Source of the DNA: Alphaproteobacteria bacterium
GTDB lineage: Bacteria > Pseudomonadota > Alphaproteobacteria > CAAHEQ01 > UBA3637
Direction of reading: 5' to 3'
DNA: 64,000 bases
Assembly: GCA_045614025.1 (NCBI GenBank)
Contig: JAZLCE010000014.1
Location: forward strand, 2,825 to 66,824
The stretch's first letter is position 1. Each line of letters begins with the position of its first letter. Below, piece by piece: positions 1-64,000 of the stretch. Made by a program: the position numbers and the translations under genes. The notes beneath the pieces were generated by a model that made no database searches, had not been told where the DNA came from, and was given only the letters and a program-made list of their open reading frames with translations.

Positions 1-8187: not shown

Positions 8188-8499
8188 TTAGTCAATCATA
8201 TCAATTACAATAATTTCATCAATTACTGGTTCATTTGTTTTTGGATCAATGGAATAAATCACTTCAACAAATTCATTTACATCAACTTCAGCTGATTCAG
8301 CAGATTTTTTTTCTTCTTTTTGATAATATTTTGTTTGATCTGTCATTTTCAATTCAGTTGGCTGTTGAGCGTTTGTTGGCTGAACATGAATAACATCTCC
8401 TTTTTTTGAAACCACTTTGCCTTGAATTTCTTCAGCATTGGCATTGATAACGGCAAAAGAGCAAGCAATAGCAAAGCAAGATAACAAAATTTTTTTCAT
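8188..8499 (-). CDS. Orphan small secreted protein
   Basis: 103 aa with an AAGGAG RBS and the signal peptide MKKILLSCFAIACSFAVINANA|EE. The mature part is acidic. Confidence 0.6.
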   Translation of the reverse strand: MKKILLSCFAIACSFAVINANAEEIQGKVVSKKGDVIHVQPTNAQQPTELKMTDQTKYYQKEEKKSAESAEVDVNEFVEVIYSIDPKTNEPVIDEIIVIDMID

Positions 8500-8667
8500 T
8501 TTTTTCTCCTTTTAATTGATTGAAACAAAAAAATTTTACAAGGAGGATATGGTTGTTTTTAAAAGAAAGCTCAATCTCAACGAAAGGATATATCTTGTTG
8601 ATTTTAAAGGAAAAGGGCTTATATCACTAAAGGTTTAACGTTTTAATTTTAATTGAAAGGAAAAAAA

Positions 8668-9249
8668 ATGACAGTTGGAACAAGATATCCCACTCTTGCA
8701 TTTCATACATCAGGTTCAGGGCAAGCAGAAGATGGCATTCCGCCACAACCTTTTGAAACATTTTGTTATGATTCAGCTTTGTTAGATGCGAAGATTCAAG
8801 ATTTTAATATCGTGCCATATACTTCTGTTTTACCACCAGAATTATATGGGAATATTGTGAGCGTTGATGAAGTGAAAGATCATTTTAAGCATGGTGCTGT
8901 TTTAGAAGTAATCATGGCGGGAAATGGAGCCAGACGTGAAGAACACAAAGCCATTGCAACAGGCGTTGGCATTTGCTGGGGTAAAGATAAAAAAGGCAAC
9001 TTTATTGGTGGTTGGGCTGCCGAATATGTTGAATATTTTGATACCTTTATTGATGATGATATTGCAAAAGCGCATGCCGAAATGTGGCTCACAAAATCAT
9101 TAAATCATGAGCTGATGCTTCGGGATGTGGAACAACATTCGGCATTCCAATTTTTCCATAACTATGTGAATGTTGAGCAATCATTTGCTTATTCTTTAAC
9201 GGCGCTTGGCTTTTTGAATTTTGAATATGCGCCCGCAATTTTAAGATAA
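8668..9249 (+). CDS. aaxB: Pyruvoyl-dependent arginine decarboxylase, chlamydial AaxB type
   Basis: [11 protein letters not shown]...[15 protein letters not shown]...FNIVPYT|SVLP...[13 protein letters not shown]...[14 protein letters not shown]...[10 protein letters not shown]...[10 protein letters not shown] matches my recollection of Chlamydia AaxB almost block for block. This includes the Thr52/Ser53 self-cleavage site (Ser codon at 8824..8826). The start is placed at the ATG at 8668 after AAAGGA. Confidence 0.85.
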
Positions 9250-9306
9250 GAAAGAAATGAAAGGCGGTCAATAATAAAAAGACTGCCTTTTTTTTATAAA
9301 GGAGAG

Positions 9307-10794
9307 ATGATGAGTGAAATGAAACAACGCGCCAGTTCTTCAAAACTGGGCATTTTCGGATTGGCAGCTATTGTTGTCAGCTCGATGATTGGAGGGGGCA
9401 TTTTTTCGCTTCCTCAAAATATGGCGCAAAATGCAGCAGTTGGATCTGTTATTTTAGCATGGGTGATAACGGGGATTGGTATGTATTTTATTGCCAATAC
9501 GTTCAGAATTTTATCAAACGTAAAACCAGATTTAACGTCTGGGATATATATGTATGCCAAAGAAGGGTTTGGCCCCTTTATGGGATTTAATATTGGGTGG
9601 AGCTATTGGCTTTGCCAAATTTTTGGAAATGTGGGGTATGCCGTGATCACTATGGATGCCTTAAATTATTTTTTTCCAGGCGTTTTTCAAGGGGGAAATA
9701 ATTTAAATTCCATTATTGGAGGCTCTTTGCTCATTTGGTTTTTTAACTTTTTGGTTTTAAGAGGGGTGAAACAAGCGGCCTTTATTAATTTGGTTGTCAC
9801 CATTGCTAAAATTGTTCCCCTTGTGTTGTTTATTATCATTTCAGCAGCCGTATTTAATTTTGATAAGTTTGATTTTGATTTTTGGGGGCAGGGTGTGGAT
9901 GATAAGTTGGGCAGTATTGCTGATCAAATTAAAAACACCATGCTGGTAACTTTGTGGGCCTTTATCGGGATTGAAGGGGCGGTTGTTTTATCAGGGCGCG
10001 CTCAAAATCAATCAGATGTGGGCAAGGCAACTTTAATTGGATTTTTGGGATGTTTAATTATTTATGTGTTGCTTTCTGTTTTGCCATTTGGTCTTTTAAC
10101 TCAAGCGCAGTTGGCTCAAATTCCAAACCCATCAACGGCCGGCGTGCTTGAACATGTGATCGGCAAAGGGGGTGCCTATTTAATGAATATCGGCATGATT
10201 GTTGCCATTTTAGCTAGCTGGCTTTCTTGGACTATGATTGTGGCGGAAATGCCCCATGCCATGGCTAAAAACGGCGCGTTTCCAAAAGTTTTTGCAGATG
10301 AAAATAAAAATGGTTCGCCAGAAGTTTCTTTATGGGTAACCAGCTTTTTAATGCAATTGGTGATGATGCTTGTTTATTTTTCAAATAATGCGTGGAATAC
10401 CATGCTTTCCATCACGGGCGTTATGGTGTTACCGGCTTACTTTATGAGTGCGCTTTATTTATGGAAGATTTGCGAAGATCATGAATTCCTTTCAAAAGCA
10501 GGGATCACAAGGTTTTCAGCATTGATTACGGGTTTTTTGGGATCAATTTATGCCTTATGGCTCATTTATGCCGCAGGTCTTTCATATTTATTAATGGCGG
10601 TGATTTTTATTGCACTTGGCATTCCGCTTTATATGATCAGCCGATATGAGCAAGGGGCAAGGTTTTTTGCGGATGAAACAGCGCCAAATGGGCTTAAAAT
10701 GTTTAATGAGTCTGAAAAAGCCTTATGTGTGATTCTTTTGGCAACAGCACTCATTGCGCTTTATGCTTTTTCGCATAAGTTGTTAACGTTATAA
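9307..10794 (+). CDS. aaxC: APC-superfamily basic amino acid antiporter (arginine/agmatine AaxC or ArcD-like)
   Basis: 495 aa with about 12-13 TM helices and an N-terminus (KLGIFGLAAIVVSSMIGGGIFSLPQNMA) typical of ArcD/AaxC-type exchangers. It lies 58 nt downstream of aaxB behind an AAGGAG RBS. Confidence 0.75.
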   Translation: MMSEMKQRASSSKLGIFGLAAIVVSSMIGGGIFSLPQNMAQNAAVGSVILAWVITGIGMYFIANTFRILSNVKPDLTSGIYMYAKEGFGPFMGFNIGWSYWLCQIFGNVGYAVITMDALNYFFPGVFQGGNNLNSIIGGSLLIWFFNFLVLRGVKQAAFINLVVTIAKIVPLVLFIIISAAVFNFDKFDFDFWGQGVDDKLGSIADQIKNTMLVTLWAFIGIEGAVVLSGRAQNQSDVGKATLIGFLGCLIIYVLLSVLPFGLLTQAQLAQIPNPSTAGVLEHVIGKGGAYLMNIGMIVAILASWLSWTMIVAEMPHAMAKNGAFPKVFADENKNGSPEVSLWVTSFLMQLVMMLVYFSNNAWNTMLSITGVMVLPAYFMSALYLWKICEDHEFLSKAGITRFSALITGFLGSIYALWLIYAAGLSYLLMAVIFIALGIPLYMISRYEQGARFFADETAPNGLKMFNESEKALCVILLATALIALYAFSHKLLTL

Positions 10795-10841
10795 TTTTTG
10801 CCTTAAAAGAAAAGAGCCACCTTAAAAAGTGGCCCTTTTTT

Positions 10842-12038
10842 TTATCTGTTATATTGATCTTGATAAGAATTGATAGCTATATCTCTTGAAACTGATTGCC
10901 CAGCTGAAGCTAAAGTCCTAGAAACTCCACGATTTTTATTTTGATCAGAAACGTTTGTTGGTTCTTGACGAATAACGTTTGGTCTTATTTCTTTTGGTAA
11001 GGCGTTTGTTGGGTTTTGTTCAGATCGATAGAATGGGTTTTCTAAAGTATTACGTGTGTTGCGGATTGTGTTATCTGTTTCTTTTGTTGCTTGTTCCACT
11101 TGTGGATTTTGACCGTTATCTGCGATTTTAACAATGCCATTTATTTCATCTGAGTGATTTACCCTTCGGCTTATTTCTTCATGTCTATGGATTAAACCAA
11201 TGCGTTGCCTGTTATAATTTGTTAATAAGGTGTGCCCATGTTGAATATTTGATTGAGCTTCTTCTTCAGATAAAAAACCTTCAGTTTCGGCTCTTTTATT
11301 AAGAACATGAAGCTGACTAAGCGTTCTTTGGTTTAAAACCTCTTGGTAATAAGGGGTATTTTGGAATGTTTGAGATAAGATTTCTCTTGCTTCATCAGGG
11401 TTTTTCCCACTTCTTAACAAACTAACATACATGTCATCAATGCAGTGAATTATATCGTTGTTTAATTGGGTTGCTTCTTTTTCTAATTGTGTTGCAGCGT
11501 GAAGATTTTCTTGAGCTAATTTTAAAGGAAGTTCAAAAACTTTAATTTGTTCGCCATTATGATATGTGTTTTCATAAATTATGGCAGGATTTCTTTGAGC
11601 TTCTTCTTTAAACCGATGAAGATTATGAATGATCACTCTTGAGTCAACTTTATAATATTTTCTAAAGGCTTCAAGGCTCATGTTGCGTTTTTCAGCATCG
11701 GACATGCGGTTATATTCTTCACGCAACTGTTGTACTTGAAAATCTTGTTCCGCTTGATCATTTGCGCTGTTTGAGTTTGCGGAAGTTAAACTGGTTGAAG
11801 TTCCTGGATTTTCTTTTGCGTGTTTTAAAACGCTAATTACCGTTGGTGAAATTGAAATGCTTTGTTCCATGCGCCGAAATTGATCTTTAATTTCAGGATC
11901 GGAAGATAATGTATTATATTCGGTTGCCAATGATTGCAATTGGCTTTGGTTCATTTCTTCTAACGATCTATCATTTAATGAAGAAAGTTCTCTTAATAAA
12001 ATGCGTGCCCGCGATATTTTTTCGCCTCTATTATTCAT
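10842..12038 (-). CDS. Orphan soluble protein, polar/low-complexity termini
   Basis: 398 aa with no TM segment, signal peptide or recognisable motif. It has an AAGGGGA RBS. Confidence 0.55.
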   Translation of the reverse strand: MNNRGEKISRARILLRELSSLNDRSLEEMNQSQLQSLATEYNTLSSDPEIKDQFRRMEQSISISPTVISVLKHAKENPGTSTSLTSANSNSANDQAEQDFQVQQLREEYNRMSDAEKRNMSLEAFRKYYKVDSRVIIHNLHRFKEEAQRNPAIIYENTYHNGEQIKVFELPLKLAQENLHAATQLEKEATQLNNDIIHCIDDMYVSLLRSGKNPDEAREILSQTFQNTPYYQEVLNQRTLSQLHVLNKRAETEGFLSEEEAQSNIQHGHTLLTNYNRQRIGLIHRHEEISRRVNHSDEINGIVKIADNGQNPQVEQATKETDNTIRNTRNTLENPFYRSEQNPTNALPKEIRPNVIRQEPTNVSDQNKNRGVSRTLASAGQSVSRDIAINSYQDQYNR

Positions 12039-12107
12039 TTCATCGTCCCCTTTAAAGTCCCTAATATAAAAAGTATAACATACTTTTATAAAAAAAGGGA
12101 AGATTTT

Positions 12108-13028
12108 TTATTTATTTTTTAAAGCTTTTGATTTTTGAATCAAAAAATAACTGCCCGAGATTAAAAAGGGAATAATATAATAAATCAAGCGATAAAGAAT
12201 AAAGGCCAGTAAAATATTTTCTTTTTGGGGCAGGGTATGGGGTAAAAGGCTTAAAAAAGAGCTTTCAAAAACCCCAATGCCAGCCGGAACTTGCGATAAA
12301 AAAGCAAGAAAAGAAGCCAAGATAAAAGCAACGAAAACGCTTAAAAAATTGGCATCAGGTAAGTTTAAAAAAATATAAAACACCAAAAATAAGCTTAAGA
12401 TATCAAAACATCCAACCAAAAGCCCTTTAAAACTGAGTGTTTTTGTGGGGAGCAAAATTTTTTCATTTTTAATTTGAAAGGTTTTTTCTTTTTGTGAATC
12501 CAATTTAAAATATAAAAGAAAAAACATTAAAATGCCTATGCTAGAAAAATAAAGAATCAAGGGATGATGCCATTGAATTTGAACAACAAATAAAACTTTA
12601 AGTAAAAGCGCTAAAAAAAGCGTTCCTAATAAGCCAAAAATTGAAAAAAGAGAAATAATTGTCACCAATAAAAGGATTTCTTTTTTCTTAAATCCAAGCG
12701 GGCGCAAAAATAAATATCTGATTGCGCCACCAGAAGCATAAGTATGGCCTGCTAAATTGCTGACGGCAAAACTTAATGCCGATATTTTAAGCGTTTTTAA
12801 AAAAGAAAGCTTTTTCTTTAAATATAAAAGCCCCAATTTGTCATAAAATGAAAGGATGATGAAATTCAAAATCGTTGCCAAAGAACCTAAAACCAAAATA
12901 AAAAGAGAGGTGTTATTTAGGCCAGCAAAAATCTTTTCGCTTCCAATCAGCTTTATTTCTTTATAAACCATATAAAGCCCAAACAAAAAAAAGAAAAAGC
13001 TTAAAAGTTTAATCAGTTTATCAATCAT
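12108..13028 (-). CDS. Polytopic membrane protein, MprF-N-terminal/UPF0104 (LPG_synthase_TM)-like
   Basis: 306 aa with about 8 TM helices. The segment GHTYASGGAIRYLFLRPLGFKKKEI resembles the conserved G-G-x-x-R-y loop of the flippase-like family. This is a weak call made by eye. Confidence 0.45.
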   Translation of the reverse strand: MIDKLIKLLSFFFFLFGLYMVYKEIKLIGSEKIFAGLNNTSLFILVLGSLATILNFIILSFYDKLGLLYLKKKLSFLKTLKISALSFAVSNLAGHTYASGGAIRYLFLRPLGFKKKEILLLVTIISLFSIFGLLGTLFLALLLKVLFVVQIQWHHPLILYFSSIGILMFFLLYFKLDSQKEKTFQIKNEKILLPTKTLSFKGLLVGCFDILSLFLVFYIFLNLPDANFLSVFVAFILASFLAFLSQVPAGIGVFESSFLSLLPHTLPQKENILLAFILYRLIYYIIPFLISGSYFLIQKSKALKNK

Positions 13029-13031
13029 GCA

Positions 13032-14339
13032 TTAAAACATAAAGGTGGCTCTGATGGAAGCAACAGTTGCCGTGTGGCTTTTATTATTCAGCGCTGGGTT
13101 AATATAAAATTGAATATCTGGCGTGATAATCAGCGTTGATCCAATGCCAAAGGAATAATATCCTTCTAAAACATTTTCCCAATTCCTATTGCTTTGCATT
13201 GCTTCTTTATCAACTTTATTGAGCGCATAGGCTATTCCAATTTGATCTAGCATGTTGCGGTTAAAGGGATTATTATAAACGCCACCGAAAACATAAGATT
13301 GATTAAATCCTGTTAAAGCTTGGCTTACGCCGTTTGCCCGCCCAAAAATAGCCCATTTTTTGCCAATGTTTTGTTGAACATTAAAGCTCCAGCCATAAGC
13401 TTTTCCTGTTTGTTCTTCAACGCTTGGTTGATGATAAAGAAGCAAGCTTAATTGCAATTCGCCTAAAGAATTGGTAGGCGAATAACTGGCGCTTAAAAAC
13501 GAAGTGACCTTTTTATCGGATAAATTTTTGGTTGTGATACGGTTGCCTGAAACGTTTGTGGCATCTTGAATCCCAGCAGATAAAGAAAATAAGGAAGAGG
13601 GCGCCCAAGTGATATATCCGCCTAAACCAGCCGTTGGGTAAACGCCTGTTAAATTTTGAGAAAGCGCCTCATTTAAAAAGTTAATCTGTTGATTTGAATT
13701 ATATTCCATGCCATCAAAGTTATAAAGCGGAAATTGCCCAAGCGTTACGCTGAATGATTTCAATGCCCCTGAAAAGTTTTGCGTATAGGAAAGTTGATCA
13801 AAATAATTTGCTTTTTCGGTATAATCATTTAATGGCGTTGCAATGCCAATGTTGTTGCCTAAAATGGAAGCATTTTTGTTCCAATATCTGATAAGTGTAT
13901 AAGCCACCTGAATGGAGCCACTTCCAAATTTTTCAGATTGAAACAAATCCCAGTTTAAAGAACCGTAATACTGGGTTTGCCACGGAGTGATTTTTCCATT
14001 TGGGCTTCCGCGTTGGCCAAGAAGTGAAACATCAAGGGAATAATTGATGCCCGTATTGTTTTGAAACCGTTGTTTGGCTTTTTGATATTCTTTGGCCCAA
14101 GAACCATCGGAATCTTTTTGATACTTGGCTCTCTTTTTTGATTTTGAAATTTTTGAATGAACCGATTTTGCTTTATATGGATGAAACTTTTTTAAATCAG
14201 ATTGCGTCAATGCAATGTTTTCTTGCAAGTTTTCTTCGCCTTCAAGGGGCAATAAAAAAGCTTCTTCTAACGCGCCTTGCGCAACCGCTTGATAACTTAA
14301 AAACATTAACCCAACCCCAAGTAACAGTGTTTTTTTCAT
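13032..14339 (-). CDS. OprB-family (carbohydrate-selective-type) outer-membrane porin; candidate AaxA equivalent
   Basis: The start is set at the ATG at 14339 (GGAGAAAAAAG upstream), giving the signal peptide MKKTLLLGVGLMFLSYQAVAQG. The protein has an alternating beta-strand pattern rich in aromatics, G and N, and ends ...ASIRATFMF with a terminal Phe. Length and composition fit an OprB-like porin. Confidence 0.6.
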   Translation of the reverse strand: MKKTLLLGVGLMFLSYQAVAQGALEEAFLLPLEGEENLQENIALTQSDLKKFHPYKAKSVHSKISKSKKRAKYQKDSDGSWAKEYQKAKQRFQNNTGINYSLDVSLLGQRGSPNGKITPWQTQYYGSLNWDLFQSEKFGSGSIQVAYTLIRYWNKNASILGNNIGIATPLNDYTEKANYFDQLSYTQNFSGALKSFSVTLGQFPLYNFDGMEYNSNQQINFLNEALSQNLTGVYPTAGLGGYITWAPSSLFSLSAGIQDATNVSGNRITTKNLSDKKVTSFLSASYSPTNSLGELQLSLLLYHQPSVEEQTGKAYGWSFNVQQNIGKKWAIFGRANGVSQALTGFNQSYVFGGVYNNPFNRNMLDQIGIAYALNKVDKEAMQSNRNWENVLEGYYSFGIGSTLIITPDIQFYINPALNNKSHTATVASIRATFMF

Positions 14340-14569
14340 CTTTTTTCTCCTTTTTTTTAATGATATGGAAGGGGGTAAATAACCTTGCAAGATATACTTT
14401 TTGCCTTAAAAATAAAGGTATTATCAAAAATCTAAAATTTTAACCATTTTTTTTGTCTATTAAAAAGCCTTTATTTTTCAAAAAGATATAAAAAACATTT
14501 GACGAGCTTTTTTTTTAAGGGTATAATTAAAGTAACAGTTTTTTATTGTTTTTTAGGAGGAGGCTTAAG

Positions 14570-15970
14570 ATGACTTGGATTGCAAGATTTGGGAGAGAAT
14601 TAACAGGACGTGAATGGGATCCAGATATAGTTATTGATAACGCTGCGCAGGGCAAGTTAAGGGATGTTGATAGAGGACTTGGGATGTTAGAGGACCCGTT
14701 ACGTGTTAGGCATTCTAAAGATGGTAATACTGCATTAATGAAAGCGGCACGAAATGGTCATGTTAAAGTTGTTAATCTATTAATTCGCATGGCCAAAAAG
14801 GAAGACTATTGTGCTGAAGTTCTTAATATGCAAGATCGATCTGGTAATACGGCGCTTAATAAGGCGGCCTATCGTGGGCATTTAGATATTGTAAATTCGT
14901 TAGTTTCTGCAGGTGCGGATGTTAATTTGGCTGATAACAATGGAAATACGCCATTGATTAATGCTGCTGGTGCAGGGCATGCTGATGTGGTTATATCTTT
15001 GTGTGGCCTATCTACAATGAGGGGCACACCTGTATCACTAGATAATCATGGTGGACAGTATAGGGATACAGCTTTAACTTTGGCTGCTAAAAATGGGCAT
15101 ATTGATGTGGTTCGAGCCTTGCTTGATGCTGGTGCTGATGTGAATGCAACAGATAGTCTAGGAAACACACCATTAATCAAAGCTGCTTTTTGGGGACATC
15201 CTGAAGTTGTTATGGCTTTGTTAACGCACCCAAACAGTCAAGATAAGATTAAATTAGATGCTAAAGCGACTAATGGGCTTAGTGCTTATGATGCAACGCT
15301 TTCTAAGGATCCAAGACGCCCACGAGGTGGTTATGCACAATTTATCTTAATGAACCCCTCAACTGCATTACTCAGAGCCGCAGAGCGGGGAGGGTGTTCT
15401 GATGCAGATGAGAGAGCTCAGTCATTTCCTCTTGCAAGTTTTATATTAAACAATACTATTTCTGAGGAAAGCAAAAAAAAGTTTTTGTCGGCAACAGATG
15501 AGAATGGGCAGAATGCTTTAATGGTGGCTATTCGAAATAATAATGATCCGCGCTTAATAAATGCTTTAGTATCAGCGAGTAATGGTGTAAAGTTGGATGA
15601 AAACAAGAAATTAATTGATATGCAAGATAATGAAGGGTATACTGCATTGATGCGGGCAGCTCAAAATGGGGATTTTGAAACCGTTAAAAAAATAATAGCG
15701 GCGGGAGCTGATTTGAATATTAAAAATAACCGTGGCCAAACTGTTATGGATATTGTTGGCAGTATGACTCCGGTTAGCGGTCGAACTGTAGGGGATCTTG
15801 GTCGAGATCCCAAATCAGCTGCGTATCTTAATATTTATAATTTTATTAGTGAAAACGGTGGAAGACATGGAACCCCAAATGCAGTCAGCTCTTTGCAACG
15901 TAATGCTACTTCTTTAGGTGATGATTTGCCTATACCTGAGATGGGTAATCGTAATGATTATACAGCATAA
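14570..15970 (+). CDS. Ankyrin-repeat protein
   Basis: An AGGAGG RBS precedes the ATG at 14570. There are many ANK units (GNTALMKAARNGHVKVVNLLI, GNTALNKAAYRGHLDIVNSLVSAGADVN, GNTPLINAAGAGHADVV, DTALTLAAKNGHIDVVRALLDAGADVN, GYTALMRAAQNGDFETVKKIIAAGADLN). Confidence 0.9.
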   Translation: MTWIARFGRELTGREWDPDIVIDNAAQGKLRDVDRGLGMLEDPLRVRHSKDGNTALMKAARNGHVKVVNLLIRMAKKEDYCAEVLNMQDRSGNTALNKAAYRGHLDIVNSLVSAGADVNLADNNGNTPLINAAGAGHADVVISLCGLSTMRGTPVSLDNHGGQYRDTALTLAAKNGHIDVVRALLDAGADVNATDSLGNTPLIKAAFWGHPEVVMALLTHPNSQDKIKLDAKATNGLSAYDATLSKDPRRPRGGYAQFILMNPSTALLRAAERGGCSDADERAQSFPLASFILNNTISEESKKKFLSATDENGQNALMVAIRNNNDPRLINALVSASNGVKLDENKKLIDMQDNEGYTALMRAAQNGDFETVKKIIAAGADLNIKNNRGQTVMDIVGSMTPVSGRTVGDLGRDPKSAAYLNIYNFISENGGRHGTPNAVSSLQRNATSLGDDLPIPEMGNRNDYTA

Positions 15971-16006
15971 TGTTTGATAAAAATTAAAATTGTGGAGGAT
16001 GGATTA

Positions 16007-17797
16007 ATGAGTGTTAGTATAAGTGAAAATTTGGTAAAAGACTCTGATATAGATGACTTGATAGATTTTCTTGATGCAAATAAGAGTGGACTTACAGCCC
16101 AAAATTGGACGGATTTAGTTAAGCAGGCACAAAATGATAAAAGTAAACTGAATCAGATGTTGATTTGGGCAAGTTCTGTGGGGCAACTAGATGGTGTAAA
16201 TCAACTGATTGCAGCTGGAGCTGATTGTTCTGCTGTTGCAATTGATGTTGGCTCTAATACGACCGGAAAGCATAGTGACACTGCTTTAACTTTGGCTGCT
16301 AAAAATGGGCATGTTGAAGTTGTTAGAGCCTTGCTTAATGCTGGTGCCAATGTGAACCAAACAGATAAAAATGGGTTAACGCCATTGATGAAAGCTGCTT
16401 ATCGAGGGCATAGTCGTGTTATAGTGGCATTGTTGGCGGATTCGAGTTGTAATTTAGCGCTCGTAGATAATGAAGGAAAAACGGCTTATGATTATGCTGT
16501 GGAGTATAATAATTCACATCCCAACGATAAGGTGCATGATATGTTGGTTCGAAGTTTGAAACCACAAGCAGCTCCAACTCCAGCGCCGGTAGAAGTACAA
16601 GAAGAGCCTTCACCAAATGCAAATGCATTGCGTAAGGCTCTTCAACAGACACCACGTAATTTAGAAGATATTCACAAGGTTATGCAAAGATTAAATAATG
16701 CTGATGTAACAGCTGTTTTGGCTGAGCAAGGAATGGCGCAACGTTATTTTTCAGCTGCTTATGAATATTATTCAGCAAAACCAGAGGGTTCAAACGACCC
16801 CAGAAATAAAGAACTGGCTAAAACATTTGAACGTTTGAAAGAGCTTCAAGTTTATGTTGATAGTAATGGAACAGGTAAAAAACCAAGTGGCGTTGATTCT
16901 CCAGATGCGGCTCGTGTTAAACTCAGAGAAATTTTAGAAGGTGTTCAACAAAACGCAGATTTGTGGGATAATTTATCTGAGCAAGATAAAAGGGCAATAG
17001 GTTTTATTGCAGAAAATTCAAAACCAAAAGATAAAGCTCAAGAATTGCGTAATGCAATTATAGACGACGGTTTAGCTGGAAATATTTTAAAAGTTATTGA
17101 ATCGACTGATGACGAAATAATTAGAACTGTTTTGGCTGAAAAAGGCGTTGGCGCTCGATATTGCAATGCATTTGTTGACCGGCATGCGGCAACACCTGAA
17201 GTGTCTGCTCAATATAAAGCATTATCTGAGTTATATCAGGAATTAGATAGTGAAACAGATGAGTCTAAGAGAAAAGAAATTCAAACAAAAATTGCAGGAG
17301 TACTTCAAAGCCTTTCATCTGCTAACGGTTTGGAACCAGGGGAAAAGAAAGTTATCACATTGTTGCAATCTGTTTATCAACACCCAGAAAGCCATGTTAT
17401 TAATGGTGGAATACCTAAAGGGGTTAATATTCCGCAAGGGCAACCAGTTGTAAATCCCGTTCAAGATGGTATTGCTATGGCTCAAGCCAAATCTGAAGAA
17501 GAAAAAACACCATGGTATAAACAAGAATGGATCTGGTGGGTGTTGGGTATTGCCTTGGCAGGTGCGCTTGGATTCTTTGCCTTCCGTAAAGGCGGATGGT
17601 TGAATAAAGATGATAAAAAGACTGCTACTGTGAATACAAACACAAATGATAATTCTAATTCAAACACAAATACCAATGATGGCAATGAATCTGGTGGAAC
17701 GCTTGATAATTCAGCGCAAAACATCACTTCAGCCGATTTGAATAATATGTTGGCAACAGGTGGCCGAATTTCAAGATCATCAACAGATAGAAGCTAA
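16007..17797 (+). CDS. Ankyrin-repeat protein with internal duplicated module, C-terminal TM anchor and N/T-rich tail
   Basis: A GGAGGA RBS precedes the ATG at 16007. ANK units include DTALTLAAKNGHVEVVRALLNAGANVN and GLTPLMKAAYRGHSRVIVALL. A module is duplicated (TAVLAEQGMAQRYFSAAYEYY / RTVLAEKGVGARYCNAFVDRH). The TM segment is WIWWVLGIALAGALGFFAF and the tail reads TVNTNTNDNSNSNTNTND. Confidence 0.85.
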   Translation: MSVSISENLVKDSDIDDLIDFLDANKSGLTAQNWTDLVKQAQNDKSKLNQMLIWASSVGQLDGVNQLIAAGADCSAVAIDVGSNTTGKHSDTALTLAAKNGHVEVVRALLNAGANVNQTDKNGLTPLMKAAYRGHSRVIVALLADSSCNLALVDNEGKTAYDYAVEYNNSHPNDKVHDMLVRSLKPQAAPTPAPVEVQEEPSPNANALRKALQQTPRNLEDIHKVMQRLNNADVTAVLAEQGMAQRYFSAAYEYYSAKPEGSNDPRNKELAKTFERLKELQVYVDSNGTGKKPSGVDSPDAARVKLREILEGVQQNADLWDNLSEQDKRAIGFIAENSKPKDKAQELRNAIIDDGLAGNILKVIESTDDEIIRTVLAEKGVGARYCNAFVDRHAATPEVSAQYKALSELYQELDSETDESKRKEIQTKIAGVLQSLSSANGLEPGEKKVITLLQSVYQHPESHVINGGIPKGVNIPQGQPVVNPVQDGIAMAQAKSEEEKTPWYKQEWIWWVLGIALAGALGFFAFRKGGWLNKDDKKTATVNTNTNDNSNSNTNTNDGNESGGTLDNSAQNITSADLNNMLATGGRISRSSTDRS

Positions 17798-17820
17798 TCT
17801 TCTTCTTTAAACCATAAAAA

Positions 17821-17853
17821 AACCGCTTGTTTAAGTTTAACAGGCGGTTTTTT
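17821..17853 (+). terminator. Intrinsic terminator after ankyrin gene pair
   Basis: The stem CCGCTTGTT / AACAGGCGG (one G-U pair) is followed by T6. Confidence 0.7.
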
Positions 17854-17920
17854 GTAACAAGAAAACCATTTTTAGATATCTTTATGGGTTTGATGTCAAT
17901 AAAGCTTTTAGCCGTTTATA

Positions 17921-17955
17921 AAAAACCCACTAGCAAAGGGGCAGTGGGTTTCTTT
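17921..17955 (-). terminator. Intrinsic terminator of the convergent coiled-coil gene
   Basis: On the minus strand, ACCCACT - loop - AGTGGGT is followed by T5-6. Confidence 0.6.
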
Positions 17956-17980
17956 TATGTTTTGTTTAATTGATGTTTTT

Positions 17981-18610
17981 TTATTGTTTTTCTCGTCCCT
18001 CACGTCTAATTGTTGGTGTTGGCTTGCGATGCGCTTTTAACATTTGAACAATTTGTTCTTCAGTTAAGTCATTTTTAATTGTTTCAGGGGAAGCTAACGG
18101 AACTGGAGCTGTTTGCTTTGTGGGTCGAGATTGGCTTGCAATTTGTTGTTGCTGTTGAGCTTGTTGCTCTTTTTGCTTTCGCGCATTTTCTTCTAATATC
18201 TTATTCCAATTATTTTCAGATCTAACACGAGAAATCTTATTTTCATTATTGGAAATTTCACGGAGAATAGAGCTTTTTTCTTCGTTTAAGCGTTTTAATT
18301 CTAATTGAGTTCTGCCACGTTGATCTTCTTTGTTTCTTTTTTGATATTCATAATCACTAGAAATGCGATTTTTATGAAACATCAACTCGTTATAATTGTC
18401 ATGGTATTTAGAAAAATTGTATCCATAAAGATATTGCTGAGCTTCATTTTGCGCGTTTCTAATCTTGCTTTCTAAATCAGAGATTTCTTTATTGTATTGG
18501 CCAATAGATGTTTCGCATCTTGAAATATTTGACTGAATAGATACAAGTTTGTTTTTTAAAGCATGTATTTCTTGTTGATAGTTATATTCTCTTTTATCAG
18601 CACCATACAT
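17981..18610 (-). CDS. Orphan coiled-coil protein
   Basis: A GGAGG RBS precedes the ATG at 18610. The K/E/Q/N-rich sequence looks heptad-like (ALKNKLVSIQSNISRCETSIGQYNKEISDLESKIRNAQNEAQ) and includes a Q-run, KQKEQQAQQQQQ. Confidence 0.6.
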   Translation of the reverse strand: MYGADKREYNYQQEIHALKNKLVSIQSNISRCETSIGQYNKEISDLESKIRNAQNEAQQYLYGYNFSKYHDNYNELMFHKNRISSDYEYQKRNKEDQRGRTQLELKRLNEEKSSILREISNNENKISRVRSENNWNKILEENARKQKEQQAQQQQQIASQSRPTKQTAPVPLASPETIKNDLTEEQIVQMLKAHRKPTPTIRREGREKQ

Positions 18611-18794
18611 TTTTTCCTCCATTATGTGTTATGCACTGAATTCATTATATAATAATAAAAATTTTTTTCATATATTTTTTTCTTTATTTTTAAGCATTTT
18701 TTCATTTTTTTGTTATGAATGCCAAACTTTTAGAGCTGGGGCTGAGGTTAAAATAATCTTGTTTGCTTTTTTATACCCTAATTTTTAAGAGCTT

Positions 18795-19615
18795 ATGCTT
18801 TATCTATCTCAACACTGCACCACAATGATCCAATATCTCATATTTAACACATTATATCTCGCATACCCAACAACCCTGTACCTCACGCATATCTCACACC
18901 CAGAGCACACTCGTGCGCTCCACACCTCGTGCACCCCACCACCTCACACCCACGCGCACCTCACACTCCACCAGCACATCTCACACCCGCGCGCACTCGC
19001 GCACTCCACCTTACACCCAGCAATCTACCAACCCCACATCCAGCCTACACCCACGCACACCCGTGCACACTCCACTAGCACATCTCACCCCACGCGCACC
19101 ACACCAGCACACCCACGCACTCCACAGCCAAACACCCACGCACACCCGTGCACACTCCACTAGCACAGCTCACCCCCATACTCACCCCACCAGCACCACA
19201 CCCTCGCGCACTTCACCAGCCCACACCCACGCACTCCACCAGCCCACACCCACGCGACCTCGTGCACCCCGCCACCTCACACCCGGGCGACCTCGTGTAC
19301 TCCACATTCAGCACTCCACCAGCCCCATACCAGCCCCACACCAGCCCATATCCGCGAGCTCTATACCTTACACACCCCACCAACACCATGCCCAGAGCAC
19401 TCCACTAGCCCACACCTGCGCGCGCTATACCTAACTCCACACCTAGAGCACTCCACCAACACCACACCAGCACTCCACCTCATATCTCACACCCACGCGC
19501 ACCCCACCAGCCCATGTCCTGTGCACACGTTGCGCCACTATATTATATACTTTATTGTATCATCTTATGTTCTTTATCATCTTATATATTTATACACCAT
19601 ATCATTTTATATCGC
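18795..19615. repeat. G-depleted C/A-rich degenerate repeat tract (core about 18880..19540), non-coding
   Basis: The + strand is almost only C, A and T; I count 5 G in the 60 nt of 19021..19080. An exact 36-mer occurs at 19047..19082 and 19132..19167. A 19-mer, CACCAGCCCACACCCACGC, occurs at 19214 and 19237 (period 23). All three forward frames are open at once. Confidence 0.85.
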
Positions 19616-19802
19616 GTTAAAGTAAAACTTTAAAAATGTTAAATAATATACTGATATTAAAGAATATATATTAAAAACAAGTGAATTTTTAACTGGTGCT
19701 TGAAAAATAAAACGATTTATGCTATTCTGCCAAAGAAATGGATTTTTTTATCAAGGGATTGAAAAAAAATATATATGATTTATCTTAATTTTAGGAGGTT
19801 TT

Positions 19803-20558
19803 ATGAGAAGAAAATTAATCGCCGGTAACTGGAAAATGAATCAAACAAAATCAGATGGTTTAGCTTTGGCTAAAGCTGTTTTTGAAGTTGCTTCAAAAGA
19901 AAAAGGAAATTTTGATGTTTTGATTTGTCCAGGGATGAATTTATTGCCATTAATTGCTGAATTGCCACATGAAGGTGTTTATCTTGGCGCTCAAGATGTT
20001 TCTGTTGCTCCAAAAGATTTTGGGGCTTATACAGGGGATGTTTCTGCCGCTCAATTGAAAGATTTAGGGGCAACTCATGTGATCGTTGGCCATTCTGAAA
20101 GAAGAGCCATGCGCCATGAAACAGATGCTGTTGTGCGCGAAAAAGCAGTCAATGCCATTGAAAAAGGGTTGATTCCTGTGATTTGCGTTGGCGAAACATT
20201 GGAAGAAAGAGAAGAAGGCAAAGCTTTAGAGGTTGTTTGCCGTCAAATTAAAGAATCTGTTCCTTCTGTTTCAACTGGGGAAAACACAGTGATTGCTTAT
20301 GAACCAGTTTGGGCCATTGGAACAGGCAAGGTGCCATCAATTCAAGATGTTGAAGAAATGCACACGGCTATTCGCGAAGAAATCAAATCTTTGTTGGGTG
20401 AAGAAGTTGCTTCAACAATGAAAGTTTTATATGGTGGTTCAGTTAAACCTTCAAATGCAAAAGAATTGCTTTCAGTTCCAAATGTTGATGGTGCTTTAAT
20501 TGGGGGTGCCAGCTTGAAAGTTGAAGATTTCTGGGGTATTGCTGCCACTCAAATTTAA
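19803..20558 (+). CDS. tpiA: Triosephosphate isomerase
   Basis: 251 aa with an AGGAGG RBS. Motifs include IAGNWKMN, VIVGHSERR, AYEPVWAIGTG and GGASLK. Confidence 0.95.
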   Translation: MRRKLIAGNWKMNQTKSDGLALAKAVFEVASKEKGNFDVLICPGMNLLPLIAELPHEGVYLGAQDVSVAPKDFGAYTGDVSAAQLKDLGATHVIVGHSERRAMRHETDAVVREKAVNAIEKGLIPVICVGETLEEREEGKALEVVCRQIKESVPSVSTGENTVIAYEPVWAIGTGKVPSIQDVEEMHTAIREEIKSLLGEEVASTMKVLYGGSVKPSNAKELLSVPNVDGALIGGASLKVEDFWGIAATQI

Positions 20559-20574
20559 AAAAAGAGGTTTTGCT

Positions 20575-21156
20575 GTGAAAAAGGCATTTATATATTCTTT
20601 TATGTTTCTTGCTTTTGCTTCATCAGTTTGTTCAAGCTGTTTGGCGCAAAATATTTCAAATCAAACGCTGTCGGCTTGCGTGCTTCATTTGCCCCAAGTT
20701 GTTTTGATAAATCCAGATATGCGAGATTTTAATTTTTCAAAAAGTCAATATGTTGATGCCTTTTGGGATTATGAAGCAAATCAAAAAGGGCAGGGCTATT
20801 CCTATCACTATCAAAATTCTTTTTGCCATGCAAAAGTTCAGCTTTATCGCGATAACCAAGTTCATTTAACAAACGCTAAAATTCAGCGGTTGTTAAAAGA
20901 TCAATCGTCTTTTCAGGTGCAAAAGAAAAAAAATATTAAGATCGGGAAAACAAAGTTTTATGGTGCCTATGGCCAAGATGAAGATATTTCAAATGTGTTG
21001 TTATATGGGAATTATAAAGATAATTTTTTGAAAATTCGAATTTCTTGCTCCGTGTTGCCGCGTTTTTCGGATGAAAAATATCAGCAAACAGTTGATGAAA
21101 TGTCAACCATTTTTGTTGAAGGAATAGTGGATTCTTTAAATTCTTGCGTTAAATAA
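20575..21156 (+). CDS. Orphan secreted protein
   Basis: A GTG at 20575 follows AGAGG and gives the signal peptide VKKAFIYSFMFLAFASSVCSSCLA|QN. The track's longer start at 20521 overlaps tpiA. Confidence 0.5.
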   Translation: MKKAFIYSFMFLAFASSVCSSCLAQNISNQTLSACVLHLPQVVLINPDMRDFNFSKSQYVDAFWDYEANQKGQGYSYHYQNSFCHAKVQLYRDNQVHLTNAKIQRLLKDQSSFQVQKKKNIKIGKTKFYGAYGQDEDISNVLLYGNYKDNFLKIRISCSVLPRFSDEKYQQTVDEMSTIFVEGIVDSLNSCVK

Positions 21157-21427
21157 TTTTTGATATCATCTTAAAAACACTTCAAAAGTTTTTTTGGGTG
21201 TTTTTTTCTTAAACTAAAGCTTTAAAAATGCTTTATAATATATTGAAAATATAGCTATTTTATCTTCTTAAAATTAAATTTAATTTTTAAAATTTAAAAA
21301 GCATTAATGCTTTTAGCAATGTTTTTTTTAGGAAGAAAGCTTTTTATTTTTGATAAGTTTATTGGGAAGGTGTGTTTTTTTTATCGTGTCAGGCTTGTTG
21401 GCATAGAAGATGTGTTGCATTGATATA

Positions 21428-21589
21428 TCTGCCTCGTTAGTGGGCGGTGGGTTCTTTGTTGGTGCGGGTATATGCCCCGTTGGTGTGAGGCATTGCCTCT
21501 GTTAGTATGTCTGCCTCGTTAGAGTGCTGTGGGTTCTTTGTTAGTGCGGCTATTTGCCCCGTTGATGTGATGCGGGTTCGCTTCAGTGG
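21428..21589. repeat. Two tandem ~81-bp G/T-rich units
   Basis: TCTGCCTCGTTAG...TGGGTTCTTTGTT...TGCCCCGTTG recurs at 21428 and 21509. The first ~58 nt of each unit are about 85% identical by eye. The + strand is A-poor and G/T-rich, the opposite polarity to 18795..19615. Confidence 0.75.
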
Positions 21590-21729
21590 GTGAAAGTTAT
21601 TTATGATGCTTTAGGGTGGGGGCTTAAGTGTTTCTTTGTCAAGAACCGTTGAATTTTGCAAGCGAATGTTAATAGTTTTCGTTTATATAAAACGTATAAA
21701 AAAAAGACCCCAAATGGGATCTCTTTTAA

Positions 21730-21804
21730 TGGCTCCAGCGGTAGGGCTCGAACCTACGACCGATCGGTTAACAGCCGATTGCTCTACCACTGAGCTACGC
21801 TGGA
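21730..21804 (-). tRNA. tRNA-Asn (anticodon GUU), CCA encoded
   Basis: The reverse complement TCCAGCGTAGCTCAGTGGTAGAGCAATCGGCTGTTAACCGATCGGTCGTAGGTTCGAGCCCTACCGCTGGAGCCA folds by hand into a 75-nt cloverleaf with anticodon loop CTGTTAA. Confidence 0.95.
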
Positions 21805-21892
21805 ACAATGAAACTATTATTATCTTATTTTAAAATAAAATGCAAGCCTTTTTTTTATTTTTTTTTAATTTTTTTTATATCTTTTTGAAATT

Positions 21893-22738
21893 TTAAATGT
21901 TTTTTCCAAAATAAAACCATTCTGTATTTATTTTTGCCTCATGATTTGGCATAATAATAAATCCATCAAACGGGGCATAAATTTTTTCGCCTGTTTCATA
22001 AATGGCAATTTCATCTCCTTTTTTAATGGCGTCTAAATGAATATAATTTTTGCTGAACATGCCTTCTTTTTCTTTGATTACAAAGTTTTGAAGAGTGATA
22101 ATCGTTTTTTTTGTTTCTTGGCAACTTCCTTTTAAAACGCCATAATGATACAGCATATTTAAAATGGATTTTTTGGCAACTTGAATGGCCTCAATTGATT
22201 TATGATAGCCACATTCAACTGTTAATGCACAAGTATTCTTTAAAAAGGCATATTCCTCAGTGCAATTATTTTCAATTTCATGGTTGTTTTTATAAATATC
22301 TGGCCAACCAGCAAGCGCCGTTTGAACAGGGATAATCTTCAAAAACTCAAGGTTTTCTTGACTTGGATGATCAATAAAAGCAAAGGGTTCATCTTTTTCG
22401 CAATGCGTTGAATGCAAATCTAAAAGGATATCTGCTTTTTCAATTTCTTTGATCAGCTGATTTGCAATTTTTTCTTCATTTGTTTGAGGGTTTTCATGAA
22501 ATTTAACAACACGGTTTAAATTATCCTCAATTCCGCGCACATCTTTTTGATAGGCTTGTTCGTTCACAATGGGAATAAAGGTAATGGATCCTGATTGAAG
22601 AATATGTTTTTTTTCTTGGAGTTCTCTAATAATTTCATATTGCGCTTTTGTGCCAGCGGTTTCGTTTCCATGAACCGCTCCTAAAATTAAAATATTTTTT
22701 CCTTCATTTTCATGTTTGAAAACAATTGGTTTAAACAT
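21893..22738 (-). CDS. Succinylglutamate desuccinylase/aspartoacylase (AstE/AspA, M14-like zinc deacylase) family protein
   Basis: 281 aa with ILILGAVHGNETAG (H-x-x-E zinc site), DLHST and LTVECGYH. It overlaps the upstream GNAT gene by 8 nt. Confidence 0.7.
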   Translation of the reverse strand: MFKPIVFKHENEGKNILILGAVHGNETAGTKAQYEIIRELQEKKHILQSGSITFIPIVNEQAYQKDVRGIEDNLNRVVKFHENPQTNEEKIANQLIKEIEKADILLDLHSTHCEKDEPFAFIDHPSQENLEFLKIIPVQTALAGWPDIYKNNHEIENNCTEEYAFLKNTCALTVECGYHKSIEAIQVAKKSILNMLYHYGVLKGSCQETKKTIITLQNFVIKEKEGMFSKNYIHLDAIKKGDEIAIYETGEKIYAPFDGFIIMPNHEAKINTEWFYFGKNI

Positions 22739-23564
22739 TTTGATTCTCCTTTATTTGCTGACGCAAGCGACGAATTTGCTTGATTTGTTGATGAGATCTA
22801 ATATGCAAGGGTAGGGCTGTTCTTCTAAACGCAATTTGCTTTGTTTTAGGATGATAAACACAGCCCACAAAATCATTTTGAAGTAATTTATCAATCGTTC
22901 CAAAATGATGGGATGGAATTAAAATTTCTTTTCCAATGCGTTGTGGTTGCTTATCTTTATAACACATCACGGCAATTTGCCCCCCATCACTTGGATCAAT
23001 TCCAGAAGAAAGCATTTGAAAACGATTGTTAAAATAAGGAGGCATGTTCCAATGATTATTTCTATCAATAATCGAATAAATGGCGTCACATTTAAGTTGT
23101 TTTGCAAGTTCAATGCGATATTCAATCATCAACTGATTTAAACCATTCCCTCTAAAGTTTGGATGAACGCAATCGCCTCCTAAAGTGGCAACTTTTTGCC
23201 CATTTGAAAAAGATTGATAGGGGTAGCTTGGAATTTCATCTTGAAACGTTTTTGAATTTGAGCAAACTTTTAAATAACTCATCCCAATTAATTTTGATTC
23301 ATGAAAAACACCCACAAAAATGATATCTTGTTTTTTAAAAACTTCATCATAATAAGAGGCCGAATGCTTGTGAATGAAGCATTGTTCTTCTTCTTTTAAA
23401 TGTTGATAAATCTTTTTGGAAAGAAACGCCATGGCTTGGCTATGTTTTTTAGAAAGAGGATAAATGAAAAAAGGGGCAGGGGAAATTTCTTTCCCATCTT
23501 TTTTAGTCAATAACCCAGACCAAAATCTTTGATTATTCACTGTGAATTTTGCCATCTCGCCCAT
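22731..23564 (-). CDS. GNAT-family N-acyltransferase
   Basis: 277 aa. VHPNFRGNGLNQLMIEYRIELAKQ matches the acetyl-CoA-binding motif A (R-x-x-G-x-G). An AAGGGA RBS is present. Confidence 0.6.
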   Translation of the reverse strand: MGEMAKFTVNNQRFWSGLLTKKDGKEISPAPFFIYPLSKKHSQAMAFLSKKIYQHLKEEEQCFIHKHSASYYDEVFKKQDIIFVGVFHESKLIGMSYLKVCSNSKTFQDEIPSYPYQSFSNGQKVATLGGDCVHPNFRGNGLNQLMIEYRIELAKQLKCDAIYSIIDRNNHWNMPPYFNNRFQMLSSGIDPSDGGQIAVMCYKDKQPQRIGKEILIPSHHFGTIDKLLQNDFVGCVYHPKTKQIAFRRTALPLHIRSHQQIKQIRRLRQQIKENQNV

Positions 23565-23768
23565 TTGTTTCCCTTTCTTTTATTAATAAAAAAACGAGAC
23601 CTTTTTTTGGTCCCGTTTCTGATTGTTTTGTTCTGTTGATATCAAACACCTAACGGGAGAAATCTTCCTCACGTTTAGATTGTTTCAAAGTTTTGAAAGT
23701 TGATATAAACATAAACATCCTTTTTCTTTATTAGAACTAATGATAACAGATTAAAAACATATTGTCAA
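23565..23768 (-). promoter_or_regulatory. Leader L1: promoter + ~170-nt leader + intrinsic terminator immediately upstream of the GNAT gene
   Basis: Minus strand: TTGACA (23768..23763) - 17 nt - TATCAT. The mini-ORF at 23718..23650 follows. The segment TCCCGTT (23658..23652) is complementary to the terminator 5' arm. The terminator is AACGGGACC-A7-GGTCTCGTT + T7 (23617..23588), ending 24 nt before the ATG. Confidence 0.55.
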
Positions 23769-23778
23769 TCTTATTTTT

Positions 23779-24195
23779 TTAACAATAAGTTAAATAACGA
23801 ATGCGATCAGCTGGAATTTTAATTTTGTTTTGAATAATCGGCATAGCATAAGGTTTTGTCATTTCAACTTTTTTTAAATTTGTTTCTAAATCTTTAATAA
23901 AAGCATTTGTTCCATAATCAGCGCCCACCACTAAAAGAGCATAATGTCTGACCAAATGGTTGCTTTTTAAAATGCTCACTAATTCATTTTTTTCATGAGC
24001 AAGAATATGCTTCATGCTTCTTTCGCCTTTTGTTTTTAAGCGTTCAGCATCATATTTAATGCGCAAAGCTTCTTCTTTTGGCAGTTTGTTTTTAATTCGA
24101 ACGTTCATTAATCCTAACATATAGTCATAAATCTTTTGCGATTTTAAAAGACTTTTTATTTGATCAACTTTTTCAATGTATGTTTTATCTGTCAT
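23779..24195 (-). CDS. Orphan 138-aa protein
   Basis: Clean ORF with an AAGAGGA RBS. The product is basic and helical-looking with no recognisable motif. Confidence 0.55.
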   Translation of the reverse strand: MTDKTYIEKVDQIKSLLKSQKIYDYMLGLMNVRIKNKLPKEEALRIKYDAERLKTKGERSMKHILAHEKNELVSILKSNHLVRHYALLVVGADYGTNAFIKDLETNLKKVEMTKPYAMPIIQNKIKIPADRIRYLTYC

Positions 24196-24394
24196 CTTGT
24201 TCCTCTTAATATAAAAAAAACAGCCCTTCTAAAATTAAGAGCTGTTTTTCGTTTGAATCGTTAAAATAATTAGTTCGCTAACAAAAAACGCTCCTTTTAC
24301 TTTCTAAAGTAAAAAGAGTAAAAATAAAAACCAAAAAAGTTTACTGTTTTTGTTATCATATTTTTAAAATACGCCTCCAAATATAAAATGTCAA
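24196..24394 (-). promoter_or_regulatory. Leader L2: promoter + ~150-nt leader + intrinsic terminator immediately upstream of the 138-aa gene
   Basis: Minus strand: TTGACA (24394..24389) - 17 nt - TATTTT - 6 nt - ATG of the mini-ORF at 24359..24297. The terminator is ACAGCTCTT-loop-AAGGGCTGT + T8 (24247..24213), ending 17 nt before the ATG at 24195. It could also serve as the terminator of the upstream ddpX operon. Confidence 0.45.
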
Positions 24395-24402
24395 CACCTT
24401 TT

Positions 24403-25017
24403 TTAAAGAATTGTCACATTTTTTAAAGATCGAATTAATGGATAGGTCCAAGCCTCTTTTAAATTAAAGTGCCACCATTCATGTAGAAGGGGTTCTAAAT
24501 CAATCTCTTTCATTAAATTTTCAAGCAATTCTTTGTTTTGATAGGCTGTTAAAGAAACATCATCTCCTTTATAATCGCGGTGACATTTTTTTAAATAGTC
24601 TTGAAAAGAAGGGTCTTTTTCATATCCTTCATAAAAGGCATCTGGCTTTGTTGGGAATTCAAGTTCATTTCCTTGTAAATCAGTTAAATAACAATCAATG
24701 GCAACGCCTCTGGGATGAAACCCGCGCTTAGATGTTTCTTCAGGAGGTGGAGCGATATAAGGTTTTAAATAATCTGGCGCTGTTTCAAACATATATTTTT
24801 GCACTTCAAGGGGTCTAAACGCATCATAGATCACAAGCTTTAATCCAAGAGCTTTAAGTTTGGGTTCAAGCTGAATTAATTTATCATAAAGCTCGGGATG
24901 AACCAATGCGTCTTTAAGCCCAAAATCGGAATACATATCTTTATAAAAAGCATTATGCGTTGTGGTATAAAACAAATTTGAAACAATATGTTCTGTTTGA
25001 ATTTTCTTTAAAATCAT
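24403..25017 (-). CDS. ddpX: D-alanyl-D-alanine dipeptidase (VanX/DdpX, peptidase M15D)
   Basis: 204 aa with YDAFRPLEVQ, FHPRGVAIDCYL (H-x-x-x-x-x-D zinc site) and HEWWHF, the VanX-family motifs. The start overlaps the upstream stop (TAATG). Confidence 0.75.
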   Translation of the reverse strand: MILKKIQTEHIVSNLFYTTTHNAFYKDMYSDFGLKDALVHPELYDKLIQLEPKLKALGLKLVIYDAFRPLEVQKYMFETAPDYLKPYIAPPPEETSKRGFHPRGVAIDCYLTDLQGNELEFPTKPDAFYEGYEKDPSFQDYLKKCHRDYKGDDVSLTAYQNKELLENLMKEIDLEPLLHEWWHFNLKEAWTYPLIRSLKNVTIL

Positions 25018-26687
25018 TAAGAACCCCTTTCTTGCAAGTGAGCCATTTGCTTGAATGAAATTTTATAAGCTTCTGGATATTTTGAGATTTTTTGAACAAG
25101 TTTTTCTTTGTTTTTCAATGCTTCAGCTTCAATATAACCAGGGGCAGTATTGTTCAAATAGGTGTTTAAAATCCCAGCTGTTGCTAAAACGGATTTAGCC
25201 GCCCCGATATAAGGGATCACATTCAGCACATTGGCTAATCTTTCTTCAGGTAATCTGGCAATTTCTGAAAGTTTGAGTGGTTTTTTTGTTTTGGATTCGC
25301 TGATCACGCCTAAGCTTAAAAACATTAAATCAACAGGCATCACATCTAATTTTTCTTTCAGTTTATTTTCATGAATTTGCGTTAAAAACCCTTGAAATCC
25401 TTGTTTCATTTTTTCGGCATAAGTTGATTGGAAAAATCCGCCATGCGCTAAAATGTTTGCGCTTTGAGTGGCCAGGCAAATTAAGGCACTTGAAGGCGCG
25501 ATTTGCTTTGTTTTTAATAACTCAAGCACTGTTTCTTTATCATGAGAAAGCTTATGAAGTTTAATGGCAAAGCTTTTGCGCATTTCTTTATCTTTTGAAA
25601 TGCCAACAAAAGGAGATTCATCTTCTTTCCAAGCGGCTCTTATTCCTTTTAAAGATTGTTGAAACTTATTAAAATAAGTTGGATTTGAAAAGATTTTTGA
25701 CCAAATGGAGTCTTCGCTTTGCAAGGCTTTAATCAAGAATTTTCTTGTGATTTCAGTTCCATCTAAGGTGATTTGTTGCATTCCAGCTTTGTTTAATATT
25801 TGGTTTAAAGAATAAGATTGATAAACAGCTGTTTGATCTGCAAGCGTTGAAAGATTTTCTTGTTCAAAAATGCTTTTTAATGCTTGATATTGATTTTTAA
25901 TATCATCAAACGAATAATCAAACATTCTTTTTGAAAGAAGGTTTAATTCTTGTTTTGTTTCTTCAATCAGCTGTTTTTTTCCTTCTTTTAAAGAGGAATA
26001 AGCCGTTTGAAGATTTTTTAAATTTGTTGTTGCCGTTAAATGAGAAACAATTTTAAGTGCGGCTTTATATTTTTCCTTACAAGGGCAGTTTTCTTGTTTT
26101 AAAATCGTGTTTAATGTTTTTTCTAAATGATTTAATGTGGCGGATAATAAAACGGTTTCATTAAAATATTCAGAAGATATTTTATCGCTTTGATATAAAA
26201 TGCTTTTGCTGATTTTATTATTGTTTGCAACGGGGAAAATGGTATCCCCCACTTGGAAATATCCCCCACTGCAAGGATGGGAAAGAGAAACATTTGAACC
26301 ATAAAATCCAATATGATATTTGGCGCCAGCTTGTTTCATTAACGAAGCGGAAATTAAAATATTTTGATTTAAAAGAGCTCTTGTTTCTTCTTTTTGCGGG
26401 CTATCATAATCTCTTAAAAAAGCCAAATGAGTGCCAGATTCCATAATGGGAAGATAGCTTAATTGTTTCACAACTTCTTTTGCTGTTTGTTTATCATAAA
26501 GCCGGGCCGTTTCTTCATAAATTGTTTCTAAAAGAAGAGCGGTATCAGGTGTTGTTTTATCGGTTTCTAAAAGAAAATCAGCCAGTTCTTCTTGAAAATA
26601 ATCTTTCAAAGTGCCCGAGTTATATATTTTTCTTAAAGCAGGTAATGCGGTTAAAAGATTGTTAAATTCATAAGCATTTAATGTCAT
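25017..26687 (-). CDS. Orphan 556-aa soluble protein, translationally coupled to ddpX
   Basis: Long clean ORF with an AGGAAG RBS. No TM segment, signal peptide or motif that I recognise. Confidence 0.6.
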   Translation of the reverse strand: MTLNAYEFNNLLTALPALRKIYNSGTLKDYFQEELADFLLETDKTTPDTALLLETIYEETARLYDKQTAKEVVKQLSYLPIMESGTHLAFLRDYDSPQKEETRALLNQNILISASLMKQAGAKYHIGFYGSNVSLSHPCSGGYFQVGDTIFPVANNNKISKSILYQSDKISSEYFNETVLLSATLNHLEKTLNTILKQENCPCKEKYKAALKIVSHLTATTNLKNLQTAYSSLKEGKKQLIEETKQELNLLSKRMFDYSFDDIKNQYQALKSIFEQENLSTLADQTAVYQSYSLNQILNKAGMQQITLDGTEITRKFLIKALQSEDSIWSKIFSNPTYFNKFQQSLKGIRAAWKEDESPFVGISKDKEMRKSFAIKLHKLSHDKETVLELLKTKQIAPSSALICLATQSANILAHGGFFQSTYAEKMKQGFQGFLTQIHENKLKEKLDVMPVDLMFLSLGVISESKTKKPLKLSEIARLPEERLANVLNVIPYIGAAKSVLATAGILNTYLNNTAPGYIEAEALKNKEKLVQKISKYPEAYKISFKQMAHLQERGS

Positions 26688-26881
26688 AGTCTTCCTTTTT
26701 TATAAAAAAAACTCTTTTCAAATTGAAAAGAGCTGCTATTTTGATTCTTTTATTTTAATTTTTATTACTAACAAACAGCTCCCTTTGATTTTTTAAACCA
26801 AAAAGTAAAAATGTTTGTAATAATAAAAATAATAGATGTGTTCATGTGAAATAAAATATAATTTCTTTTGAAACTTGTCAA
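26688..26881 (-). promoter_or_regulatory. Leader L3: promoter + ~140-nt leader + intrinsic terminator immediately upstream of the 556-aa gene
   Basis: Minus strand: TTGACA (26881..26876) - 17 nt - TATTTT - 7 nt - ATG of the mini-ORF at 26845..26768. AAAGGGAGCTG (26786..26776) is complementary to the 5' flank and arm of the terminator. The terminator is CTCTTTTCA-ATT-TGAAAAGAG + T8 (26736..26704), ending 16 nt before the ATG at 26687. It lies in a divergent intergenic region, so it cannot terminate an upstream gene. Confidence 0.6.
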
Positions 26882-26966
26882 TATCTTTTTTAAAAATGAT
26901 TGAAAAATTCAAAATTATTTGCTAAACTTTTCCCCATATTAATTAAAAAAAATGAAGGGTGATCAC

Positions 26967-28130
26967 ATGAAAAATAAACAGTTGGTTTCAAATATTTATT
27001 ATGTTGGTGTGGATGATAAAGAAATTGATTTATTTGAAGGGCAATATATTGTTCCAAATGGAATTTCATATAACTCTTATGTGATTATGGATGAAAAAAC
27101 AGCTGTGATGGATACGGTGGATATCCATAAAGCAGAGGAATGGCTTTCAAATTTAAAAGAAGTTTTAAATGGTAAAGAACCAGATTATTTGGTTGTTCTT
27201 CATATGGAGCCAGATCATGCAGGCAGTATTGATTTATTTTTAAAAGCTTATCCAAATACAAAAGTTGTTTCAAATCAAAAAGCATTCCAAATGATGGAAA
27301 GTTTTTTTGAAGGGATTGATTTGGAAGGCAAAAAAGTTATTATTCAAGAAGGAGAAACGCTTTTATTAGGCCAGCATTCGCTTTCATTTGTTTTTGCGCC
27401 GATGGTTCATTGGCCAGAAGTGATGGTTGCTTATGAACAAACAGAAAAGATTTTGTTTTCAGCAGATGCGTTTGGCAAATTTGGGGCGCTTGATTATGAA
27501 GAAGAATGGGATTGCGAAGCGCGCCGTTATTATATTAACATTGTGGGTAAATATGGTGCTCCTGTTCAAACGTTGCTTAAAAAAGCAAGCACACTTGATA
27601 TTCAAAAGATTTTTCCGCTCCATGGGCCGATGCTCACTGAAAATTTGGGATATTATTTAAATAAATATGATATTTGGAGCTCATATAAAGCGGAAGATAC
27701 GGGCGTTTTTATTGCCTATACCTCCATTTATGGGAACACCAAGCAAGCCGCTTTGAAGCTTAAAGAGATTTTGGATGCAAAAGGCATTAAAACAGCGATT
27801 GCCGATTTAGCCAGAGATGATATGGCAGAGGCCGTTGAAGATGCATTCAGATATTCGCATTTGGTGTTGGCAAGCCCCACATATGATGGAGATGTTTTCC
27901 CTTATATGGCCACATTTATGCACCATTTAAAAAGCAAAAATTATCAAAACAGAACCATTGGGTTTATTGAAAATGGCTCTTGGGCGCCGATGTCTGCAAA
28001 AGTGATGAAAAAAGAAATGGGAGAGCTTAAAAATATCACATTGATTGAAAATCATGTTTCAATTAAATCTGCCTTGAAAAAAGAAGATGTTGAGGCATTA
28101 AATGCGTTGGCAGAAGATTTGTTAAAGTAA
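26967..28130 (+). CDS. Flavodiiron protein (FprA-type: metallo-beta-lactamase-like diiron domain + flavodoxin domain)
   Basis: LHMEPDHAGS matches the H-x-E-x-D-H diiron motif, and the flavodoxin-like C-terminal half includes VFIAYTSIYGNTKQAA. The start is chosen at the ATG at 26967 after AAGGGTG; the track start is 26952. Confidence 0.8.
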   Translation: MKNKQLVSNIYYVGVDDKEIDLFEGQYIVPNGISYNSYVIMDEKTAVMDTVDIHKAEEWLSNLKEVLNGKEPDYLVVLHMEPDHAGSIDLFLKAYPNTKVVSNQKAFQMMESFFEGIDLEGKKVIIQEGETLLLGQHSLSFVFAPMVHWPEVMVAYEQTEKILFSADAFGKFGALDYEEEWDCEARRYYINIVGKYGAPVQTLLKKASTLDIQKIFPLHGPMLTENLGYYLNKYDIWSSYKAEDTGVFIAYTSIYGNTKQAALKLKEILDAKGIKTAIADLARDDMAEAVEDAFRYSHLVLASPTYDGDVFPYMATFMHHLKSKNYQNRTIGFIENGSWAPMSAKVMKKEMGELKNITLIENHVSIKSALKKEDVEALNALAEDLLK

Positions 28131-28142
28131 GGATAAAATAAA

Positions 28143-28640
28143 ATGAGAATGAATATCACAATTGAAAGTTTAGTTGAAGAAATCACGGATAAAAGAAATC
28201 ATCAAATCGAACCTCAAATTGAAAAAATTAAAAATTTGCTTTCAAAGGGGTGTGATGTTGATGGGCAAGATAAACATGGCAACACTTTGTTGCATCATGT
28301 GGTAACAAGCGGTAGTATTCGCATGTATAATACTGTTCAAGAAGGCGAATATAACATGCCTCAAAAAACATTTGATGCCGAATATTTAATTAAAAACTTT
28401 TCTCCAAATCCATTAATTAAAAATCATGATGGATTAACTCCAGCTATGGTGGCAGCTAAACATAAGCAAACAGCTTTATGGCAATTGCTTTCTTCTTATG
28501 AGCAAAGTTTTGTTGCCTCTCAAATTGGTGGGATTATGAAAGAAATTATTCAACATCAAAATCTTAATGTTTGTTCAAGAACGCGTGTGTTACAAGCGGC
28601 TCAAAAATTGGTTGCAAATAATCGCACCCGTTCTGAATAA
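28143..28640 (+). CDS. Small ankyrin-repeat protein
   Basis: 165 aa. GCDVDGQDKHGNTLLHHVV and HDGLTPAMVAAKHKQTALWQLL are ANK-like units. Confidence 0.6.
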   Translation: MRMNITIESLVEEITDKRNHQIEPQIEKIKNLLSKGCDVDGQDKHGNTLLHHVVTSGSIRMYNTVQEGEYNMPQKTFDAEYLIKNFSPNPLIKNHDGLTPAMVAAKHKQTALWQLLSSYEQSFVASQIGGIMKEIIQHQNLNVCSRTRVLQAAQKLVANNRTRSE

Positions 28641-28864
28641 ATCAAAACAAGGGGCAAGGAAGGGAATATTCTTAATCAAAATTTAATTGTTGATTTAGTT
28701 TATTAAGCGCAACAAGTTGTTGGTGCGGTGATTGGATTGACTCCACAAAAAGTTTTATTAAAAGCGCTCAAGATGATTTTATGGTCGGTTTGGTGGAGCT
28801 TCCAAGCGAAACACATTTCCTCTGCAACAAGAGCGGTTATTTTAAAAGCTTTTGAAGAATAAAA

Positions 28865-29437
28865 TTATTCCTTTATTCTTTCTTCGTTTGTTAAAGGAAA
28901 AACAGGATTCTTTTTTTCAAGAAGCATTGGCTTACCTTGATATAAAACAGCTTCTTTTTCAATTTCTTTCATGGCTTGAATTGCCGTTTTCAAATAATCT
29001 TTAATTTCAATATCTTTATCGGCATTTAAGGCGGCCCAAAATCCTTCTTTTTCTTGATGTTTTAAAAAATAATGTTTCTCATCAATAACGATAAAAGAAA
29101 TTGGGGATTTTTTTTCTGAGATATAAACAATTTGGTGTGGTAACACGTCTTCAATAATTTGAAGTGTTTTATTTGAAAACGCCTTGGGTGCATTCATAAA
29201 AACTTGTTGTTTGCCAAATGCAAAATGCATCTGTTTTAAAACGCTTTCAAATTTTTGAATTTCTTCCTCTTTTAAGAAAAGTTGAATTTTTGTTGCCGGT
29301 TTGCAACAAAATTCTTTTAATAAAGCTGGCAGATATAAATTGCTATAAAACAAAGAAGATCGTTCATGCTTTAAAAGATATCTCATACCACGTAAAAATT
29401 CTTTTTCTGAGAGCAAGGGTTTATTTTCTTCAGCCAT
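28865..29437 (-). CDS. Orphan protein, member 1 of a three-paralog tandem family
   Basis: 190 aa. It shares two blocks with the next two ORFs: LYLPALLKEFxxKxxxKIQLFL and SFIVIDEKHYFLK...FWAALNA. Confidence 0.6.
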   Translation of the reverse strand: MAEENKPLLSEKEFLRGMRYLLKHERSSLFYSNLYLPALLKEFCCKPATKIQLFLKEEEIQKFESVLKQMHFAFGKQQVFMNAPKAFSNKTLQIIEDVLPHQIVYISEKKSPISFIVIDEKHYFLKHQEKEGFWAALNADKDIEIKDYLKTAIQAMKEIEKEAVLYQGKPMLLEKKNPVFPLTNEERIKE

Positions 29438-29440
29438 TTT

Positions 29441-30076
29441 TTAATCCTTTGTGCGACCTGAAACTTGATCGGGCGATAAAATATTTGATCGAATCCATCT
29501 AGGGTTTAAAGGCGGGTTTGCTAATGAGGTTAATATATCAAAAACTTTTTGTCTTAATTTTAAATGCTTTTCTCCTTCAAGAGTTGCTTCAGCATTAAAA
29601 TGAATTAAAAAACCGCCGCCTTCACTATTATAGGTTAGCGTATGTTTTTCATTAATAATGCCAAAAGAGGGCAAGTCAGAATCTGTCCCTTGAAAATCAA
29701 TAAAGCGCGCTTTATTAAATAAATCCCTTGCTTGATAAGGATTTATTTTTTGATCTAAAAATAATTGAAGATTTGGATGTTTATTTTTATCTTTTAAAAC
29801 ATCATAAAGCTCATCAACGCCTTGTTGCGTTAAATAAAGTTTAACATTATTTTGTGGATTGATTAAAAAATAGTTCATCACAAGCTTAAGCCGATTGTTT
29901 TTAATTGGATAAATAATATCTTCGTTTGTTGTTAACGGTTCTAAAACAGCTTGCAGGTATTCTTTTTTATCAAAAGGTTCGCTATCTGTTTGAAGCAAAA
30001 TGGCTTTATTTATTGATCTTGTTAAATCAAGAATATTTTGATAAATTGATTTTTTATTCTCGCTCATGGCTATCAT
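29441..30076 (-). CDS. Orphan protein, member 2 of the three-paralog family
   Basis: 211 aa with the blocks VKLYLTQQG and SFGIINEKHTLTY...FLIHFNA. The start may be the second ATG at 30067. It overlaps the end of the upstream gene. Confidence 0.55.
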   Translation of the reverse strand: MIAMSENKKSIYQNILDLTRSINKAILLQTDSEPFDKKEYLQAVLEPLTTNEDIIYPIKNNRLKLVMNYFLINPQNNVKLYLTQQGVDELYDVLKDKNKHPNLQLFLDQKINPYQARDLFNKARFIDFQGTDSDLPSFGIINEKHTLTYNSEGGGFLIHFNAEATLEGEKHLKLRQKVFDILTSLANPPLNPRWIRSNILSPDQVSGRTKD

Positions 30077-30683
30077 CTAATCTATTTTTCTTATGGTGTT
30101 GAGATATTTTTTTCTGAACATCTTGGAATGGAACTGAAAGGCTTTTAATTTTAATCATAGCTGATGAAAGCATCTCTAATCGTTTGGATTGGCTTTGGCT
30201 ATATGTGGCATTTAAAGCGCAACTAAAATAAGGTTGTTCAGCATTTTCAATTTTTAAAATATAACTTTTGTTATTAAAAATCATAAAGGAATCACAGTGA
30301 ACACTTGAATCTGCAATAAAAATTCTTTTTGGATTTGGAAGATCTTGAAGGGAAGGGGCTTTTTCTTGTTTTAATTGAATAAACCGATCCTCTAAAAAAA
30401 ACGTGAAAGGTGTTTCTTTTTTTTCATCTAGCAAAACTTCTGCCGAAACAATTAAGTTGACTTTAGAATTTTGAAATTCTTTTGAAATTAAGGCTGGATA
30501 AAGTTTTTTAAAATCACGGTTATTTAAAAAAATGGTTCCTTTAGCATTTTCAGATAAAATTTTTGTAATTGAACCAATGCGGTTAATGGCGCAAAAAATA
30601 TCCGTGTTTTTTTCATCTATTCTTTTTTGGATTTCTTGTTTCATCCATTCATATTCATGATCATTTATTTTTTGATATCCCAT
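30054..30683 (-). CDS. Orphan protein, member 3 of the three-paralog family
   Basis: 209 aa with the blocks LYPALISKEFQNSKVNLIV and SFMIFNNKSYILK...FSCALNA. Confidence 0.55.
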   Translation of the reverse strand: MGYQKINDHEYEWMKQEIQKRIDEKNTDIFCAINRIGSITKILSENAKGTIFLNNRDFKKLYPALISKEFQNSKVNLIVSAEVLLDEKKETPFTFFLEDRFIQLKQEKAPSLQDLPNPKRIFIADSSVHCDSFMIFNNKSYILKIENAEQPYFSCALNATYSQSQSKRLEMLSSAMIKIKSLSVPFQDVQKKISQHHKKNRLDDSHERE

Positions 30684-30770
30684 CAGATTAATCCTCTATT
30701 AAAAAATAAGTTTTGTTAAACTATCTCTTTGGGAATTAAAAGTCAAGGTTTAAATGGTTTTTAAGCATAA

Positions 30771-30810
30771 AAAAGCCCCTAAAAGAAAGTTTTTTTAAGG
30801 GCTTTTTCTT
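30771..30810 (-). terminator. Hairpin terminator directly after the 1700-aa gene
   Basis: AAGCCCCT ... AAGGGCTT stem (one mismatch) flanked by A/T runs, starting 4 nt beyond the stop at 30814. Confidence 0.5.
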
Positions 30811-30813
30811 TTT

Positions 30814-33800
30814 TTATCTCCCACCACGGTTTATTAAACTAGAAGCGATAAAATTTTTGTTTCTTGCTGCTTGCTTTGCTTCATTTTGTGCTGAAAATTC
30901 TTTTTCTTCAATTTCTTTAATTAAAGAAACAGTTTCTTTAAGTTCTGGAAGCGTTTGAGGTGCTTTTTCTATTGGTGGCATAAAGTGTTTCATAATCAAT
31001 CTTTCAAATACAGGTGTTTGATTTTTTTGATATGGATGAGCATCAACAAAGTGAACCCCAGAGGTTGATTTATTTCCATTTAAAAGGGATTGACGAATTT
31101 TCTTTGGCAAGTTTCTTCCAATTGAAATAAGCAACACGTCATCTAATTGTTCTTGATGTTGCATCACAGAAGAAAGGCATTCTTGAACAGCTTGACTTCT
31201 TTCTTCAGGCGTTTTTCCCATTGCGCTAATATAATCGCCAAGAGCCAATAAAGCGCGTTGCATGGTTGCGCTTAATTTAGGCCGTTTCACTTTTTCTCTT
31301 GAAAAACTAGGGAAAAGACTCTTTGCCTTTTCAGCTAAAGAAGAGCTCATGCTATCTTTTGATAAAACATCAATTAAAGCGTCTGTAAAATCTTCGCCTT
31401 TATGGGATCTTGTCATTGCTTTTGCAATCAATTTACCAAGATGGCGTCTTTCATTTACAGATGGGGTATAAGGCGTTGCTTGTTGCAACATGGTGTGGCC
31501 ATTTTTATCTTTTCCCAAGTATTTGCATTCAAAATCAATGGCGCCATGGTCAAATAACGTGATCTTTGAACCATCCACGCGCACTTGAGCGCCATGTCTA
31601 TCTGAATCAATAGGGCCCATTTGCAACAAAGTGTAAAGTTCGGTAGTGAAAATCGCTTTGGCAACGGCTTTTTTATAAGCTTGTTGTTCTTTTGTTTTTT
31701 CAGGAAGATCGTTAAAATGTTCACCACTGGCCAGTTCTGTTTTTTTGAATCTTCTTCCAAAATCGCTGATATGTGCAGCTGAAATTTGAAATTCTTGCCC
31801 ATCTGCTTGAACTTGAATGCCTTTATATTGTTCTTCAGCCACTTTTGTTTGCGCGCCACCCACCAAAAAGTCAGCTTCAATGGCGGTTAAGTGTCTGGCT
31901 TGCCCAATAATGCTTGGAAGAGCGCCAAAAAGTTTTTTGTTGCATGAGGCTAATTTTTTAGAAATTGGTGTAAAAAACTTTTTAAATTGATTATTAGCCG
32001 TTTCCAAAGCATTTGGATGCAACATGGTTAAAGCATGCCCTGTTTGGGCTTCTGGATCATCTTTCACTTCAACTGTAAAGCCAAAAGACCCAGAACCAAG
32101 CAATCTTCCAACATAAGGGGTTTGCCCTTTTAATTTGCCATCATCAAATGTTTCAGCAGACTCAATGCTTTCAAAAATTTGATATCTTTTTGGTGGATTA
32201 AAGTTGCTTTTTGAGTCTTTTAAATCTTCTTTAATACTATCACTTGTTCCTGGATAAGAATGAATGGCTTGTAATGTTTTTCCACCGGCAGCGCCCATTT
32301 GTGAAAGAATTTTTTTAATCATTTCTCCAGGGCGTTGTTTTCTTTTTTCCGTTTTATGAGGTTGCGAAGTGTAGGGCACTTTTTGGGGTGGATTCATTGT
32401 ATATAAAATCGAAATGAACAAAGCTTTTGCTTCCAATGATTCGCAATTTTCAAAATAAGTATCAAGAGCCAGTGTTTGATAAGTGGCATAGTCGGTATCT
32501 TTATTCATTTCCTCTTTTATAATATTATAGTATTCTTGAATTTTTTGTGTATTAACAGTATCACCCTTTGTTGGATCAAATAATAAACTTTGCATAATCA
32601 AAGCTTGCGCTTCGGGTGGCGTTTCCCAAAACTGCCTATGGAAATTAGCCATAGCCGTTTGTTTGGTTTGATCCGATATTTGAGCTCTAAAGTCAATGCG
32701 TTGTTTGAGCTCTGGGCTTAAAAGGCCACCAAAAAATTGCCCCTGATTATATTTACGTTTTTTGTTAATGGTATAAACGATTTTGTTAGCGCTTTGTGGG
32801 GTGAGGGGTTGTTTTAAAAAGTCAAGTAAATCAATGTTAAAATTGTTTTGATGAGAGCAAATCAATCCTTCGCGTAAGCCTTGAACCTGAGCATCAATTT
32901 TATTCCCGTTTACCGTTTGGATTTTATCTCTGATTGCTAAAGAAACATCTTTTTGCGTTTCGGCTTTTTCCATTAATCGGCATAAAATGGAAGCACCAGT
33001 TATTCCAGAGAAATCTTTTAAATAAGCGTCTGGAGTCATTTGAGCAACAAATTCTTTTTTTGTAACGGAAGACTCTTTTTCCATGCCAATGCGTTTAAAA
33101 TGCAACTCGGCAATTGTTTCAATTAAAAAGTTTTTAAACTGATTATTAGCAGGCGGTGTTTCTTTTAAAATTTTGCTTGCTAATTTATAAAGATCTTCTC
33201 GATAAATTGGATCCGCCGTTTTAATTTGTTGGCGCATCATTTTCATGATCTTTTCTTCTAATGCTTCATTATAATTATAATGGTGATCGCTTAAAGCATA
33301 ATAATGCAAAAATTGATCATCCGCATTACGCAAATCCTTGAAAAGAGCGCCTTGATTATTATATTTTTGGTATTCTGTGCAAATATAAGCCAATTCTTCT
33401 TCGGGTGCCATTTTTAAATTGCTATATAAAAGATGGCGATAATTATGTTCAGCAATTTTGGCAAGAATTTGGTTTGTTTCATTTGAGCAGTTTTCATCTT
33501 GTCTTAACTGATATCCCGCCTTTGATAAATCAATATATTGATCTTTATAATCTTCTAAATTTAATTCTTTTAAGAAAGTGCGGGTAATATAGTTTCTGAT
33601 TTGTAAAAGAGTGTTACTTGTTCTTGCGGCCATATAAGAATTGGCAAAATTCTTATTGACATATAGTTTTTTGCTCAACTCTTCTAATTCCTTAAATGTT
33701 TTAGGTTGACTAATGCCTAACACTTCATAAAAATCATAGTTAAATAATTCATCAAATTTTTTGGATGTATCAAACTCAATGTTTTTTGTTAAAGGAGTGT

Positions 33801-43980: not shown

Positions 43981-45806
43981 GCGCCCCTTGGAAATATGAA
44001 AAAGATCGCATTTTTATTAAGCGATTATTAACATTAGCTGGCATTTTTTTTCTGTTAATTCTGGTTTTAATTTCCAGAGTTTTTTATCTTCAAATTTTGC
44101 AAGGGGATCGTTATCGTTTTTTAGCTGATAAAAACAGAACATCTATCAGGTTAACGCTTCCTTCACGGGGAAATATTTTTGATCGAAATGGCGTTAAAAT
44201 TGCTGAAAATAAAAAGAATTTTCAAGCCGTATTGATTAAAGAAGAAGCCTTAAATGTTCAACAATCCCTTGAAAATTTTGAAAAAATTATCCCTCTTGAT
44301 GAAGATGAAAAACAACGCATTCAAAAAGAAATTAAACGCAAACGCCCCTTTATGGCAATTAGAATTAAAGATGGTTTAAGCTTTAAAGAAGCAGCGGCCT
44401 TGCATTTAAATGCGCCTGATCTCATGGGAATTCAAATTGAAGAAGATTTGATCAGAGTTTATCCTTTAAAAGAAACAAATGCGCATTTGGTGGGATATGT
44501 TTCTTTGATGAATGATAAAGATTTGGAAGAAAATCCAGATAATCCACTGGCTGATTTACCTGGTTACCGTATTGGAAGAACAGGGCTTGAAAATTCGTTT
44601 GAAGAAGTGTTAAAAGGCATTCCTGGTATCAGAAAAAGAGAAGTGAATGCTTATGGGCGAACCGTTCAAATTTTGGAAGAAACGCCTTCTCAAAAAGGCG
44701 AAAGTTTAAACTTAACAATTGATAGCAGATTGCAAGAAGTGGCTTTATCAGCGCTTGGAAAGGAATCTGGCAGTGCCATTGTGATGGATGTGAACACAGG
44801 TGAAATTTTGGCAATGGTTTCAAGCCCAAGTTATGATACAAATATTTTCACCATGCCAGTTCCTGTGAAAGTATGGCGGTCTTTGATTGATAATGAAAAA
44901 CGCCCCCTTCAAAATAAAGCTTTAACGGGAACTTATTCTCCTGGCTCTATTTTTAAACTGGTGGTCGGTTTAGCAGCTCTTGAACATAAAATTATTCATC
45001 CAAATAAAAAAGTTTTTTGTGGTGGAAAGGTCACCATCGGGAATCATGATTTCCATTGTTGGAAACGTGGTGGACATGGCATGGTTGATTTAGAAGAAGC
45101 CTTAATGCATTCTTGTGACGTTTATTTTTATGAAATAGCGCAACAAATTGGGGTTGAAAAGATTATTAATATGGCCAAACGATTGGGATTTGGTTCCCCG
45201 GTTCAAATTGGGATCAAAGGTGAAAGAGAAGGGCTTGTTCCAACGCCGGAATGGAAGAAAAAAAGATTTAAAGATGATTGGCGCACCGGAGATACAGTTA
45301 ATTTAAGTATTGGCCAAGGGTTTTTAGGGGCAACGCCAATGCAATTGATTTATATGACAGCGCAAATTGCTAATGGAGGCAAAAAAATCAAACCTCATTT
45401 AATTCAAGGAGAAGGACTTGAGTCGGCTGAATCACTTGGCTTTAAAAAAGAAAATTTAAATTTGATTATACGCGGCATGAATAAGGTTGTGAACAATGAA
45501 AAGGGAACAGCTTATCGCTCTAGAATTAACGTAGATGGCGAAAAGATGGCTGGTAAAACAGCCAGCACCCAAGTGCGCCGTATTTCAAAAAAAGAGCGCG
45601 AAAAGGGCATCATTAAACAAGAAGACTTGCCATGGAAATATCGCGATCATGGGATGTTTGCAGCCTTTGCGCCCGTTCAAAATCCAAGGTTTGCCATTGT
45701 TGTGATGATCGAACATGGCGGTGGTGGTTCTTCAAGCGCGGCGCCTGTTGCTGCCAAAATTTTAAGTGAAACATTAAAACTTTATCCAAAAAAAATTAAA
45801 AGGTAA
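43977..45806 (+). CDS. mrdA: Penicillin-binding protein 2 (elongasome transpeptidase)
   Basis: 609 aa with an N-terminal TM segment, RGNIFDRNG, YSPGSIFK (SxxK), HSCD and AGKTAST. It overlaps mreD by 4 nt. Confidence 0.9.
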   Translation: MSAPWKYEKDRIFIKRLLTLAGIFFLLILVLISRVFYLQILQGDRYRFLADKNRTSIRLTLPSRGNIFDRNGVKIAENKKNFQAVLIKEEALNVQQSLENFEKIIPLDEDEKQRIQKEIKRKRPFMAIRIKDGLSFKEAAALHLNAPDLMGIQIEEDLIRVYPLKETNAHLVGYVSLMNDKDLEENPDNPLADLPGYRIGRTGLENSFEEVLKGIPGIRKREVNAYGRTVQILEETPSQKGESLNLTIDSRLQEVALSALGKESGSAIVMDVNTGEILAMVSSPSYDTNIFTMPVPVKVWRSLIDNEKRPLQNKALTGTYSPGSIFKLVVGLAALEHKIIHPNKKVFCGGKVTIGNHDFHCWKRGGHGMVDLEEALMHSCDVYFYEIAQQIGVEKIINMAKRLGFGSPVQIGIKGEREGLVPTPEWKKKRFKDDWRTGDTVNLSIGQGFLGATPMQLIYMTAQIANGGKKIKPHLIQGEGLESAESLGFKKENLNLIIRGMNKVVNNEKGTAYRSRINVDGEKMAGKTASTQVRRISKKEREKGIIKQEDLPWKYRDHGMFAAFAPVQNPRFAIVVMIEHGGGGSSSAAPVAAKILSETLKLYPKKIKR

Positions 45807-45811
45807 ATGCC

Positions 45812-46975
45812 ATGCCATTTTTTAAAGATAGAAACTGTTATCTGAAAAATTATAATCTTTCATTAGCTGATAAAATTAAGGGCTTTAATTATAAGCTTTT
45901 GTTTTTGATTTGTTTGGCGGTTTTTGTTGGTATTGGAACGCTTTATTCGGCAGCCAATGGACACTGGCATCCTTGGGCAGATAAACAATTTATGCGTTTT
46001 TTGCTCAGCTTAGGTGCGCTTGTTTTTGCCTCAATGATTAATTTAAGACTTTGGATGAAATATGCCTATTTGATTTATGGCGCTAGTTTTTGTCTTTTAA
46101 TTGGCGTGATGTTATTTGGTCATGTGGGGATGGGAGCTCAGCGGTGGCTGAATTTGGGTTTTATGAATCTTCAACCTTCTGAATTAATGAAAATCGCGCT
46201 TGTTTTGGCTTTGGCTCGTTATTTTCATGGCGTAACATTTGCTGAAATCAGATCTATCCGAGGCATTATCCCGCCTGTTTTAATGATGGGTTTGCCAGTG
46301 GCATTGATTTTGGAACAGCCCGATTTGGGAACTGGTTTAATGCTTGTTTTTTGCAGTGGTGCTATTTTCTTTTTGGTGGGTGTTCAAATTTGGAAATTTG
46401 CGCTTGTTGGGTTAGGGGCAGTGGTTAGTGTTCCTATTTTATGGACATTTTTACATGATTATCAAAAAAGACGGGTGTTAACGTTTTTAAACCCCGAAAA
46501 TGATCCATTGGGCAGTGGATATCATATTATGCAATCTAAAATCACTTTGGGTTCTGGCGGCTTATTTGGAAAAGGCTTTATTCAAAGCACGCAAAGCAGA
46601 TTAGAGTTTATTCCTGAAAAGCAAACGGATTTTATTTTCACATTGATTGCAGAAGAGTTTGGTTTTTTAGGAGCCTCTGCTTTGATTTTTCTCTTTTTCC
46701 TTATCATTTTATATTGTTTTTATATTGGGATGATTTCAAACAATTATTTTGGCAAAATTTTAGCAACGGGATTGGGAATTAATTTTGCGCTTTATGTGTT
46801 TATTAATATTGGTATGGTGACGGGTTTATTACCAGTTGTGGGCGTTCCTTTGCCATTGGTTTCTTATGGGGGAACAGCGATGCTTACGCTCTTTTTTGGC
46901 TTTGGGCTGGTTCAATCGGTTTATATTAATAAAGAAATGGTTATTGGGCGAAATGGTTCTATTGATGATGAATAG
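45812..46975 (+). CDS. rodA: SEDS-family peptidoglycan polymerase RodA
   Basis: 387 aa with about 10 TM helices. Motifs are LQPSELMKIALVLALARY, EKQTDFIF and LPLVSYGGTAML. It lies immediately after mrdA. Confidence 0.9.
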   Translation: MPFFKDRNCYLKNYNLSLADKIKGFNYKLLFLICLAVFVGIGTLYSAANGHWHPWADKQFMRFLLSLGALVFASMINLRLWMKYAYLIYGASFCLLIGVMLFGHVGMGAQRWLNLGFMNLQPSELMKIALVLALARYFHGVTFAEIRSIRGIIPPVLMMGLPVALILEQPDLGTGLMLVFCSGAIFFLVGVQIWKFALVGLGAVVSVPILWTFLHDYQKRRVLTFLNPENDPLGSGYHIMQSKITLGSGGLFGKGFIQSTQSRLEFIPEKQTDFIFTLIAEEFGFLGASALIFLFFLIILYCFYIGMISNNYFGKILATGLGINFALYVFINIGMVTGLLPVVGVPLPLVSYGGTAMLTLFFGFGLVQSVYINKEMVIGRNGSIDDE

Positions 46976-46984
46976 GGGGATAAA

Positions 46985-48766
46985 ATGAGCGAAGTGGATA
47001 GACTTTTAGATGAAGCTTTTTTATCTTATAATAATAAAGACTTAGATGAAGCAGAAGAATTAGCCAGATCTGTTTTAACTTTGATGCCCTCATCAGGAGA
47101 TGGTCTTTATTTATTGGGTTTAATTGCGGCTAAAAAAAATGCTTTTGAACCAGCTGAAAAGCTTTTATATCAAGCAGTTCAATTGTATCCAGAAAATAAG
47201 CAATATAAACTCAGTTTAGGTTTTGTTCTTGAAAAGCAAGGTCGGTTAGATGAAGCCCTTTCATTTTATGAACCTTTTAAAGAAGATGCTTATGTGTTGG
47301 CTCAAATTGGTTTTATTTACCTTCAAAAAGGGCTTTTAGATTTTGCCAAAAGTGCTTTTGATAAAGGACTCAGTTTGAATGAAGAGGTGTTAACGGCTTA
47401 TATCGGATTGGCTTTGATTTTTAGGCGCGAAGGCAATTTTAAGGAAGCCTTATCCATTTTAGAACAAGGGCTTTTAAAAGGCAAAAGTGCCGAGCTTTTA
47501 TATCAATTGGCACAAACTTGTCGATTATTAGAAAAGAATAAACAAGCGCTTTTATATATTCAAGAAGCCTTACAATTGGAACCAACTGCCGCCTTTTATA
47601 ATGAAGAAGGGTTGATTTATGAAGCCATGAAATATGATTCTTCTGCTTTTTTAAGTTATGAAGAAGCTATTCGCTTAAATTCTTATTGCGCGGATGCCTA
47701 TGCAAACATGGGGAACCTTTATTTTAAAGAAAATAAATTGATTAAAGCCGAAGATTCTTATAAGCGCGCTCTTGGTATTGATAGCTCTTTTTTAAATGCG
47801 CATCATAATTTGGCTTTGGTTCTTTATAAACAAGGGCGTTTGGGTGAAAGTTTAGAGCATTTTAGAAGTGCCATTTTAATTAATCCAAAACATATTTCTT
47901 CTCTTTATAATTTAGCTATGATTTTGGAAGAAATGGGGGAATATAGTGAAGCCGCAGGGCTTTATTTTAATCTTCTTGTTTTGGATAGCTCGTTGCCCGA
48001 TATTGATTTTCGCATTGCTCAAACGCTTTCATTCTTATCAAGCGTTGGCAAAAAAGAAAAGAAAGAAGCTTTAACCTTTGTTGAAGGCTGGGTGAAAAAT
48101 TTCCCAGAAAATGTTGTTGCCATTTATACTCAAAAAGCCTTAACGGGAAAAAAAGTTGATGAGGCGTTGGCAAAAAAATATAGCGAAGCTCTTTATGATT
48201 CTTTTGCCTCTTCTTATGATCAGGTGATGGAAAAATTGGATTCTAAATCTTTAGATGAAATGATATCTTGTTTACCAAAAAGAAAGTGGCAAAAGGTTTT
48301 GGATTTAGCTTGTGGCACAGGAACATTTGCTTTAAAATTTGATCAAGAATTTCAATCTTTAACAGGGGTTGATATTTCAAAGAATATGCTTCAAAAAGCA
48401 GAGGAAACTGAAAAATATAATCGCTTATGTCATCAAGATATTTTTGAATTTTTAACTGATGAGGAGTCTTTATATTCTTTAATTGTGGCTTCAGATGTGA
48501 TTCCTTATTTGCAACAATTAGACCATTTGTTTGAGTTGGTTTTTGCGCATCTTGAAGAAGACGGCGTTTTTATGTTTACCGTTGAAACAGATGATTCTTT
48601 AAGTCATGAAGAATTGCAAGTAACAGGCAGAATGGTCTATCCAACAAAACTTGTGAAAGAAATGCTTTTAAAAGCAGGCTTTAAAATTGAAATGCAAAAA
48701 GAATTCCCCCTTCGAAAAGAAGGAACTTCTTTTGCAAAAGGGGTTCTTTTTAGCGCTGTTAAATAA
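46985..48766 (+). CDS. TPR-repeat protein fused to class I SAM-dependent methyltransferase domain
   Basis: The N-terminal ~370 aa carry multiple TPR units (AYANMGNLYFKENKLIKAEDSYKRALGIDS and others). The C-terminus has VLDLACGTGTF (SAM motif I). Confidence 0.8.
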   Translation: MSEVDRLLDEAFLSYNNKDLDEAEELARSVLTLMPSSGDGLYLLGLIAAKKNAFEPAEKLLYQAVQLYPENKQYKLSLGFVLEKQGRLDEALSFYEPFKEDAYVLAQIGFIYLQKGLLDFAKSAFDKGLSLNEEVLTAYIGLALIFRREGNFKEALSILEQGLLKGKSAELLYQLAQTCRLLEKNKQALLYIQEALQLEPTAAFYNEEGLIYEAMKYDSSAFLSYEEAIRLNSYCADAYANMGNLYFKENKLIKAEDSYKRALGIDSSFLNAHHNLALVLYKQGRLGESLEHFRSAILINPKHISSLYNLAMILEEMGEYSEAAGLYFNLLVLDSSLPDIDFRIAQTLSFLSSVGKKEKKEALTFVEGWVKNFPENVVAIYTQKALTGKKVDEALAKKYSEALYDSFASSYDQVMEKLDSKSLDEMISCLPKRKWQKVLDLACGTGTFALKFDQEFQSLTGVDISKNMLQKAEETEKYNRLCHQDIFEFLTDEESLYSLIVASDVIPYLQQLDHLFELVFAHLEEDGVFMFTVETDDSLSHEELQVTGRMVYPTKLVKEMLLKAGFKIEMQKEFPLRKEGTSFAKGVLFSAVK

Positions 48767-48768
48767 AG

Positions 48769-50091
48769 TTAAAGGCTTTCCATCCAAGTTTTTAAAGCTT
48801 CTTTAGCTCTGGTTGTATAGGCCATTTTTCTATCTTGTCCTTTAAGGGCTTTTTTGCCTTCTGGAACGGGGACTTCTGGGAATAATCCAAAGTTAATATT
48901 CATAGGTTGGAATGTTTCTGTTTCTGCTTCTTTGGTGATATGGCAAAGCATGGCGCCCAAGGCTGTTTCTTGTGGGGGAAGAGGGCAATTTTCATTTGCC
49001 GTGAAAAGCCCCGCTAATAAGCCCATGGCTGCGCTTTCAATATATCCTTCGCAACCACTGATTTGCCCAGCTAATTTAATGTTTGGTTTTTCTTTTAACC
49101 CCAAACGTTCGTTTAAAACTTTTGGTCCGCAAACAAATGTGTTGCGGTGAATGCCACCTAATCTTGCAAAAACGGCATTTTTAAGGGCAGGGATTAAAGC
49201 AAATACTTCTTTTTGAGCGCCATACGTTAATTTTGTTTGAAACCCAACCAAATTCATTAAAGTGCCTTGTTTGTTTTCTTTTCTTAATTGCACAACGGCA
49301 AAAGGTCTTCTTCCATCTTCATGTGGATTTCTAAGCCCAACTGGTTTCATTGGGCCAAATAAAAGAGTTTGCCTGCCACGTTCAGCCATCACTTCAACTG
49401 GCAAGCATCCTTCGAAATAAGGTGTATTTTTTTCAAAGTCTTTAAATTCAACTTTTTCACCAGATAAAAGCCCATCAATAAAAGTATTATATTCTTCTTT
49501 AGAAAGGGCGCAATTTAAATAATCTGTTCCGTCACCTTTATCATATCTGGATTGATACCAAGCTTTTGTCATATCAACGCTATCGGTATAAACAATTGGG
49601 GCAATAGCATCAAAAAAGTGCAAGGAATCTGTTTTTGAAATATTCAATAAATCTTGAGCCATTTTATCCGAAGTGAGTGGACCAGTTGCAATGATGACTG
49701 GATCATCAGTTTGAGGCAAATCAGCTTCTTTTTCTTCAAAAGAAAATAAAGGATGGCTTTTAAGTTTTTCAGTGATATATGAAGCAAACTCCTCTCGGTT
49801 AACGGCCAAAGCAGCGCCTGCTGGCACTTTTGTTGCATCAGCAGCTTCCATAATCAAGGATCCCATTTGGCGCATTTCTTCATGCATCAAGCCAACAGCG
49901 TTAATTTCATGATCATCACTTCTTAAAGAATTTGAACAAACAAGCTCTCCAAATAAGTTTGTTTTATGGGCCGGCGTTGTTTTTGAAGGACGCATTTCAA
50001 TCATATGAACTGGGATTCCTCTTTTTAATAATTGCCAAGCTGCTTCTGATCCAGCTAAACCACCACCAATGATTAAAACTTTTTTGCTCAT
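48769..50091 (-). CDS. trmFO: Methylenetetrahydrofolate--tRNA-(uracil54-C5)-methyltransferase TrmFO
   Basis: [35 protein letters not shown] and [16 protein letters not shown]. Confidence 0.92.
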
Positions 50092-50165
50092 TTTTTGTTT
50101 CCTTTTTTTATCTTTTATGGTATCTTATTTAAAATAAATGAATTGGTGATACTTATAGCATAAAA

Positions 50166-50855
50166 ATGATGAAAAAGAAACTTTTTTATCTTGTTGGTCT
50201 TTGTTTTTTCATTTTAGGGATGCCTGAAAATGGGTATGCTCGTTTTTTAAGTGAAGATATTGTGGCTAAGATGAATGAAATTAAAGAATATAATAAACTG
50301 CAAGAGAAAAATAAAAAATATATTCAGACTCATGCGGAAGAACCACTTCAATTAGAAGAGGTAAAAGATGATAAATATTGGGACTTGGCGTTTCATGCAA
50401 AGTTTGCAGATTATGGAGATAAAGAAAGCCAATATATTATTGCAAAAGCTTATGAAGAGGGCACATACACGGGCGTTAATTTAAAAAAGGCTATGGCTTT
50501 TTATAAAAAGGCTGCTGAAAATGGGCATTTAGATGCCGCCATGAAATTAGGGCGCGTTTATTTGGAAGAAAAATGGGTTCAAAAAGATGAAGAAAAAGCG
50601 CTTTATTATTATTTAAAAGGGGCTCAACAAGAATATGCGCCAGCTCAAATGAAAGTGGCCGAATTATATGAAAAAAATGGGGAATATGAAAAAGCTTATC
50701 ACTATATGGAATTAGCCTTAAAACAATTGTTCCCAAATGAAAAAAATTTAATCTCACGGTCGCCAGATTTGGAACGACTTTCAAATAAAATAAAAGAATC
50801 TCAAGTTATTGAAATAGATGAGTCTTATGACTTTAATGATAATAAGGTGTTTTAA
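50166..50855 (+). CDS. Secreted Sel1-repeat (SLR) protein
   Basis: 229 aa with a signal peptide. SLR units include GDKESQYIIAKAYEEG...KAMAFYKKAAENGHLDAAMKLGRVY...KALYYYLKGAQQEYAPAQMKVAELY. Confidence 0.8.
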   Translation: MMKKKLFYLVGLCFFILGMPENGYARFLSEDIVAKMNEIKEYNKLQEKNKKYIQTHAEEPLQLEEVKDDKYWDLAFHAKFADYGDKESQYIIAKAYEEGTYTGVNLKKAMAFYKKAAENGHLDAAMKLGRVYLEEKWVQKDEEKALYYYLKGAQQEYAPAQMKVAELYEKNGEYEKAYHYMELALKQLFPNEKNLISRSPDLERLSNKIKESQVIEIDESYDFNDNKVF

Positions 50856-50858
50856 AAC

Positions 50859-51800
50859 ATGAAAAAACCACTCATTTACTCAGCCCCCATGGCAGGGATC
50901 ACAGATAAACCCTTTCGTCTTATCTTAAGAAAGTTTACCAATCAACCGATTTATACCGAGATGATTGGAATTGCAACGCTTTTTTTTAATCATCCGCAAA
51001 CAAGAAAAATGCTTCGCATTTCAGATGAAAAAGATTTAATTGTTCAATTGGTTGGGATTGAAGAAAAATATATGGTTTCTGCAGCAAAAGAAGCTGTTTT
51101 TTATGGCGCCAAAGGAATTGATATTAACATGGGATGCCCCGTTAAAAAATTAATCACAAATGGTTCTGGCGCTTCCTTAATGAAGGATAAAGAAACGGCT
51201 TGTCGTTTGGTTGAAGCGGTTAAAAAAGCAGTTAATGTTCCCGTTTCAGTGAAAACAAGGCTCGGTTGGGATGTAAATAATATTAATGTGGTTGATTTTG
51301 CGTTGGCGCTTGAATCTGCAGGGGCAGATCGAGTAACCATTCATGGGCGCACGAAAGAACAAGGGTATAGTGGTGAAGTTAATTATGATTTAATTAAACA
51401 AGTGAAGGAAAAGCTTCAAATCAAAGTGATTGCCAATGGTAATATTGTTGATAAAGAATCCGCTTTAAGTGTTTTAAATCAAACAAAGGCTGATGGCTTA
51501 ATGGTTGGCAGGGGGTTGCTTGGTAAACCTTGGATGATTAATGAAATGGATGAAACGTCATTTGATTCTTTTTTGCTTTCAGATCTTGTTTTAGAACATT
51601 TAGATTTAATGCTTTCTTATTATGGGTTGCATGGGTTAATGGTGGCAAGAAAACACCTTGCATGGTATGCCACGGGATTTGAAGGAAAGGCAGACTTTTG
51701 TAATCAAGTTTATGCAGAAAAAGAGATTGACAAAGTTCAAAAAATTATTAAAGATTTCTTTAATAAAAGAATCAGTTATCAAAAAAAGGAGACGATATGA
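50859..51800 (+). CDS. tRNA-dihydrouridine synthase (DusB/NifR3-like)
   Basis: APMAGITDKPFRLI, GIDINMGCPVKK, VSVKTRLGW and TIHGRT. Confidence 0.88.
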   Translation: MKKPLIYSAPMAGITDKPFRLILRKFTNQPIYTEMIGIATLFFNHPQTRKMLRISDEKDLIVQLVGIEEKYMVSAAKEAVFYGAKGIDINMGCPVKKLITNGSGASLMKDKETACRLVEAVKKAVNVPVSVKTRLGWDVNNINVVDFALALESAGADRVTIHGRTKEQGYSGEVNYDLIKQVKEKLQIKVIANGNIVDKESALSVLNQTKADGLMVGRGLLGKPWMINEMDETSFDSFLLSDLVLEHLDLMLSYYGLHGLMVARKHLAWYATGFEGKADFCNQVYAEKEIDKVQKIIKDFFNKRISYQKKETI

Positions 51801-53164
51801 GAATCATTATAGCTGGTGCTGGGCAAGTAGGCGTTGGATTGGCAAAATATTTAAGAGCCGAAAATCATGATATTGTGTTGATTGATAATAATATTGATCA
51901 TTTAGGGAATTTAAGTGAACAGTTAGATATTCAAACCATTGAAGGGTCTTCTGCGCTTCCTTCTGTTCTTGAAAAAGCAGGGGCAACTCAAGCTGATATT
52001 TTTTTAGCGGTTACAGGAAATGATGAAACAAATATCGTTGCATGTGGCGTGGCAGATAAGGTGTTTCGCATTCCTCAGCGCATTGTTCGGATTTCATCTC
52101 ATGAATATTTAGGGCAAAAATATAAAGAATATTTGATGAGCCAAAATTTAGATGTTGTGTTATCTCCAGAAGTGGAAACAGCCCGTCATGTGCTTGATAA
52201 TTTAACGGTTGCTTCAGGTGTGAATCTTTATAATTTAGCAGATGGGTGTGCCAAAGTTATTGGGTTAAGATGCAAAAAAACATCACCTATGTTTTCAAAA
52301 ACAATTCCAGAAGTTGAAGAGTTATTAAAAGATGTGCGCGCAAAAGTGATTGCCGTTAAAAGAAGACATCGCCTTGTTTCGCTTGAAAAAGCGTTGGTTC
52401 GGGCGCAAGATGATGTTTATTTTGTTGTTGCAGGAAGTGATTTTTCCCAATTTTTAGATATTTTGTCTTATCAAAAAATTGATCCAGATTGTGTGATGAT
52501 TTTTGGTGGTGGTAAAGTTGGGTATCAGTTGGCCAAGCAAATGGAAACAGCTTCTTTTTGCAAGAATATCACTATTGTTGAAAAAGAAGAGACAAGAGCG
52601 CGTTATTTGGCAGAACGGCTTAATTCAACTGTTGTAATTCATGGAGATGGGTTAGATGATACATTAATTGAAGATTTGAATCTTAAAAATTATCAAATTG
52701 CTATTGCCACCACGCAATCAGATGAAAGCAATGTGTTACTTTCAATGGTTTCAAAGCGCAATAACATGGATAAAACATGCGCTTTAATTCATAATCAGCT
52801 TTATAATGATCTTTTGTTTGAAATGGGTATTGATGTTTCAATTGATCCGAATGCTGTTTTGGTTTCATCAATTTTGCAACATATCAGAAAAGGCAAAGTG
52901 AAAGGCGATTATTTTATTAGCTCTGAATTGGGCGAAATTTTGGAAGTTGAAGCGCTTGAAACGGCTAAGATAACGCATAAACCAATTGGTAAGCTTAAAG
53001 TGCCAACAGGCGTGATGATTGCAGGTGTTGTTCGAAATGGGATTTTTATGTTACCTAAAGAAGACCTTCAAATTCAAAATAATGATCGCGTTATTTTGTT
53101 TGTTGAACGTGGGCATGTTAAAGATGCCGAGAGTTTATTCACGGTTGGATTTAGCTTTTTTTAA
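51797..53164 (+). CDS. trkA: Trk potassium uptake system NAD-binding protein TrkA
   Basis: 455 aa with two RCK_N/RCK_C modules (MRIIIAGAGQVGVGLAKYL and VMIFGGGKVGYQLAKQM). Confidence 0.88.
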   Translation: MRIIIAGAGQVGVGLAKYLRAENHDIVLIDNNIDHLGNLSEQLDIQTIEGSSALPSVLEKAGATQADIFLAVTGNDETNIVACGVADKVFRIPQRIVRISSHEYLGQKYKEYLMSQNLDVVLSPEVETARHVLDNLTVASGVNLYNLADGCAKVIGLRCKKTSPMFSKTIPEVEELLKDVRAKVIAVKRRHRLVSLEKALVRAQDDVYFVVAGSDFSQFLDILSYQKIDPDCVMIFGGGKVGYQLAKQMETASFCKNITIVEKEETRARYLAERLNSTVVIHGDGLDDTLIEDLNLKNYQIAIATTQSDESNVLLSMVSKRNNMDKTCALIHNQLYNDLLFEMGIDVSIDPNAVLVSSILQHIRKGKVKGDYFISSELGEILEVEALETAKITHKPIGKLKVPTGVMIAGVVRNGIFMLPKEDLQIQNNDRVILFVERGHVKDAESLFTVGFSFF

Positions 53165-53177
53165 TAAAGGGTTTTAA

Positions 53178-56100
53178 ATGAAAAAAGAGTTGTGTGGCAT
53201 TCAAGAAGGATATCAGCCATTTGTGATTCAAAAGCTTGTGAAAAAACATAAGCTTCATTGTCATGTGGCTTCAAATGAAGTTCAGCTCTTTTTTTTAAAA
53301 GAAGTTTTAGAACGTGTTTCTCCTGAAATAAAAGTGTTCACTTTTTTGGAATGGGATACTGTTCCTTATGACCGTGTTTCGCCTAAAAGTGATATTGAAG
53401 GGCAACGCATTGAAACGCTTTGTCAGTTAGCAGATGATAAGTTAAATGAAAAAACTCTTATTTTAACAACGCCTGCAGCCATTTTGCAAAAAGTTCCCCC
53501 CGTTTCTTATTTTAAGGGTGCTATTTTTAACCTTCAAAAAGGAGATATTGTTTCATTTGAAAAATTAAAATCCTTTTTGGTTAAGAATGGTTATAAGCTG
53601 GTAAACACGGTTGTTAATCAAGGAGAATATGCCTTAAGAGGGGGCTTAATTGATATTTATCCAGCAGGAAGGGATCATCCTGTTCGGCTTGATTTTTTTG
53701 ATGATGAATTAGAGGAGATTAAATCTTTTGATGAATTAACGCAAAGAACCTTGCAACCGTTTGTCTCAGTTTCTTTAAAACCAATGGCTGAATTTGATTT
53801 GGAAGAAGAAAGCATTAAACGGTTTCGAACAAGGTATCGCTCTTTGTTTTTTAATGTATCGCAAGATTATATCTATGAAGCTGTTTCAAATAAAATATTT
53901 ACGGCTGGCTTAGAGCATTTTTTGCCGTTGTTTCATGAAGAACTGGTTCCTTTTTTTGATTATTTAAAAGAAATGAGTGTTTCTTTTGATTTTCAAACAT
54001 TAAGATCTTTTGAAGCAAAAGAAGAGCAAATTCATGAATATTATGAAGCAAGAAAAGAAGGGGCTGATACAACTTATTTAGAAGAAGTTCAAAAATATAA
54101 TCCCGTTCCAGTTCAAGAAATGTTTTTATCTGTTCAAGAAGTTTTAACGCTTCTTGAAACAAGGCTGTTTTACACGTTTTCTCCTTTTAAAGAACCTGAT
54201 AAAGAAGATATGTGTTCGGTAAAAGGCAAAAGCTTTGTTGAAACGCGTCTTCAAAATCCAAATGATGTTTTTAAAGAAGTTGCCTCTTATATTCAAAATA
54301 GTTCAAAAAAAGTGATTGTAACGGCGGGTTCATTTGGGGCAGGGGAACGCTTAAAAGGTTTACTTCGCGAAGAAGGAATTGATCTTTTTTCAGCTGAAAC
54401 CTTTAATGAAGCGCTTAAAAAAGCGCCCTCTCTTTTAGTTGCCCCCTTTGAAACGGGCTTTGAAACAAAAGATTTTGTTTTAATCACGGAAACAGATATC
54501 TTGGGCGAACGGATTATCAGAAAACCCAAAAAAAACAAATCTGTTAATTTTATTTCGGATATCAGCGCATTAAATATTGATGATTTGGTTGTTCATCAAA
54601 CGCATGGGGTTGGCAAGTTTTTAGGGCTTGTTCCTTTAAAAATTGGAGAAGCGGTTCATGATTGCCTTGAAATTTTATATGAAGGTGGCGATAAGCTTTT
54701 TATCCCGGTTGAAAATTTAGATGTTCTTTCTAAATTTGGTTCGCAAAATACGGCATTGGATCATTTGGGGTCTCAAAGTTTTGTTGCCAAGAAAAATAAG
54801 GTTAAAAAAGATTTGTTTGCCATGGCTGAAAAGCTTATTCAAACCGCTTCTTTAAGAGAGTTAAATCAACAAGAGCGCATTTTGGCTCCTCATGGGGTTT
54901 ATCAAGAATTTTGCGCCAGATTCCCTTATGTTGAAACAGATGACCAATTAAAAACCATTCAAGAAATTGAAGAAGATTTATCTCTTGGCAAACCAATGGA
55001 TCGTTTGGTTTGTGGGGATGTTGGATTTGGTAAAACAGAAATTGCTTTAAGAACGGCTTTTTTATGCGCTTATGCGGGGCAACAAGTGGCTCTTGTTGTG
55101 CCGACAACATTGTTAGCCATGCAACATGCGGCCACATTTGAAAAGCGGTTTAAAGGATTTCCTATTCGTATAGCGGCTTTATCTCGCTTGGTTTCTCATC
55201 AAAAAGCAAAGTTAATTCATAAAGAAATTGAAAAGGGAACCATTGATATTGTGATCGGAACGCATGCTGTTTTATCCAAACAGATTAAGTTTAAAAATTT
55301 GGGTCTTGTAATTGTGGATGAAGAGCAACATTTTGGGGTGACGCATAAGGAGCGATTAAAAGAGCTTCAAAAAGGTGTTCATGTGTTAACATTAACGGCA
55401 ACCCCCATTCCAAGAACATTGCAACTTTCTTTATCCGGGGTTCGATCGCTTTCTGTTATTGCAACGCCACCAGTTGATCGTTTAGCGGTTAAAACATTTG
55501 TGATGCCCTTTGATGCGGTTATCATTAAAGAAGCCATTTTAAGAGAATATTATCGAGGTGGACAAATCTTTTATGTTTGCCCGCGTATTTCTGATATGGA
55601 TGAAATTGAAGAAATGCTTCAAAAGCTGCTCCCTCAGATGAAAGTGGTTAAAGCGCATGGCCAAATGCCTGCTAAAGAGCTTGAAAAAATTATGTCTGAT
55701 TTTAGTCAACATAAATATGATATTTTATTGGCAACCAGCATTGTTGAATCCGGGTTAGATATGCCGTTGGTGAACACGATTATTATCCATAAAGCAGATA
55801 TGTTTGGCTTATCCGCTTTATATCAAATGCGGGGGCGCGTTGGCCGTGGAAAATTAAGGGCCTATGCTTATTTAATCACTCCACCATTTAAAAAATTATC
55901 TGCAACAGCTGAAAAAAGATTAACGGTAATGCAAAACTTGGATTCCTTAGGGGCAGGGTTCACTTTAGCAAGCCATGATTTGGATATCAGAGGGGCAGGT
56001 AATTTGTTAGGGGATGAACAATCTGGCCATATCAAAGAAGTTGGGATTGCGCTTTATCAAAAAATGCTTCAAGATGCCATTCGTTCATTAAAATCAGATA

Positions 56101-64000: not shown

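What the first reader, a model, noticed from the sequence alone, without database searches (positions are those of the whole stretch)
18795..19615. ~820-bp G-depleted, C/A-rich degenerate repeat tract upstream of tpiA, compositionally foreign to the genome
In a genome that is AT-rich elsewhere, this tract is dominated on the + strand by C and A. I count 5 G in the 60 nt of 19021..19080, and those G occur mostly in CG or AGC contexts. It is built from CAC/CCA-type words such as CACACCCACGCGCAC, CTCCACCAGC and CACTCCAC. An exact 36-mer occurs at 19047..19082 and 19132..19167, and a 19-mer repeats with period 23 at 19214 and 19237. The flanks (18795..18880 and 19540..19615) are also G-poor but T-rich. 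All three forward frames are open at once, which points to a compositional artefact rather than coding. The complementary strand carries many GG/GGG runs (GGTGTGGGTGCGTGGG...), so i-motif or G-quadruplex-type structures, slipped-strand variation or an unusual structured RNA are conceivable. A related word, CCCCGC(C/A)CACCACAC, recurs in the repeats next to tRNA-Lys (1130..1150 and 1335..1350).
Basis: seen in the sequence. Interest (0 to 1): 0.6.

Follow-up and report, generated by a model that had tools for sequence, protein, structure and literature searches.

The report
Hypervariable C-rich spacer before a promoter
The odd C/A-rich, G-starved stretch in front of tpiA is real and non-coding: it is the fast-changing part of a repeated two-part element (variable C-rich tract plus a conserved promoter-like box) found only in a small clade of uncultured gut Alphaproteobacteria, and it most likely acts as a landing strip for the termination factor Rho.

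Summary
The tract is not an assembly artefact: four independent assemblies carry a C-rich tract between the same flanks.

It is not coding, not a known RNA, and not prone to G-quadruplex or i-motif formation. Canonical G4 motifs are depleted relative to composition.

It is one member of a family. G000 has at least 10 such tracts, and four closely related species of the genus carry the same element. Each tract is about 50% C and 4-11% G, 100-1000 bp long, and built of degenerate repeats. Most abut a conserved 24-mer box, GCGTTWAAGTAAWACTTTAAGAAT, usually followed by TGnTATTAT. The whole unit points at a co-directional gene.

Between conspecific strains the flanks are 93-100% identical, but the core (18888-19495) is only about 50-65% identical and differs in length. 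Two near-identical strains differ only by a 111-bp indel bounded by a 15-bp direct repeat. Cassette gains and losses also break at tracts.

The sense RNA would be C-rich, G-poor, unstructured and free of Shine-Dalgarno (SD) sequences, and rho is present. My best mechanism (about 0.4) is therefore a Rho-loading barrier upstream of a regulated promoter. A functionless minisatellite riding on a mobile promoter cassette is nearly as likely.

Earlier notes of this scan gave similar Rho readings on other DNA.

The parts
18795..18887 (+). Left flank of the tract: G-poor and T-rich
   Evidence: It is 93-97% identical to strain L075. It is absent from the other species, L003, where homology ends at 18692.
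18888..19495 (+). Hypervariable C-rich, G-poor core (degenerate minisatellite)
   Evidence: C is 0.51 and G 0.115. Degenerate repeats have periods 10-85. Identity to a conspecific strain is only 18-78% per 60-bp block, with many indels, while the flanks are 93-100% identical. There is no other copy in the genome. Codon-position bias is absent.
19496..19613 (+). Right flank: G-poor and T/A-rich, with a degenerate TATCATCTT repeat
   Evidence: It is conserved between strains apart from indels at 19554-19626. Homology to L001 resumes at 19578. TRF reports a period of 8-9.
19614..19637 (+). Conserved 24-mer box GCGTTAAAGTAAAACTTTAAAAAT. It contains the palindrome TTAAAGT-AAA-ACTTTAA and is a likely transcription-factor site.
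   Evidence: The box occurs 8 times in G000 and 5-14 times in 4 of 20 other genomes of the genus, with 0 hits to the reversed control pattern. Across 38 unique copies the arms are invariant and the spacer varies.
19599..19676 (+). Full conserved block shared with other copies of the element
   Evidence: It is 82% identical over 78 bp to C34:13801-13724, and also matches C35, C31 and C6.
19652..19660 (+). TGaTATTAA, an extended -10-like element 14 nt after the box (degenerate in this copy)
   Evidence: 23 of 38 copies have TGn plus a -10-like hexamer at exactly this offset, and TATTAT is the commonest form. Promoter function is inferred, not shown.
19700..19728 (+). tpiA's own promoter-like site, TTGAAA-17-TATTCT
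   Evidence: Found by the consensus scan. It is conserved in relatives that lack both tract and box, L004-L008.
19803..20558 (+). tpiA (triose-phosphate isomerase), the co-directional downstream gene
   Evidence: ORF. Hits Pfam TIM, PF00121.
17981..18622 (-). 213-aa coiled-coil gene of no family, divergent from the tract and variably present
   Evidence: ORF, with only a weak AAA_13 hit. It is present in L003, L075 and L076 and absent in L001 and L002.

Best explanation
The tract is the variable half of a clade-specific composite element, laid out in this order:
- a strand-polar, C-rich and G-poor degenerate minisatellite of 100-1000 bp;
- often a CT-rich segment;
- a conserved AT-rich box of about 50 bp, TCGCGTTWAAGTAAWACTTTAAGAAT-N5-ATAAC-N-TATTGATATTAT;
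- 75-450 bp further on, a co-directional gene.

**Shown.**
- The family, its polarity and its clade restriction.
- The non-coding nature of the tract.
- Turnover by repeat-mediated indels.
- Breaks of homology exactly at the tracts.

**Inferred.**
- The box is an activator-dependent promoter. Its near-palindrome is centred about 42 bp upstream of the start site predicted from TGnTATTAT.
- Any RNA polymerase that enters the tract in the sense direction makes a long, C-rich, G-poor, unstructured RNA with no ribosome-binding sites. Rho loads on this RNA and ends transcription in the AT-rich box region.
- The downstream promoter and gene are thereby shielded from read-through and spurious transcription.

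Only composition matters for such a role, so the sequence is free to turn over by slippage. At tpiA the element is an ancestral insertion just upstream of the gene's own promoter, and it may be a decaying copy there.
For: **Family and polarity.**
- A genome scan finds similar tracts in C1, C4, C18 (3 copies), C19 and C34, and further G-poor, C-rich stretches precede the box copies in C31 and C35.
- The box recurs with a G-poor, C-rich upstream 200 bp. G is at most 0.09 in 66% of 35 copies against 3.4% of random windows. C is at least 0.30 in 51% against 0.5%.
- Units lie back-to-back in divergent regions.
- A co-directional ORF follows in 22 of 33 copies.

**Rho-substrate features.**
- C/G is about 4.5 over 600 nt, and reaches about 12 in other copies. 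RhoTermPredict asks for C/G above 1 over 78 nt, and ratios of 3 or more are rare in E. coli (PMC6407284).
- The sense RNA folds at -0.2 to -13 kcal/100 nt. The genome mean is -15.7 and symmetric 63%-GC sequence gives -35.
- There is no SD-like word, and YC dimer density is 0.25 against 0.08 in the window.
- GG is depleted two-fold across 19 tracts, 24 against 49.6 +/- 6.9.
- rho is present in the genome.

**Composition kept while sequence is rewritten.**
- Strain and species comparisons show this at three loci.

**Promoter geometry.**
- TGn plus a -10-like hexamer sits at a fixed offset of 14 in 23 of 38 copies.
Against:
- At this locus two intrinsic terminators (17817-17853 and 17921-17957) already stop the upstream ankyrin operon, and the adjacent gene is divergent. 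Little sense transcription should therefore reach the tract.
- In C34 and L001 a hairpin terminator also precedes the tract.
- 600-1000 bp is far more than Rho needs.
- Words shared between tracts (CCACGCG, CACCTCGCCAC, ACTCCAC) fit common descent as well as they fit function.
- In L003 the tpiA tract is only T/A/C-rich, and in L002 it is gone, so C-richness is not held everywhere.
- This copy's -10-like element is degenerate (TATTAA).
Confidence: 0.4

Rival explanations
1. The tract is a functionless, self-propagating minisatellite that hitch-hikes on a mobile promoter (or 'moron'-type) cassette. Its C-rich, G-poor make-up and its polarity are inherited from the ancestral element. Arrays expand and contract by slippage. 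Old parts decay under the genome's AT-biased mutation into T-rich, still G-poor sequence.
For: - Tracts at different loci and in different genomes share a vocabulary, and some share segments. C4 and C34 are 88-96% identical over 50-80 bp.
- One indel is bounded by a direct repeat.
- The flanks of this tract are T-rich and G-poor, and the whole L003 tract looks like a C-to-T-decayed array.
- The tract is lost in L002.
- There is no evident need for a barrier at tpiA.
Against: - Genomes of 1.3-1.8 Mb keep 8 or more such tracts per genome at about 50% C, against a 33%-GC background, in five species.
- G4 motifs and GG steps are depleted beyond what composition predicts, which hints at constraint.
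- Polarity relative to the downstream gene is invariant.
Confidence: 0.3
2. The tracts serve, or at least act, as recombination joints. They are compositionally uniform, gene-free linkers whose short shared words let promoter-gene cassettes be inserted, deleted and swapped without damage to genes.
For: Homology between genomes breaks exactly at tracts at three loci.
- **tpiA locus.** The left neighbour is a 213-aa gene, nothing, or an 82-aa ORF.
- **C18:2050-2260 against G003.** A 2.4-kb two-gene cassette sits inside the tract in G003.
- **C18:14002 against G003.** The alignment ends at the box/tract border, and G000 carries an extra inverted unit plus an endonuclease-I gene.
- Many copies abut contig ends or lie in prophage-like regions.
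Against: - Accessory regions vary anyway, so co-location with breakpoints may be incidental.
- No recombinase, target duplication or inverted terminal repeat was found.
- The window tract shares no long stretch with any other tract.
- No reverse transcriptase is present.
Confidence: 0.15
3. The G-rich complementary strand is the active one. It would act through a G/T-rich antisense RNA, an R-loop, G-quadruplex or i-motif DNA, or Z-DNA. Such structures would form upstream of the promoter and regulate it or stimulate recombination, as at Neisseria pilE, Borrelia vls or immunoglobulin switch regions.
For: - GC skew is strong, -0.6 to -0.7.
- The antisense RNA is predicted to fold more strongly, -26 to -32 kcal/100 nt.
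- Purine-pyrimidine alternation is enriched in this tract, 0.62 against 0.47 +/- 0.02.
Against: - Canonical G4 and i-motif patterns are depleted: 0 against 5.9 here, and 3 against about 21 over ten tracts.
- Alternation is not enriched in most other tracts.
- No convincing promoter points from the box into the tract. This comes from reading the consensus, and the scan gives only weak matches.
Confidence: 0.05
4. The tract encodes a Pro/Thr/His-rich protein. Gene callers predict a 294-aa ORF in strain L075.
For: - One frame is open for 294 codons in L075 and L076, from an ATG in the conserved left flank.
- The 111-bp indel is a multiple of 3.
Against: - There is no codon-position bias (p = 0.7-0.78, against 1.7e-20 for tpiA).
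- The same ATG gives only 122 aa in the window, with frames broken differently.
- The repeat periods 10, 11, 16, 23 and 85 are not multiples of 3.
- No SD sequence is present.
- The openness of the frames is what this composition predicts.
Confidence: 0.02

Closest known systems
Rho utilisation (rut) sites and Rho-dependent terminators (lambda tR1, trp t', the rho leader); criteria as in RhoTermPredict, PMC6407284
   Same: The RNA would be C-rich, G-poor, unstructured and untranslated on the sense strand. It is followed by an AT-rich zone. The sequence is free to vary while the composition is kept.
   Different: - It is 5-10 times longer than needed.
- It is built of degenerate tandem repeats and is hypervariable between strains.
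- It sits upstream of a promoter-like box rather than after a gene or in a leader.
- C/G is 4.5 here and up to about 12 in other copies.
- Rho dependence is untested.
Intergenic VNTRs and minisatellites of reduced alphaproteobacterial genomes, such as the Wolbachia VNTR loci (PMC3287509) and the Ehrlichia ruminantium variable tandem repeats (recalled from my own knowledge of Collins et al. 2005)
   Same: They are non-coding tandem repeats in intergenic DNA whose copy number differs between close strains through slippage.
   Different: - There is no fixed unit here.
- The strand asymmetry is extreme and the tract is GC-rich in an AT-rich genome.
- The tract is always joined, in one polarity, to a conserved box.
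- There are many dispersed copies that share a vocabulary.
Phage 'morons': autonomous promoter-gene-terminator cassettes inserted between phage genes (own knowledge: Hendrix, Juhala and co-workers, 2000)
   Same: These are single-gene or few-gene units with their own promoter, often encoding secreted or accessory proteins. They lie in prophage-like regions and are gained and lost as modules.
   Different: The non-coding insulator-like part lies upstream of the promoter and is a C-rich tract, not a downstream hairpin terminator. One unit sits in front of a housekeeping gene.
G-rich, GC-skewed recombination loci: the Neisseria pilE G4 with its sRNA, the Borrelia vls locus, and immunoglobulin switch regions (own knowledge)
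   Same: They show strong GC skew and high GC content in an AT-rich genome, a degenerate repeat nature, and an association with sequence change.
   Different: - Canonical G4 motifs are depleted here.
- No promoter is seen that would transcribe the G-rich strand.
- The tract is non-coding and is not next to an antigen gene.
Class II activator-dependent promoters, where a CRP/FNR-type site is centred near -41.5 and paired with an extended -10 (own knowledge). This applies to the box only.
   Same: The box has a near-palindrome, TTWAAGT-N3-ACTTTAA, centred about 42 bp before the start site predicted from TGnTATTAT. There is no -35 hexamer. The arms are invariant and the spacer varies.
   Different: The binding protein is unknown and the start site is unmapped. 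The arms can also be read as direct repeats 12 bp apart, which is the OmpR/PhoB style.

Membership tests
Rho-dependent terminator / rut site | At least 78 nt with C above G and frequent, regularly spaced C (YC dimers) | tested here: met
   C is 0.51 and G 0.115 over 608-660 nt. YC density is 0.25 against 0.08 in the window. The criteria come from PMC6407284.
Rho-dependent terminator / rut site | The RNA is unstructured and free of ribosomes | tested here: met
   The sense strand folds at -6 to -13 kcal/100 nt against a genome mean of -15.7. There is no SD-like word and there are only 7 potential start codons. Codon-position bias is absent.
Rho-dependent terminator / rut site | The organism has Rho | tested here: met
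   PF07497 hits at G000:C2:37366-37587 with E 2e-30, inside a 446-aa open frame.
Rho-dependent terminator / rut site | The tract is transcribed in the sense direction, and its 3' ends depend on Rho | not testable with these tools
Upstream intrinsic terminators at this locus argue for little incoming transcription.
G-quadruplex / i-motif forming tract | Four or more runs of at least 3 G (or C) separated by short loops | tested here: not met
   There are 0 motifs with loops up to 7 or up to 12, against 3.2 and 5.8 in shuffles. Ten tracts together give 3 against about 21.
Minisatellite / VNTR | Head-to-tail degenerate repeats with length polymorphism between strains | tested here: met
   TRF reports periods 10-33 at 2-11 copies, and there is an 85-bp duplication at 98% identity. 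The intergenic length is 1180, 1419 or 1530 bp. One 111-bp indel has a 15-bp direct repeat at its ends. The caveat is that all of these are short-read assemblies.
Protein-coding gene | A conserved frame, codon-position bias, and indels in multiples of 3 | tested here: not met
   Chi-square p is 0.7-0.78 against 1.7e-20 for tpiA. The frames differ between strains.
Known structured RNA (Rfam) | A match to a covariance model | tested here: not met
   No match at the gathering threshold in the whole window apart from 2 tRNAs. No match at E up to 1 in 18500-19900.
MITE / insertion sequence | Terminal inverted repeats, target-site duplication, and a transposase somewhere | tested here: not met
   There are no inverted repeats in 18700-19700. 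No conserved left end appears among the copies. Only the right end, the box, is conserved.
Retroelement-made repeat (DGR, retron or telomerase-like addition) | A reverse transcriptase in the genome | tested here: not met
   PF00078 gives no match in G000, which is 97% complete.
Activator-dependent (class II type) promoter, for the box only | A dimer-type site at a fixed distance from a -10 element, upstream of genes | tested here: inconclusive
   There is a fixed 14-nt offset to TGn plus a -10-like hexamer in 23 of 38 copies, and a co-directional ORF follows 22 of 33 copies. No start-site or protein data exist.

The most novel reading that the evidence does not exclude
The tracts are the joints of a previously undescribed cassette system. 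Strand-polar, C-rich, G-poor minisatellite linkers would do two jobs. First, they would insulate each activator-controlled promoter-gene cassette through Rho. Second, they would provide gene-free, word-sharing DNA in which cassettes are inserted, deleted and exchanged. Such cassettes include secreted proteins, SAA-domain proteins and nuclease genes. This would make it a recombinase-less analogue of integron or moron shuffling in host-associated Alphaproteobacteria.
Probability: 0.15. Interest if true: 0.7.

Novelty: new variant of a known kind. Interest (0 to 1): 0.5.

Why it matters
If the Rho reading holds, this would be a natural, dispersed 'insulator part'. It would be defined by composition rather than sequence, physically coupled to a regulon-type promoter box, and free to evolve at minisatellite speed.

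That would help in three ways:
- annotating Rho-dependent barriers in uncultured, AT-rich bacteria, where they are otherwise invisible;
- explaining why assemblies of this clade break at these sites;
- providing a very fast strain-typing marker.

If the tracts instead prove to be cassette joints, they would show a new route for modular gene exchange in reduced, host-associated genomes. For tpiA itself the finding is probably of little consequence, because the gene keeps its own conserved promoter.

Tried and rejected
- **Assembly artefact or chimera.** Rejected. Three further assemblies from other samples (L075, L076, L077) and two other species (L001, L003) carry a G-poor tract between the same flanks.
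- **G4 or i-motif.** Rejected, because the motifs are depleted.
- **Z-DNA.** Purine-pyrimidine alternation is enriched here. Among the other nine tracts it is clearly raised only in C4end and marginally in C18b1, so it is not a family trait.
- **Helical or other periodicity.** No consistent peak was found.
- **Coding.** Rejected.
- **Known RNA family.** None was found.
- **Retroelement origin.** No reverse transcriptase is present.
- **Boundary against a MucR-type silencer.** No MucR is present.
- **Similarity to phage or plasmid records.** None was found. The box is absent from IMG/VR.
- **Metagenome scan for the box.** In JGI metagenomes the full element appears on only 5 contigs of the same kind of organism. 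The other 13 hits are unrelated.
- **Chi-like words.** CCACCAGC, the complement of E. coli Chi, recurs in the tpiA tract by eye. It is not among the words shared by the 15 tracts compared, so it was dropped.
- **Sigma-28, ECF or sigma-54 promoter readings of the box.** These were examined by eye only and no fit was found.
- **Strain-level comparison at a second locus by exact protein look-up.** It failed because nothing was on record. Species-level comparisons were used instead.
- **Link to the tRNA-Lys repeats.** Rejected, because only a 15-nt word is shared.

Full report
**Observation.**
- The tract is exactly as described. The core 18880-19540 is 51% C, 25% A, 12% T and 11.5% G, in a window that is 16% C and 19% G.
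- The 36-mer, the 19-mer and the G count were reproduced.
- Strand asymmetry lies 5-6 sd from the genome mean. Only 24 of 15,643 200-bp windows in the 1.57-Mb genome are comparably skewed.
- The repeats are degenerate, with periods of 10, 11, 16, 23, 33 and 85, and there are no inverted repeats.

**Whose genome.**
- The window is contig C14 of a 43-contig, 33%-GC, 97%-complete MAG.
- TpiA relatives name it an uncultured Alphaproteobacterium of ruminant hindguts.

**Not an artefact, not coding, not a known RNA.**
- Contigs from three other samples that encode the identical TpiA carry a C-rich tract between the same flanks. Two sister species also have a G-poor tract there.
- Codon-position composition is flat (p = 0.7-0.78, against 1.7e-20 for tpiA). 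The frame that is open for 294 codons in one strain is broken in the window.
- Rfam gives nothing.
- No phage or plasmid record resembles the tract.

**It is one of a family.**
- A composition scan finds similar tracts in C1, C4, C18 (three), C19 and C34, several of them at contig ends. Further G-poor, C-rich stretches precede the box copies in C31 and C35.
- On the C-rich strand most run into a CT-rich segment and then a conserved box, GCGTTWAAGTAAWACTTTAAGAAT. The window's copy is at 19614-19637.
- The box occurs 8 times in G000 and 5-14 times in four of 20 other genomes of the genus. There were no hits to the reversed control.
- Those four genomes are also the closest relatives by a shared LexA-like protein, at 88-99% identity.
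- Upstream of 35 copies, G is at most 0.09 in 66% (random windows 3.4%). C is at least 0.30 in 51% (random 0.5%).
- The consensus over 38 copies is TCGCGTTtAAGTAAaaCTTTAAGAAT-N5-ATAAc-N-TaTTGATAtTat. 23 of the 38 copies have TGn plus a -10-like hexamer at a fixed 14-nt offset. A co-directional ORF follows 22 of 33 copies.
- The arms of the near-palindrome TTWAAGT-N3-ACTTTAA are invariant and its spacer varies. Its centre lies about 42 bp before the predicted start site. I read this as an activator-dependent promoter, which is inference.
- In divergent regions two units lie back to back with the tracts in the middle.
- Downstream genes are mostly orphan secreted or accessory proteins in prophage-like contexts. 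tpiA is the odd one out.

**The tpiA copy is an old insertion.**
- Relatives with 80-82% TpiA identity have only a terminator and the promoter TTGAAA-17-TAxxCT in this spacer.
- The window, L001 and L003 have tract plus box inserted just upstream of that promoter. L002 keeps a degenerate box and no tract.
- Homology between species stops at the tract borders.

**Hypervariability.**
- Against a conspecific strain (L075) the flanks are 93-100% identical. Identity falls to 18-78% per 60-bp block between 18888 and 19495 and recovers at 19495.
- The intergenic length is 1180, 1530 or 1419 bp.
- L075 and L076 differ by 4 SNPs in 6 kb and by one 111-bp indel bounded by the 15-bp direct repeat GCACCCCACCAGCCC. 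This is the signature of slippage, although short-read collapse cannot be excluded.
- The alleles use the same words (CCACCAGC, CACACCCACGC, CTCGTGCAC, CCCAGAGCAC) in different order. Turnover of degenerate units therefore explains the low identity, and hypermutation need not be invoked.
- The window tract has no other copy in the genome. Only 19599-19676 is shared with other units.
- Different tracts do share enriched 7-mers.

**Structural variation at tracts.**
- At C18:2050-2260, G003 carries a 2.4-kb two-gene cassette (zinc-ribbon and nuclease-like genes) inside the tract.
- At C18:14002 the alignment with G003 ends at the box/tract border. G000 holds an extra inverted unit and an endonuclease-I gene.
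- At tpiA the left neighbour differs among species.

- Canonical G4 and i-motif patterns are depleted: 0 against 5.9 here, and 3 against about 21 over ten tracts.
- Purine-pyrimidine alternation is raised here but not in most other tracts.
- There is no common periodicity.

**Mechanism.**
- The feature held constant is composition, with a fixed polarity towards the downstream gene.
- The sense RNA would be C-rich, G-poor and weakly folded, at -0.2 to -13 kcal/100 nt. The genome mean is -15.7 and symmetric sequence of the same GC content gives -35. It has no SD-like words and is rich in YC dimers.
- G residues are isolated, with GG at half the expected count.
- These are the published hallmarks of Rho loading sites (PMC6407284), and rho is present.
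- I therefore favour a Rho-loading barrier that shields the box promoter from incoming sense transcription, at about 0.4.
- Points against:
  - no RNA data could be had;
  - this locus already has two intrinsic terminators upstream;
  - other loci have a hairpin before the tract;
  - the length is excessive;
  - in L003 the tract is merely T-rich.
- Those points, together with the T-rich, G-poor flanks that look like C-to-T-decayed array, keep a neutral 'hitch-hiking minisatellite' reading nearly as likely (0.3). A recombination-joint reading stands at 0.15.
- Earlier AI notes of this scan reached Rho-type readings for G-poor tracts in phages and plasmids of other genomes. I had the idea independently and treat those notes as agreement, not evidence.

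Noticed in passing
window 1108-1190 and 1313-1396: Two direct repeats of about 83 bp lie beside tRNA-Lys(UUU) at 1395-1470 (-). Each ends in a hairpin (CCACCCATAAAGGGTGG) plus a T-run. They look like stacked cassette ends at a tRNA and are unrelated to the tpiA tract apart from a 15-nt word.
   Followed up: partly
window 21380-21625: A G/T-rich, A-poor 81-bp tandem repeat containing GGGTTC words lies just downstream of tRNA-Asn (21730-21804, -). It may consist of tRNA-end-like att repeats. It is not a member of the box-linked family, as no box is present.
   Followed up: no
G000:C31:331-1071 and G000:C19:5277-6110: These are paralogous bacterial proteins. The C31 copy has a serum-amyloid-A domain (PF00277, E 6e-20) and follows a tract-plus-box unit. 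The C19 copy shares the N-terminal part but was not scanned. An SAA domain is unusual for a bacterium.
   Followed up: no
L073 2525-4351 (G003:C54): A two-gene cassette of zinc-ribbon-repeat proteins, the larger with an EFDGAQWH nuclease-like block, is inserted inside a tract that is uninterrupted in G000 (C18:2050-2260). The same cassette end abuts a tract in G008 (L079).
   Followed up: partly
G000:C4:5860-5885, C31:215-240; L041, L054, L055: A subset of units carries the operator-like TTTTGTCACAATTGTCATTTTTT about 45 bp after the 24-mer. An inverted copy lies left of the C19 tract.
   Followed up: no
L075 versus L076 (ENA ERZ27297727 and ERZ28633395): Two samples hold strains that differ by 4 SNPs in 6 kb. 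They also differ by a 111-bp tract indel bounded by a 15-bp direct repeat.
   Followed up: yes
L082, L084, L087, L092, L093, L096 (soil metagenome contigs, GC about 0.58): An unrelated conserved element, a GC hairpin followed by GAAGTTAAAGTAATGCTTTAAGAATT, matched the box pattern by chance.
   Followed up: no
window 17817-17853 and 17921-17957: Two hairpin-plus-T-run terminators lie between the ankyrin gene and the convergent 213-aa gene. The second reads as a terminator on both strands.
   Followed up: partly

What the first reader, a model, noticed from the sequence alone, without database searches (positions are those of the whole stretch)
23565..26881. Three matching promoter-leader-terminator modules gate every transcription unit of a five-gene cluster (candidate attenuator or riboswitch-like RNA family)
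On the minus strand, all three units share one layout. The units are the 556-aa gene with ddpX, the 138-aa gene, and the GNAT gene with the AstE-like gene. (i) Each has a sigma70-like promoter with an identical TTGACA -35 and an exact 17-nt spacer: TTGACA-17-TATTTT at 26881 and at 24394, and TTGACA-17-TATCAT at 23768. (ii) Each has a 110-170 nt leader. (iii) Each has a strong hairpin plus a T7-T8 intrinsic terminator (26736..26704, 24247..24213, 23617..23588) ending only 16-24 nt before the start codon, between promoter and RBS. The 26.7-kb copy lies in a divergent intergenic region, so it cannot be the terminator of an upstream gene. In L1, TCCCGTT (23658..23652) can pair 7/7 with the terminator 5' arm AACGGGA. 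In L3, AAAGGGAGCTG (26786..26776) can pair over about 10 bp (two G-U pairs) with CAGCTCTTTT in the 5' flank and arm. L2 has only a weaker 6-bp version (AAGGAGC/GCTCTT). All three carry GTTAG just 3' of that segment. This is the layout of terminator/antiterminator switches. I see no known riboswitch or T-box signature, so the effector (ligand, protein or ribosome) is unknown.
Basis: partly seen in the sequence, partly recalled or inferred. Interest (0 to 1): 0.8.

Follow-up and report, generated by a model that had tools for sequence, protein, structure and literature searches.

The report
Leader-peptide transcription attenuators, three in a row
Each of the three transcription units in this gene cluster starts with a tiny conserved reading frame followed by a terminator hairpin, the classic design by which a translating ribosome decides whether transcription continues; here it controls cell-wall-type and acyl-amino-acid genes in uncultured gut Alphaproteobacteria.

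Summary
They are also conserved in related ruminant-gut Alphaproteobacteria genomes assembled from metagenomes.

- In L3 and L2 it starts 6-9 nt after the -10 box, so the transcript is probably leaderless.
- In L1 it has its own Shine-Dalgarno sequence.

The end of each uORF lies at or overlaps a "switch" strand. That strand pairs either backwards (helices P0 and P1; P1 covaries strongly) or forwards with the 5' arm of the terminator, forming an antiterminator. This is the trp/phe-type ribosome-mediated transcription attenuator, not a riboswitch.

There are two unrelated RNA families:
- L2 and L3 are homologous and have Phe/Ile-rich peptides.
- L1 is distinct, has a Lys/Arg-rich peptide, and travels with the GNAT gene.

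Neither family matches Rfam.

The signal is inferred, not shown. It could be Phe or hydrophobic-codon starvation, or general translation stress. The regulated genes are not amino-acid biosynthesis genes. They encode a BshC-like 556-aa protein plus an M15 dipeptidase, an unknown 138-aa protein, and a GNAT plus an AstE-like deacylase.

Verdict: a new member of a known kind, of moderate interest.

The parts
26853..26881 (-). L3 promoter-like site: TTGACA (26881-26876), 17-nt spacer, TATTTT (26858-26853)
   Evidence: Found. TTGACA with a 17-nt spacer and a TAnnnT-type -10 box in most cases is present upstream of the 556-aa gene in 15 of 15 related loci.
26768..26845 (-). uORF3: MNTSIIFIITNIFTFWFKKSKGAVC plus TAG. 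Its ATG lies 7 nt after the -10 box, so the transcript is probably leaderless.
   Evidence: A 24-27-codon ORF sits at the same place in 18 distinct loci. Over the 17 L2-type and clade-2 L3-type uORFs of alignment A5 there are 0 in-frame stops against 43 and 26 in the other two frames, and entropy by codon position is 0.37/0.51/0.77.
26758..26833 (-). L3 helix P0 (26833-26813 pairs with 26776-26758), enclosing hairpin P1 (26806-26795 pairs with 26791-26779). Together they act as the anti-antiterminator.
   Evidence: Minimum-free-energy folds. In model alignment A7, P1 is 96.7% paired with 7 of 12 pairs changed on both sides, and P0 is 86.7% paired.
26768..26786 (-). L3 switch strand AAAGGGAGCUGUUUGUUAG, covering the last uORF codons and the stop. 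It pairs with the terminator's 5' arm (26735-26724) to form the antiterminator.
   Evidence: Duplex of -15.4 kcal/mol against -6.4 for shuffles. All 18 L3-type leaders give -15 to -20 kcal/mol, z = -4 to -6.
26704..26735 (-). L3 intrinsic terminator: CAGCUCUUUUCA-AUU-UGAAAAGAG followed by U8. It ends 17 nt before the ATG of the 556-aa gene.
   Evidence: -10.5 kcal/mol.
24403..26687 (-). Unit 1 genes: a 556-aa protein (26687-25017; no Pfam match; predicted fold resembles BshC) overlapping an M15 D-Ala-D-Ala-dipeptidase-like gene (25017-24403).
   Evidence: The pair is conserved in every locus examined except L024, where the next gene is a 97-aa protein.
24366..24394 (-). L2 promoter-like site: TTGACA, 17-nt spacer, TATTTT
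   Evidence: A TTGAC(A/T) -35 box is conserved in the relatives.
24297..24359 (-). uORF2: MITKTVNFFGFYFYSFYFRK plus TAA. Its ATG lies 6 nt after the -10 box.
   Evidence: The peptide is nearly identical in 9 loci, and Phe codons vary synonymously between TTT and TTC.
24278..24318 (-). L2 hairpin P1 (24318-24291) and switch strand AGGAGCGUUUUUUGUUAG (24295-24278). The switch strand pairs with 24253-24237 to form the antiterminator.
   Evidence: Hairpin. Antiterminator duplex of -17.0 kcal/mol, z = -5.3; the other seven L2-type leaders give -15.8 to -18.3 kcal/mol.
24213..24247 (-). L2 intrinsic terminator, ending 18 nt before the ATG of the 138-aa gene (24195-23779)
   Evidence: -12.7 kcal/mol.
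23740..23768 (-). L1 promoter-like site: TTGACA, 17-nt spacer, TATCAT with an upstream TG. It is the best-scoring site in the scan.
23650..23725 (-). L1 Shine-Dalgarno sequence (AAAAAGGA, 23725-23718) and uORF1: MFISTFKTLKQSKREEDFSR plus TAG (23712-23650)
   Evidence: An AAGGAG-like sequence lies 5-7 nt before the ATG, and a 19-27-codon ORF is present, in all 13 loci examined. In-frame 3-nt indels occur in the alignment.
23634..23674 (-). L1 region 1 ACGUGAGG (23674-23667) and region 2 UCUCCCGUU (23660-23652), which pair to form P1. Region 2 alternatively pairs with AACGGGA (23617-23611) to form the antiterminator. The 3' strand of P0 is at 23647-23634.
   Evidence: Consensus fold. The antiterminator core is 93% paired in 8 of 8 sequences but is invariant, so there is no covariation. 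Folds.
23588..23618 (-). L1 intrinsic terminator: AAACGGGACC-A7-GGUCUCGUUU followed by a U-run. It ends 24 nt before the GNAT ATG.
   Evidence: The top of the stem covaries between CC/GG and UU/AA.
21893..23564 (-). Unit 3 genes: a GNAT acetyltransferase (23564-22731) overlapping an AstE/AspA-type deacylase (22738-21893)

Best explanation
Each of the three leaders is a ribosome-mediated (leader-peptide) transcription attenuator.

Proposed sequence of events:
1. A sigma70-type promoter starts a roughly 160-nt leader whose first element is a short ORF. In L2 and L3 the ORF is leaderless. In L1 it has a Shine-Dalgarno sequence.
2. Without a ribosome, the 5' part of the uORF pairs with its own 3' end (helix P0) around a hairpin (P1). 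This locks up a U/G-rich switch strand, so the downstream terminator hairpin forms and transcription stops 17-24 nt before the structural gene.
3. A ribosome that enters the uORF melts P0 and P1. If it runs smoothly to the stop codon, it covers the switch strand itself, and the terminator still forms.
4. If it stalls in the middle of the uORF (about codons 10-17, on or just before the 5' arm of P1), the switch strand is free. It pairs with the linker and the terminator's 5' arm (the antiterminator), and RNA polymerase reads into the gene.

Shown here:
- the conserved uORFs;
- P0, P1 and the terminator, with covariation for P1 and the terminator;
- conserved antiterminator pairing potential that overlaps the uORF end.

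Inferred:
- the transcription start sites;
- that the uORFs are translated;
- the stalling signal.

My best guess for the signal in L2 and L3 is shortage of charged tRNA-Phe, with Ile, Tyr and Trp codons also contributing. Phe makes up 14-33% of these peptides against 4.8% of the local proteome, as in pheL and pheM. For L1 the candidate control codons are the Lys/Arg codons that sit on region 1. A general slowdown of translation is about as likely.
For: Anatomy and conservation
- Anatomy is confirmed.
- A uORF is present in every homologous leader: 18 L3-type, 9 L2-type and 13 L1-type loci. It is also present in three distant, GC-richer homologues of the 556-aa gene, whose leaders are unrelated in sequence (L019, L023, L024).

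Signs that the uORFs are coding
- In-frame stops number 0, against 43 and 26 in the other two frames. Third codon positions are the most variable: 0.77 against 0.37 and 0.51.
- The stop codon switches among TGA, TAA and TAG at one aligned position.
- Indels in the L1 uORF are in frame.
- An AAGGAG-like Shine-Dalgarno sequence lies 5-7 nt upstream of every L1-type ATG.
- The L2/L3 ATG keeps a fixed distance of 6-9 nt from the -10 box.

Structure
- On the covariance-model alignment A7, 91.4% of cells are paired against 54-63% when partners are slid. 21 of 34 pairs have double changes, and 0 of 500 shuffles reach the observed values.

Antiterminator
- Duplex energies: L3-type -15 to -20 kcal/mol (z = -4 to -6); L2-type -16 to -18 (z = -5 to -7); L1-type -11 to -14.5.
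- In clade 2, 94% of cells are paired against about 60% when slid.

Folding with a ribosome mask
- On transcripts truncated before the terminator's 3' arm, the 5' arm is sequestered when the A site is at about codons 10-17. It is released once the ribosome reaches the last codons.
- Stepwise folding without a ribosome gives P0 + P1 and then the terminator for L3 and L1.

Other
- The leaders are better conserved than the neighbouring genes.
- Phe, Ile and Lys are enriched in the peptides.
- No riboswitch or T-box hit was found.
- Leaderless leader-peptide attenuators have been described in Deinococcus (PMC4007540), Corynebacterium (PMC10272879) and mycobacteria (bioRxiv 10.1101/834739); I read only the titles and abstracts listed.
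Against: - There are no transcript or ribosome data. Start sites, translation and termination are all predicted.
- The antiterminator helices show conserved pairing but no double compensatory changes. The L1 core is invariant, and clade-2 changes are only A-U/G-U transitions.
- At equilibrium on the full-length leader, the terminator wins at nearly every ribosome position. The switch must therefore be kinetic.
- For L2, and for many clade-2 leaders, the truncated transcript without a ribosome already prefers a partial antiterminator. The 'no translation = off' state is thus not secure for those leaders.
- No single amino acid is enriched in all the uORFs. The distant ones (L019, L023, L024) are not Phe-rich.
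- The regulated genes have no evident link to Phe or Lys metabolism.
- The C-terminal part of the L1 uORF is read in different frames in different genomes. That part is therefore under RNA-level rather than peptide-level constraint.
Confidence: 0.72

Rival explanations
1. The leaders are translation-independent riboregulators. The P0/P1 domain, with its 27-nt U-rich bulge, would bind a small ligand or an RNA-binding protein (a TRAP-, PyrR- or Hfq-like factor recognising UUU triplets spaced 6 nt apart). Binding would stabilise P0 and favour termination. On this view the 'uORFs' are by-products of U-rich RNA.
For: - P0 and P1 form a conserved structured domain.
- The U-rich bulge of L2 is nearly invariant at the nucleotide level, including many third codon positions.
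- The 3' part of the L1 uORF is conserved as RNA in different reading frames.
- The start codon itself lies inside P0 in clade 2 and in L2.
Against: - No Rfam family reaches threshold. The best hits are MCS4 at 30 bits against 56 needed, and PyrR at 22 bits against 54.
- P1 loops vary in length and sequence, and there are no conserved junction nucleotides of the kind an aptamer would need.
- The reading frame, the start codon, the Shine-Dalgarno sequence (L1) and the position of the stop codon relative to the switch strand are kept in more than 40 sequences. This includes leaders with unrelated sequence.
- No gene for a candidate RNA-binding regulator is conserved in the cluster.
Confidence: 0.1
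2. The short ORFs are genes in their own right, for example small hydrophobic membrane peptides, peptide precursors, or attenuator-derived small RNAs. Each would have its own promoter and a leaky terminator, as with a precursor gene placed ahead of its processing enzymes. The downstream genes would then be expressed simply by constitutive partial read-through.
For: - The L2/L3 peptides have a charged N-terminus, a 13-15-residue hydrophobic core and a basic tail. They are strongly conserved, and L2 is nearly identical across genomes whose proteins are 52-70% identical.
- Strong promoters followed by strong terminators would make abundant transcripts of about 140 nt.
- In Sinorhizobium, the attenuator RNA rnTrpL and its peptide peTrpL act in trans (PMC6614838, PMC7298713; abstracts seen).
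Against: - This does not explain the conserved alternative pairing of the uORF's 3' end with the terminator's 5' arm.
- It does not explain helix P0.
- Peptide C-termini vary, and in L1 they are read in different frames.
- The hydrophobic cores are too short for a membrane span.
- Three different 'precursors' in front of unrelated enzymes would be unusual.
- This idea is compatible with, rather than exclusive of, attenuation.
Confidence: 0.1
3. The hairpins are ordinary terminators of the upstream genes, and the promoter-like hexamers are chance matches in AT-rich DNA.
For: - The L2 and L1 hairpins do lie downstream of the M15 and 138-aa genes and would also stop transcripts coming from upstream.
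- Promoter-like and terminator-like sites are not enriched overall in this AT-rich region.
- Another terminator lies 12 nt before an ORF, at 9260-9295.
Against: - L3 lies between divergent genes, so there is no upstream gene to terminate.
- There is no room for a promoter between the terminators and the start codons (17-24 nt).
- TTGACA, the uORF, P0/P1 and the terminator are conserved together in up to 18 loci. The L1 leader follows the GNAT gene into four unrelated genomic contexts.
Confidence: 0.03

Closest known systems
Phe-codon leader-peptide attenuators of E. coli (pheL before pheA, pheM before pheST); from my own knowledge, plus PMC3082878 (abstract seen)
   Same: - A short leader ORF rich in Phe codons (uORF2 has 7 Phe in 20 residues; from memory, pheL has 7 in 15).
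- The ORF overlaps the first strand of a set of mutually exclusive helices that ends in an intrinsic terminator just before the structural gene.
- A ribosome stalled on the control codons frees the antiterminator strand.
   Different: - No sequence or Rfam relationship.
- The uORF is apparently leaderless.
- An extra closing helix (P0) joins the start and the end of the uORF.
- The regulated genes are not Phe biosynthesis or PheRS genes. They encode a BshC-like protein plus an M15 dipeptidase, and an unknown 138-aa protein.
- The Phe bias is not universal in the family: clade 1 is Ile/Phe-rich, and distant members are neither.
Leaderless leader-peptide attenuators of Actinobacteria and Deinococcus: Corynebacterium ilvB uORF (PMC10272879, PMC11857589), mycobacterial poly-Cys uORFs (bioRxiv 10.1101/834739), Deinococcus deserti (PMC4007540)
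   Same: The transcript begins at or next to the AUG of a short regulatory ORF, and that ORF controls the downstream genes of the operon.
   Different: - A different phylum (Alphaproteobacteria).
- Different sequences.
- The targets are not amino-acid biosynthesis genes.
- The leaderless status here rests only on the 6-9-nt distance from the -10 box to the ATG.
trpL attenuator of Sinorhizobium meliloti (rnTrpL/peTrpL; PMC6614838, PMC7298713)
   Same: It is an alphaproteobacterial ribosome-dependent attenuator with a uORF and a terminator. It releases a short leader RNA and a peptide that can have further roles.
   Different: - It has Trp control codons and a Trp biosynthesis target.
- There is no sequence similarity.
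- No trans-acting role is known or tested for the leaders described here.
uORF attenuators that sense translation stress or non-biosynthetic signals: whiB7 uORF (PMC10274678); from my own knowledge, the erm/cat/ABC-F resistance leaders and Salmonella mgtL/mgtP
   Same: Ribosome stalling in a short leader ORF switches a terminator/antiterminator pair in front of genes that are not amino-acid biosynthesis genes.
   Different: - Those systems have a demonstrated stalling signal (a drug, Ala, Pro or Mg2+) and known target functions. Here both are unknown.
- There is no evidence that the GNAT or M15 genes confer drug resistance.

Membership tests
Ribosome-mediated (leader-peptide) transcription attenuator | A short ORF with a usable start signal, early in the leader | tested here: met
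   - uORFs of 19-27 codons are present in all homologous leaders.
- L1-type uORFs have an AAGGAG-like sequence 5-7 nt upstream.
- The L2/L3-type ATG lies 6-9 nt after the -10 box, so these transcripts are inferred to be leaderless.
- Frame and codon-position statistics support coding.
Ribosome-mediated (leader-peptide) transcription attenuator | An intrinsic terminator between the uORF and the first structural gene | tested here: met
   Hairpins of -10.5 to -14.8 kcal/mol, each followed by U7-U8, end 17-24 nt before the ATG. The stems covary.
Ribosome-mediated (leader-peptide) transcription attenuator | An antiterminator that excludes the terminator and whose 5' strand a ribosome at the end of the uORF would cover | tested here: met
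   - The switch strand, defined from the stop-codon position, pairs with the terminator's 5' arm in 18 of 18 L3-type leaders (z = -4 to -6).
- The same holds for 8 of 8 L2-type leaders and for the L1-type core.
- Pairing is kept in 93-94% of cells against about 60% when partners are slid.
- There are no double compensatory changes, so the pairing is supported by conservation only.
Ribosome-mediated (leader-peptide) transcription attenuator | An anti-antiterminator (the 1:2 helix) involving uORF codons | tested here: met
   P0 and P1 are found in individual folds and in the model alignment. P1 is 96.7% paired with 7 of 12 pairs covarying.
Ribosome-mediated (leader-peptide) transcription attenuator | A cluster of control codons for one amino acid at or just before region 1 | tested here: inconclusive
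   - Phe is 33% of L2 peptides, 21% of L3 clade 2, and 14% (plus Ile at 20%) of L3 clade 1, against 4.8% (Ile 7.0%) in the local proteome.
- L1 peptides are 16% Lys against 8%.
- Distant family members are not enriched.
Ribosome-mediated (leader-peptide) transcription attenuator | The regulated operon makes or charges the sensed amino acid (the classical subclass only) | tested here: not met
   The targets are a BshC-like 556-aa protein plus an M15 dipeptidase, an unknown 138-aa protein, and a GNAT plus an AstE-like deacylase.
Ribosome-mediated (leader-peptide) transcription attenuator | Read-through depends on uORF translation or stalling in vivo or in vitro | not testable with these tools
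   This needs Term-seq, reporter fusions or coupled in-vitro transcription-translation.
Rfam leader, riboswitch and T-box families (including Phe_leader, Trp_leader, T-box, PyrR) | A match to the family covariance model at its gathering score | tested here: not met
   Only two tRNAs reach gathering score in the whole window. The permissive scan of 23400-27000 gives only sub-threshold hits: MCS4 at 30.4 bits against 56, and PyrR at 21.9 bits against 54.
Drug-inducible uORF attenuators of resistance genes (erm, cat, ABC-F type) | The downstream gene is a resistance determinant, and stalling needs the drug | not tested
   The GNAT and the VanX/DdpX-like M15 peptidase belong to broad families that include resistance enzymes. 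Matches to VanX are weak, at 26 bits against a cut-off of 320. Drug dependence cannot be tested here.

The most novel reading that the evidence does not exclude
The uORFs may not be amino-acid-starvation sensors. They could instead be sequence-specific arrest peptides, or sensors of mischarged tRNA such as D-aminoacyl-tRNA. On this reading they would couple ribosome stalling on aromatic or hydrophobic codons to a previously unrecognised module that handles cell-wall precursors or D-amino acids.

That module would consist of a BshC-like (class-I-aaRS-like) ligase, a D-Ala-D-Ala dipeptidase (with an alanine racemase in some genomes), a GNAT and an N-acyl-amino-acid deacylase. The leaderless design would insulate each unit: transcripts arriving from upstream could not translate the internal uORF and would terminate.
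Probability: 0.1. Interest if true: 0.8.

Novelty: new member of a known kind. Interest (0 to 1): 0.5.

Why it matters
This work gives two new, well-defined attenuator RNA families that are absent from Rfam. They come from an uncultured, AT-rich lineage of ruminant- and gut-associated Alphaproteobacteria. The families are supported by over 40 instances in all, which is enough to seed covariance models.

Classical leader-peptide attenuation is shown here in an unusual arrangement:
- it is probably leaderless;
- it is used three times in tandem;
- it controls genes that are not amino-acid biosynthesis genes.

The attenuators also flag an uncharacterised but conserved gene pair: a 556-aa protein with a BshC-like fold plus an M15 D-Ala-D-Ala-dipeptidase-like protein, sometimes with an alanine racemase or next to ftsI/murE. 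This pair appears to be tightly regulated by translation status. That link gives a concrete handle for finding out what these genes do and what the cell is sensing.

Tried and rejected
- **Equilibrium folding of full-length leaders with a ribosome footprint mask.** The terminator stays at P = 0.5-1.0 at every ribosome position, so this test could not discriminate. I replaced it with folding of transcripts truncated before the terminator's 3' arm and with stepwise folding.
- **RNAalifold on the plain MAFFT alignment of L2/L3 leaders.** It returned only the antiterminator, because the terminator register shifts between clades. This was solved by building covariance model R1 and realigning.
- **Looking for further copies.** Models R1 and R2 found none in the 64-kb window or in the 24 related loci held at the time (L001-L024; about 260 kb searched including the window), apart from the syntenic sites. 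Whole genomes could not be searched.
- **Metagenome scan for more 556-aa homologues.** It added only 3 loci.
- **Function of the regulated genes.**
  - Pfam, NCBIfam and a PDB sequence search gave nothing for the 556-aa protein. Pfam and NCBIfam also gave nothing for the 138-aa protein.
  - A fold search of the 138-aa model gave nothing.
  - The 556-aa model gave only BshC (probability 0.99 but TM-score 0.37). That is a lead, not an assignment.
  - PDB sequence searches for the GNAT and the M15 protein were uninformative.
- **Riboswitch, T-box or PyrR membership.** Rejected on the Rfam scans.
- **A single shared RNA family for all three leaders.** Rejected: L1 matches neither R1 nor the L2/L3 sequences.
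- **Literature.** Searches for a prior description found none.

Full report
**1. Observation**

I read the minus strand of 23300-27100.
- The promoter/terminator scan of 17-36 kb lists TTGACA-17-TATCAT at 23768 (11 of 12 matches, with an upstream TG). It also lists TTGACA-17-TATTTT at 26881 and at 24394. All three are among its best sites.
- The hairpin+T-run sites at 23620-23590, 24250-24215 and 26734-26710 are the three best minus-strand terminator-like sites.
- As classes, such sites are not enriched in this AT-rich DNA: 61 promoter-like sites against 70 expected, and 17 terminator-like sites against 15. The case therefore rests on position and conservation.
- My own scan of the whole window finds the U-runs ending 17, 18 and 24 nt before the ATGs of the 556-aa, 138-aa and 277-aa ORFs. 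There is hardly any other such case in 64 kb.
- Rfam gives only two tRNAs at gathering score. It gives only sub-threshold noise in the region.

**2.

The ORF list at 20 aa or more contains three short ORFs:
- uORF3: MNTSIIFIITNIFTFWFKKSKGAVC (26845-26768).
- uORF2: MITKTVNFFGFYFYSFYFRK (24359-24297).
- uORF1: MFISTFKTLKQSKREEDFSR (23712-23650; the list gives it from an upstream in-frame ATG at 23718).

The uORF3 and uORF2 ATGs lie 7 and 6 nt after the -10 box. These transcripts would therefore be leaderless or nearly so. This is an inference, because no start site has been mapped. uORF1 has AAAAAGGA five nt upstream of its ATG.

**3. Relatives**

*The organism.* The 556-aa protein has 45 homologues in the large protein collection. 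Every one that carries a source name is a metagenome-assembled 'Alphaproteobacteria bacterium'. A genome scan returned 16 loci, most from ruminant gut or rumen samples, with 31-40% GC. Further loci came from metagenomes and from look-ups of individual proteins.

*The L3-type leader.* In every locus with upstream DNA, the gene is preceded by the same series of elements:
- TTGACA, a 17-nt spacer and a -10 box;
- an ATG 7-9 nt further on;
- a 24-27-codon ORF, for example MTKSVNFFAFDFFSFWFWQNREKSFLL or MLKMQNFIIIIFTLLFIKQGRAVC;
- a hairpin, a linker, a terminator, and then a Shine-Dalgarno sequence and the ATG.

Three distant homologues with 44-48% GC (L019, L023, L024) have leaders of unrelated sequence. 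They still show a promoter, a 23-26-codon ORF and a terminator just before the start codon.

*The L2- and L1-type leaders.* In the nine genomes that share the five-gene synteny, the L2 and L1 leaders are also present.
- uORF2 is almost invariant.
- uORF1 is always preceded by an AAGGAG-like sequence.

*Where the GNAT gene goes.* The GNAT gene, usually with the AstE-like gene, occurs in other genomic contexts in more distant genomes. It keeps an L1-type leader there (L025-L028).

*How well the leaders are conserved.* The leaders are better conserved than the adjacent coding genes, at 73-93% against 62-82% nucleotide identity.

**4. Are the uORFs coding?**

Over the 17 L2-type and clade-2 L3-type leaders:
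- The uORF frame has 0 stops within its span, against 43 and 26 in the other two frames.
- Column entropy is 0.37, 0.51 and 0.77 for codon positions 1, 2 and 3.
- Asn6 varies only between AAT and AAC.
- Phe codons vary between TTT and TTC.
- The stop codon is TGA, TAA or TAG at the same aligned position.

In the L1 alignment the indels inside the uORF are 3 nt long. However, the last codons of uORF1 are read in different frames in different genomes while the nucleotides UCUCCCGU stay fixed. That segment is therefore constrained as RNA.

Taken together, translation is strongly indicated but not demonstrated.

**5. RNA structure**

*Helices in the free leader.* Individual minimum-free-energy folds give the following in essentially all leaders:
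- A 10-12-bp hairpin, P1. Its 5' arm is made of uORF codons (...S F W F...).
- A terminator.
- In most leaders, a closing helix, P0. It pairs the 5' part of the uORF with the sequence around its stop codon. In clade 2 and in L2 this includes the AUG itself: AUGACAAAAAG with CUUUUUGUUGU.

*Covariance models.*
- Model R1, built from the L2-type and clade-2 L3-type leaders, recovers all of them at 99-131 bits. It also recovers the clade-1 L3 leaders, including the window's, at 37-43 bits with E = 1e-4 to 1e-3. L2 and L3 are therefore homologous. R1 finds nothing else in the window or in 24 loci.
- On the model alignment, 91.4% of cells pair, against 54-63% with slid partners. 21 of 34 pairs have changes on both sides, and 0 of 500 shuffles reach the observed values. 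P1 alone is 96.7% paired with 7 of 12 covarying pairs. This alignment is fitted to the model, which favours the structure.
- Model R2 (L1 family) hits only the site upstream of GNAT. Its P1 and terminator are supported by RNAalifold, with five covarying pairs.

**6. The switch**

*Antiterminator pairing.* The strand made of the 3' end of P1 plus the 3' strand of P0 is also complementary to the end of the linker plus the terminator's 5' arm. I defined this strand only by the position of the uORF stop codon (the last 8 codons plus 4 nt). Results by leader type:
- L3-type (18 leaders): -15 to -20 kcal/mol, against about -6 for shuffles (z = -4 to -6).
- L2-type: the strand starts at the stop codon and gives -16 to -18 kcal/mol (z = -5 to -7).
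- L1-type: -11 to -14.5 kcal/mol.

*Pairing potential.* It is kept in 93-94% of cells, against about 60% with slid partners. The changes are one-sided A-U/G-U transitions, or the columns are invariant. The antiterminator is therefore supported by conservation, not by compensatory covariation.

*Folding with and without a ribosome.*
- I folded transcripts truncated before the terminator's 3' arm, with everything up to the ribosome's leading edge masked. The 5' arm is sequestered (7-9 or more nt) while the A site is at about codons 10-17. It is released once the ribosome reaches the last codons or the stop.
- Stepwise folding without a ribosome keeps P0 + P1 and then forms the terminator in L3 and L1. 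L2 drifts to a partial antiterminator.
- Full-length equilibrium folding always favours the terminator, so the decision must be kinetic. From my own knowledge, the same holds for the trp attenuator.

**7. Mechanism**

The anatomy is that of a ribosome-mediated attenuator with three states:
- No ribosome: P0, P1 and the terminator form, and the unit is off.
- Ribosome at the stop codon: the switch strand is covered, the terminator forms, and the unit is off.
- Ribosome stalled in mid-uORF: the switch strand is free, the antiterminator forms, and the unit is on.

The stalling signal is inferred from composition.
- Phe is 33% of L2 peptides and 21% of clade-2 L3 peptides. It is 14% of clade-1 L3 peptides, which are also 20% Ile. 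Phe is 4.8% of the window's proteins.
- Lys is 16% of L1 peptides against 8%, and the K-x-K-R codons sit on region 1.
- This resembles pheL and pheM. The bias is not universal, however, and the targets are not biosynthetic genes. General translation stress is therefore an equally reasonable signal.

One further inference concerns uORF2. Because it is leaderless, only transcripts that start at its own promoter can translate it. RNA arriving from the upstream unit would fold into the off state and terminate. Each module would then serve both as the terminator of the preceding unit and as the regulated start of the next.

**8. What is regulated**

- The 556-aa protein has no Pfam, NCBIfam or PDB sequence match. 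A confident AlphaFold model (pLDDT 88) has one fold neighbour, the bacillithiol enzyme BshC (4wbd; probability 0.99, TM-score 0.37).
- It is coupled to an M15 D-Ala-D-Ala-dipeptidase-like gene in every locus examined except one.
- It is followed by an alanine racemase in L021 and L023. In L024 no M15 gene follows; the next genes encode an ftsL-sized protein, FtsI and a Mur ligase.
- These neighbours hint at cell-wall or D-Ala chemistry. The function remains unknown.
- The 138-aa protein is helical and has no relatives of known function.
- Unit 3 consists of a GNAT plus an AstE/AspA-type deacylase. The closest solved relatives of the deacylase are N-acetyl-diaminobutyrate deacetylases and succinylglutamate desuccinylase/aspartoacylase-type proteins.

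**9. Comparison and novelty**

Leader-peptide attenuation is textbook biology. Leaderless versions are described in Deinococcus, Corynebacterium and mycobacteria. uORF attenuators of non-biosynthetic genes are also known, for example whiB7, and from my own knowledge mgtL and resistance-gene leaders.

I found no description of these particular leaders, and they have no Rfam model.

They are therefore new members of a known kind, with some unusual traits:
- two unrelated families in tandem in one cluster;
- a probably leaderless uORF whose AUG lies in the closing helix;
- uncharacterised targets.

With the ribosome as the likely effector, I rate the interest at about 0.5.

Noticed in passing
window 25017-26687 (-); loci L001-L024: The 556-aa protein family has no Pfam, NCBIfam or PDB sequence match, yet it gives a confident AlphaFold model whose only fold neighbour is BshC (4wbd). 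In every locus examined except L024 it is coupled to an M15 D-Ala-D-Ala-dipeptidase-like gene. An alanine racemase follows in L021 and L023. In L024 no M15 gene follows; the next genes encode a 97-aa protein, FtsI and a Mur ligase. It may be an uncharacterised ligase acting in cell-wall or D-Ala chemistry.
   Followed up: partly
L025:3846-3982, L026:3826-3980, L027:3832-3977, L028:3825-3977: The L1-type leader (Shine-Dalgarno sequence, uORF with a K-Q-L-K-x-K-R motif, CCCG/CGGG switch, terminator) stays attached to the GNAT gene in four genomes where that gene sits in quite different neighbourhoods. Leader and gene therefore move as a unit.
   Followed up: yes
window 24213-24359 (-) compared with L002-L007 and L020: The L2 leader is 80-93% identical in nucleotides across genomes whose flanking genes are only 62-82% identical. 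This includes the unpaired U-rich stretch. The constraint is stronger than structure plus coding alone would readily explain, so the terminated leader RNA or its peptide might have a role in trans.
   Followed up: partly
window L2 (24213-24359) compared with L3 (26704-26845): In the synteny clade, the leader of the 138-aa gene (L2) looks much more like the 556-aa-gene leaders of distant genomes (119 bits on model R1) than that clade's own 556-aa-gene leader does (39 bits). This suggests a duplication followed by divergence of the original copy.
   Followed up: partly
window 1153-1183 and 1358-1389 (both strands), next to the tRNA at 1398-1470: The same perfect hairpin, ACCACCCATAAAGGGTGGT with flanking T/A runs (a bidirectional terminator-like element), occurs twice about 200 nt apart beside a tRNA gene.
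   Followed up: no
window 9260-9295 (+): A terminator-like hairpin with a T8 run sits just after the ORF at 8653-9249 and only 12 nt before the start of the 495-aa ORF at 9307. This is another gene start placed directly behind a terminator. No promoter or uORF was looked for.
   Followed up: no
window 26952-28640 (+), 30814-35916 (-): Divergent from L3 lie a flavodiiron-type protein (metallo-beta-lactamase-fold ODP domain plus flavodoxin domain) and a small ankyrin-repeat protein. This pair is also conserved next to the cluster in L020. A 1700-aa ORF lies further on.
   Followed up: no
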